A stretch of 64,000 bases of DNA from positions 3,844,001-3,908,000 of the forward strand of contig OZ024743.1 in assembly GCA_964016885.1 (NCBI GenBank). The letters are read 5' to 3'. Source of the stretch: Eledone cirrhosa. Taxonomy: Eukaryota. Below the pieces are notes generated by a model that worked only from the letters and a program-made list of their open reading frames with translations, made no database searches and had not been told where the DNA came from. Below are positions 1 to 64,000 of the stretch, piece after piece. How positions within the stretch are numbered: position 1 is the stretch's first letter; every line of letters begins with the position of its first letter. Made by a program: the position numbers and the translations under genes.

Positions 1-1209
1 TTGGGAATTTTGTTTGATAAGTTTCTATGTTTGTCAATTATAATAGTTTTAAATCTTAATTTGAAATTATAAATCGATGAAAACCGATTTGTCATTGTAA
101 CAGCCACTTTTGAGCCACTAGCACTTTACAACATAGATTAGTCTACTGAATCTGTGCTCTCCAACATGTTTCACTAATAATTTTCATAAAGATAGATGGA
201 TGCAACATTTTGTCAATGTAATTTATCACATCGGGTATTGATTATTCCTTATAGTACAAGTATATTTATAAAAATCAAGTGCTTTTATTCACAAATCAAG
301 ATGATATTTTTAGAATCTACTTGATAAAGTTGTTTATATTTCCGAGTCAAATATATTGTTGTATTTTTAAATTATCTTTTGTCAATATAAATTAAGGTTC
401 ATTTATAACAGCAACGAATTAATCATAGCTATCATGGTTTTCTTTAAATAGAAGTTACAATAAAATATTATTTGCATTATCGATGTTTCATTGAATTACA
501 ATTGCATTTTCATCAGTATTGACATGGACAATGCATAACCTTGCGCGTTCTTGTTGTTGGGGGATTTGTCTATTAACTATATTTATGGTTTAGTTTGATG
601 AACTGAAGCGCCATTACATTCGTAAGGGCCCCCCGAGACTGTTTAAACTAAAGGACAAGAACACGATTCACTAGCGGCGTAAGTCATAACTAATAAAATC
701 GCAAACCATAACTCTGGTTTTATGCTTGTAATATGGTAAACTACGTTAAAAGAACCCAAGGTCAGGTGATATTTTAAAACCAGACAGCCGATTGCGTCAA
801 TTCATTATCTTATATCTGTATCTATAGAAAAAATTAACGGAGACTACGAAAAAATATGTATGAAGTAGCACAGTTTTAGTATATAGACATGTAAATATAT
901 CAAGTGTTTATTTCCCAATGAACTGGAAAATATTATAATAAATATTTTAACAGATTTTCAGGCCTAAGTGGGCTTTCATCAGAAATCATGTTTATCATCT
1001 AAATGACTAAAACGAAATACACAACCTAGGAGTTTATCTACTCGATCACTCCTAGTAGTATCTGAAATGGATGTACAAAATGATAACAGGTTAAATATAT
1101 TTATCATTTTTTCACTTTTCAGGAAATATGTATCTAGCGTGTTTACATGTTGATATAAACAAAAATGTGTAAATTTCAAAGGCACGTTTACGCAGTCTCA
1201 GTTACCTCT

Positions 1210-2545
1210 ATATTAGAGATATAACGTTATTGTTACATTCGACATTTTGAGCCCCCCTCCCCGACCACCAGAACAACAAAACAAAACCGACATAAGCAAA
1301 ATCGGCAACACTACTAGCATCAAGACCACCACCACGACCCCTACACCACCAATACCACCTCCAATACACCCTACACCACCACCACCACCACAGCAAGAAA
1401 TACAACAGAAAAAAAAACAACAACAATATCAGTGACAAGTACATTAACAACAAAAAGGCAACAGCAACATGAAAAACACCAACAATAGCAACAACATTAA
1501 AAACAAAAATATATCTGCAGCAACGACTGGAAAAGTACAATATGATCGTTTTCCAAAAAAGACTCTTGTTTGCCACAAATGAACAAACTAATCAAATTAG
1601 AAAAATACATTTTACCTCACCCCAACGCACACTCAAGAAAACAGAGAGAACACGCCCACAGCAGATACAGACACATCTACAACACTAACGCCACCAAAAC
1701 CACCACGACCGCCAACGCAACTATCACTACTGTCACGACTAAGACTATCGCAACCACAACCACAACCACCCATAAGAACAACACAGGCATGTAGACACAC
1801 AGAAGCAGCAACAATTAACAACACACACACACACATGCACACGCGCACACGCACATACCCCATACCCCCATACCCCCCACACCTAGTTTTGTGCTAGTGA
1901 GAATGAGAATCAAGAACTAACGTCCATAATAGCAGAAAAGGAGGACATAGAAAGTGAAGATATTTAGTACCAGTACGTTGAAGGTGCCAGAAATACTAAA
2001 AATGGTACGAATATCCCTAGCAAACCATAACATCATGCGAAGTAGCTCCCCACATGACGAGGGAACATTCAATTTAAAAGCCACCAATTGACGTTTAAAG
2101 GGGTTCCAAAAGGAACTAGCATGAAGATAGGAACTGGGACGAGGCAATGAGCAGGCTGCTCTCTCCTAGCCAGAAATGGGCCGAGAGGAAACTATCTCTT
2201 GTCTCTTTGACTAATTTGCAGTTTTGGGTCAAACGAAGATCTAGACTAGGCGCCTGGCTTCAGGAATGTTGTCAGACGCACACAGTCCTCTACCAGCCGT
2301 GTAAAGCCGTCAGTGAATATTCGACTCTAAAATTCTATACAGGACTAGTGGTGGGCAAGAGCGACGACATTCTCGGAGAAACTCTAGGTGTCGACAAGAA
2401 CAACTCGTCGGAGAACGTTATTTATTGTTAATTGTTTTTTGTTGTCCTTTTTTACACGTTATATGTAAATCTCCACTGTTCGTGTTTTATTTATTGTCGT
2501 TTATCTTTGAGCCCGAGTGGCCAATAAAGAAATAATAATAGTAAT
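1210..2545 (+). mobile_element. Possible degraded L1/Tx1-like LINE remnant
   Basis: ACC/AAC-rich tract like the 32-kb ORF1 tail, a GC-richer decayed coding-like stretch, and an aataaa(aat)n end at ~2525. Confidence 0.3.
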
Positions 2546-2757
2546 GGCCTGTTAGTATCTGTATAGCGTCAGACAACATGCTTTACGACATAGTGTTACT
2601 GCCTTTTATGTTCTGATTTCAAATCTCATAGAGGTTAGCTTTGCCTTTCATCCTCCCGGGCTCGCTAAAATAAAGTAGCAGTAACGTATTGGGATCGATT
2701 TAATTGATTTCCCTCTTCCTGTCAAATTGATAGAGTTGTGCCAAATGTAGAAACAAT
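2546..2757 (+). mobile_element. Diverged Meta-domain-type SINE
   Basis: ttgcctttcatcctcccgggctcgctaaaataaagtagcag. Confidence 0.65.
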
Positions 2758-5700
2758 TCTTCTTCTTATTGCTGTTATTGTTGTTACTATACTTTTAGTT
2801 ACAACCCGTCGTAATTTCAGAAATACCTATACGATAAAGATATCTTTCTAAAAGTAAACCTTGACATCATAATATAAATTTTCGATTTTATGAATCTCCC
2901 GATAGGCACAATAAATATCCGAAACTGTGATAAGTTTATTTGACCGAATGTTTAACTCGAAATATATAAAATGTTAACTGTCTGCAGGTGATAAGAGAAG
3001 GAAGTTCTTATCTTTTGTATTCGTCTTTTCCAATTGATAGATACCAAGATGTCTAACTTCATAAGTCCTCGGGATTGTAAGGAAAACTACATAGTTTGAA
3101 ATCAAGAAGAGAATTGATAACTATAATAAATATACGCCTTTTGCTCTACTACCATTTACTTATCTGTTCTATGTTATACTTATGTCTTTGACCTCTATCG
3201 CCTTACGTTTCTCTCATTCTTCACTTTCCTTTCTTTCTCATTTCTCTACACTTCCCCTCCCTTCGGCGCAGCATGAATTTTCTCATTATATTTTTAATTC
3301 CCTTTTTATTACTATCTATTTTTCTGCACACATTGCAAGATATTCCTCACATAATGTTCGAATTTTTAGATATATATTTTCTCATATCCACTTATCTTTT
3401 TATTTAGTATCAATCTGCTTCTTGCATTTTGCTTTACTATCAAACCATGCTCCTATTTCTGCCCTTAGGTACTATCAAAACTTTCTAAACTGAAATATTT
3501 CTCCTTGATTTATGTTACTAAATCGAGAAGGAACAACACTACATTTCACATTTTGGGTATCGTACACTAACCCTGAAGTAAATCTGTTTGTCTAATATAT
3601 TCCATACTCAAAGAACTTTTGTCATTTTAGTCAGGTACTATATTAGTAAAATAACAAATTTGTTTTAAATTACAATAATACGAGATTAAATTTCTGTAAA
3701 TTTGAAATTTAATGCGAAAAAATGCTATTATTTTCTGTAAATTTGGCATATCATGTAGAAAATGAAGAAAGGACAGTTATATAAAATAATAATGTTTTTA
3801 GTTTATAATTTCTTTCTTCGAATTCTTAATATTAATGCTGCATGAATATGCGTGTTGTTTCATCTAAATAGAATCTTGCGTGACTTCAAAGGTTTTTATT
3901 ATCTACTTATAGCGAGTAATATCATAACTTAGTTCGTGAAACCGAACTAACTTTGATGGTGGTTGTTTGATTCTCCAAAACGATGTCAAATATACAGTCG
4001 GAAATACTATATAATGTGTAGCGTGCTGTGATGAGAGTCAGTTGTATTCATCCAATTATTAAAAACAACTATCACAAAATAGAGTACAATAACAAGAGCC
4101 AGTTTATGGTCAATTTTTATATGAGAAATTTGAATGAGTATAATAATTCCAACAAATACTGCTTGAAGGTGTTTTAGATGGAAGGAACTGATACTAAACA
4201 TATAGAGAAAAAATCGGTCACTGGCTTAAGGGCTATTGACGAAGATTAAACTAATATAAATTTCAAGTTTCAAATATCTAAAATCAATTGATGCATTACA
4301 ATATACCAGCATACCAATAATTTATATAACTGGCATCTACCGTACGGCTTTTATAGACAAAGTAAATCTAGTTTGCATATTTCTGGAATCCTGTATCTAA
4401 TATTACACATGCTTTCCTTCCATACTTTAAACATCAATCAGATTAATTCTAATGAATCTAGATTTCTCAATGTTACCCGTGCATTCAGACGAAAATACCT
4501 GTAGCGGTCAAATGTTCAATTCGCAGTTGCCATCGTTTTTATTGTTGTTTCGCTCATACTTGAGCACACACACCGTACAAATTAGTTGATGAAACTACTT
4601 GGTGTAATTCACTAATATGTTCCTGCATATATAAGGTTTCTCCTCACCATGGAGCAAATAACAGTCACTCAGACATGAACTCCTTTCAACTCATTGTTGG
4701 AAGATCCTAGATTAAACTGGTGAGTGTTTTATTAACAAGCAGCATTGATTTCAAGGGTTCTAATGAGAAACATTGATGTAGGATGAACGCAGAGTTACAG
4801 CACCAAATATCCCACACGAACAGCAAACAACAAGAAGATGGAAAGAATCACATGATATAAATCTACTAAAAATTTGAATGAAAATTAATAGCATTGAAAT
4901 CGATGTCATTTATCGTTCTGAGAAATATTGATATAATTTCATCAGAGATATAACGGCTCGAATTGATTTGTAATATTTCAAGTGTTTGAGAGTTTTTCAA
5001 TTCGTGGTGAAGGTAGAGATAATAAAGTTATACATATATCCGAGACAAAGAAAGGCCGTTGAAAAAGTGAATGCAACTTGTGTCGGATATGTATCGTTAT
5101 GCTTGAAAGATATTACTTTATCATATAGAGCACTGTTAATGCGAAGCTGGATCTTTGTGTAGTTCTAAATGTGATTAATGATGATTTATTTTTTATGAAA
5201 ATCGTATTCATCTCTACTGAGCATCTTTTTCTAATATGTCTGCTTGTTCGTTTTTCGGTTATGAAAATGACAAAGATTTTACCTCTTAAAAGCCAACAAT
5301 ACTTAAGAAAATCCAACAATACTTATTAAAAGACATCGGAAACCAACGAGACAACTGTGAAGGAGACTTACAACCGCTTCCGATTACATCCAGCATCCAT
5401 CCTACTTCGCAAACGAGAAAACTACCTTACTGGTACTTCTCTTTGTTACAAACGACTGCAACAATATATCCATTGTCTCTTTGTGATTTCAAATAGTTCG
5501 AGTCCTGACTTAAGGTGGTTGAGCTGGCTTCCTTTCTCACCCTGAATATCTGGGCCGAATTCTTTCAAGGTTAGTCAAAATGATTTGAGGCGTTAAGTAT
5601 TTCACTGTTCATTTAAATACTCGTCCTATAACAACGTTACTGGATATCGCCTTTCTGCCCACGGAAAATGATCATTTACGAGTAGGTTTTCCCTGTCTAT

Positions 5701-7082
5701 TCCGCCAGTTATGCTATCTCTATATACGTAGGGTGACAATACCTTAGACAATTTCTTACAGTGAATGTCTCGACTGTTTGCTTCAACTATGTTTAGTTGG
5801 CCTACCAATACCGTTGCGCGGGATGTGGCGCATTGCTGTATGCAGAAAAATCACCAACCAACCAAGAACAGCTGCGTTTCACAAGGGAGCCTATGGCAGA
5901 CGATATTTCCGGTATATTGTATATTATTTGGCAGAACTACTGTCTGCTAGGCCCTGGAACCTTGTACTTCCTAGGTCACCACATCCCGTAAGTCTATCTA
6001 ACAGAAATTTAGAAATGTTTCATATCAACTCTTTCGATAAGTATCGTAGATATTAATCCATAATATGCTTTTATGCCTTAAAAAATAATATCAATACGTA
6101 TTAGGAAGCCATACAAGGGCACATACTTGACTAACGTTTTATTGTTTATTGTTATTATATTTATGCATAATTTAGAAAACCAAATTTATATCCTGAACAT
6201 AAATGAGTTCGGAAGTTGCATAATATCAACACATAACAGTAAGACATAGCAGGATACATACCCGTATGAATTTCTATCATATAATCGTATTAACTTCATC
6301 TAAGGTTTAGAAAATCGAATTTGTGTCCTACCACATAAGTTACCTATCGAAAACATTGGTACAAATTATAATTTCTGTATTATTGCTTTTGTCATTTTAT
6401 CACATTTTAACACACGGCGCTGACATGTATATATGTGTGGATTGTTTAGTTATGGCAAATTTTCTATATCTTACATATTCAATATAATAATTTATTTAAA
6501 CATTAAATCACTTTTAGTTATTTCCAATCAGACATCGATGCGCTTACTATATCAGAATCGGCTCTCCATTGTTGGAACACATTGCTTCTCAGATATGCCT
6601 TCCGAATGGAGACAATTTAAGCTCAGCAAATCTAATGTGTACCAGAAATAAAAAAATCACTTAATAAGGGATACTAAAATAGCAGGTCGTTATTGCTGTT
6701 CGCCCTAATTCAATAAACTCCGATCTTGCAGATTTATGTTAAAAGATATACCAACTTTTAAGTTTATGTTCAGGAAAACATAACATGACGTGTTTATTCC
6801 ATATTTAAGACGGTACGGTGTGATTGTTAGGAGGTGTGGATCCAACTTCTAAGGGGTGGAAGAGTCATGTAAAGGCTCCCATAACAAACGGACATATACA
6901 ACTGAAACAGTTAACACGCCACTCCGTACAGAAATTCAATAATATAGTAAATATTGTGGCTAAGAAGTTTTCGTTACAAATGAACAAGTATACCAAATTT
7001 GAGTTGATCAATGAATGTGAGTGAAAGGGTGAAATTTGGAAGAGAAAAACTGCGTGGAAGCCTATTATATATATATATATGA

Positions 7083-7200
7083 AGGCGTGTGGCTGAGTGG
7101 TTAGAGAATTGGATTCGCAATCGTAAGGTTGTGAGTTCGATTCCTGGACCAGGCGATGCGTTATGTCCTTGAGCAAGACACTTTATTTCACGTTGCTCCT
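7083..7200 (+). mobile_element. tRNA-derived SINE with CORE-like segment
   Basis: A box tggctgagtgg, B box gagttcgattcc, then tgtccttgagcaagacactt. Confidence 0.8.
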
Positions 7201-7308
7201 TCTACCTGGAGTTGCGACCGATAGATAGCATTAGCAATTGGAAAGACCAACGGAAACATTGTTCCCTCGGTCCGATTTGACGAAAGTCGATCGTTCCTTT
7301 TCCTTTTT

Positions 7309-7345
<37 letters not shown>

Positions 7346-7348
<3 letters not shown>

Positions 7349-8150
7349 GGTGACCCTTAGCAATAGGAAATTTTCCTGTTTCAATTAACATAAAAACTGT
7401 GCAAACTGTCAGCTCAATTGGACAATTATTAGGTGACCATCAAACGCCTTGAATTTCGAACATGGTATACGCAACGATTAATTCTGTTCAAAGGCTGTAT
7501 ACTGTTCCCTATCTCAACCATTTTCTTTTTTCTTCTTAGAGAAATATATGTGGACACATCCAGGCAACCCCAGAAAATGTTTAAAAACGTTCTGAATAAA
7601 ATTTATCAATTTGAAAAATTCCTGAAATAACATGAAAACTTAAGAAATATTAGGTTTTCTTAATAAAGTACACAACTTCTATAAGAGAAACGCATTTTTA
7701 TTTACAGCAATAATTTCTATAGAATCAAAAACATAATGTGGACACCGAACACTGGATATTGAACATTATTTTTGCATAAGAGAGGATTTAGTGGCAGTTG
7801 GGTTTGTTTTAGGGTTTTCGGTAACGACTAGTAAAACAAATTGTTTCTCAGTTTCATCTTTTGTGAGAATGTTATTGTAATCCTGAATAAGTTTGACACC
7901 TCTTTCTGCAACATCATTCACAACAACTGTCTTCTCAAGTTTTTCAAGTCCACTTTTGTAATCAGGATCATCCTTCCATGTCGAGGAAATCGGTGCTGAT
8001 AGAATATCTCGTGAAGAAAGTTTTGGAACCAAGAGTTACAAAAGACGAAAACTCGATGTTTGTAAAGGAAGAAAAGTCTATTTGCTGCAGAATGTACCTC
8101 TTCAGTTGATTTTTTCACATTTGTCTGCTTCCAGCATAACTTGAGCAATA
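7346..8150 (-). mobile_element. hAT-superfamily (hATm-like) transposase C-terminal remnant with terminal TAGGGTG end
   Basis: VVNDVAERGVKLIQDYNNILTKDE. Terminus tagggtgacccttagcaatagg at 7346. Confidence 0.7.
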
Positions 8151-8159
8151 TTTGCCTTA

Positions 8160-8480
8160 ACCTCTCCTTCCTCTCCTTGCTCTCCTTTTCTCATTGCTCT
8201 CCTTTTCTCCTTGCTCTACTTGCTCTCCTTTTATCTTTGCTCTCTTTTTATCCTTGCTCTTCTTGCTCTCCTTTAATCCTTGCTCTCCTTGCTCTCCCTT
8301 TATCCTTGCTCTCCTTTTCTCCTTACTCTCCTTTTATACTTGCTCTCCTTTTCTCATTGCTCCCCTTGCTCTCATTTTCTCATTGCTCTCCTTTTATCCT
8401 TGCTCTCCTTTTCTCCTTGATATCCTTGCTCTACTTGCTCTCCTTTTCGCATTGCTCCCCTTGATCTCCTTTTCTCCTTG
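8160..8480. repeat. CT-rich degenerate minisatellite
   Basis: Recurring ccttgctctccttttct-type units. Confidence 0.8.
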
Positions 8481-8645
8481 TATCTATGTACTTGTATATA
8501 CAAATACAATGAGAAAAGGGGTGCAAGGAGAAATATGAAAGTAAGAAGAGTATATATATATACATATCATATATATATATATATATAACTCAATATAGTG
8601 GATTCATTTCTCTCAGCTATCAACCACATACGGATTTATGTATAT

Positions 8646-8872
8646 TAGGGTGGCCCTTAGCAATAGGTAATTTGCCGGAAGTTAAAATTTTCCTGCTCCC
8701 AGAACAAATATTTTTATCTGAAAAATGACTTTCCGGGCGAAAACTTCAAAATTTTACGGTCGATGAGGGTCGCCTGGCAGTTGTTCGCTTGAGCTAAAGT
8801 TTTGCATAGATTGGTTTCTGGTTAATTGGAACAAGATAGGATGATGGGAGGTAAACTGGTGGGGCCACTCTA
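8646..8872. mobile_element. MITE related to the adjacent hAT element
   Basis: TIRs tagggtggccc / gggccactcta. The left end is nearly the same as the 7346 terminus. Confidence 0.7.
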
Positions 8873-9654
8873 ATATATTAATATATATATATATATGCAT
8901 ATATCTTCAAAATGGCTGACTAAATACGTACATGTTTTTTTCTCATTTTCCTTCCATTCCTTACTCTTCCCACTCTGTATCATTCTATTTCAGCTTTTAT
9001 TTCTCATTTTATCTTCTGGTGACGGACTAGTGATCGAAACGTTGAGACTCTTTTCCTATTATTTCAAGCGTTAAGCTAATATATATCTTCATTGTACTGT
9101 GTTGTTTGCTTTGTTATTTCTGTTTACTTTTTACACACACACACATATATATATATATATATGTATACTTGGATATAAACATACATGTACATATAAATAT
9201 ATAAGTATGTGTGTGTATGTTTGTGTATGTATGTTTGTGTGTGTATGTGTGTGTTGGTCTATGTTTTTATGCGTCGTCATATTGCGTCCTAACAAATATA
9301 ATTCGCTGAAATAAGCTCCTAGATAGATATGTTTGATTAAATCCACAGACCGTTGTCTAATCACCGAAACCAGTGAACGCGTAAAAGTTTAAATATACAT
9401 CCATATTACATACATAAATGTACACACACAAACACACACACATATATATACATTTGTATGTAATTATGCACACATTCACGCAAAAACACCCACACATCTA
9501 TAGGTGTGGGTGAGTGTTTGTATATACGTTTGTACGTACTCACACGAATCCAGATGTAATTTTATGTAATGTTATGTGTGTATTTGTGTGTATTTGTAGG
9601 TTTGTATATATTTATGCGTGTATTTGTGTGTATTTGTAGGTTTGTATATATTTA

Positions 9655-10221
9655 GGTCGCTGGCTGAACTAAAAAGTCACTCGTTCAGCCAATCGGTAGG
9701 GGTTCTCCTACATGGATATAAAGTAGTGGCCGTACTCGAAAACGAGTTGGCAGCCACCATGTATGTATGTATGTATGTATGTATGTATGTATGTATGTAT
9801 GTATGTATCACCGGGAGAGATGACCCCTTAGCCTTTGTCAAGGCAGAATTCTAGGAGAAGGAAAACTCTGATATAACACCTGAAACCCTGATGGTATCCA
9901 ATGATGTTGACTTATTCTTCTTTTTGGTAAATATCATCTTGGTTAAGAGAGTGGGACTGGCTTTGTGCAGTGCCTTTGCTCACTATAAAAGCTTCACGGC
10001 ACAGGCATTGCTTTATATCTGGAGATCTCTCTGCACTTGTCGTCACATGGTACCATGGGCCCAGCACTATGTGTCAATAATTGTCACAAGTGTAGTGTTT
10101 GTACCAGAGTTTTCAAGTCGCTGGCTAGACTAAAAAGTCACACTCGTTCAGCGCATCGGTAGGGGTTCTCCTACATGGATATAAAGTAGTGGCCGTACTC
10201 GAAAACGAGTTGGCAGCCACT
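9655..10221 (+). mobile_element. RTE-derived element: 3' fragment (9655-9760) plus 5'-truncated copy (9807-10221)
   Basis: Matches the reverse complement of 51767-52180. A diverged 5' end also occurs at ~12274-12465. Confidence 0.72.
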
Positions 10222-11002
10222 ATATATTTATGTATGAGTGGACATATAACACCAATATTTATGAAGATAAATTGATCAACTCAGAATCTCGAGACTAGTT
10301 TCATCTATTATATAGATTCACAGAAAGTGCTTAAAAACCGTTACTAATGCCTGAAAATTTACAATTAATAACAAACATATAGCACATATGCCCTTTCAAT
10401 ACAACTTGTAGTTTACGTTTTTTTTTCCTTTATTGATCGATATAATAACTGCGAGCTTGCTGTTTCTGACAATGTTTTACGAAGAATATGAGAAAAGAAA
10501 ACACATCGAATGAAGTAAAATTTGAGAGAGAAGAAAGTTAAAGAAAATAAGGAAACCTTATACCATTACAAAAATAAAATCAATATATAAAACAATAATC
10601 TTAACTAATACATATACATATAAATTACACCTACACGACTGGGTTCTTATGCACAACGAAGTTATCTATCCCTCAAAATATCGATTCTGAAATGTTCTTC
10701 CAAAGTCAAGGCCTTGTTTATAAATAGAATATCGATGACTTTTCTTGTTCTCGCTTCACTCCAAGTCTATTTTAAGAAATCACAGCTTTGAACAAAAATT
10801 TGAATAGCTTCTAACGATTAGCATAGTATTTCCTATTTCATATTTATTATATAAAACTTACTCTGTCAATATCAACAATATTGGTAGCATGAAACCATTT
10901 ACTGTAATATTATATGCATTGAGTTCCATTTTATCGCTGTTCGTTGGAAGCTATATCTTTTATTCGATTACAACTTAGAGTGGATATTATTATGGCTTTT
11001 AA

Positions 11003-11307
11003 GTAATTGTTTCTACTTTTTGGCACAAGTCCAGCAATTATCCCAGTGCATTACTGGTACTTTATTTTATCGACCTCGTAAGGATGAAAGGCAAAGTTAA
11101 CCTCGGCGGGATTTGAACTCAGAATGGCAAGGGCCGTAAATCTATGCGTCAAAGCATGGCGTCCGACCCTCTACCAATGCTGTCAATCCACCACCCTTAA
11201 ATAATTGTTTCTACTTTTGGCACAAGGCCAGCAATTACCCAGTGAATCACTGGTACTTTATTTTATCGACCCCGTAAGGATGAAAGGCAAAGTCAACATT
11301 GGCCGCC
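11003..11307 (-). mobile_element. Two tandem Meta-domain-type SINE copies
   Basis: Reverse complement of gagttcaaatcc...gcctttcatccttacggggtcgataaaataaagtaccag. Confidence 0.8.
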
Positions 11308-11414
11308 CTTAAATAAAGCCAATAAATAATGCATGCCTGTCTATCCGTTTGTATGTATACGTACATGCGGGCATGTATGTATATTGTCTCTTTCCTTTAA
11401 TCTTGAGTTTATGT

Positions 11415-11760
11415 TTGACTGGCCACCTTCTCGGTGGCAAGGCTGCAAAGGAAAAGAAATTGTCGTCGTCGCTTGTGTAAGCGCTCATCCTTTGAATTGT
11501 AAGAATATCTTGCAAATTCTGACAGTTCCCAATATCACGGCCATTTGTAGCTTATGAATTAAGGAGCTACGTTCTTTCTCTACAAATTCAAGTTTAGTTA
11601 TATTTTGGTCTAGTCAGATTAGAATATAAACTGTAGCTCTAATAATGACATGTATGGAGCTGAACGTGTATCTTGGATACTGGATCTGCAAACTCCTCAT
11701 CAATGGTCTGTAGGTATCCTCCTTCTCTTGCACTTTTCTTACCATATTGACATCAAGTCT
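11415..11760 (-). mobile_element. Diverged second copy of the RLE-LINE 3' end
   Basis: Aligns with 13190-13510 (e.g. gtatcttggatactggatctgcaaactcct). Confidence 0.7.
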
Positions 11761-12504
11761 TCCTGATGCCGTGTGCAATTGTTCTCTATGTTTACAATGA
11801 TTGTAGTCACAATTTGATCAAATGTGATTTATACGTTTAGCCATGGTGATTTTGTCTATTCACTAATATTTGTATTTATTTTTGAAAACAGACGATGGTT
11901 TCCTTAACAGGTTTCAAGAGGGTTTTGTAAGAATTAAATTTAAGTTGTTAACAGCTTCGGTAACCTTTCCCTTCAGGCTGTTTTGAATCCTACAATTGTA
12001 TTTAAACGTCCATAGTTAGCATAGTTTGGGTAAAATGTTTTGATTTGTTACTTGGCTTATTTCGTTATGTGTAACGTCACGACGCCTTGTTTATGTAAAT
12101 ATGTAAAAATGTATGTAATACTCGTATGTAATCGTACCGCATTCTGTAACTCAAAGTTTCAAATATATGCTATGCTGCTTTCATATGAACAGTGATTACA
12201 CACGTCTGGGTATCGGTCCGACCACAACGGTCGTCATTTTTATGTATGTATATAGAGGTATGTATGTATGTATTATGTCAAGTGGCTCTCGGGCGGTATT
12301 TGTAACATGTAACCCAGTACAACCAGTCACATGGTTGGGCCTTGACGACTAAACCGGAAACCCCACCAAGCTTGGTGAGGAGGGTGAATTTGTATACCCT
12401 GCAGGGTGAAAAAAACAAAACCCGTCAAAGGGCGGGGAAACTTAAGAGAGTCAATGGCCATCCAATAATGTGTATATATGTGTATATATGTTTTATATAT
12501 ATTT

Positions 12505-12544
<40 letters not shown>

Positions 12545-13189
12545 AATCCATTTTAACTTTTCCCATCTAACTTTTATTTTTTTTGTCTCGACTCCCGCGA
12601 TACAAAACAGGAGAAAACGAAACACATTAAGAGCATTTAAATGTAGACCATCAAAGTAGAAGCCTTAGAAATGATTCAGGCAAGTGTGGTAAATGCGATA
12701 GGATTGGTCCATCAAAATAATAGCCAGGCTATGGGAAAATATGCATAAAGTGACATAAACAAAATCTATCATACTGACATTTATTCTAAATGGGAAAAAT
12801 GGCGTAATATCTGACCGGAGACAAGTTTTCAAAGTAGAAGATGGACAGAGCATCGAGTGTTACGCTCATTTTACACGGATCTATTGCAATCAACTAACAG
12901 CTGACTGAAGAGCTACAGTTAACATAACATCAAATCAAAAGGCAGGCTGAATTCAAACGTTGCAGTCAATAACAAAGTCACAAGATACATATGTTAAATT
13001 AGACAGACTTGAAAGGTTACTTAGTGAACTTGTTTTATATATAGATGTTGTGTCTGATTGTGTTCACATGTCTGCAATTAGATGTGTCCTCTTTCATTAT
13101 TAACAACATTAACTTTATTAATTGAAAAGTGTGATGAAGACAACATACGTTCATGTATGTTTCTCTCTCTCTTAATTTCATGTACATTT

Positions 13190-13640
13190 TTGACAGGCCA
13201 CCTTCCTGGTGGCAAGGTTGTAAAAGAAAAGAAATTGTCATCCCTTGAATTGCAAGAATGTTTTGCAAATTTTGAAGGTGCCAGCTATCGCAGCCATTTG
13301 TAGTCTATGAATTAGGGAGCTGCGTTCTTTGTCCACAAATCCAAGTTCAGTTATACTTTGGTCTAAGCGAGTTGGTATATAACCTGAAGCTCCAATAATG
13401 ATGGGTATGAAGCTGAAGGTGTATCTTGGATACTGGATCTGCAAACTCCTTATCAATGGTCCGTTGATGTCCTCCTGCTCTTGTATTTGTCTTACAACGT
13501 TGACGTCAAGTGGGCAGCTGATCTCTACAACAGAGCACGTTTTCAATGTCTAGTCCCAAACAACAATATCAGACCGGTTGTGTTTTAATTTGGTAGCAGT
13601 TTTTATTTTCAGGTTCAACCAGTATTCTTTAGTGCCATCT
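13190..13640 (-). mobile_element. LINE 3' remnant with restriction-like endonuclease domain (R2/R4-type group)
   Basis: HNRSDIVVWD...VVEISCPLD...FSFIPIIIGASGYIP resembles the RPD...E...K RLE C-terminus. Confidence 0.75.
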
Positions 13641-14619
13641 ATCTCAACATATTCCTCATCATTTGTATGTATGTATGTATGTATGTATGTATGTATGTAT
13701 GTATGTATGTATGTATGTATGTATGTATGTATGTATGTATGTATGTATGTCCTTCTGGTTTTATAATTTCACAAAGTTTTACAAATAGAGAGAGAGAGTC
13801 GGTTTCTAACATAGACACAATTCTGTTGTGGTCACCGTGAGGTAGAGATGTGGTCTGCGGCCCAAAGATGCCTGAACCTTCTACCAATATAGGTTTGATG
13901 ACCGGTATTTTAATGTAAAGTTAGTCGATGCCTGTCAAGCATGCACGCAAAGTTGCCCGACGATTAAATTCTCCAGGTTACTTCCAGTTGGAATAGAGAG
14001 CCTGGCGGAGGATTGGGTATTGAAACGCTGTTGAGAATTGTAAATGATTTTATTGCTATTACCACTAGCCTCTTTGTGTTCCCTCTTTTATATCAGGCCT
14101 GGTTGCGACTTTTGTTGTAGCATATTGGAATGTTATTGTTGGTTTTGGTGTTGGTAAAGTGAACTTTATTCAGCATAAATCTTTGATATATTTCTGATTT
14201 TCTTTTCTTCTGAAATATCTCTCTAACAATGAATCTTTCACACAATCTATTTCAGACGAATATTCCCGACGAACTTGATCAAAGATATTTAAATAAACAA
14301 AAATATCTCTCTGTGTAGTTATTGAAACAATCAATTCAAAAGACAAATAAGTAAAACGATTCGAACGAGTCGACTGGTGAGTTATAGTTAGACATTTTAT
14401 GTGTGTCCATTGAAAACATCATTAATATGTATAATGAATAGATACGAAAATGTGTATTCCGAACAGGAATTGGAACAGAATTATAAACTACATTCTATAA
14501 CTGTTTATAAATCATAAAAAAAAATCAATTCAGTTCAGGTTCAGAATGAATAGCAATAAATGTAGTAAAATGTTAAGCAACCAAATAGATGACTTTGATT
14601 TAGCTGTTTAAGAGCAAAG

Positions 14620-14696
14620 TGATTACATTGATGTAATGGTTAAAATGCGTTCGCCCAGCATACAAGTGATGCGAGGTTCGATTTCCCGCAGACACC
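14620..14696 (+). pseudogene. tRNA-like head (SINE fragment or tRNA pseudogene)
   Basis: A-box-like tgatgtaatgg and B-box-like ggttcgatttc, but no clean cloverleaf. Confidence 0.4.
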
Positions 14697-16869
14697 TCTA
14701 TCAACTATTTCCCGTCACAAGGGGTATTTTGTCAGATGTTTTCCACTCTAATTTATAGTGAATTATTATTATAGTTGTCTGATTTGGGACGAAAATATTT
14801 TAAATTTCCCAATGCTTCCTATATCAACTTGACATTTAATAGTCATTGTCTTGCTACTGTTAATTGTGTAGGCCAATACAATCCGTAAGTTGTTGGCTTT
14901 TCGCTGACAATGCTAGCAAATTCACCGGCGAATTTAATCAGGAGACTCAACAGGTACTCAATATTGTGTTTATGTCTATGAACAAAGGCATGTGCATTTA
15001 CATGTGCATGTAAATTTGTGCTGGAGTATAGGAATACAAATACCTAGTTTCTTGTTTGGCACGTAATAAAACCCCTTAAAGAAGAAAACACCCCAAATCG
15101 AATCCCAACTCATGGATATACTTTAATTCTAAAATTCTTATCATAATCAATCATCTTCTTTCCGATGGTGAAATTAAGCTTCAATGGATTAACCCCATCA
15201 CTACTGGTCTTTAAGAATGTCTTCATCCACGTATGTTGGACTTCTCTCAGCTAAACGTAAACTGCTTAAAGCTAGGTACTCGTCTAAAGAAGGTTTTGTA
15301 ACCTTTTGTAAACACGTAAGCGTTTATTCTGAGCATGTGGCCTATTCAACTGAATCACAAGAGTCTTATTTTTAAAAAGAAAAAACATACTTTTGCAACG
15401 CATTCTCCGCTACATCTAGTTTGATGCATTGTTGGACTAGAAGATGGGATAGATTTCCTCAGTCTCATATACGATATTATGAGCCATGCATTAGGACCAA
15501 TTTGATATTTCTGCCACAGAGTCAAATTTTAGTGTTAGCGCTAGATGCTCTAAATATAAGATTGACTTAAGTTTTACAAATGCCCTTAACATTTGGTAAG
15601 TCTCGCTTTGATACCCCTTTTGAATCATTGATATAGCTGAAAAGAGTTCCTAGGGTTGTAAAACCCTCCATTGGCAATGGTAGGTGCAGTGTGGTTTGCG
15701 TTTATGCACCTCACCTGGGCTTTATAGGCATTAGTGTTAAGATCTATGTTTTTTGCATAATTGTTTAGCCTATCAATCTTCACCCGCCCACTTATAAAGA
15801 TTTATCTAATCACTCGTATATTCAACGTCTTCTAAATAAAAGAATTCTGTCCATGGATGCCTCCGAGTTGATCTGATGAGTTTTTATGCATGATCTCGTC
15901 AAATATATCTACGAAGTGGACAGGAAGAAACAGTCCAGTTGCATACCAGATTTCACTGAAATCGTGCAAAAAGCGGCTTCATGGCAAGGATATCGCCGCA
16001 TTCAAATTTGTTATAGAAAAAGGCATTTCAGATTGAAACAGTACAAGTTTACTATTATTCAGCGTCATTCACAACTATGAATTGTAAGTTAACCTACGGC
16101 AAGTCATATCCAAAATTCCTGGTTGTGATATACTTTCAATGACTGGGGAATTGAATGTTAAATTAAGAACTCGAAATAGTATTTACAAAAGTAGTGTCAT
16201 ACTGAAATACGACTGTGCTGTAGTGAACGACAACCGAGAACGTCTTGCTGATGGAAGTACCACTATTCCTCAACAATATCCACATGCTCACACGGCAATT
16301 ACTCCAAGGTAGTTATTTCAATTGGATCGACCATATCTTCTATTCAAAATATCGGCGATCACTTGCATATGTTATTTTTATCTGCGAATCACACTGAGGT
16401 TATTGCTGTATGTAAGGCGCTAACAGAAAGAAGAAAAAAACGCTTTTAAAACTCATTAAAAACCCTTTTAAATGCACGTCTAATTACGTACGATAAATAC
16501 TGTTATGTTTAGCTTTTTTTTTTTGCACTGTTCCCCATCGACTCAGAATGCTTTCGTCACACAGCTTGATTTCGCAGTATTTAGCCGGATTTCACCCTCC
16601 ACTAATTACAATATCATTATCGAATATTTTCGTTTCTTCATAATTTCATTTTCTAGGCAAACACTTTCAAAATGGAGTGGAAGGTGTTTGACTAGAAAAT
16701 GAAATTCGGCTTAATCGAGTTTAAAACAGAAAATGTCTCAACAAACATTTACAAATAATTATATATATTTATATTTTCGAAGAGACAGTTAGACACACAC
16801 ATAGACACACTCACACACACACACTCATCAACACACATCTAAAGAACATGCCCTTAGACACATCCACTG

Positions 16870-16906
<37 letters not shown>

Positions 16907-16994
16907 GAATTGTCAATATACACAAGGGCATACAAAACGCACGCACAACAACACAATCACACATAAAATCCAGCCACAGGTTTCTGGGCAAACA

Positions 16995-17405
16995 TCCGAG
17001 GTACACTCAAGAGGTTTTGAGACTTTTATCAGACAGACATTTATTTAACTCAGATTAACAGAAAACTCTAGTCTCCCTCAAAGCATTATCCACCAACTTC
17101 AATGCATTTGTTATAGTGCTCCAGCCATTTCGGTAAGGCCCCTTTATAGGCCCCCAAAGTGAAGGTGTCCAGGTCACTTGTCACAGCTCCTTTACATCCT
17201 CAAAGCGGATACCTCTGAGCTTCTCCTTCAGCTTCAGGGACATTCAAATGTTGCACTGGGATACGTCTGGACTGTAGTTAAGATGGGGGCAGTCTTGATC
17301 CCCATATTGGCCAAGTAGTTGGTCAGCAGGATGGATTTGAGGCAGGGGGCATTGGACTGCTGTAGGTGCCACTGACCAGACTTGAAGAGTACTGGTCTCT
17401 TGCAA
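16995..17405 (-). mobile_element. Mariner/Tc1 transposase remnant
   Basis: WHLQQSNAP, HLNYSPDVSQC (a YSPDLAP-like motif) and KWLEHYNKCIEVGG. Confidence 0.75.
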
Positions 17406-17483
17406 CGAAATATCTTCGAACATACACATACTCTTAGACACACACACATTTCTCACTCTTAGTACGGCTGATACTTAAATATA

Positions 17484-17618
17484 AGTATGTATGCGTACAT
17501 ACATATATGTATACAGACGTACAGTAGTATGTATGCGTACATACATATATGTATACAGACGTACAGTAGTATGTATGCGTACATACATATATGTATACAG
17601 ACGTACAGTAGTATGTAT
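17484..17618. repeat. 42-bp minisatellite, about 3.2 copies
   Basis: agtatgtatgcgtacatacatatatgtatacagacgtacagt repeated exactly. Confidence 0.92.
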
Positions 17619-17747
17619 GAAATGGGGTAATTTATGGGAATAATATCATTATATATTTATAAGATATAAATATTTTTTTATAAGAATATACGTATGCATG
17701 ATTTTTTTACATTTAGTATGATTCAGTATGTATGAATATATATATGT

Positions 17748-17789
<42 letters not shown>

Positions 17790-17791
<2 letters not shown>

Positions 17792-19152
17792 AGAGTATTG
17801 AAGTTTGCTTGAAGCATTGTGGAACAATAAGTAAATATCTTTAAGTCGTTTGGAAGCCTCGACAATGCAAATGGGTAAATCTCCGGGTAACAAGGTCCGG
17901 TGGTGGAGAGAGAGATGTAAGTGGGTGTACGTTGAGAAGCGTGGTGTGTATAAGATGTGTGAGATGTGTAGAATGAAGGGAAGAGTATAAAGGATAAAAT
18001 TAAAATAACAACACAAGAGAGAGTTACCTTGGGAGAGATTTAATAGTCCCTATATATTTCGGATTCACATCCATCAACTGGGGTTTTTTCCGGGGTGGCG
18101 GAAAAGGTTGTCTGTCGGACAAGTCCGGAACGCGTCCTTCGCTGTTTGTTGTTTTGAATATCTGAGGTATTCGGCCGAGCGCGCGTTCGCGTGAAATGGG
18201 GTCGGTCGTACAGACCGCACATACGTCGTGTATAAGATAGAATGTGACAGGTGCAACCAATACTACATAGGTAGCATAATTCGACCTTTGCACATCCGGA
18301 TCAAGGAACACACTAAAACCAGGGCCTCGTCTTTCCGTAAACACATAGACAAATGCGGAAACAAAGACGGAAGGCCCATTGTCACAATTCTAGCGACTGA
18401 AAGAAACGTCGGCACGTTACGTATCAAGGAAGCGCTTTTTATCAAACGTCTGCAACCGCAAATAAACAACCGATCAGAGAGAAGCGAAATGAGATGGCTG
18501 GTTTAAGTTAACAAGCGATGCAACAACACACAACACACGCACACACACACGCAAACGAGACAACTAGACACACACACGCACACACACACAGTAGCATTCC
18601 ACCATACGAACATAATACACTGCCAATACAGAGGAACAAGGCAACAACACACGCACACACACACACTCAAGCGAAACAACAACACACGCACACGCACACA
18701 CAGTAACATTTAACAAACAGGCAGAGAATGGACTGACAGCTAGCGCCATCCCACTCCCTCATTCGGCCGCTGACCTCTGTACGACCAACCCCATTTCACG
18801 CGCACGCGCGCTCGGCCGAATACCTCAGATATTCAAAACAACAAACAGTGAAGGACGCGTTCCGGACTTGTCCGACACACAACCTTTTCCCCCACCCCGG
18901 AATAAACCCCAGTTGATGGATGTGAATCCGAAATATATAGGGACTATTAAATCTCTCCAAAGGTAACTCTCTTGTGTTGTTATTTTAATTTTATCCTTTA
19001 TACTCTTCCCTTCATTCTACACATCTCACACATCTTATACACACCATGCTTCTCAACGTACACCCACTTACATCTCTCTCTCTCCACCACCGGACCTTGT
19101 TACCCGGAGATTTACCCATTTGCATTGTCGAGGCTTCCAAACGACTTAAATA

Positions 19153-19158
<6 letters not shown>
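17790..19158 (+). mobile_element. PLE remnant: GIY-YIG fragment (18215-18506) flanked by inverted pseudo-LTRs (17832-18214 / 18776-19158)
   Basis: VYKIECDRCNQYYIG...IRIKEH...IKEALFI...PQIN. Arms of ~380 bp are reverse complements. (TA)n on both sides. Confidence 0.9.
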
Positions 19159-19231
<73 letters not shown>

Positions 19232-19235
19232 TAAT

Positions 19236-19631
19236 TTAATAAAAGGAATTCCAACTTTGTCTGATTTACTCGTTTTATTTATTTATTTACAATTCTTTAA
19301 AATTATAATGATATTATAATGAAATAGAATGGTGGAATATTAAATGTTAAGTGTTAATTGAACAAGCATTTCATGCTTTCGCAATCTTCACGTTCATATT
19401 CTGTGGTGACAGTCAAGTTTGCAATTTTAAACTGTCGAAAATTGCAAACTTAACTGTCACCACAAACTTTGAACCTGAAGATTGCGAAAGCATGAAAGTA
19501 CTTGTTCAATTAACACTTAACATTTAATATTCCACCATACTATTTCATTATAATATCATTATAATTTTAAAGGATTGTAAATAAATAAATAAAACGAGTA
19601 AATCAGACAAAGTTGGAATTCCTTTTATTAA
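19236..19631. repeat. Fold-back inverted repeat (~190-bp arms, ~10-bp loop)
   Basis: ttaataaaaggaattcc... pairs with ...ggaattccttttattaa. Loop near 19430. Confidence 0.92.
19469..19509 (+). ncRNA. Minimal type I hammerhead ribozyme
   Basis: UUGAAC-CUGAAGA-u-UGC gaaa GCA-u-GAAA-G ua C-UU-GUUCAA with palindromic AGUACU stem III. A damaged mirror copy lies at ~19357-19396. Confidence 0.8.
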
Positions 19632-19670
19632 TATAATCTTCTATACATAATCATACACACACCCGTGTAT

Positions 19671-19729
<59 letters not shown>

Positions 19730-19813
19730 GGTGTCGAATGGTAGCTAAGATGCTTCCATAGGCGGTATGCCGGTTGAGCACTCTCTGCTCTTACAGGGCA
19801 GAGTATGATATAA

Positions 19814-20116
19814 TATAAAACGAAAAATCAGTGATGCATCTGAACTCATTTATTGTGTGTTACAATTGTTTCGTCGGCGGACAGCTCGAGACGCCATCAT
19901 TGTGTGGATCTGTCTGATTCTGGACCCCATGTTCGACGGACACGTCTAATGATTTGGCAGCATATTCTTCCACTGGGAAGAATATCATTAGACGTGTCCA
20001 TCGAACCTGCAGGTCCAGAATCAGACAGATCCACACAATGATGGCGTCTCGAGCTGTCCGCCGGCGAAACAATTGTAACACACAATAAATGAGTTCTGAT
20101 GCATCACTGATTTTTC

Positions 20117-20124
<8 letters not shown>
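19814..20124. repeat. Fold-back inverted repeat (~140-bp arms)
   Basis: tataaaacgaaaaatcagtgatgc... pairs with ...gcatcactgatttttcgttttata. The same peptide appears on both strands in the ORF track. Confidence 0.92.
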
Positions 20125-20164
<40 letters not shown>

Positions 20165-21260
20165 TACATACTGAATCATACTAAATGTAAAAAATCATGC
20201 ATACGTATATTTTTATAAAGAAATACTTATATCTTATAAATATATAATGATATTATTCACGTAAAGTACCCCATTTCAAATGTGTGAAAACGACATGTGT
20301 AACTTTCGATTGATGTGTATCCATTAAAGTGACATTTTATCTTAATGGATGTTCAATCATTATACCTAATGCGGTTTTTCGTTTATCGTCAAAAGCACAT
20401 TCCATTTACTTTTTTAAAATGAACTCCTAAAATATAAGGTAAAAGTGTTTGTTTTGTTTTGGTTTTCATATTTTACTATACTTTATTTTCACTTTTCTAT
20501 TTCTTCTAATTTGTTTTCTATCAGCTTTCCTAATTCAATCTTAACCACACATTTCCCAATGCTTCATATAAACTGTACTACTTTGTTCTCATGACACCTG
20601 AACCAGACTGTATATACTATCATGTTAAAGCACACATACACATACCCCCCCCCCCACACATCCACACCCACACCCATACACACAAACACACACACACACA
20701 CACACATACACACATGCATATACACACACACAGACATATATATGTAAAATGGTGTAAAACAGAACAAAGAGGAGACTTAAAGTAACAAAAGTAGTTACTG
20801 AAGAGGTCACACAATGTGTGTTGAAAAAACCTTGATAATCAACAACTAAACAAGCACCCGGTTTCAAAACTAACCGACTGGGAAATTAAAATAATTAATT
20901 GAAGTGAAACTCGTCATATTGGCAGCATGAACCTCCCAAAGTATAACAATATCTGTTTCAACAAACTTTTTTTATATAAAAAGTTTGCAAAACAAATACA
21001 AAACGATATACATATATCTCAAGCCAAAATCTCGATTTACTTCCAATATTCGTTGTTGCAATGTTTTGTAATAATGAATATTGTTTCTTTATTAACGAGT
21101 AAAATCGACTTATTTTAGTCGGTCTCGTTTGTATCCCACCAAATCGAGATTTTTGATTAAGTTTAATGTTAAATTACTTCTGGATATTTGATAATTTATC
21201 TGTATATTTTATACTTTTGTTGAGATGTCTAAATATTAGAGACAAATAGCTTTTCAATTG

Positions 21261-21324
<64 letters not shown>

Positions 21325-21458
21325 TAAATATTGTTGTCTCTGATCGAGACGAAGCAAGAGTATATTTTAAAGAACTGACTCTAATTAAATTTTACTCCTC
21401 TAACTTCTACTTCATGCCTAATTGTTTGTTTTCCCTAGTACTATACCTTTATATATAT

Positions 21459-21587
<129 letters not shown>

Positions 21588-21629
21588 TATATAAATATAT
21601 ACCTATATATATATATACATATATATATA

Positions 21630-23338
21630 TTTATTAAAATAACAGATTAAAGTTTAAGCAAAGAATCGCTGAAAACAAATAACGAAACGGAATTAAATTT
21701 TGTTTCGTTTGTAACTCACTTTTGTATGACTGACGCTTAAACAATTAAGTTAAAAATGTACATCCACATATGTATACTGAAATACTAGTATGCATATGAT
21801 TACACACACGTATACATATGTAGATGTACCGAGTTTTTCACTGGTCACTTTACTGTGAGTGTCCAGCTATTCTGTATGTAAACACACAGACAAACCGGTT
21901 TTTAGAGTCATACAGGTTTTTGAGGAAACACCTTTCCTCTATTCTCAGAAAGCCAGACAAGGAATATTGAACTAGTTTCGATGTTGTTACATCTCATCAG
22001 CAATATTTACCTATCTTCCGGCCTCTCTAGATATCTTCTGAAACTAACAAAGTCAATCTGTAAACGCAGAACTGGATATTTCAAAAAACGTTGCAACCGG
22101 AGGAAAACAGGAAGACGATACTTTGGTTCGTGGAAACGTTCGCTGGCAAAGAACGGGAAAAAACGAATAATACGTCATTAATAGGAGCGGTGAAAAACAA
22201 TTACGCGCAAAGACAGAACCACGTTTATGGTATAAAAGAGGTCGTAGACTAATGTTCTCTTAGGTGGTGCATAGAAACGTTCTCTGGCAATGAATGAAAA
22301 AACGAAGATAATAAGTCATATGTGGAGCGTTGAGAACAATAGCACGCAAAGACAAAACCACGTAAATGGTATTGCAGACGTCGTAGACTAAAATTCTAAA
22401 TAGGAGACCAAATGAATCTCCGCTACAGAGTTAAGAACAAAGTAAATAAATACAATACATAAGTAATAGAAATAAATAAATACATACACGCAAACAAATA
22501 CGTACAATCGCAAGCATACGCAAAACCTTACCATAGGTATACAAAACCACGCACATATAAATATGTGTGTGTGTGTGTGTATGCTTGTGTACAAATAAAT
22601 AAATAATTATATAAACGTATATAAGTAAATAAATACGTATATAACAAGCGCACACACATACCTACATATAAATACACGAATGTTCGGAGACGTAAGTCAA
22701 CTAAAACAAGAAGTACACATATACACACACCCACCGTACGTACGAACCTTCATACTCACGCAGACGCAAAACTCCCGTATACACATAGCCAAACCATAAA
22801 TACCCGAATATATAAAAATTATACGCCATAACAATCAAATATACGTACGAGAAGGTATACATACCTTCACAAAACATACGGGTAATATATACTTACCTAT
22901 GCAAATAAGTAAAGGAATAAACAAAACATATACTTAGCTCCCACATCAAGACGTAAAATATCCACGTATAGATCGTACTATCCGTTAGGGTATAACGTGG
23001 GGCTGTAATACAGGAAAGTTTTGTGCAATTTATGTTTACAAGCCGAAATTGCCTCAGATTTTTTGTTTAAGATGTGTTCTGTGGCGTAGTGTATTTCCAG
23101 GGCCTCAGCGGCGCAAAGGTCACATGGTCTTTTATTTCCGTTATACGATCTAGCCCTAGCTAGGATCTCCCAGTGTAACTTATATTGGGTGTGGTTGTCT
23201 TTTAGACTCCAGATATAAGCTGAAAGTGACGTCATATTCCTTCTTAGAGGGTAACGAAAAGAATGGGTATGCAAGTAAAGACGCTGCTTGAAACTATTGG
23301 CGGTTAACCCTATGTAGGCCCTACGGGACGTGGGTGTT
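21630..23338 (-). mobile_element. 5'-truncated PLE: GIY-YIG 3' end plus long 3' region containing a partial 465-bp monomer, ending aataaa(TA)n
   Basis: ORF 22978-23274 (SLSAYIWSLK...CDLC...ILNKKSE...CKH) is near-identical to the C-terminus of ORF 56770-57594. Segment 21672-22026 matches the array unit. Confidence 0.88.
21963..22007 (-). ncRNA. Minimal type I hammerhead ribozyme, solo copy with compensatory stem II
   Basis: AAUAUUG-CUGAUGA-GAUGU aaca ACAUC-GAAA-CUAG-UU-CAAUAUU. The U-A pair of the array copies is A-U here. Confidence 0.93.
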
Positions 23339-23445
23339 TGCTCTACGGTTCTTATATATTTGATATATATTTATCCTTATCGAGCCCTCTTTGGATTTTA
23401 GTCTTCAATTTTATTATTATTACTATACATATATATATATATATA

Positions 23446-23540
<95 letters not shown>

Positions 23541-23560
23541 TGATTATCTGTATATATATA

Positions 23561-23637
<77 letters not shown>

Positions 23638-23641
<4 letters not shown>

Positions 23642-23719
23642 AAAAATTGAACGGGAACAAAACAGAGAGGCAGTACGAACAAAGGTTTATTAGTTTCACG
23701 CCCTTTAGAGTGGGGTGGT

Positions 23720-23781
<62 letters not shown>

Positions 23782-25392
23782 TAACAGATATTAAAGTTTA
23801 AGCAAAGAATCTGTTATTTTAATAAATACGTGATCTAGGGTTCTTATATATTTGATATATATTTATCCTTATCGAGCTCTTTTTGGATTTTAGTCTCCAA
23901 ATTTATTATTATTACTATATATATATATGTTTATCTCGGGCTCAATCGGGGGTAACGACAGTAAGTAAGACAAAGCAGAGTATAAATATTTAATATAGAA
24001 AGGCTTCTACAAGACTAGAACTAGGGCTTCCCGATGATTTCTCCCGAAGTCTTTCTATATTAAATATATATATATATATATATGGAAAGTTATATTTAAA
24101 TTGTTGGGTTACAACTAGTAAATATTTATAACTGATATAAAAGCACTCGACAAGTATTTGGAGTATATTTACGATATTAAATAAATGGAAACTATATTTA
24201 TAAAACCATATTTATTTCATTATATATATTTCAGGGATATCATATTAACAATATGCTATGCCTTCCTCAGACAAAATACAATATAAACAGTTTTATAGAT
24301 AAATAGATTTGACATACCGTACAACATCGACTATATTGAAAATATCAGTATTCAGGAAGTATCTCATTCAGGAATACTGATATTTTCAATATAGTGCCTG
24401 GTTTTTATACATATTAATACTTCTACATTAAAACATAGGGTTTTTATGCCTCGCCTATGTTTGGTTACTTTTCATTTTTCTCTCTATATAACAGCTGGTT
24501 TCTCTCCTAACCACATATATCTCCCTTACATTAATACTAGAGCTAAATAAATAAATAAATAAATAAATGTATCATTGATACGTTTACTCAACGGATGTCC
24601 AACTACATATTTTTCTATATATATATCTATCTCTATCTATTTCCTCTCTCTATATATATCTCTCTCTGTTTCTTTACATGAAGTTCTTCTCTTTATCTAT
24701 CTTTCCATCTCTCTCTTTTTTGTTCCATGCATTTCTTCTTTTTCTTCTTTTTCTTCGTTTTCTGTCTTTCTTTCCTTTTTTTCTCTCTTTCTTTCTTTCT
24801 GTTTACAATTTTTTCACTGCCAATTCAACTTTTCAAATACAAGTCGATGTTGTACGGTATGTCAAATCTATTTATCTATAAAACTGTTTATATTGTATTT
24901 TGTCTGAGGAAGGCATAGCATATTGTTAATATGATATCCCTGTAATATATATAATGAAATAAATATGGTTTTATAAATATAGTTTCCATTTATTTAATAT
25001 CGTAAATATACTCCAAATACTTGTCGAGTGCTTTTATATCAGTTATAAATATTTACTAATTGTAACCCAACAATTTAAATATAACTTTCCATATATATAT
25101 ATATATATATTTAATATAGAAAGACTTCGGGAGAAATCACCGGGAAGCCCTAGTTCTAGTCTTGTAGAAGCCTTTCTATATTAAATATTTATACTCTGCT
25201 TTGTCTTACTTACTGTCGTTACCCCCGATTGAGCCCGAGATAAACATATATATATATAGTAATAATAATAAATTTGGAGACTAAAATCCAAAAAGAGCTC
25301 GATAAGGATAAATATATATCAAATATATAAGAACCCTAGATCACGTATTTATTAAAATAACAGATTCTTTGCTTAAACTTTAATATCTGTTA

Positions 25393-25468
<76 letters not shown>

Positions 25469-25546
25469 ACCACCCCACTCTAAAGGGCGTGAAACTAATA
25501 AACCTTTGTTCGTACTGCCTCTCTGTTTTGTTCCCGTTCAATTTTT

Positions 25547-25550
<4 letters not shown>
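23638..25550. repeat. Large inverted duplication (arms 23638-24331 / 24842-25550)
   Basis: Arms of ~700 bp are near-identical reverse complements, including internal (TA)n tracts of different length. Confidence 0.93.
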
Positions 25551-25644
<94 letters not shown>

Positions 25645-25645
<1 letters not shown>

Positions 25646-25970
25646 AAAATGTTCGCTCTATATGGCTGAATACAATAAATATTATCTGAGGTTTTCAAAT
25701 ATTAATAATTGTTTCTACGTTAGGCACAAGGCCAGCAAATACCCAGTGTATTACTGGTACTTTATTTTATCGACCCCGTATGGATGAAAGGCAAAGTCGA
25801 TTCGTTTGCAATTATGCAAACAAGCCTCAATTCTACTGGTTCATTCTACTGACAGGGCTAAAACATTGAGGCTTGTTTGCATAATTGCGAACGAATCGAA
25901 TGTTATTATTAATATTCGAAAAACTCAGATTACATTTATTGTATTCATCCATGTAGAGCGAACATTTTCT
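25645..25970. repeat. Older fold-back repeat with a SINE fragment inserted in the left arm
   Basis: aagaaaatgttcgctcta / tagagcgaacattttctt and gattcgtttgcaattatgcaaacaagcctcaat / attgaggcttgtttgcataattgcgaacgaatc. Confidence 0.8.
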
Positions 25971-26372
25971 TTTTTATTTGAATTTGGCAAAGCCGGCCAT
26001 TCATCGCTCGTATACAGGAAACTGACTGGCCAGTCTGCTGATATACAAATCTGGCTGATCAATGGATCTACTAATATGTAGATCTGACTGATCAACCAGT
26101 CTGCTAATATGCAAATTAGGCCGATCAGTCAATGTGTATTTTTGAAAATAGCATATATTTTCAGTAGCTCTGACAGTTTGGCAGGTGAACAGTGAGCTGT
26201 ACTGATGAAGGGTGATACCCAGAAACATTAGTGTCTGCAGTTCTGTTCACATGCCAACACACAAGAGCAAGAATGAAGGGTTCATTCTACTGACATGGCT
26301 ATAAAATTGAGGCTTGTTTGCATAATTGCAAACTAATCGAATGTTATTAATATTCGAAAAACTCAGATTATA

Positions 26373-26431
<59 letters not shown>

Positions 26432-26439
<8 letters not shown>

Positions 26440-26782
26440 ATACTTTGGGAGGGTCATGTTGCCAATAAGAAACATACGCACCAGTTGCTTTCACTTCAAT
26501 TTATTATATATTTATAAATTTATAAATCTACAAATCTACAAACTTATAAATTTCCGGTTGGTTGGTTGGTTCCACAACCAGATAGTTGTTTATATATAGT
26601 CATAGTCCTTTCGTCACACACTCTGTGACCTCTTCAGTGACTGGGGATTCCTTTCTTTGTTTCTGTGCCTTTCCTTTCTTCTGTCCTACGCCATTTTGTT
26701 TCTGTGTGTGTGTTGTGTGCTCAGTTTGCGCATGCGCCACATCCGGGTGTCTGTGTGTGTTTGTGTTCATTTATCTATTTGT

Positions 26783-26813
<31 letters not shown>

Positions 26814-27509
26814 CCTTCAAGAAAATAAAGAATCATCTGTGCTCTACCAACATGCTAAGATAGAGCACAAGGGTAAATTAGAGAACATAGAAATAAAAAT
26901 AGAATCCGCACACAGAAAAGATGCAATGTTTAGGCAAATTACAGAGGCAGTAAGCATAAAAGAATTACAACCAAAATTAAATAGAAAATATGAGTGGAAC
27001 AGCAACATCACAACTTACAATTAAGGACAAAATGAAAACACACACACACATAGAACAAACAACCAACCAACAACATGTAAATAAATAAATAAATAAATAA
27101 ATAAACAAATAGATAAATGAACACAAACACACACAGACACCCGGATGTGGCGCATGCGCAAACTGAGCACACAACACACACACAGAAACAAAATGGCGTA
27201 GGACAGAAGAAAGGAAAGGCACAGAAACAAAGAAAGGAATCCCCAGTCACTGAAGAGGTCACAAAGTGTGTGACGAAAGGACTATGACTATATATAAACA
27301 ACTATCTGGTTGTGGAACCAACCAACCAACCAGAAATTTATAAGTTTGTAGATTTGTAGATTTATAAATTTATAAATATATAATAAATTGAAGTGAAAGC
27401 AACTGGTGCGTGTGTTTCTTATTGGCAACATGACCCTCCCAAAGTATAACAATATCGGTTTCAACACACGATTTCAGATAAAGAATCTTGCTAAACAAAT
27501 TCAGAAACG

Positions 27510-27512
<3 letters not shown>
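26432..27512 (+). mobile_element. PLE remnant: GIY-YIG C-terminus (26820-27024) between inverted pseudo-LTRs (26432-26812 / 27078-27455)
   Basis: Peptide SVLYQH...RQITEAVSI...PKLNRKYEW. Near-identical inverted arms with (TA)n flanks. Related copies at 20565-21000 and 37056-37310. Confidence 0.85.
27245..27289 (+). ncRNA. Minimal hammerhead-like ribozyme (mirror copy 26598-26642 minus; relative 37074-37116 minus)
   Basis: AGUCA-CUGAAGA-g-GUCACA aagug UGUGAC-GAAA-G ga C-UA-UGACU. The 37-kb relative has CUGAUGA and a CUU triplet. One extra G precedes stem II. Confidence 0.78.
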
Positions 27513-27570
<58 letters not shown>

Positions 27571-28297
27571 GAGAGCGAGAGAGAATCGTAATCACAGATA
27601 CTTCGTGACATATATGCACGTACGTGTGTGTGTGTGTGAATGTTTGAGTAAGTATGGGCAATCACATTTCTTATTTCATTAGAATTTGTATTGCTTCACC
27701 TGTTTTCAAATGGTGGTTATGTACTTTGCCTTCAGAATTCTTTCCCGGTGGCTAACACGATATATCATTAAAGTACATAGAGTATTGTGTTTACTTTTAA
27801 TTCAATTTTGCTCAGAAGGTTAAGCTGAGCAAACGTTTTACCAGTACAGTGTCTCTTTTTATTTCAGCACTGTTAGCATTTAAATGTGTTCTCATTATGG
27901 TCTTCTGTCATCAATAGCTATAAATCCATATAGGTAATTTATTGAAGGTTCTGTCATAGTTGTCAAACTTCCTATGTTAGATTCCTATATTCAACTGTAC
28001 GTAATGAATATAGAATGATTTGCAGCAAGAAATTTCAATGTTTTATGCGATTACACTTTAAATCCTTACACTAGTGTTAACGTGAACATCAGAGGTTTCT
28101 CAATCCGCTAAATTAGTTTCCTCAATTGTTTAAAGAAAGCGCGCAAGAAGTTAAATTAAATTATATCTGTTTAGATACCCTAGAAGTTTAGACACGAAAA
28201 TTGTTTAAAATACGTACTCCCCCCCCACCTCACACAAACATACACACACATATGCATATATGAATATATATATATATATACATATATACACACACAC

Positions 28298-28398
<101 letters not shown>

Positions 28399-28410
28399 TA
28401 TATATATATA

Positions 28411-29903
<1,493 letters not shown>

Positions 29904-29924
29904 CATATATATATATATATATAT

Positions 29925-30458
29925 ACGAGTGTGACTTTTTAGTCGAGCCAGCGACTTGAAAACTCTGGTACAAACACTACACTTGTGACAATTACTGACA
30001 CAGTGCTGGGCCCATGGTACCATGTGATGACAAGTGCAGAGAGATCTCCAGATATAAAGCAATGCCTGTGCCGTGAAGCTTTTATAGTGAGCAAAGGCAC
30101 TGCACAAAGCCAGTCCCACTCTCTTAACCAAGATGATATTTACCAAAAAGAAGAACAAGTCAACATCATGGGATACCATCAGGGTTGCAGGTGTTATATC
30201 AGAGTTTTCCTTCTCCTAGAATTCTGCCTTGACAAAGGCTAAGGGGTCATCTCTCCCGGTGATTTTGGATGGCCATTGTCTCTTAAGAGCTCCTTTGCCC
30301 TTTGACAGGTTTTGTTTTTAGTCTTGCAGGATGTCCAAAGTCACCCTCCTCACCAAGAAACCTTGGTGGGGTTGCCAGTTTAGTCGCCAACGACCCGACC
30401 ATAAAACAGGTTGTACTGGGATACATGTTACCAGTAGCACCAACTGGTGACCTGACAC
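29925..30458 (-). mobile_element. Second copy of the RTE-derived element (3' tail lost)
   Basis: Highly similar to 51843-52376; [17 protein letters not shown]. Confidence 0.72.
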
Positions 30459-31199
30459 ATACATACATACATACATACATACATACATACATACATACAT
30501 ACATACATACATAGATACATACATACATATCGGTGTGTGTGTGTGTGGGGGGGTGGGTCATATCTGTGTGTAGTAAGAGGGGGTGATGCCAGAAAGACTT
30601 ACTGAGAGCCAACAAAAATAAAAGAAAGGAAAGAAGAAAGGAGGTTAGAAGACATTCTATCTTTCTAGAACTTATTTCCGTAGTCGTCACACAGAATGAC
30701 ATATAATGATATATTGTAGTATTGATTGTTTTATTCGTTTGTTTTACATATTTTAAAACTAATTATAGGCCGGCTGTCAAAATTCCATAACGACTACGTT
30801 TCGTGGTCTAACGCCGATGGTTTCTTATTTGTTCTTCCATCTAGTGGCTAATAAAACTGCCATTCAAGTAATATTCTGTAATTTCAAAATGAGATGTAAC
30901 ATCCTGACGTTTCAGGTGAGGGATATTTATGTTAGACTTAAGTACATATAATATTTTATATTTAACTTAACCTGCACTACTAAAGAAATAACTAATGGAT
31001 TTTTAGAAATAAAAATATAATAGTCAAAATAGAGTAGGAAAAATATATTTAAATATACTTTTCGAGAAATATTAAATGTCAAATGTGCTGCTGTGAACTC
31101 AGCTGCCTGACAATCAATAGATATGTGTCTTGGGTTCAGTCACTAGGTATTTGCAGTGTCAGCATAAAGCTTACGTATATTATCTGCAATCTATGTGTG

Positions 31200-31890
31200 T
31201 ATATATGTATTCTGAACTGGAGACTTATAGAACTAGCAGGACTAGGCAGAAAAACAAGTAAAATAATGACTGTATTTAGATGTAGAAAGATTATTCTTAA
31301 AACGAAGATAGGCAGGAAGAAACCTTATACAACTAAAAAACTTTTATAAAATAAACACTATGGGTTTACAAAAATATCTAATGAAAAATAATAGAAAAAA
31401 TGTAGTCTATCTTCATGGAAGCCAACAATTCAAAACAGAACCTGAATTGACAGATAATTATGAGAAGATATGAAATTACAGTGGAAATAACAACAGAAAC
31501 TGTAAAAAAGATTAAATCCAAATTGAAAAGAGATCACTAGAATGCTTGTTAAAATGATGAAAAGAAAAAGCCCTACATGGCCAACACCAGAAAAAGAAAC
31601 TGAATAGCGAGGAACTGGCTATGAAGCAATGGATGAAAAGCCAAGAGTGACGGATTTCTAATTACTGTTAAAGATCTGTCTCCTCATCAGAAACTACCGA
31701 AAATGCATAATGAAGCAAAACATTGTAACTGCAGATTACGAGCTGGCGGGGGAATGAATAATTAAACATGTTGTCTATGGATGCCCAGTCTTAGGCAAAA
31801 CAAAAATACATCCAAAGTCATGATATAGTTGGGATTTACATACACTGGACGTTATGCCAGCAGTATAAAATCCCAACAGGAAAAAATGGT
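31200..31890 (+). mobile_element. Degraded R4/Dong-like LINE C-terminal region
   Basis: Frameshifted peptides KALHGQH, RNYRK, KHVVYGCPVLG and YIQSHDIVGIYIHWTLCQQY. Confidence 0.6.
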
Positions 31891-31906
31891 AATGCAAACA
31901 CACACG

Positions 31907-32760
31907 TTAAGCTTCCAGTAGCCGTGTCCCTGTGTGTGTTGTGTTTTCTGGAGTGGGTGGTGGTGTCTGGCAGGGAGTGTTGTCTAATTTTTTGTGTGTG
32001 GGTCTTCTTTTAGTTTTTTGGGGATTTATGTATTTCCTCTTCTTCTTCTTCACTGGGTGATGAGGAGATGGATGTGCCTGGTAATGGTGGGGTGCAAGTA
32101 TGTTTGTGGCCTTGTGCATGCGTATATTTAAAGCAGTTGGAGAAAGAGAGGGAGAAGGATAAGAAGAAAGAGGGAGAGAGGGAGACCTTTCTTGATGGAC
32201 ACCCTGAGTGGTTTTGTTAGAATGTCTTGTTGTTGTTGTTGGTGGTTGTTCAGTTCCTGCTGTTGGTAATGTCGTTGGCCTTCTTCGTACTATCATTACT
32301 GCTGCTTCTGCTGGTGTTGTTGGTGCTACAGTTGCCGTTGTTGTTCGTTGTTGTTGTTTTTGTTGTGGCTGTTCTGGCCCTGGTTTTGGCAACAGGGGGG
32401 GGGGGGGGGGGGCTCTGGTTCCTTACCTTGTGTTGAGGGTAGAAATTTCCCGAGTGGCCCGTCTGCTCACAAAAATGGCAACGAGGCCTTTTCTCTTCAA
32501 CACTAATGTTGAATTCTATTCCGTCTGTCAAGCAAATAAGGTCTGGGATCTTTTCTAACTTGTCTGGGTTGACGTGGAGCAGTACCTCCATACTGATCCC
32601 AGACCAGTCATCTCTTTTTGTCCTTTTCACCACGACGAGGATGTCGCTCTCCTCGAGGACCACACAAACCAGGATCTACCAGATATGTAGTTCTGGCGAG
32701 ATTCCTGCAATTCTGACCTTTATGGTCATTCTTTCCAGGTACGCTGGATAGCGTATGACT
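31907..32760 (-). mobile_element. LINE ORF1 (gag-like) remnant with zinc knuckle and low-complexity tail
   Basis: RPRCHFCEQTGHSGNFYP is a degenerate CX2CX4HX4C, followed by a Pro/Thr/Asn-rich region. Confidence 0.55.
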
Positions 32761-32835
32761 ATTTGTACTTTAAAACAACCCAAATTAACCAACCATTTGG
32801 AGCTGAATGAACATGTCCGTCGCAAATGAGAAACA

Positions 32836-33038
32836 TAATAATTGTTTCTGATTTAGGCACAAGGAGGGAAAAGGTCGATCAAATCGACCCCAGTACGTAA
32901 CTGGTTCTTTATTTTATCGACCCCGTAAGGATGAAAGCAAAGTTAACCTTGGCAGGATTTGTACTCAGACTGTAAAGGGCCGTAACTCTATGCTGCAAAG
33001 CATGGTGTCCGACTCTCAACCGATACTGCCAATCCACT
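32836..33038 (-). mobile_element. Meta-domain-type SINE
   Basis: Same family motif on the minus strand. Confidence 0.8.
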
Positions 33039-33867
33039 AGCAATAATAACAATATATGAGGGTATGCCTGTGCGTATATAGCTTAATGTCTGGATCTATT
33101 CATCGACTCTTTTTATTAGCGTTGTTCTCAAAGTGCTTCATGGAATCTAAACTATAATAAAGTAAGGAGTGCGGGACTGCGTCCAGAATATATATTTTTT
33201 TATCCCGTTTGTAAAATAAGTTGGATTACTTTGAATAAATAATGAATGAATATTACATAATTTATCTACTAAATTTCGTTATTCTTCATTAAATATAAAT
33301 AATTTTGTTGCCTATTTTAAGATTCACTTCTTTAAAATTTTCAAATATCAACACTTCCGGTTAGGGATCGCTTAAATAAACATTCATATATTTCCGTCAG
33401 TAATTTTCTCCTAATGCAGTTTATATATAATATCATCTTGTTTAATGTATCATGGATTACGTTACTGATTACATTAGACGGTGTAACGCTGTCTTCGTTC
33501 AATTTCTGTGTATATTGTCAATTACGATTTTATTTGATGTATCATATCTACATGTATATATACTTGCGTATAATATCAATATACACTACACATGTTAGCA
33601 GAAAACCACCCAAAGGAATAGGCCACATACCTATCAGAGGTGACATTCCCAGAGGCTGCTTTTACTATTAAAAATATAAATAAAGTTTAATCTAAATGTT
33701 ATTAATCATGTTTGATTAGGAAGACATCAGCATGATAGAATAAAGTTTGTCAAGAAACACAATTGAATAGAATCCATGCAGTGGACTTGAACATCCTACT
33801 TGAGATCATTTATATTAAGAAATCTCGTCGTCTCTGGCTATCATTTTCTCATTCTCTTTCTTTTCTG

Positions 33868-33943
<76 letters not shown>

Positions 33944-36128
33944 GGCGTGTATCTAAGTGTGACAAAAACGATATACAATGCATATGAGTAAACATATCGA
34001 GACGGGACAATTGTTGTCGAGATGGAAGAGAGACAAATAAATACAAAAGAAATTGGTATGGTTGTACATTCATTTCCTTGGTGTCTATAATCCTGTACAT
34101 TCATCGTTATAATCTACTTCATTTCAGCTCTATTCCATTTGATACAAGTCACTATACATATGATGAAGTCGCATTTATTATCTAAACTCCTATTCTACTG
34201 GATATCATGTCTACCGTTTGATATCAGTTTCACTTTGTAGAGGAAATTAAACGAGAAACACCGTGTATTTTCCCTTCAACGTTATTATTTATGTCCGAAT
34301 GGATATATTCCTATAATTTAATGAACAGTCTCATTCATGCTGCGAATATAAACGTATCCACTAGGAATCATGTTAATGTCGTCTCAATGTTCATATAATT
34401 ATAGAAGCTCGGTGTTTCCTATATATCACATTTGATTTCATATTTTAAAAACCGAGTTCGACTACAACTCGCAACGCACAGTATGCTACATTTCCACATT
34501 GTTCTCTACATCAAACGCCATACTACATTAAAATTTCTCTACTATAAATGTTAAACAATAACTAAATATATATCGTCATTACATATGTCAGTTAACCTAA
34601 CGTCCACAAATGTATAGTATCTAAAAGATATAGACCTTAGTAGCTTAATTTTAACTCTGTCATTAAAGAGAGTTTAGTTGAACATAAACCATTTAAGCTG
34701 AGATCCAATATATATTGCTGAACGGAGTACAGACTGCTCACATTCAATGGACTACTGCAGAATAAATCACTTGAAGTAGAGATAAATTTAACCATGACGT
34801 TAAGCCACATTTATATTTCTCGTTAGACTAGCTGTCGTTAGTGATTGATGAGGGAAGATGCGGTGAAGAGGAAATGTAGGCAGCGTGTGTTCGTTAAGGA
34901 TTAGGGCCTATGAAAGGGAATGTGCGTAATATACAGAAAGTGAACAGCAACTGAATATTGGTTAGAATATGACACAGCAGAATACGTCCAACATACAGAA
35001 AGACTGTAACGAACACACAATAACATTTGTAGTGGTAACCACAACAACATGACACATCCACACACACTGTCAAATAAACTGTTGTAGATACACTTACATG
35101 CGCGCATCCACAACCATAAGCCGTTGAACAGGTGAAGCCGCAAGTAATTACGAAGGATATAGAAAGTTTGTGACGGAAATGTATTTATTCTCATATATTC
35201 CCTATCACACCATCACTCTCTGACTTTCCCCTTACACAAATTAAATCTCTTGGCATTCATAACACTTTTCCAATCTATTCACTGTGACATCATTCTCAAC
35301 TCTTCGTCGAAGATGAAGAGAACTCGAAACATTAAATTTCCGTCTTATACTAACAATAGAACTCCTATAAACTTTCACCTGGATTATTTGTTGTCACTGC
35401 AAACCTTTAAACCTTCAGCAGATTCATCGGATTCCGAACTAGAAACATTTAAAAATTGACTCTAGGAATCAAGGGAGGACAATTTTACTGAGCATTAATT
35501 AAAACATTTGAGAGTATGTAATTGGAAGCAAACCTGGAACAAGCTATCGAAACTCACAGGAGCATAACACGAAGTGCAGTATATGTTAGCAGTATATGTT
35601 AATAGACTACAGGGAGCAGGAACAATGACATTAAACAAGTAAGCTTAACTGGAATTGAGTTGTAGTCAACCTCTCCAGATTAGCACACACCATTGTAATA
35701 GTGAGTGAATTGACGGACTGATGGGGCTCAAGTGCTTGAAATGTGTTCGTGACTGACGGCTTACTTATTTACTACATTAGTGAGAACCGGGTCGGTTCGA
35801 CATACAACATGAATGCATAAATATTATTACTGTTCCATTGCAATAATTCTAAGAAGCATGTATCAGTTTATAAATATTTAATATGTTATTGATTTACGTG
35901 AAAAGAATATGGTGTAATATGTGAGAAGTAGGTCTGTATTTTTATTGCTAATTCAGAAGGAAAGGCAGTGCTCATAAATACTTCGAGACTGGTGGGAGAG
36001 AAGAAGGTATATATCTTCAAACTGGATCCCTAGCCCAGATATTTGCATCAGTGTAGATTCCACTAACATCACCCAGGAGTCAGGGGTTGTTTTTGGCTTG
36101 GTAACAGATTCAGTCATAGACCCAATAT

Positions 36129-36317
36129 CAGACCTGTCAACTCTCTTTTCCCGACGGGGAGATCTCCCACTCACTTTCAGGGTAAGGGATGTCTTCTCTT
36201 CTGAAAATGGGTAAAGCTTTCATTATGTAAAATCTCCCCATTTTTCTCATTTCTCCCCGTTTTGGGTACTCTTTTCATGATACTCCTCATTTGTGTTTTT
36301 AGAGGTTGGCAGGTCTG
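36129..36317. mobile_element. MITE with 13-bp TIRs
   Basis: cagacctgtcaac / gttggcaggtctg. Possible degenerate 7-bp TSD (ccaatat / caaatgt). Confidence 0.65.
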
Positions 36318-37345
36318 CAAATGTAAGCTAGTAGGTTTGTTGTTTTAATTGAATTACCACAGGCTTGTTACTGGATACATGGCTAACGATTTTTAATAGC
36401 ACTCAAACACTCAACATGCCGCACATACGAATAATTACAGTACTACAGGAGGACACTATTACAAAGACAACACCAGTAAACCAAGCCCCCTTAAATTACT
36501 ACGAAGAGAAATATTATTTTAAAATATTGATGTGAAAATCTGTATTGCAAAACATTTTCCTTACCTAATCAGAACAAATTTATATAATGCCACATGAGGT
36601 GAGGTGTTAATGAAATCCAGAATGAAAAATTAACAAAGAATTAACAAAAGAACTCGATATACAACCACCTACAAATGTATACAACGTACCGAGATGATGT
36701 TTCCGGTAACAATGTATAAATAGGTTGCATATGAATTACGTGGTATTCCGGTACACGTCATCTGCAACAGCTCCTTTGTAGTTGATACGGAAACCCGCAA
36801 CAAATATATTGGATGCTAAAACTATAGAAAGTAAAGTGTTTTATATATTTTAGAGTAGAAAAAGGTACTCGAAATTTGTAAAATAGAACACGAATTGCAT
36901 TAGGTCTGACAATAGATTAACACAAGCATATATATATATATATACATTAAAAACTCGTTGTAGCATGGCTAATTACATGTACCTTAAGCTGCATTCTTGC
37001 TTTCAGGAAGGGCGACAAATTGGGCGACGAGTTGTTAGAGCATCCGTATAAAAATGATAGTTGTTTATATATTGTCAAAGTTCTTTCGTCACACATTTTG
37101 TGACCTCATCAGTGACTGGGGATTCTTTTCTCTGTTTTTGTGCCTCTCCTTTGTTCTGTCCTACGCCATTTTGTTTCTGTGTGTGTGTTGTGTGCTCAGT
37201 CTGCGCATGCGCCACATCCGAGTGTCTGTGTGTGTTTATATTTGTTTATTTATTTGTTTATTTACATGTTACCGGTTGGTTGTTCGTTCTATGTGTGTGT
37301 GTGTTTTATTTTATGGAGTAGCGAAACAATTGTAAACGGACATTA

Positions 37346-37528
37346 TTGGCAGTATCGGTAGAGAGTCGGACACCATGCTTTGAAGCATAAAGTTACGTCC
37401 CTCTATGATCTGAGTTCAAATCCTGCCGAGGTTAACTTTGCCTTTAATCCTTACGGGGTCGATAAAATAAAGTACCAGTAATGCACTGGCTAATTTGCTG
37501 GCCTTGTGCCAAAAGTAGAAACAATTAT
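37346..37528 (+). mobile_element. Meta-domain-type SINE
   Basis: tggcagtatcgg...gagttcaaatcc...ccttacggggtcgataaaataaagtaccag. Confidence 0.8.
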
Positions 37529-37530
37529 TA

Positions 37531-37569
<39 letters not shown>

Positions 37570-37572
<3 letters not shown>

Positions 37573-38170
37573 ATGTAATTGCAGAGACCCATCACTATGC
37601 CCCCTTAGTAATGAATGCATGACGAAAAATGTAGTCTACAGGTGCAAGGTCACAACCCCTAACTCGGAGCACCACTACATAGGATCCACAACGACGAGCT
37701 TCAAAGATCGGTGGTATAACCATCGCCATTTCTTTAACAGAATAGATAAGAGGAAATGTACGGCCCTTTCTGAATTGATCTGGAAGCTCAAACTTGAAAA
37801 GACCCCGCACTCTCTGGTCTGGTCCGTGGTTAGAAAGGCTCCCCCAGACAGAGGCGGGTCTGGTATTTGCAACCTCTGTCTTAGTGAGACACTCGAAATA
37901 CTTCATGGCGGAACCAAGCTATTAAACAGAAGGGTCGACTTATTCGGTGCCTGCAGACACCTAAGGACGGGAATTTTCCTCAAGCTATATGGATAAACCC
38001 CGGTTAAGGCCTCCCACAACGCCTCCTCCCACTGTAGGTCCCCTACACCCTGTACCAATGACCAATGGACAACAACAACCACCCATAGTTTGTGGTCCCT
38101 ATGGTGGATGGTCTACCGGATCCTCTACTGGTTAGGAGTCATCAAAACCACGTTTTATTGAACCTGATTT
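37570..38170 (+). mobile_element. 5'-truncated PLE: GIY-YIG endonuclease plus 3' UTR, within (TA)n
   Basis: CNCRDPSLCPL, then ORF 37619-37996 with VYRC...YIG...CNLC...LLN. Confidence 0.9.
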
Positions 38171-38238
38171 TATATATATGTATATATATATATATATATA
38201 TTATATGTATATATATATTTTATATGTGTATATATGTG

Positions 38239-38420
<182 letters not shown>

Positions 38421-38604
38421 TTTATATATATATGTGTATGTATATTTTATATATATATATGTATTTTATATATATATATATTTTATATATGTATATATAT
38501 TTTATATATATATATATATTATATATATGTATATTTTATGTATATATATATATTTTATATATATATATACTTGTGCGTACATATATATATATACACATGT
38601 ATGG

Positions 38605-38903
38605 ATTTGTGTGTGTAGATGTGTGTGTGTCTGAGGGGGTAGGTGTGAGTGTATGTACAAGTCAACCAACATAAGCCTTTTATTTCTAAATTTTCTAAAC
38701 TATCTAAGTATTTGACTCTAACCATTATCTTAAGTATTACCACCCCACATTAATTCCTCAATTTGTATGTGTGGATGTGTGTGTGTGTCTGTGGAGGTGG
38801 GTGTGAGTGTAGTGCAAGCCAACCTACATAAGTCTTTTTATTTGTAAATTTTCTACTCTAACCATAATATTCAGTAGCACCACTCCACATAAATTCCTCA
38901 ATT
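38605..38903. repeat. Diverged ~150-bp tandem duplication
   Basis: 38605-38763 aligns with 38761-38903. Confidence 0.75.
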
Positions 38904-39225
38904 TAAGAATGACCTGTAGTATCTATTTCATACTATTAACCTTAATTGAATATATATCTGACCAAAAATGCTTTTTGTGAAAATCAGTCATATGGAACTA
39001 TTGTCATCTTGCCTGACGGTTTGAACTTTACAACACCACCTGCTTCTTTGAGGTCAAATACCAACCCTACTAGCATCTACAAACTGACCAATGAGAATTT
39101 AGACTATTCCTGCTGACAGCATTAAATTATTCCTAACAAGCTCATATGTTCCAAGGCTCTGATACCATCAACATTATAAACACAGGTGGCATATCGAAGA
39201 ACTGACTAACTGCCTGATGAGATCA

Positions 39226-39281
<56 letters not shown>

Positions 39282-40504
39282 TAGTTTAAAGAGTTAAACA
39301 AGATTCAATGTTACATCAAAGAATGAGATTTACAGTAGATTGGAAGCACTCTACAGTAAGATATTTTCCAGAGTTATTAATATTAAATTCAAGTATTAAT
39401 AAAATAGATGTTCTTGTGATCAATTAAATTTTATTATACATATTTCAGAGGTACTTGAATCAAGTTCAATAGTACGTCCTCATCAGATAAAAGAAAATGA
39501 TACATGACATACTCTGACATGTTAGATGGTTAAGATTTAATCAAGGTAGTGATTAACTTATGAGAAAACTCAATATTTATACCCTAATATTGAGAACATG
39601 CGGAAACGTAATAGAATCAATAGAGTGGGTGTGAGTAAGAAAAACATTGCTTTAATGTAACAGTTATCGAGTTTTTAAAGTTTGAAATACTACTGTAGGA
39701 CTATAGAGGAAGACTATAGATATCTGGAGTTATAATTTTTTTAGTTTTTAGTTTGAGAATGCAACTGATAGATAATTAAAGAGAGAGAGAGAGATAAAGG
39801 GGAGTAATTTATGCACAAATATTCTTCAGACACATATAAACATGCGGTTAAATTTTAAAATATTTAATTTATGTTATTTTAGGGTAACGAATAAAAATTT
39901 TAGGTTTTAAAAGTTGATGGTTATTTGTGTTATAAATTTTATAAATGTGTTAAATTTCTAAAATTCAAAGTTTTATGAAAACAAATTAAAAAAATTTACT
40001 AGGCCCGCGAAAGAAAAATATACACTGTATCATTTTATTTTATCATAGTTCATTATAAAGCGACATCCATATAGAAGTAACAGACGGGTAACTATCAAAG
40101 AAATTAAATAATTCCAAAAGTTAAATTAAGTAAGAGTTGAGATTCTTACACTTCAACATCGACTGCATATTAAGGATGACGAAAATATTCATGCTGACCA
40201 AAATATTAAAATATTCGGGTTTCGACTCCTGAAATAATCTGACAACCACCAGTATCGAAAATTGATTTTTCGTAAAACAGGAATAGAGGTACTTTTCAAC
40301 AGGAATTCCTATTAACAGCCAGTATTGTCCAGTTCACACAAAGGCAAGTGTTTGCCACTGTTATCGACTGATATCTGGCAAGAAAATGGCTGTCGGTGTG
40401 TTTAGCAGCTGCACAATCAATCAAAAACAATTCGATTGGCACCGAGAGTGAATTATCTATTGGGGAATTTGGATTGATTTAATGGCAGAGGCACAAAAGC
40501 AAAG

Positions 40505-41122
40505 CGATGAAATACCAATGAAGGTTGGAAAATCACTGATGAAGGACTATTTTCATCATATGTAAGCCATGTGCAACCACGCAGTATTCATTCTTCTCAT
40601 GTTTTTATATATATTTTCCCCAGCTACGTTTGTCTGTTTCTCTCTTTCTGCTTCCCCCTCTCTCTGTTTCTCTCACCTTCTTTCGCCCCCTCTGTCAGTT
40701 ACACTTTCTCTCGACTGGCCTCTTCCTCGCACTTCCACTCACTCACTCTCTCCTTCTCCCCTTCTCACTTCCTCCCGTTTGGCCTGAAGTTGGGTCCTTT
40801 CTTGCTCACACCTCACTCGCGTCGCACGGTCTGTTGTCTCTCGCCCATGAAATCCACACAGCTTAAGCTGATCGGACTCCCATGTGCTTGTTTTTTCCTA
40901 TCTTTGCGTTGCTATCCTTCTATGTTTGTTTACTTGTCTCGCTCGCTTTACGCGATTTACTTGTCCCAATAGCTTTATTTAGTTATTGCTCGCACCAACT
41001 GGAGGCATATGATTTTTAAACCGATGAAATACCAATGAAGGTTGGAAAATCACTGATGAAGGACTATTTTTATCATATGTAACCCATGTGCAACCACGCA
41101 GTATTCATTCTTCTCATGTTTA
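40505..41122 (+). repeat. ~100-bp direct repeats (40505-40610 / 41022-41122) around a CT-rich spacer; partial-tandem, PLE-like layout
   Basis: cgatgaaataccaatgaaggttggaaaatcactgatgaaggact occurs twice. A diverged relative lies at ~53007-53066. Confidence 0.8.
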
Positions 41123-41126
41123 TATA

Positions 41127-41291
<165 letters not shown>

Positions 41292-41292
41292 G

Positions 41293-41342
<50 letters not shown>

Positions 41343-41404
41343 CATCTTTTCTACAAACGTTTATACCTCATTACACAATACTTCAAGTGAACTATAACTT
41401 CCTC

Positions 41405-41432
<28 letters not shown>

Positions 41433-41438
<6 letters not shown>

Positions 41439-41853
41439 GATAGGGGGAAGAAAAAATGGCTTCACTTGTGCTTTCAACAAATTTTTTTTCTTCACAAAAT
41501 TCAAAAAGAATTTTTCTTAAAAAAAATTATTTTATAAATTAAGTTGTTGGTTGTTGGTTAGGTCTTAGGAGTTCTTGGTTAATGTAGGAGGTATTGTTTC
41601 GTTTTTAGAAAGACCTTTCACGCTGAGGTGCGCTTGTTAAACTGTTTGACAAGCGCACCTCAGCGTGAAAGGTCTTTCTAAAAACGAAACAATACCTCCT
41701 ACATTAACCAAGAACTCCTAAGACCTAACCAACAACCAACAACTTAATTTATAAAATAATTTTTTTTAAGAAAAATTCTTTTTGAATTTTGTGAAGAAAA
41801 TAAATTTGTTGAAAGCACAAGTGAAGCCATTTTTTCTTCCCCCCTATCTTAAT
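41433..41853. repeat. Near-perfect palindrome, 210-bp arms, 1-nt spacer at 41643
   Basis: Centre ...gcgcttgttaaac t gtttgacaagcgc...; about 2 mismatches over the arms. Confidence 0.95.
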
Positions 41854-41955
41854 ATACCTAACTGTACCAAGGATTACACACATTTTCCAATATATATATA
41901 TATATATTATAAAAAATAAACAAAGAGGCCTTCAATACATCAAAAGTCTTTATTA

Positions 41956-41996
41956 GCCAGCAATGTTTCGTCCCATTAATAAGGACTCATCAGGGC
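41956..41996 (-). ncRNA. Hammerhead-like motif with non-canonical cleavage triplet
   Basis: GCC-CUGAUGA-GUCC uuauuaaug GGAC-GAAA-C auu G-CU-GGC followed by aataaa. The triplet GCU is not NUH, so it is probably inactive. Confidence 0.6.
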
Positions 41997-43103
41997 AAGC
42001 AAAGAGACAAGAAGCATTAACGGCCAGAACAATCCAATACTCAGAAGAATAGGGAATTTATATTTATGAAAGCTTAGGAAAGATATCAAGGAAAAGCATG
42101 CTAAACCTAAAAGTGTGCAGTTACATATATAGACTATAGGGCATGAAAGCGAGTAACATGTCAAACCTACGTTGAAAGTACAGTATAATACAAAAACATG
42201 AAACACAACATGGTAATATAATGTGAGAATTACAATATGATATTGAATACAATATAATGGATAATAAGGAATAAAAAGCTTAATATATGTATTTATATAT
42301 ATATCCATATATATACACATTTACACAAACACATACTAACACTTATTAAGTATTTAAATATAAATATACTCGTTATAATATAAAAAACCTTTATAATAGA
42401 ATAAACCAATCACCCTGAAGTTGTGCATAAACAATACAGAAAACAATAGAATAATATACTGACATCAAAAAACATATAAAACTACATCATACGTATTATT
42501 TAAGGTCAATAAATTGTATATAAAGTTTTTCACAGGGTAAGAAAAAATATCATACAAAACTAAAGTATGTTGAAAAAATATATATAAATACATGAAGTAT
42601 TGACAATAAACACGTAGAGGTATAGGCAGCTTACATTCATAAAATATTACAAAACAGTACCTCAAATATCTGACATATATTAATATCTATAATTCAATTA
42701 CATAAAAATAATATGATATATCAATGTTAATATTACAATAGCAGACAGACAGAGTCAATGGAAAATGCTTAAGATATATTTACGCGATTGATATAGGGAG
42801 ACATATTATGATGTAATAACATATGATAGGAAGACAGACAGCAGCATGTGGTAGTAAAAAAATAAAATAAAATAAAACGAAGAACAAAAACAAAAACAAG
42901 CACAGTTACGTAGGTATTAAGTCGTTAGGTAAATATAGATGACAGAATTGAATAGAAAACCTTATTAAATTAATTAATATTAAAATTACTTAAAAGATAT
43001 TATTGGTCACTTCAAATGGAATAAAGTTTAAGTCATCAAAGTGGTATAAAATTAAGATATTTCCATAAAAACTATCAAGATATATTACGTTCCTTTCAGA
43101 CGA

Positions 43104-43243
<140 letters not shown>

Positions 43244-43327
43244 GAGGAAGTTATAGTTCACTTGACGCATTGTGTAATGAGGTATAAACGTTTGTATATG
43301 TATAATAAAGCCAAAACAATGCAGGTA

Positions 43328-43656
43328 TGTATACCAACGGGCTTTAAATGTATTCCCAGTCGCTCCGATGTAATACCATTTCTGGTTGTCTGATTCCACT
43401 GTGCATTGGTAAACCAGGTTAGACTGCATACATTTATTATGTAATGGACAGGTTTCAGGTAGGTGGCAGTTACAATTCTTGTCATTGGCAACTTTGGCAT
43501 TATTGGTGGGCTGCGATGCCTGTGCAAGTGTGTTACGTTTTGTTTGCCTATTAGTCGGTGTTGTGTATTAGATATTCTGTTGTGTTCAATGGTGATTGTA
43601 TTGTTATTGTTGTAAATTTGTGTTCTGGTGTTGTTATGTATCTTTTTAGCGTTAAG
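43328..43656 (-). repeat. Inverted copy of the PLE linker/GIY-YIG segment (45284-45612) at the element's 5' truncation
   Basis: Minus-strand ORFs 43258-43659 and 43085-43429 reproduce the peptides encoded at 45284-45612. Confidence 0.9.
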
Positions 43657-43659
43657 CAT

Positions 43660-45900
43660 CTTCCATTTCGATAAAGGACGTCATGGTCGCGCCGTGGAAT
43701 ACAACAAGGAAACATACGGCTTCAAATCGTGCAAGAACCCACCTGACAACCTTCAACTGGCTGCCTTTGAACAGGACTTACTAAAGATGATTATGAACAT
43801 CAAATTAAAAAATCGGAGGAATAATAAACTCCAGAATGACATAAATACATTCCTAAAAAAGCTGCGAACCACCAATGGAATTATTGTCAAAGCGGACAAA
43901 ACATCAAATGTGTATACGATGGATGTTAATACATACAATAGCTTCATACGGAAGGAATTACATAGGAAATACAAAAAAACTAATGAGGCGGCACTGATAA
44001 ACATCAACAACGAGGCACACAATATAGTCAAACACCTAGGAATAGACGGCAGAACGGAGCCACTTAGGCCATGTACCCCCACATTTAATCTCAAGGACCA
44101 CAAGGTAAATTTTGATTATAACCCCACAATTAGACTTATATGCCCGTCCAAATCGGACATCGGGAAAATTAGTAAACATATATTAGACAAAGTGATAGCA
44201 CAAATGAAGAATAAACTAGTGATTAAACTATGGGGTAACGCTACCGAAACAATTAAGTGATTTAACAATATAGCTAACAAAGAAGTATCTAAATTTATAC
44301 AATTTGACATTAACGACTATTACTCTTCTATATCCCCCAACATCTTGGATAAAGCCTTAGCATTCGCCAAAGCCAATTATGACCTAACAGACGACGAGAT
44401 AAAAATCATATTAGCTGCTAGGAAAACAATAATTAAATTTGAAAACGCCTATTGGGAACGTAAGGATAGATTAAATAACTTTGACATCACGATGGGGGCG
44501 AACGACTCGCCTCAAGTCACAGATTTAGTAGGTATTTACATAGCCCATAGTTTACAAAGTGAGTTTAGCGACCTTCACGGTGGAATCTACAGAGACGACG
44601 CCCTTCTCCTAGTTAAGAACCTAAATAACCAGAGCATAGAAAGACTCCGTAAGAATATTAGAAAGACTCTCGGGAAACTAGGTCTTAGCATAACGTATGA
44701 GTATAGCACTAAAACAGTTAACTTTCTAGACGCGACGCTTAACCTAAATACGGGACTTATAAGACCTTTTCACAAGATTAATGAAAACTTAGCATACATC
44801 AACTGTAACTCAAACCACCCACTATCAATAATTAAATCCATTCCACGCAGCATATCCCTTAGGATCTCCCGCCTCTCGTCTAACCGACAAATCTTCGAAG
44901 AACATGCAGAATACTACAATACCGCATTAGACAAGGCAGGCCACTTAGATAGAGTACAATATATAGATGAAGCCTCAGTAAAGCGCACACGAACACGCAT
45001 AACACAAACTCGCAAAACACGCACACACGCACTTACGCATAGAACTATAAAGTATACGGTAAATAGAAATACAACATCGAAATCAAACAAGTCACGCAGT
45101 AGAAAATATATTTGGTATAACCCCATATTTAACACCTCTATTAGTACTAACCTACCCTCTACCTTCTTTAGAATAATAAATAAGCACTTTCCAGATTCAC
45201 ATAGATACAGCAAAATCTTTAACACTAACTCTATTAGACTATCTTACTCCACGGCACCAAATATAGAGGCACACATTAAGATCCTTAACGCTAAAAAGAT
45301 ACATAACAACACCAGAACACAAATTTACAACATTAACAATACAATCACGATTGAACACAACAGAATATCTAATATACAACACCGATTAATAGGCAAACAA
45401 AACGTAACACACTTGCACAGGCATCGCAGCCCACCAATAATATCAAAGTTGCCCATGACAAGAATTGTAACTGCCACCTACCTGAAACCTGTCCATTACA
45501 TAATAAATGTATGCAGTCTAACCTGGTTTACCAATGCACAGTGGAATCAGACAACCAGAAATGGTATTACATCGGAGCGACTGGGAATACATTTAAAGCC
45601 CGTTGGTATACACACCGTTACGCTATGAAACATTCCCAGCATCGTTATGTAACTGCCCTTGCAAACAAGACCTGGCAACTGAGGGAAAGTAACCATCAAT
45701 ACACCCTGAAGTGGAAAAAATTATCAAACGCGCCCTCATATCGGAGTGGTATGAGAAGCTGTCGATTATGCGACCTTGAGCTGTTCCAGATCTTGAGTTC
45801 GAAGAATAAGTTACTCAACAATAAAATCTAAAGATCAATTTATTGTAACCATAGACTCAAAGAGAAGTTTTCGCACTACAAGTGCAAATCGAACCCTTAA
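43660..45900 (+). mobile_element. Penelope-like retroelement pol pseudogene (RT + Cys-rich linker + GIY-YIG), probably Naiad-like
   Basis: Motifs IIVKADKT, FIQFDINDYYSSI, FDITMG, IYRDD, VNFLD, SNHP, CNC-x5-CPL, VYQC...YIG and CRLC. One in-frame TGA at 44258, a linker frameshift, and a TAA at 45829. Clade call is inference from motifs. Confidence 0.93.
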
Positions 45901-46743
45901 CCTCTTACTACCAACTGACAAACTGCATATACTTAGACTTTATACCCTCTTGTTGTATCTAAACCCTTTTAATTACCCACAAAAACCAATACCTATATCC
46001 CCCCCTTCTCCTTCATTCCTCTTCTATTTCTTCGTTTTCTTCCTTCCCTCCCCTTTTTGGCTATCTTTTCTTTTCTTCTTTCTCCCCCTTCTTTGCTTTT
46101 ATTTTTGTCATTATTATCTTTATCTTTATTTTTTATATATATATTTATCTGTTTATATCGCCCCCACCCTCTCTCTCTCTATCCATCCCTCCCACTATGA
46201 TCAATTTAATTCTCCTTAACTCACTACATTCCACGACATGAAGTCTACTTACCAAAACTGATCAAAGAATCCTTCCACCTCTACCCCTCCCTCAATTTCA
46301 GTTTGTCATTCTACTTCCTACCTCTTCCCCCTTCCTCTCTATCTATACTATTCCGTTTGTCCCCTCACCTTCTGATTCCTCTCTCTCTATACTAGTAAAT
46401 ACAATTCCAAATAAATGCTTTTCTCTATATATTAAGAATTATTTCAAGAGTAACTTACTCACTATTTTGAAAATTTGGACTGTGAACAACAATTATAATT
46501 GAGTGGCTGCTATTTGCAGTATAGCAATATAAGGTTGCACTTACCAATGAAACGGTCGTGAATACCTGGATAAAATCCTTCTCTTAATGCTTACCTGTGT
46601 TTTCTCTTTTATACTTTATATTCCAAGATTGAACGGAATTCTTACAAACTTGTGGAGTTACCCCTAACCGTACGTTGAAACCATCCATGAAACTGGCTTT
46701 CTTAACCACGAACTTGATCACAAAAAGCAATTGTTCTGCTTCC

Positions 46744-46856
<113 letters not shown>

Positions 46857-47185
46857 CATATATGTATATATATATATGTATAAAAACAAATAACGAAACG
46901 AAATTTAATTTCGTTTCGTTTGTAACTCACTTTTGTATGACTGACGCTTAGTGACGCTTAAACAATTAAGTTAAAAATGTACATCCACATATGTATACTG
47001 AAATACTAGTATGCATATGAATACACACACGTATACATATGTAGATGTACCAAGTTTTTCACTGGTCACTTTACTGTGAGTGTCCAGCTATTCTGTATGT
47101 AAACACACAGACAAACCGGTTTTTTAGAGTCATACTGGTTTTTGAGGAACCACCTTTCCTCTATTCTCCAGAAAGCCAGACAAGG

Positions 47186-47230
47186 AATATTGAACTAGTT
47201 TCGTTGTTGTTACAACTCATCAGCAATATT
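47186..47230 (-). ncRNA. Minimal type I hammerhead ribozyme (first of 10 identical copies)
   Basis: Minus strand reads AAUAUUG-CUGAUGA-GUUGU aaca ACAAC-GAAA-C ua G-UU|CAAUAUU: 7-bp stem I, canonical core, 5-bp stem II, palindromic ACUAGU stem III, GUU cleavage triplet. Confidence 0.93.
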
Positions 47231-50200
47231 TACCTATCTTCCGGCCTTTCTGGAGAGTCGTAAAAGCACATATCGTTATATGCTTTTTCTATGAAAATTA
47301 GTAGTGGGCAGACTAATTTGCATAGAGCGTGAGTACGTACCGGTTCAACGGAGACGATAAAAACAAATAACGAACCGAAATTAAATTTCGTTTCGTTTGT
47401 AACTCACTTTTGTATGACTGACGCTTAAACAATTAAGTTAAAAATGTACATCCACATATGTATACTGAAATACTAGTATGCATATGAATACACACACGTA
47501 TACATATGTAGATGTACCAAGTTTTTCACTGGTCACTTTACTGTGAGTGTCCAGATATTCTGTATGTAAACACACAGACAAACCGGTTTTAGAGTCATAC
47601 TGGTTTTTGAGGAAACACCTTTCCTCTATTCTCCAGAAAGCCAGACAAGGAATATTGAACTAGTTTCGTTGTTGTTACAACTCATCAGCAATATTTACCT
47701 ATCTTCCGGCCTTTCTGGAGAATCGTAAAAGCACATATCGTTATATGCTTTTTCTATGAAAATTAGTAGTGGGCAGACTAATTTGCATAGAGCGTGAGTA
47801 CGTACCGGTTCAACGGAGACGATAAAAACAAATAACGAAACGAAATTAAATTTCGTTTCGTTTGTAACTCACTTTTGTATGACTGACGCTTAAACAATTA
47901 AGTTAAAAATGTACATCCACATATGTATACTGAAATACTAGTATGCATATGAATACACACACGTATACATATGTAGATGTACCAAGTTTTTCACTGGTCA
48001 CTTTACTGTGAGTGTCCAGCTATTCTGTATGTAAACACACAGCCAAGCGGGTTTTTAGAGTCATACTGGTTTTTGAGGAAACACCTTTCCTCTATTCTCC
48101 AGAAAGCCAGACAAGGAATATTGAACTAGTTTCGTTGTTGTTACAACTCATCAGCAATATTTACCTATCTTCCGGCCTTTCTGGAGAATCGTAAAAGCAC
48201 ATATCGTTATATGCTTTTTCTATGAAAATTAGTAGTGGGCAGACTAATTTGCATAGAGCGTGAGTACGTACCGGTTCAACGGAGACGATAAAAACAAATA
48301 ACGAAACGAAATTAAATTTCGTTTCGTTTGTAACTCACTTTTGTATGACTGACGCTTAAACAATTAAGTTAAAAATGTACATCCACATATGTATACTGAA
48401 ATACTAGTATGCATATGAATACACACACGTATACATATGTAGATGTACCAAGTTTTTCACTGGTCACTCTACTGTGAGTGTCCAGCTATTCTGTATGTAA
48501 ACACACAGACAAACCGGTTTTAGAGTCATACTGGTTTTTGAGGAAACACCTTTCCTCTATTCTCCAGAAAGCCAGACAAGGAATATTGAACTAGTTTCGT
48601 TGTTGTTACAACTCATCAGCAATATTTACCTATCTTCCGGCCTTTCTGGAGAATCGTAAAAGCACATATCGTTATATGCTTTTTCTATGAAAATTAGTAG
48701 TGGGCAGACTAATTTGCATAGAGCGTGAGTACGTACCGGTTCAACGGAGACGATAAAAACAAATAACGAAACGAAATTAAATTTCGTTTCGTTTGTAACT
48801 CACTTTTGTATGACTGACGCTTAAACAATTAAGTTAAAAATGTACATCCACATATGTATACTGAAATACTAGTATGCATATGAATACACAAACGTATACA
48901 TATGTAGATGTACCAAGTTTTTCACTGGTCACTTTACTGTGAGTGTCCAGCTATTCTGTATGTAAACACACAGACAAACCGGTTTTAGAGTCATACTGGT
49001 TTTTGAGGAAACACCTTTCCTCTCTTCTCCAGAAAGCCAGACAAGGAATATTGAACTAGTTTCGTTGTTGTTACAACTCATCAGCAATATTTACCTATCT
49101 TCCGGCCTTTCTGGAGAATCGTAAAAGCACATATCGTTATATGCTTTTTCTATGAAAATTAGTAGTGGGCAGACTAATTTGCATAGAGCGTGAGTACGTA
49201 CCGGTTCAACGGAGACGATAAAAACAAATAACGAAACGAAATTAAATTTCGTTTCGTTTGTAACTCACTTTTGTATGACTGACGCTTAAACAATTAAGTT
49301 AAAAATGTACATCCACATATGTATACTGAAATACTAGTATGCATATGAATACACACACGTATACATATGTAGATGTACCAAGTTTTTCACTGGTCACTTT
49401 ACTGTGAGTGTCCAGCTATTCTGTATGTAAACACACAGCCAAGCGGGTTTTTAGAGTCATACTGGTTTTTGAGGAAACACCTTTCCTCTATTCTCCAGAA
49501 AGCCAGACAAGGAATATTGAACTAGTTTCGTTGTTGTTACAACTCATCAGCAATATTTACCTATCTTCCGGCCTTTCTGGAGAATCGTAAAAGCACATAT
49601 CGTTATATGCTTTTTCTATGAAAATTAGTAGTGGGCAGACTAATTTGCATAGAGCGTGAGTACGTACCGGTTCAACGGAGACGATAAAAACAAATAACGA
49701 AACGAAATTAAATTTCGTTTCGTTTGTAACTCACTTTTGTATGACTGACGCTTAAACAATTAAGTTAAAAATGTACATCCACATATGTATACTGAAATAC
49801 TAGTATGCATATGAATACACACACGTATACATATGTAGATGTACCAAGTTTTTCACTGGTCACTCTACTGTGAGTGTCCAGCTATTCTGTATGTAAACAC
49901 ACAGACAAACCGGTTTTAGAGTCATACTGGTTTTTGAGGAAACACCTTTCCTCTATTCTCCAGAAAGCCAGACAAGGAATATTGAACTAGTTTCGTTGTT
50001 GTTACAACTCATCAGCAATATTTACCTATCTTCCGGCCTTTCTGGAGAATCGTAAAAGCACATATCGTTATATGCTTTTTCTATGAAAATTAGTAGTGGG
50101 CAGACTAATTTGCATAGAGCGTGAGTACGTACCGGTTCAACGGAGACGATAAAAACAAATAACGAAACGAAATTAAATTTCGTTTCGTTTGTAACTCACT

Positions 50201-51372
50201 TTTGTATGACTGACGCTTAAACAATTAAGTTAAAAATGTACATCCACATATGTATACTGAAATACTAGTATGCATATGAATACACACACGTATACATATG
50301 TAGATGTACCAAGTTTTTCACTGGTCACTCTACTGTGAGTGTCCAGCTATTCTGTATGTAAACACACAGACAAACCGGTTTTAGAGTCATACTGGTTTTT
50401 GAGGAAACACCTTTCCTCTATTCTCCAGAAAGCCAGACAAGGAATATTGAACTAGTTTCGTTGTTGTTACAACTCATCAGCAATATTTACCTATCTTCCG
50501 GCCTTTCTGGAGAATCGTAAAAGCACATATCGTTATATGCTTTTTCTATGAAAATTAGTAGTGGGCAGACTAATTTGCATAGAGCGTGAGTACGTACCGG
50601 TTCAACGGAGACGATAAAAACAAATAACGAAACGAAATTAAATTTCGTTTCGTTTGTAACTCACTTTTGTATGACTGACGCTTAAACAATTAAGTTAAAA
50701 ATGTACATCCACATATGTATACTGAAATACTAGTATGCATATGAATACACACACGTATACATATGTAGATGTACCAAGTTTTTCACTGGTCACTCTACTG
50801 TGAGTGTCCAGCTATTCTGTATGTAAACACACAGACAAACCGGTTTTAGAGTCATACTGGTTTTTGAGGAAACACCTTTCCTCTATTCTCCAGAAAGCCA
50901 GACAAGGAATATTGAACTAGTTTCGTTGTTGTTACAACTCATCAGCAATATTTACCTATCTTCCGGCCTTTCTGGAGAATCGTAAAAGCACATATCGTTA
51001 TATGCTTTTTCTATGAAAATTAGTAGTGGGCAGACTAATTTGCATAGAGCGTGAGTACGTACCGGTTCAACGGAGACGATAAAAACAAATAACGAAACGA
51101 AATTAAATTTCGTTTCGTTTGTAACTCACTTTTGTATGACTGACGCTTAAACAATTAAGTTAAAAATGTACATCCACATATGTATACTGAAATACTAGTA
51201 TGCATATGAATACACAAACGTATACATATGTAGATGTACCAAGTTTTTCACTGGTCACTTTACTGTGAGTGTCCAGCTATTCTGTATGTAAACACACAGA
51301 CAAACCGGTTTTAGAGTCATACTGGTTTTTGAGGAAACACCTTTCCTCTCTTCTCCAGAAAGCCAGACAAGG

Positions 51373-51417
51373 AATATTGAACTAGTTTCGTTGTTGTTAC
51401 AACTCATCAGCAATATT
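51373..51417 (-). ncRNA. Minimal type I hammerhead ribozyme (last array copy)
   Basis: Same 45-nt sequence as 47186-47230. Confidence 0.93.
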
Positions 51418-51673
51418 TACCTATCTTCCGGCCTTTCTGGAGAATCGTAAAAGCACATATCGTTATATGCTTTTTCTATGAAAATTAGTAGTGGGCAGAC
51501 TAATTTGCATAGAGCGTGAGTACGTACCGGTTCAACGGAGACGATAAAAACAAATAACGAAACGAAATTAAATTTCGTTTCGTTTGTAACTCACTTTTGT
51601 ATGACTGACGCTTAAACAATTAAGTTAAAAATGTACATCCACATATGTATGTATATATATATATATATGTATA

Positions 51674-51724
<51 letters not shown>

Positions 51725-51766
51725 GTATCTATATATATATATATATATATGTGTATATATATATAT

Positions 51767-52374
51767 GGTGGCTGCCAACTCGTTTTCGAGTACGGCCACT
51801 ACTTTATAGCCATGTAGGAGGACACCTACCGATGCGCTGAACGAGTGTGACTTTTTAGTCCAGCCAGCGACTTGAAAACTCTGGTACAAACACTATACTT
51901 GTGACAATTATTGACACATAGTGCTGGGCCCATGGTACCATGTGATGACAAGTGCAGAGCTATCTCCAGATATAAAGCAATGCCTGTGCCGTGAAGCTTT
52001 TATAGTGAGCAAAGGCACTGCACAAAGCCAGTCCCACTCTCTTAACCAAGATGATATTTACCAAAAAGAAGAACAAGTCAACATCATTGGATACCATCAG
52101 GGTTTCAGGTGTTATATCAGAGTTTTCCTTCTTCTAGAATTCTGCCTTGACAAAGGCTAAGGGGTCATCTCTCCCGGTGATTTTGGATGGTCATTGACTC
52201 TTAAGAGCTCCTTTGCCCTTTGACAGGTTTTGTTTTTAGTCCTGCAGGATGTCCAAAGTCACCCTCCTCACCAAGAAACCTTGGTGGGGTTGCCAGTTTA
52301 GTCGCCAACGACCCGACCATGAGACAGGTTGTACTGGGATACATGTTACCAGTAGCACCAACTGGTGACCTGAC

Positions 52375-52376
<2 letters not shown>
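51767..52376 (-). mobile_element. Non-autonomous bipartite RTE-derived element (~610 bp)
   Basis: The 5' part has an RTE-type UTR motif (ggcag...ctagaagaaggaaaactctga...aacc). The 3' part encodes a C2H2-like end ([20 protein letters not shown]). No RT between them. Sits in a microsatellite. Confidence 0.72.
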
Positions 52377-52414
<38 letters not shown>

Positions 52415-52614
52415 CATATCTCCTCAACTTTCACTCACTCATTCTCTGTCACTACCTCTCCTCCTCCTCCTTCCTCCTCCTCCTTCAAGTTTGACCTGTG
52501 TGAAATTCTTTTCTCGCGCGTCCTGGTCAAGCTGGTATGGAATTTTTTTTCTCTCTCTCTCTTTCGTCTGCGACTTCACAAAACTTATGTTTACCGAATT
52601 CGTAGACCAGACCC

Positions 52615-52768
52615 CTTCTTCTTCTTCTTCTTCTTCTTCTTCTTCTTCTTCTTCTTCTTCTTCTTCTTCTTCTTCTTCTTCTTCTTCTTCTTCTTCTTCT
52701 TCTTCTTCTTCTTCTTCTTCTTCTTCTTCTTCTTCTTCTTCTTCTTCTTCTTCTTCTTCTTCTTCTTC
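52615..52768. repeat. Pure (CTT)n microsatellite, about 50 units
   Basis: Seen directly. Confidence 0.97.
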
Positions 52769-53088
52769 CGTTAGACTTGTGCGAAATTCCTACCTTTCTC
52801 ACATTTCAACCAGGTTTGATGGTCTTTTGTCTCTTGTTCACGATTTCACCGAGTTTATATTCATAGAGATCTGGGACTTGTCTATTTATTCTCACTTTCC
52901 GTTGCTTAAACCATTTTGTTTGTTACCCTAACGTCCCCTTTATTTACATGTCCCAACGACTCTTTTTAGCCGTTGTTCGCACCAACCTGAGACATATGGC
53001 CCTTAAAGCGATGAAATGCCTGGGACGGTTGGAGGGTCACTGATGAAGGACTCACTTTTTCATATGCACCACCATTTGCAACGTTATT

Positions 53089-53181
<93 letters not shown>

Positions 53182-53216
53182 GAATTTAGATCGATTTAAT
53201 GGCAGAGACACAAAAG

Positions 53217-53370
<154 letters not shown>

Positions 53371-53481
53371 ATATATAATATTAAGGATACTAGTTATGTA
53401 TATTTTAAACTTTTTATAGTTATGTATATTTTAAACCATAAACAGGGAAGGTCAGTAATTTATTACTACCTTATTACCAAG

Positions 53482-54993
53482 GATACGCATAACAACTTTG
53501 ACATAACCATGGGATCTAGTGACTCGGCGCAGGTCACTGATTTGGTGGGCCTATACCTATTAAACGAAATCCATAAGGACCTACTATACCTCAACGGTGG
53601 TTTGTACCGCGATGATGCACTACTCCTTATAGACTATAACAAATTTAATATAGAAAGAACTAGGAAACTATTGCATAAGACTTTCAAAAACTATAACCTA
53701 AGTTTCACCATAGACAAAAACACTAAAAACGTTAACTTCCTTGATGCCACTTTTTACCTAGACTCTAAAATATATACACCATTCCATAAACCTAACGAAA
53801 AACTAATTTACGTAGATACCAAGTCTAACTACCCCAGATCAATATTAAACTCTATCTCAAAAGGAATATCAAATAGAATCTCTAATCTATCTTATAACGA
53901 AACCATATTTAGCAAAAACTCACAATACTATAATCAGGCATTAGCTAGATCAGGACATAATAATGAGATCGAGTTCCTACCTATAAAAACACATAGTTAC
54001 AACATTATTTCTCACAATAGGAAAAATAGTAATAAGAGTAATAACCACACACACACTAATACGAAGGGTAGCAACAAACGTAACTCACACCAGAGAAGAC
54101 ACCAAAATACCATAAACGGAAACACCTCAACAGATATAAAAAACAAAAATAGAAGAACTAATACATTTTTCAACCCCCCTTTCAATTTAAACGTCTCTAC
54201 CAACCTACCTAAGGCTTTCTTCTCACTCCTGTATAAAGACTTCCCATCTGGCCACAAGTGCCATAGTCTTATAAATAAAAACACCATTAAAATCTCCTAC
54301 TCTACCACGCCTAACATAGCATACCACATAGCTAGTAGCAATAAAAGAAAGATTAATACTTACTTTCAACAAACCAAAACACAGCAGGGGGTAAACTTTC
54401 AAAACAACGTAATATCTGCAAACCCTGATATCAATAGTAATAATAGTAATAACACTAATGAAATCAATAACAATGGGAGCGACAACCTCATAGCTATAAT
54501 GCAATACCTAGCAACCAGACTTCTACACAACATAATAACCGACAGGTTAGCATCCAAAATAATTGTAACTGTAGATCTAATAGAACCTGCCCTTTAGATA
54601 AAAAGTGCTTAATCAAGGACATCATCTACTCATGCACGGTCAGAACTAGCAACTCTTCTGAAACCGATATAGGCTCTACTTCGAACTGCTTCAAAACCAG
54701 ATACAATTCACATCTCCATTCTTTCAAAAAACACAGTGTGGCCAACTCCACTTCACTATCTAGCTACATACATTATCTGAAAACTAGAAATATATCACAT
54801 ACACTTCGATGGGAAGTGATAGGTAAGGTGGCATCGTACAGACCATCTAATAAATTCTGTAACCTCTGTCTACTAGAGACCCATACTATAATCTTCTCAA
54901 ACCTTAAACTCCTTAATAAAAAAATCGGATGTGTTTGCGTCGTGCCAGCACCGATTCCGGTACTCCTTCCAAAACTTTAAACCCAATATATAA
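53482..54993 (+). mobile_element. 5'-truncated PLE pol pseudogene (RT + GIY-YIG); 3' region probably extends to ~56550
   Basis: FDITMGSSDSAQV, LYRDDAL, VNFLD; after a frameshift CNCRSNRTCPL, IIYSC...DIG and CNLC. Confidence 0.92.
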
Positions 54994-56547
54994 CAATGTC
55001 AGACTTGAACCCATCACCGCTTCTAACACCACACCTCAAGGGCATGCCTTACACCACTACACCACACTCTCTGATCCAACCTTCCCTCGACACAAATCAT
55101 TCTATCTATCTATAACTTTATACCCTAGAAATATCCCCATAAACACCAACTTTTAATATAATTACTTTCAATTACTTAGAAGTATATAGTGATAGAAATA
55201 TAATACAGTCTATATAAACTTTAAATACTAGATACGGCAGTGAATTATATATGCAATTGTAATTAAATGTATGGAGTAATAACATTAGATATATATATAG
55301 GATTAATTTATTAACATAAGGGATCTGTCTAACTTATGTGTAGGGTGGTGCAATGAATTATATATGAATTATATATGCATGTATAACTTGATGGATAGAT
55401 TAATGACATTGTAAATGAGCGGGATGTATTGTCTACCCAAGAGATGTATTTGATTTTGTCATGCAAACAGCCATACGCTGCTCCATAACTTACCAGGGGT
55501 TATGTAGACAAAATTCTAATAGGTCCTCTGATATGTTTTGAGAGTAGACTGTATTTACAGTGAACTTTGATATAAAGATATGGCACTTTGTATGGAAAAT
55601 TCAATTATAGCACTATATAATAAAGAGTCAACTTCCTATAGATACCTTTAATACATTATGATAGAGTAGACTGTATTTAGAATTGAAAATTAGATATAAA
55701 TATATAACCTTTTATATAAGGGACTCAATTGAGGCACCATATAATGTATGTTAGAACAATGAATTTAGTTATGAGAATCATCTAGTTACCCCCTCTTACG
55801 CATTAACTCCCCTTAGTTACACACCTACTTCCGGGTAATAAACCACTGTAAATTCTCGTAGCAGAAATAACCTATTCTATAAATATGGATTAAATAACAC
55901 TGAGCCTCAATACGCTACAATAATTTAATACATCAAACATTCAATACGGAATCATCGTAACTTATGTGATGGATGTAAAAAATGTGAAAATGGTGGTGGA
56001 TGCGAAAACTATCACTTTATTTTCTTTTTCTTTTTTTTTCTTTTTCTTTTTCTTTTTCTTTTTCTTTTTCTTTTTCTTTTTCTGCACACATACTTTTTTG
56101 ATCTATACAAAAAATACCCTACCACTACAACCACCATAATACTCTTGCTTACCCGCTTAAAGTGCTTGCATTACATGTAACACCTTGCCACACAATAATC
56201 GTATATAAATGAGACACACTTGCATGCTCCACGTGTAACTAACGCATACACTACCTACTAGATCTGACTATCAAACTATCCTTTTGCATTATCTGTGTTA
56301 TCTGCCGAATGTATTTTAATTTTGATTTTGATTTTGAATTTGAATTGCTGTACAAATATAGTATAATATATGTCACTCCACTGTACATCAATATATATAT
56401 ATATGTATCTGTATGTCTCTTGCGTTGGATAGGAGGTCAATTATATGTACAAACATTGAAAAATGCTCCGAAGATCCCAAGCCTAGGTTTGGATGAAACA
56501 ATTGTAAGTGAATAAATGTTTGAACATAGTTTGATTCTTGTGAATTC

Positions 56548-56579
<32 letters not shown>

Positions 56580-56704
56580 GTAATAATAATAAAATTGAAG
56601 AAGATCCCGTAAAGGGTGAAAGCAGCGATTCTTTGCTTAAACTTTAATCTGTTATTTTAATAAATATATATATATATATATAGTAATAATAATAAATTTC
56701 AAGA

Positions 56705-57839
56705 CTTACATAAGTAAGCATTCCAACCATCCTGCCAGCATAACCAAGAACCTGGTAAGAAACGTTTCGTTGAGGCTTTCCCGTCTTTCCACCAACGAGC
56801 GTATTTTCAACGACCATTCCACTTATTACAATGAAGCTCTTGCACGAAGTGGATTTGTCGATAAGGTAGCATATACAGAGTACGAAAATAGACCTAGAAG
56901 AAATAGATCCCGTCGCATTTGTTGGTATAACCCACCATATAATATGGAGGTGGCCACACCTTTAGCTAAGATCTTTCTGTCCCTTATTACGAAGCATTTT
57001 CCCCCTACACATAAGTATAGTAAAATGTTTAATAGAAATACTATTAAAATTTCTTACTCTACGACTCCTAACCTTGCACATAACATCACAGCTTCAAATT
57101 TAGCTAAACTACCTAGCCGTAGGAAAACGTGCAACCCTGTAGTTAGTACTAACTGTAATTGTAGGAATCGGGTTGATTGCCCCCTATCCGGGAAATGCCT
57201 CTCTAGTAACATTGTCTACAAATGTAAGGTTGTAACACCCACGTCCCGTAGGGCCTACATAGGGTTAACCGCCAATAGTTTCAAGCAGCGTCTTTACACG
57301 CATACCCATTCTTTTCGTTACCCTCTAAGAAGGAATATGACGTCACTTTCAGCTTATATCTGGAGTCTAAAAGATAACCACACCCAATATAAGTTACACT
57401 GGGAGATCCTAGATAGGGCTAGATCGTATAACGGAAATAAAAGACCATGTGACCTCTGCGCCGCTGAGGCCCTGGAAATACTCTACGCCACAGACCACAT
57501 CTTAAACAAAAAATCTGAGGCAATTTCGGCTTGTAAACATAAATTGCACAAAACTTTCCTGTATTACAGCCCCACGTTATACCCTAACGGATAGTACGAT
57601 CTATACGTGGATATTTTACGTCTTGATGTGGGAGCTAAGTATATGTTTTGTTTATACCATTATTTATTTGCATAGCGAACGTTTCCACGAACCAAAGTAT
57701 CGTCTTCCTGTCTTCCTCCGGTTGCAACGTTTTTTGAAATATCCACTTCTGCGTTTACAGATTGACTTTATTAGTTTCATAAGATCCCGTTAAGGGTGAA
57801 AGCAGCGATTCTTTGCTTAAACTTTAATCTGTTATTTTA

Positions 57840-57845
<6 letters not shown>
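56705..57845 (+). mobile_element. 5'-truncated PLE (RT C-terminal region + intact GIY-YIG), ending aataaa(TA)n
   Basis: ORF 56770-57594: WYNPPY, CNCRNRVDCPL, VYKC...YIG, CDLC. SNHP motif lies just upstream. Flanked by (TA)n. Confidence 0.93.
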
Positions 57846-57903
<58 letters not shown>

Positions 57904-57926
57904 ATATATATGTATGTATGTATATA

Positions 57927-58042
<116 letters not shown>

Positions 58043-58050
58043 TACACACA

Positions 58051-58169
<119 letters not shown>

Positions 58170-58396
58170 GCATCTAGGAAACTGTTTTAAGTCAAACACT
58201 AAACCGGAAACATTTTTTATCGATCCTAAAATAGTTAAAGACCAGGTTTGAACTGAGAGAGTAGAGAAGATGATATAAACCAACCAAATTCATTCCTCTC
58301 TTTCTATCATATAATAGCACCTCCTTCCTATTTAACTAGCTGAACACAATTTACAACTAATTGTATACAGTAGTTAATTTTCAACTCATTACATAC

Positions 58397-58590
58397 AGGG
58401 CGGTGGATTGGCAGTATCGGTAGAGGGTTGGACGCCATGTTTGGCAGCATAGAGTTACGGCCCATTATGATCTGAGTTCAAATCCCGCCGAGGTTAACTT
58501 TGTCTTTCAGCCTTACGGGGTTGATAAAATAAAGTACCACTTTCCCTCCCTCAAAAATTCCTGGCCTTGTGTCTATATAAGAAACCATTA
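58397..58590 (+). mobile_element. Meta-domain-type SINE
   Basis: Same family motif with A and B boxes. Confidence 0.8.
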
Positions 58591-58949
58591 TATACGAAGA
58601 CAATAATTGTGAAACTGAAAAAATTAGCTCATCAACAACATAAAGTACATTTATAATTACACTGGTATACAAAATTGATGCGGTTATAATTGAAAATATT
58701 TGATTTCATTTGAGCAACAGATACTTGATTTTAATTCATATTATAGCTATAATATTTTAACTTTTTCACTCATAATTAAATATATTATTCTGCATTTTAC
58801 TGCACCTGATGTGGATAAATGTCCACTTTATACAGAAAAAAAAATTCAATGCGTTCTATACAAACTAATTTAATTCATTATTCAGTTCATAAAAGTAAAA
58901 CTTCTCTAAAAAAAATGCAACTTCCTTAGCCGGTTATCTTCATGTTTTT

Positions 58950-60447
58950 CTTTCCGAGACGAGTAGTTTTGAGATTAAAGCCTGAAGCGTTTTCATACAA
59001 AATATATTCATACAAATATTTTCAGTTATTGGAAGACATAGAATAATTGAAATTTATGACAGTAGAAATTAAGTCAAAACAGTTATGTGTAATAGCAGAT
59101 TGTTTGTGTAGCAGAAACGGTAGTGATAGCTGAAATGCTCTTTACTCACGCACCTTATTTTCTTACTTCAAAATCTGCTGAATTAACATTTACCTTTCAT
59201 ATCGTCGTAGTCATTAAGTGTTAAAATAAATAAAAATCCTAACGTTTCATTTTTTTTTTTGCCCTTTACCTGAGAGAGATGAAGAGGGATACATTTGTGG
59301 CTTTAGCTGAATTCTCCTCTGGTTTGTCTTAACAATGTAATATGACTTAGCTATTAAGCTTTCTCTGAGCCTATAAACAGCAAAAGATTAATAAGTTTTC
59401 TGAAAATTAAATGTGTATTTATACATCAGTCATTCATTTCTTCGTTGTATATCGAGTTTTGTCGCCCTCATCCATGCAATTCCGAAAAGCAATACAGAAT
59501 AGTTTACGTCCTTATGGGGAAAAGGGTGGTGGAATAATAAATACATTTAAACGCCGGAATAAATGGCTAGCAATATTTAATTACATGAAGGTGGTGGGTT
59601 GACAGAATTGGAAGAGCGTCGGATAAAATGCCATCACAGTATTTCTTCTGGCTCTTTACAATCACATTTTGATTCTTGCCGAGTTTAACTTCGCCTTTGA
59701 TCGTTCTGGAGTGGATAAAATAAAGTACCAGTTAAGTAGTGGTGTTGATTTAATCAACTTTACTCATTTACTGGATGTAGTAGTCATCATTAATGACAAC
59801 CTCTGTTAGAAATGTTATAAGCAGTGATATTTATGATTATGTTGAACAGCTGCAGACAATATATTCGATTATATTGCTGACATCAACATTTGAAGCTAGA
59901 ATGCTTATGCCGTTTTCATAATGTCAGTCTATACGAAAGGTTTTGTACATTGTTAACAGAATGTACAATTAGAATCGTTAAATTTAGCAGTTTCTGAATA
60001 ATGTGTAATGTTTTATAATGATGTTACATAGAATAATCCATAGCGTATTGCTTAAGCAACCGGAGTGTAGGCGGAAAATACTTGTTCTTTTTGACATCAT
60101 CCCATATAAGTCCGAGTCCGTAAATGGTAATCACTGTATAAAACTCCAAGAGTTTATTAATTTGAAATTGTTGTTTATTATATTGAATGAATATTTTTGC
60201 CGATATGCGATATGAAAGGTAAATGTTAATTCATATCGATACGGTGATTTTGAAGTAAGAAAATAAGGTGCATGAGTAAAGAGTATTTCATCGGTTACTA
60301 CTGTTTCTGCTACACAAACAATCTGCTATTACACTGTCATGAATTTCAATTGTTCTATGTCTTCCAATACTTGAAAATATTTGTATTAATACATTTTGTA
60401 TAAAAACGATTTAGGCTTTAGTCTCGAAACTTCTCATGTCAGAAGGA
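58950..60447. repeat. Diverged long inverted repeat (58950-59202 / 60208-60447), possibly the long TIRs of an old DNA element
   Basis: taatagcagattgtttgtgtagcagaaac / gtttctgctacacaaacaatctgctatta; the flanking ~250 bp align with indels. Confidence 0.75.
59588..59760 (+). mobile_element. Diverged Meta-domain-type SINE
   Basis: gccgagtttaacttcgcctttgatc...gataaaataaagtaccag. Confidence 0.65.
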
Positions 60448-62459
60448 ATATCCTGGAGAGAGATAGGTCCCGACAATTTAGAATATTCCCAGGGACATTT
60501 ACATAGAGACAAGGCATGTTACATGTAACTGTAAGCCAATGGGTTATGGTACACATCAAGTGCTTAAAACATTGTTTAATGTCAACTAAAATCTACAAGT
60601 CATTGTTTCAAGTCATTGTTTCAAGCTAAGAAGAATTTCTAAGAAGTAGAAAAACGCAGAGGTATCAAGACAGGAATCGAAATATGTTGTTTATCCACAT
60701 CACTAAACAGAACTATACTACCTAAATTGTGTTTCATATATTCAGTAAAAAATGAGTTCAGCTTCAGACACACTGTTGACATTTTAAGCAATTGTCTTCT
60801 ACTGTAGCCTTAGAGTCGTAGGTAGACCATTTTCTTGTGAGTGAAATTGCTTAGATGAAAATTGTGTGAAAGCCGATCTCTCTCTCTCTCCCCCCTCTCT
60901 CTCTCTTTCTCTCTCTCACACTCGCTATCTCTCTCAAACACACACACACATATTTATATAATCAAATGGCTTCGAATGAACCAGTTCTAGTCCTGTGGAA
61001 GCCATTTCTATATTAAATATTTATACTCTGCTATGTATTGAGTACGTTACTTACTGTGGTTACCCCCGATTATTACCCACACACACACATACATTCATAC
61101 ATACATGTATATTTATATATGTGTATGCGTGTGTATCTGCATGTATGTGTGTGTGGTGTTCTGTAGCTTAGCTATGTGATAACCAGAAACAGATAAAGTA
61201 CATGACGTGAAAATAAACACAAGGAACGATATGGCCTATTACATTCTTTAGGACGGCCCTCCGATACGCTCTTGATCTAAAGAATAAAATTAGTAAAAGA
61301 AAAACAGATTTAATGAATATATGCACACAAAAGTGCACGAACACACATATACTCATAAACTCACATAAACATACATACATACACACATATATACACACAC
61401 AAGATGGAATCCTGCAGAGTCTAAGTTTATTAAGTTGCATATACAAGACGCTTATCAATCTGTGTCTAGAGAAGAAGACACTTTCCAAAGGTGTCTCCTA
61501 GCTGGATCAAACTCCGAAGAATATATGTGCGAATGGAACTCATTATCTCTATAATCAGTATATTCCTTAAATACATACTTCGATATTTCCTTTCATCTTG
61601 TAGCTACTTTATAGTTGTACAATAAAAATTATATAATATAAGTGGTAATAAGAAAATGAAAAAAATGGAGAAGAAAAAGCAGAAAAAGGGAAGATATATT
61701 ATGGAAGGAAATAAAGAGAAAGTGTTGGGAGCGACAGATTCAACACCCCAATCTGAGCGATATGTTTCAGCCGCACCCCAAGGACTAAATGGAGAAAGCA
61801 TGGCTGCAGAGAATGGCTAGCGAAACTCGCAGCAACAGCCAAACTATTTCACGGAGCTCCTTACTCAAGTGGTATTTGGTCAGCTCACACAAGCGGAGGC
61901 TGAAGCGCAGGCCACTTCGATGCAAGTGCACTAATCATTAACAAGGGCACCTGTTGTTATGGAAGCACCGAATAGGGCCATGCACCGCTGATTGACTACG
62001 AATCAAAAAAGAAGCAGGCAAATGGTGTTTGTTTAAGGAAACATCGATCCGCCTAAATGTTGACCTCCGCTTGATATCGTCCCAGTTGCGTTGGATATAT
62101 TAGATGACTGCAAGGCCTTCGTTGCTTCAATTGGTCAGAGGTAACTCCAATTCCCGATCCATTTATGTTTTGATAAACTGCAGAGGGCCTCAATGATGAG
62201 TTGGATATTGTGGATGCATACAGCTCTTGTCCTCTTGAAATCTTTAACTGTAATTTTGAATATTTCTTTAAAAGCTTCAATAATAATTAATATCAACTTA
62301 CACTCACTACCTCAATTATTTTGCTATCCTACCGAATTACTATAATCTGGCATTGACTTATTCTCAATATGTTTAAACAAAATCAGAAATGTTCTGCTGT
62401 ATGCACGTCGTTCAAACCGCCTCTCTCTTTTTTATACATATTCTTTATTATAGCCACGT

Positions 62460-63314
<855 letters not shown>

Positions 63315-63554
63315 AATGAGTAGCACCCCGACGGCTGAGCTCAAGCCGTTTCGACGGCTAATTCTGGACTAAATGAACATTTTTATCCTGGTAAATGAAT
63401 AGCCGAGCTTTTCAGGGGGTAATATTCCATATATGATAAAAGTGATTGTCACAAGGATTGGTCAAAAGTTTGTTGTTGATACACATAATTCTATCATGGC
63501 ATTTTGTGGAAGGAAGGGGTAGCTGAACTTGCCAGTAGAAGAAAGTCCCTAACC

Positions 63555-64000
63555 CGAGTAAACTTCCTGGACGTTACCCTTGACCTCGATAATGATCTGT
63601 ACTACCAATACAGGAAACCAAACGATAACCTGCACTACATCCACCGCCGGTCAAACCATCCTAGAAACATCAACAATAACCTGGTTAAAAAGATATCCCT
63701 CCGCATATCTCGTTTGTCCGCTAATGAGCAGATATTCGACGAACATGCGCCTTATTACAACCAGGCCCTCAGGCGGAGTGGCTTCCGGGAGGAAATATCC
63801 TACTGTCCAGCTTCCATTAGCGGAACCAGCAGGCGACACCGCCGCTCACGCAACGTAATATGGTTCAATCCTCCCCACAACGCCGAGGTGACAAAAAACA
63901 CTTCCCACTACAACACCGCTACCAAAACATAATCAACAAAAATACCATCAAACTCTCCTACAGCACCACACCTAACTTTGCACAAAACATCGTCTCCTCT
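63555..64000 (+). mobile_element. PLE RT C-terminal fragment running to the window edge
   Basis: VNFLDVTLDL...YRKPND...SNHP...WFNPP, homologous to the other PLE ORFs here. Confidence 0.88.

Follow-up and report, generated by a model that had tools for sequence, protein, structure and literature searches.

Structure of the Hybrid Locus

The window, by which we mean the whole 64,000-nucleotide stretch of Eledone cirrhosa DNA that was analysed, contains a hybrid repeat (locus A) in which part of a 465-bp retrozyme monomer lies within the 3' region of a Penelope-like element (PLE). The PLE is one 5'-truncated copy of the Hydra clade, and the retrozyme piece takes the place of 17 bp of it, in the sense of its open reading frame (ORF). 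Read along the minus strand, the order is GIY-YIG endonuclease remnant, 3' untranslated region (UTR) with its intron, 110-bp exon, an extra base (22032, relative to the sibling copy in the window), 360-bp monomer piece, 42 nt of PLE, and (TA)n (Table 1). The first-pass annotation had recognized a monomer piece in this position and orientation; self-BLAST confirms it and sets its length at 360 bp instead of about 355. The intact type I hammerhead motif of the piece is on the same minus strand as the GIY-YIG frame, and the 17 bp missing from locus A correspond to stem II and the GAAA of the PLE's own hammerhead-like motif.

Table 1. Coordinates of the repeats that make up locus A and of related copies in the window
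Feature	Position	Strand	Remarks
Locus A, whole PLE element	21630-23423		Inverted 3' tail at 23339-23423; direct repeat on both flanks
Hydra PLE, final 42 nt, short 3' end abutting (TA)n	21630..21671	-	100% to 57803-57843; native context 30,649 times
Retrozyme piece, 360 bp, unit positions 103-462 of 465	21672..22031	-	1 substitution and 1 gap to nearest copies
Predicted type I hammerhead motif (CUGAUGA / 5-bp stem II / GAAA / palindromic ACUAGU)	21962..22007	-	Cleavage predicted
PLE 3' exon, 110 bp	22033..22142	-	Terminates in CAGAAGA, first half of the PLE's non-canonical hammerhead-like motif
GT-AG intron of PLE 3' UTR, 754 bp, kept at locus A	22143..22896	-	Sequence; gone from sibling
PLE GIY-YIG endonuclease, C-terminal remnant, 119 aa	22978..23338	-	97.7% DNA identity to sibling
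Inverted copy of long 3' tail of PLE, second arm of insertion	23339..23423	+	
Direct repeat around whole locus A insertion	Left copy 21614..21629, right copy 23424-23439		Length blurred by (TA)n
465-bp retrozyme array, 10.2 units	46880..51650	-	Same family as locus A piece; long end in (TA)n; 5'-truncated
Sibling Hydra PLE copy	56601..57844	+	5'-truncated; intron precisely absent; native 17 bp present

The sibling PLE has the flanks that the first-pass annotation ascribed to it and, at 57786-57802, exactly the 17 nt quoted there, but only three blocks (442, 122, and 41 bp) are common to the two copies, and the sibling also lacks the 754-bp intron. The retrozyme piece matches every unit of the in-window array at 96.4-96.7% (93.8% for the first unit; self-BLAST). 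It is separated by one substitution from its nearest copies on other chromosomes and by about 3.5% from the array, a divergence that assigns it to a different subfamily; the proximity of piece and array is therefore due to chance, and the piece did not derive from its neighbour. A second haplotype of locus A was not found in the assembly.

The chimeric junction (21669-21690) yields an acceptor-like site, and the monomer has a donor-like site at about 22013; splicing at these candidate sites would take out the captured hammerhead. Despite such sites, the monomer was rejected as a second PLE intron, given the unique junction and the relatives with the native 17 bp.

The Retrozyme Family

The 465-bp repeat is classed by its sequence as a non-LTR retrozyme, with predicted self-cleavage. 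Its units are non-coding, tandem with a 465-bp period, and dispersed. A type I hammerhead is predicted in all ten full array units (10/10) and in locus A, with the core sequences CUGAUGA and GAAA in 454 and 456, respectively, of 461 occurrences, a total in which overlapping loci are counted more than once. Across 51 distinct variants, one pair of stem II reads A-U 29 times and U-A 21 times, and stem III is palindromic in every unit, a form said to require dimers (PMC4209133). An Rfam search gave no hammerhead at gathering score. The monomer is self-paired when folded as a circle (-163.6 kcal/mol, a value without shuffle control).

With its non-coding tandem monomers, each bearing a single type I hammerhead, its low GC content and strong self-pairing, and PLEs as its proposed carriers, the family resembles the non-LTR retrozymes of metazoans (Cervera and de la Pena 2020, PMC7229834; Li, Clavereau, Pollet 2026, bioRxiv 10.64898/2026.07.22.740005). 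It differs from them in length (465 nt versus 170-400 nt in invertebrates) and in lacking detectable likeness to the neighbouring PLE terminus; the fixed double 3' ends, inverted arms, and PLE-embedded copy seen here have no description in the accessible portions of those two papers.

Exact long 3' ends of the retrozyme followed by TA occur at 2,163 sites, and 63 of 66 long ends lie in (TA)n. Among the first 100 of the 2,163, 83 were traceable to the far end, which was an inverted arm stopping at a second fixed site in TA in 55 cases, other TA in 14, and non-TA in 14. The two fixed 3' ends are 68 nt apart. Insertions into AT-rich, non-microsatellite targets carry duplications of 11-13 bp (loci L005, L013, L408, and L409), and where such flanks are readable, six of seven insertions show a duplication (four by script; L406 and L092 by eye), with none in L093. 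What looked like one non-TA retrozyme end (L193/L405) proved to be a chance 19-nt match and was discarded.

Members of the family are up to about 11% diverged, and a sister family exists. The latter has units of about 500 nt that are 62-65% identical to the 465-bp repeat (L055:2199-2697; window 17452-17620; L043, L100), and it carries a U-U base to stem II, as in PLE hammerheads. The segment 17452-17564 of the window, tried as a PLE terminus, proved to be a piece of this sister retrozyme.

The Host PLE Family

The host PLE family is large and young. Its native junction has 30,649 exact copies in the genome, and a search for an intact full-length ORF found stop-free frames of at least 706 aa in 13 of 132 scored matches. 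L069, a full-length copy, carries a tandem terminus upstream and a frame of 713 aa, a single ORF in which reverse transcriptase (RT; YRDD) is followed by a C-terminal GIY-YIG domain (AYIGLT). The CxCX5C linker reads CNCRNRADC, and the endonuclease (EN) motifs CxxC and CxH read CDLC and CKH. Pfam and PDB searches with the 713-aa frame gave no match. A (TA)n target, tandem or inverted termini, and a tail are all present in the family; copies stop at two sites 88 nt apart, and the target duplication is about 12 bp in the one clear case (L047).

The 754-bp intron in the 3' UTR is genuine and is retained by most copies of the family. PLEs are known for intron retention, and among 37 hits to an intron-junction pattern, which picks up one sequence variant only, 29 are unspliced, five exactly spliced, and three altered. 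Exact removal was seen in the window at 57675/57676 and elsewhere in the genome at G000 C3:353486047, C4:26181342, C14:9652273, and C2:49410741. The hammerhead-like motif of the host PLE (window 57770-57830), recognized by eye, has the core CAGAAGA in most copies seen, and energy folding did not return a hammerhead shape; the motif may be an inactive or a tolerated variant.

By these sequence features the family fits the Hydra clade of C-terminal EN+ PLEs (Craig et al. 2021, PMC8557442), with which it has in common the order RT then GIY-YIG, the CxCX5C linker, the CxxC and CxH motifs, the (TA)n target, the inverted 5' arm, and the optional tail. Apparent differences from the clade are a longer tail (88 nt versus 30-40), the non-canonical CAGAAGA hammerhead core, a 3' UTR intron that has been spliced out of some copies, and, in the single copy scanned, RWR and NKT where RWK and DKT are expected.

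Formation of the Chimera

The PLE-retrozyme junction of locus A occurs once in the genome, against the 30,649 PLE ends that are native, and a search that let as many as 30 unspecified bases separate the motifs found none besides locus A. Of 29 intron-matched relatives fetched, 26 were readable, and all 26 keep the native segment. A search of sampled loci for PLE copies interrupted by foreign sequence gave four, two with SINE-like inserts and overlap and two filled with TA, and none with a retrozyme. Locus A is real but solitary, a dead chimera of two element types that are already known.

The first-pass annotation offered a template switch onto retrozyme RNA as one explanation. In the form of a single integration, during which the RT jumped from PLE RNA to retrozyme RNA and back, this is plausible and has perhaps an even chance of being correct; it is slightly favoured over its close rival, a later repair-type insertion. 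What is seen directly is the three-part structure of the locus, the fact that it is unique, and a PLE-type footprint in retrozyme insertions. Copying would have started at the short end of the PLE in (TA)n. Once 42 nt had been copied, at the base of the hammerhead hairpin, the RT would have left the PLE template and resumed on retrozyme RNA at the latter's usual starting point; 360 nt later it would have re-entered the PLE RNA just beyond the hairpin through 2-3 nt of imperfect homology. Double template jumps are documented for LINEs (PMC2104539). Like the tripartite chimeric retrocopies made by LINE RT (Gogvadze et al. 2007, PMC2104539), locus A consists of pieces of different RNAs, in one sense, within one repeat-flanked insertion; it is unlike them in that the enzyme would be that of a PLE and in that the first and third pieces come from the same RNA.

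Several findings speak for such a double jump. Monomer and PLE run in the same sense. Breaks recur at the first junction: 10 of 30 inspected sites (from 887 hits) are true breaks at this base, and of 83 incidental PLE ends, 6 stop at 37-45 nt and 31 at 37-90 nt. Among 30 inspected sites at the second junction, three lack part of the hairpin region, or have other sequence instead, starting at the same base; 26 of the others are point changes and one runs into TA. The locus A piece has a 17-bp deletion, no duplication, and no TA at either junction, and so is without the ordinary endonuclease-driven marks, unlike the long ends in (TA)n and the duplication-bearing insertions counted above. Retrozyme joins to other elements that lack TA are also present (L006, L100, L108, and L110). 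The annotation had held that the link would fail if the monomer fragment bore independent insertion hallmarks and the arrays never had targets or junctions in common with this PLE. What was found is mostly otherwise, since the piece has neither a target-site duplication nor a TA target and the arrays and the PLE have (TA)n targets and end geometry in common.

Other findings speak against it. The sole junction of the locus A type is itself a returning one, coming back to the PLE within 17 nt, whereas none of the 10 true breaks at the first-junction base returns nearby, and a gap pattern with up to 30 free bases found no non-returning PLE-to-retrozyme junction. The end spacings differ, being 88 nt in the host PLE and 68 nt in the retrozyme. 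Compared with its nearest copy, the monomer has one substitution per 360 nt, versus 4, 5, 8, and 8 for four 360-nt segments of the PLE. For the whole parts, which were searched to unequal depth, the divergence is 26/1298 in the PLE and 1/360 in the monomer (Fisher p=0.018); the monomer looks somewhat younger than its host. Private changes alone, at 7/1339 and 0/360, do not differ significantly (p=0.36). Nesting at the margin of a TA run could account for the other direct retrozyme joins.

A more specific proposal, that the PLE RT exits at the hammerhead hairpin, switches to a circular retrozyme RNA at the start site belonging to that circle, and then returns, is tentative and on balance doubtful. 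If true, it would provide direct sequence evidence of a PLE enzyme recognizing retrozyme RNA and would name a young family with intact ORFs for a first test of PLE-driven retrozyme mobilization.

The alternative of a later insertion, to which we give somewhat less than an even chance, is that a break in the already integrated PLE was repaired, without normal endonuclease cutting and with loss of 17 bp, by a 5'-truncated retrozyme cDNA whose synthesis had begun at the normal 3' site; the host family would then be incidental. The piece does end at the standard 3' site (position 462 of 465, 3 nt before the long 3' end that is standard in the family), its flanks are colinear with a small deletion, and the lower divergence of the monomer is in keeping with a later arrival. 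A long TA run, which is what retrozymes prefer as a target, lies 42 bp away, and retrozymes do enter other repeats (L005 and L013). With more than 30,000 PLE ends, we estimate roughly that on the order of one retrozyme would land in the host family by chance, and the counts expected under the jump and insertion routes are, again roughly, of the same order. Deletion without duplication, and the lack of any endonuclease sign, also characterize endonuclease-independent L1 insertions (Sen et al. 2007, PMC1920257), from which the monomer piece differs in deriving from a non-autonomous RNA and in having a retroelement end as its host. Against a later insertion stand the duplications in six of the seven readable retrozyme insertions and the position of both junctions on the PLE hairpin, the first of them within the break-off zone.

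The second explanation in the annotation, that the retrozyme arose from a pseudo-LTR variant of the host PLE with locus A as its relic, is largely refuted and now highly improbable. In Xenopus, 24 of 57 retrozyme families match known transposable elements, mainly PLE termini (bioRxiv 10.64898/2026.07.22.740005), which favours an origin of this kind. Here it is unsupported, because the junction is a singleton, the readable relatives are all native, and local alignment of the monomer with the terminal region of the host PLE scores 26 against a shuffle mean of 30; comparisons with the host terminus and five other PLE regions gave shuffle-level scores only. The piece is, moreover, a copy from a young subfamily within a family whose divergence reaches about 11% and which has a sister family. 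An assembly artefact fusing two repeats is scarcely credible, given two junctions, colinear on both sides, within an insertion that has matching flanking repeats, although public contigs and RAD reads, dominated by other copies of the families, showed neither junction and no empty site, in runs of a kind that cannot show absence; no RNA run was listed among those containing the sequence.

Candidate Carriers of the Retrozyme

Mobilization of retrozymes by PLEs has already been proposed in print, from co-occurrence and terminal similarity: PLEs are described as strong candidate carriers (PMC7229834), and retrozymes are argued to derive from PLE termini (bioRxiv 10.64898/2026.07.22.740005). A literature search, with most subscription papers outside its coverage, found no publication that describes a retrozyme lying inside a PLE.

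The retrozyme family is very probably moved by Hydra-type PLE enzymes, since its two fixed 3' ends, inverted arms, (TA)n targets, and 11-13-bp duplications are features listed as PLE hallmarks (PMC8557442, PMC3846280). That the host PLE family is the main carrier seems unlikely. The claim that the chimera identifies a candidate autonomous partner however it arose was too strong: one junction stands against more than 30,000 PLE ends, none of the 83 resolved retrozyme insertions joins the host family, and none of the 14 non-TA far ends matches it. The claim is weakened further by direct joins to two other PLE ends and by another Hydra family that fits the end spacing better. The joins without TA are to the sister retrozyme (L006, L100), to the tail of this second Hydra family (L110), and to another PLE-type end that has a hammerhead (L108).

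The second Hydra family (L267, L289, L290) has 16,924 exact ends, a canonical CUGAUGA hammerhead, and an ORF 50% identical to that of the host PLE over 497 aa. Its end spacing, 68 nt, equals that of the retrozyme; in 30 loci the short end was seen in 6 and the long end in 8, with 4 others 3 nt longer. Spacings in other families are about 88-120 nt (few copies), and with some eight families compared, a chance match at 68 nt is quite possible. In searches with gap patterns, the retrozyme long end was joined to neither the short-end zone nor the tail of the second Hydra family, and once to the tail of the sister retrozyme. Duplication length does not separate the candidate carriers, being about 12 bp in both retrozyme and host PLE and unreadable in the second family.

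As one dead event, locus A points only weakly to the partner; the insertion footprint and the end-spacing match are better guides to the carrier. The genome combines young retrozyme arrays having PLE-type ends with at least two young Hydra families, one of which has intact ORFs, and the pairing of retrozyme and PLE is therefore directly testable in it.

Tails of several PLE families have an ACTC...GAGT stem in common, and in two Hydra families, as in some retrozyme units, the long end is followed by a CACTCT-like motif. The window also contains a near-perfect 260-bp palindrome between TA runs (19860-20120) and a 1.6-kb palindrome (23777-25397) comprising ends of several PLE families and one hammerhead-like motif; the segment 23639-23721 recurs inverted at 25467-25549. 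At least six more PLE remnants, several of them Hydra-like and most flanked by (TA)n, are located at 17732-19231, 25650-27500, 37571-37996, 43616-45831, 53380-56545, and 63330-63932.

Follow-up and report, generated by a model that had tools for sequence, protein, structure and literature searches.

Metazoan non-LTR retrozymes consist of tandem non-coding units of 150–450 bp with one type I hammerhead each, are highly self-paired as monomers, range from dimers to long multimers and coexist with Penelope-like elements (PLEs) (Cervera and de la Pena 2020, PMC7229834). Circles and cleavage are shown there; circle-templated tandem cDNA and mobilisation by PLEs are proposed as hypotheses. Vertebrate non-LTR retrozymes are treated as non-autonomous PLE derivatives, monomers to multimers, linked to PLEs by homology to their terminal repeats, with local amplification discussed for the arrays (Li, Clavereau, Pollet 2026, bioRxiv 10.64898/2026.07.22.740005; below Li 2026). 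Newt satellite 2 and axolotl retrozymes have a short helix III and are reported to cleave as dimers (PMC6155905, PMC7229834); the newt repeat carries an internal promoter of snRNA type (PMC2220036, citing Coats 1994). PLEs possess two internal priming sites that define a tail, and leave an inverted 5'-truncated second copy at (TA)n targets (Poseidon_Ac in vitro, Frangieh et al. 2024, PMC11167929; Hydra clade, Craig et al. 2021, PMC8557442). PMC11167929 describes internal initiation at two sites, with both strands cleaved and extended, and predicts a dimer; PMC8557442 describes the inverted 5' copy, the tail and (TA)n targeting.

The locus described here lies in a window of 64,000 nt, the whole stretch of DNA analysed. 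Its family shares with the metazoan retrozymes the tandem non-coding units, each with its type I hammerhead, the GC content (0.36 in the monomer), self-pairing, dimer to multimer range and coexisting PLEs. Units of 465–470 nt, slightly over the published range. Known from genomic sequence. Fixed ends, a tail and inverted arms are present, features not given in the portion of PMC7229834 drawn on here. The link to PLEs is insertion anatomy, and multi-unit arms appear to have been present at insertion. Differs from PLEs in having no ORF, a tail of about 70–75 nt instead of 30–40 nt, and two arms that can both reach many units. Like viroids and viroid-like RNAs, a small, highly self-paired, non-coding hammerhead RNA, possibly circular; unlike viroids, the ribozyme is on one strand and is encoded in, and spread through, genomic DNA. 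The core motif was found on the minus strand only and in thousands of DNA copies, with no sign of RNA-to-RNA replication. The label 'viroid-like' of the preliminary description is therefore dropped, since genomic copies point to spread by reverse transcription. A literature search (most subscription journals outside its scope) found no prior description of the family or of two-armed retrozyme insertions; the supplements of PMC7229834 (model figure S9) and the 2026 preprint may bear on this.

The array and its hammerhead

Features of the array and its flanks are as follows.

46880..51650, minus strand: retrozyme insertion, 10.2 tandem units of 465/466 bp, single arm
46880..46963, minus strand: array tail between both family-wide 3' ends, with a 13-bp hairpin
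46942..46961, no strand: 10-nt tandem duplication at the short start site, private to unit 1
47186..47230, minus strand: type I hammerhead (sequence motif), predicted cut 47193/47192
47316..47323, minus strand: octamer ATGCAAAT, present in all units, 100 nt ahead of the hammerhead core
46749..46879: left-hand (TA)n target, doubling as 3' flank to a broken Hydra-like PLE
51651..51766: right-hand (TA)n target, joined directly by the array 5' end, no second arm

Period 465, 10.2 copies, 98% matches in tandem-repeat analysis. The longest ATG ORFs of the dimer are 21 aa (sense) and 26 aa (antisense), and both flanks are (TA)n, so that the ten units, lack of meaningful ORFs and target noted earlier all stand. 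The monomer is numbered from the base directly after the predicted hammerhead cut (nt 1). The arm spans nt 301 (3' end, left) to about nt 195–197 (5' end, right), with the long 3' end (nt 301) at 46880 and the short ones (nt 232, 227) at 46959 and 46964. Units 2–10 are 0–6 nt apart and unit 1 differs from the others by 16–17 nt, the 10-nt duplication included. Private variants occur in order along the units. Recurrent variant blocks are also present, the array reading C D E C D D D E. RT and GIY-YIG pieces of the broken PLE lie at 43616–45828. The array is very probably a single insertion of a non-LTR retrozyme, a non-coding repeat that bears a hammerhead and is dispersed in the genome; tandem hammerhead units, absence of coding capacity, strong self-pairing and dispersal bear out this assignment, made in the preliminary description. 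Its length is likely the outcome of an insertion of about five units and subsequent local duplications.

Hammerhead with helix I AAUAUUG/CAAUAUU, CUGAUGA, helix II GUUG/CAAC with a 6-nt loop, GAAA, GUU triplet, and palindromic ACUAGU as helix III. Ten letter-identical copies are present on the minus strand (C3 at 47223, 47688 ... 51410), with cuts predicted at 47193/47192, 47658/47657 ... 51380/51379, 465/466 apart, exactly where first placed. The earlier term 'minimal' fits helix III (A-U and C-G around the palindrome) but not helix I (7 bp, internal loop, long extension) or loop II, which align with the full-length HH9 model. In the Rfam search of the array, nothing reached gathering score; the check first proposed does return Hammerhead_HH9, at 37.7 bits (E 7.7e-8), but below the gathering score of 52. 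Matches to miRNA and sraA models were far below threshold and were set aside. Helix III ACU/AGU resembles the Hydra hammerheads listed in PMC8557442, a resemblance without a tree, and lacks their loop bases. Dimeric cleavage, reported for the newt and axolotl elements with their similarly short helix III, is predicted here.

The predicted monomer fold has −167.9 kcal/mol (z −11.8; 0 of 100 shuffles equally good). Helix II pair 443/454 is switched from U-A to A-U (26/25 vs 41/42 insertions), and double changes occur at 7 of 146 predicted pairs across 23 monomers; as judged from these alignments, compensatory changes are present in the ribozyme and elsewhere in the monomer. A sister family retains core and helices in a different sequence. 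Of 487 motif matches, a count in which loci overlap, 2 have G at the position of cleavage. The tail is more conserved than the rest (7/74 variable sites vs 89/382, P=0.0075); invariance of the catalytic core is not significant by itself (0/10 sites variable, P=0.13). Octamer ATGCAAAT, also found in the sister family, is a candidate internal promoter element, presumably of the snRNA-promoter type.

Dispersal and insertion anatomy

The genome holds 6,109 exact hammerhead matches (reversed control 0) and 2,316 exact nt-301/(TA)n junctions (control 0), the latter giving a lower bound of at least 2,316 insertions; the genome-wide search suggested earlier thus returns a dispersed family. Spread over many contigs with reproducible junctions, no LTR layout. 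The family is young, abundant, non-coding and mobile.

Among insertions picked by hammerhead only, whatever their ends, two sites some 70 nt apart account for 40 of the 42 arm 3' ends: nt 299–301 (23) and nt 226–232 (17). The long end was used to select 75 complete insertions; in 49 of them an inverted arm ending at 220–234 is visible by BLAST, and inspection by eye adds 10 (59/75). A second long end was found in none of the 75. One arm only in seven, as in the array at 46880–51650. Left out of the survey were L163 (duplicate of L162), L199 (no anchor with passing orientation), the fetch-overlap end of L067, four insertions cut at a fetch boundary, and the window's own loci. Inverted arms with one 3' end of each kind are the PLE 'tail' signature. 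This insertion anatomy is what is new here; the retrozyme class is already known. The fixed ends are 3' in the hammerhead sense, in keeping with the minus strand as the RNA, and together with dispersal the PLE-type arms and tail uphold the earlier proposal of mobilisation by PLEs. The preliminary description covered neither the two-armed insertions nor the PLE-embedded copy at 21672–22031.

The 5' ends (131) are scattered at random around the monomer, and arms run across the ribozyme cut site 220 times. Four of the 131 lie at nt 1–5, where 1.4 are expected (P about 0.055), which hints that some templates were linear. A pile-up of 5' ends at nt 1 proved largely a BLAST edge effect and was rejected.

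The arms of 60 two-armed insertions differ by a median of 0.52%, vs 5.8% for arms of other insertions; in 18 of the 60 the insertion's own other arm is neither closest nor tied. Variants unique to one insertion and present in both its arms occur in 8 of the 60. One insertion of 12+6 full units (L076) has zero substitutions. Non-fixed variants common to both arms were found in 6 of 65 two-armed insertions, in register in four (L170, L203, L214, L215); there are 9 such cross-arm variants vs 386 unit-private changes over the 65. L097 and L172 contain mixed subfamilies. Periodic variant blocks are present in L066, L180, L200, L210 and L222; on the evidence of recurrent blocks, local duplication happens.

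Relation to Penelope-like elements

Two further features of the window connect the retrozyme to a PLE.

21629..23422, minus strand: two-armed Hydra-clade PLE insertion, 'PLE-A'
21672..22031, minus strand: second retrozyme copy inside the PLE insertion, with compensatory helix II change

The second copy comprises nt 404–465 then 1–298, continuous across the cut site; it enters the Hydra-type PLE cDNA at nt 298 and exits at nt 404. The insertion opens with a short end of 43 nt; the retrozyme piece comes next, in place of 17 nt, followed by 1.3 kb of PLE sequence and an inverted 86-nt tail arm. The stretch 22032–22400 was considered as a PLE body with the retrozyme as its terminal repeat; this was rejected, other copies stopping at the junction, and the stretch belongs to a different PLE interrupted by the retrozyme piece. 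A degenerate hammerhead look-alike, and nothing better, lies near the short end of PLE-A. No match to CUGANGA...GAAA, the canonical hammerhead, was found near the PLE-A 3' end in L141 or in the PLE part of L131. Among the matches listed, retrozyme and PLE-A share no homology beyond AT-rich matches.

A candidate partner ORF of PLE-A (in L131) encodes 708 aa with RWR, DKT, CNCRNRADC, CDLC and CKH. By motifs alone, without a tree, it agrees with the Hydra-clade definition (PMC8557442): C-terminal GIY-YIG, RWK-type motif, DKT, CxCX5C linker, CxxC, CxH, (TA)n target. The Pfam search of the ORF returned 0 families. Protein search returned 1,599 relatives with E<=1e-20; identity is 39–57% among the 120 listed, none of which is named as a PLE. 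Chimeric retrozyme/PLE junctions come from at least four families of PLE, including a Neptune-like one, and for this reason the partner is not pinned to one PLE; a Hydra-clade element is the somewhat favoured candidate. L151 was rejected as a chimera: TA is retained between the elements, as in a nested insertion.

Proposed mechanism and alternatives

The minus strand would be transcribed to give retrozyme RNA, and tandem transcripts would be cleaved by the hammerhead and ligated into circles. By prediction, a hammerhead cleaves only when paired with a second one by way of the palindromic helix III, a requirement that would spare a lone monomer circle. Of the predicted frog retrozyme dimers only 1/9 cleaved in vitro (Li 2026), which counts against the mechanism proposed here, as do the arms that are not closest to their own partner, the mixed subfamilies of L097 and L172 and the single-armed insertions. 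A PLE reverse transcriptase and nuclease, its protein presumably acting as a dimer, would then copy the RNA into (TA)n tracts, priming on each of the two cut DNA strands, with two fixed start positions in the minus-strand RNA (target-primed reverse transcription). Copying would run round a probably circular monomer, with RNA continuous across the cut site. PLE two-site priming is held with high confidence. The circular monomer is rather favoured as the usual template, on the indirect evidence of seamless cut-site crossing and one haplotype per insertion. The explanation as a whole, PLE two-site target-primed reverse transcription of a probably circular monomer with later local duplication at this array, is given a probability of about 0.6. 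In a stricter form of it, with an even chance of being right, a single ribozyme-made circle would be copied both ways by a dimeric PLE protein, its subunits at nt 301 and nt 227/232, and the cDNAs joined head to head.

The same two-site priming could instead act on RNA of several units made by homogeneous source arrays, either a linear transcript that stays mostly uncleaved or a multimeric circle; any monomer circles would be a side product. The in-register cross-arm variants (L170, L203, L214, L215) fit a template of unlike units rather than a monomer circle; the slight surplus of 5' ends at nt 1–5, the possibly poor cleavage of a minimal helix III, and the purified anole PLE, which used mostly uncleaved RNA and for which the hammerhead was dispensable (PMC11167929), point the same way. 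Cross-arm non-fixed variants are, however, far outnumbered by unit-private changes, and the insertion-private variants in both arms require a bottleneck of one unit. For an arm of 13 units, 6 kb of RNA would have to stay uncut at each of its ribozymes, and the ribozyme is conserved by compensatory change. This multi-unit template, the main rival, is judged rather unlikely.

Growth in place is improbable as the source of the arrays. Here the units would be PLE terminal repeats inserted as monomers and multiplied on the spot at the DNA level, for instance by unequal crossing-over (Li 2026 discusses this as a satellite-birth model), as the recurrent blocks of the array and of the five insertions named above would suggest; young insertions (L076, L206), however, have multi-unit, identical inverted arms, arms begin at a fixed priming site and finish at random, and no autonomous PLE with the retrozyme unit as terminal repeat was found in a non-exhaustive search. 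Least probable is that assembly produced the array artificially, or that ordinary satellite DNA happens to contain the hammerhead motif. The copy number is that of the assembly and the Rfam score is under threshold, but private variants run in order along the units, copies on many contigs show reproducible junctions, helix II covaries, and the sister family holds core and helices in different sequence.

As a family alone, ordinary. Retrozyme circles are known, and their return to the genome is still a hypothesis in the portions of PMC7229834 and Li 2026 drawn on here; the family makes it testable, with two RNA priming sites, a target and a candidate intact enzyme (the L131 ORF) in the same genome. 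Identical units in both arms are a measurable prediction that separates circle, multimer and local-amplification models. Two-way copying of one circle, if true, would provide the mechanism that is still missing to connect retrozyme circles with PLEs, and the inverted copy plus tail of PLEs would come from two simultaneous primings, not self-priming. The anatomy is also relevant to how the inverted copy and the tail arise in PLE insertions at large. A 496-nt contig in a sequence run of unrecorded kind equals one monomer plus 31 nt, as both a circle and a tandem repeat predict, and was set aside.

Array, predicted ribozyme and family

Retrozyme copies in the window, with nt 1 of the monomer as the first base past the predicted cut:
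46880-51650, minus-strand hammerheads: retrozyme array, period 465, 10.2 copies
21672-22031: second copy, inside a two-armed Penelope-like element (PLE) insertion, running from retrozyme nt 298 past the cut site as far as nt 404

The array carries ten identical hammerheads, all on the minus strand. Cuts are predicted at 47193|47192, then at 465/466-nt steps. Tandem structure, cut sites and lack of a meaningful ORF had been proposed in the preliminary description and are all recovered; no ATG ORF of the monomer exceeds 26 aa. The hammerhead itself is matched by Rfam HH9 at E 7.7e-8, but with a score below the gathering threshold. The monomer fold is far more stable than that of shuffled sequences (z -11.8). 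Helix I and loop II are of the full-length form; helix III is a palindrome only. Cleavage is predicted to depend on a dimer, because newt and viroid hammerheads with unstable helix III are reported to need two tandem copies (PMC6155905).

The array is a single arm (one run of units in an insertion), nt 301 to about nt 195. Read from its 3' end, it begins with two unique units, continues as C D E C D D D E and closes with a partial unit. C-specific changes are absent from other family copies among the matches listed. The simplest history would be that about five units were inserted, acquired private mutations and were later duplicated locally. Periodic variant blocks also occur in other long arms; at one genomic copy (L200) they are missing from the second arm, which indicates duplication after insertion.

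Exact hammerhead matches number 6,109 in the 3.0-Gb genome (control 0). Subfamilies diverge by up to 13%. In helix II the paired positions 443 and 454 covary; double changes are found at 7 of 146 predicted pairs among 23 monomers, which are related, so that events are not independent. No propagated variants are found at ten sites of the catalytic core, not significantly so (P=0.13). The 74 nt between the two end sites described below are conserved above the remainder of the monomer (P=0.0075).

A looser pattern gives 38,368 matches genome-wide, including a sister retrozyme family that appears to account for a large share (L116:1850-2387, L121, L122, L123, window 17447-17555). In L116 its unit measures 538 nt and encloses a long AT tract; elsewhere hammerheads are spaced about 420-500 nt. 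Hammerhead flanks and an octamer are common to both families, with 67% identity across monomer nt 173-381; helix I and II sequences are unlike. The sister family is also found as inverted pairs.

All sequence-level traits of non-LTR retrozymes (PMC7229834) that are testable here are present. The family is classed on sequence as a putative non-LTR retrozyme, as had been proposed, with cleavage and circles predicted. The class is already known, and a 2026 preprint argues that animal retrozymes derive from PLEs; the present family is another member. The mobilisation step is left as a hypothesis in these two sources. Insertions of the present family record that step, which gives the family its worth.

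Insertion ends and template

Ends were surveyed in 26 stretches around the first 100 hammerhead matches on one contig, picked by hammerhead and not by ends. The 3' ends of 42 arms lie at nt 299-301 (23, long end), at nt 226-232 (17, short end) or elsewhere (2). With 40 of 42 ends at two sites and a PLE-type insertion pattern, the suggested mobilisation by PLEs gains support. Since 3' ends are fixed in the hammerhead sense, the minus strand is indicated as template. Exact long-end/(TA)n junctions number 2,316 genome-wide; short-end junctions number 563 on the forward strand, and overlapping matches inflate the reverse count.

A second set comprised 80 stretches at previously unsampled long-end junctions, out of 100 among the 2,316; 79 insertions were kept, 4 are cut by a stretch boundary and 75 are complete. 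An inverted arm ending at nt 220-234 is BLAST-visible in 49/75 and seen by eye in a further 10. Seven join TA directly, as does the array, four join other elements and five are unclear. A second long end occurs in 0/75. No prior report of two-armed retrozyme insertions was found in the portion of the literature searched.

According to PMC8557442, PLEs insert at (TA)n targets, with an inverted copy that is truncated 5' and a tail on one side; retrozyme insertions match in inverted truncated arm, tail (the span between long and short ends) and target. In vitro, the PLE tail has been shown to be bounded by two internal sites at which a protein primes; this protein nicks and extends both strands and is predicted to be dimeric (PMC11167929). 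An earlier account of PLE inverted copies invokes self-priming on antisense RNA (PMC3846280). Arm-to-arm overlaps mostly differ from zero by a few bases at most and the two 5' ends are unrelated, so that two separate priming events would fit better than self-priming. Insertions at L018, L077 and L061:7211-7773 are not in pure (TA)n; apparent target duplications of about 7-11 bp are seen at L018 and L077, and the second L061 insertion uses a (GAT)n tract.

The 131 refined 5' ends are scattered round the monomer (4 at nt 1-5 vs 1.4 expected, P about 0.055), and arms run across the cut site in 220 places. A cleaved linear monomer could not yield this pattern; a circle or an uncleaved multimer could. 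Across 60 two-armed insertions, median arm divergence is 0.52% within an insertion vs 5.8% against arms of others; the other arm of the same insertion is closest or tied in 42, and 8 carry in both arms a variant private to that insertion. The 18 full units across the two arms of L076 show zero substitutions. Among 65 insertions made up of at least four pieces, 386 changes are unit-private, 39 recur in one arm and 9 recur across arms. The excess of unit-private over cross-arm changes favours a single-unit template, and a monomer circle is probably the usual one (about 0.6). Multimers are less likely as the usual template; against a single-unit template, four insertions carry in-register variants common to both arms and two mix subfamilies, so some templates would have had unlike units, or template switching occurred.

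Candidate PLE partners and neighbouring hammerheads

Other elements in the window (PLE-A, a Hydra-clade PLE, lies at 21629-23422):
26436-27511; 37056-37312; 20798-20950: a different PLE family, which carries a hammerhead of its own
26202-26225, plus: further hammerhead, within 26030-26370
43616-46748; 53200-54977; 56599-57849; 37571-37993; 63489-63929: broken Hydra-like PLE copies of different families (RT and GIY-YIG pieces)
41966-41993, minus: hammerhead-like motif of yet another family
41430-41860: long inverted repeat beside that motif
23767-25407: two short PLE-A ends in inverted orientation, separated by about 1.5 kb

The PLE insertion around the second window copy consists of a 43-nt PLE end, the retrozyme piece, the PLE resumed 17 nt on for 1.3 kb, and an inverted tail arm. 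Its PLE/retrozyme junction is absent among the best 40 of 1,668 candidates. The simplest reading is that the template was switched while the PLE was being reverse-transcribed; alternatively, the retrozyme would have entered the PLE end later. Retrozyme is joined to PLE-A at L012, to a relative at L028, to a Neptune-like PLE at L154 and to another Hydra-like PLE at L188; such junctions involve several PLE types, and PLE-A is one candidate partner among them. Foreign sequence stands at the arm junction or serves as second arm at L188, L217, L173 and L164 (LINE-like RT fragment, 67-nt filler of unknown origin, ends of other elements), which fits promiscuous template jumping.

The PLE-A end has 29,844 exact matches genome-wide, its own long and short ends lie about 90 nt apart, and L131 holds an intact 708-aa ORF with Hydra-clade motifs. 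No homology between retrozyme unit and PLE-A is seen among the matches listed. The ACU/AGU helix III of the array family is similar to that of Hydra hammerheads given in the PMC8557442 supplement, a resemblance only. Hammerheads are reported to be universal among Hydra elements. PLE-A (L141:2920-2975; L131) lacks a canonical one; a degenerate look-alike near the short end has CAGAAGA instead of CUGAAGA, helix I missing.

The window is crowded with PLEs nested in one another's (TA)n flanks. [quoted passage not shown] The octamer about 95-100 nt before the hammerhead core recurs in three families. ATGCAAAT lies 93 nt upstream of the hammerhead at 26202-26225, and the stretch 26030-26370 also contains 33-bp repeats; it may be a third retrozyme or a PLE end.
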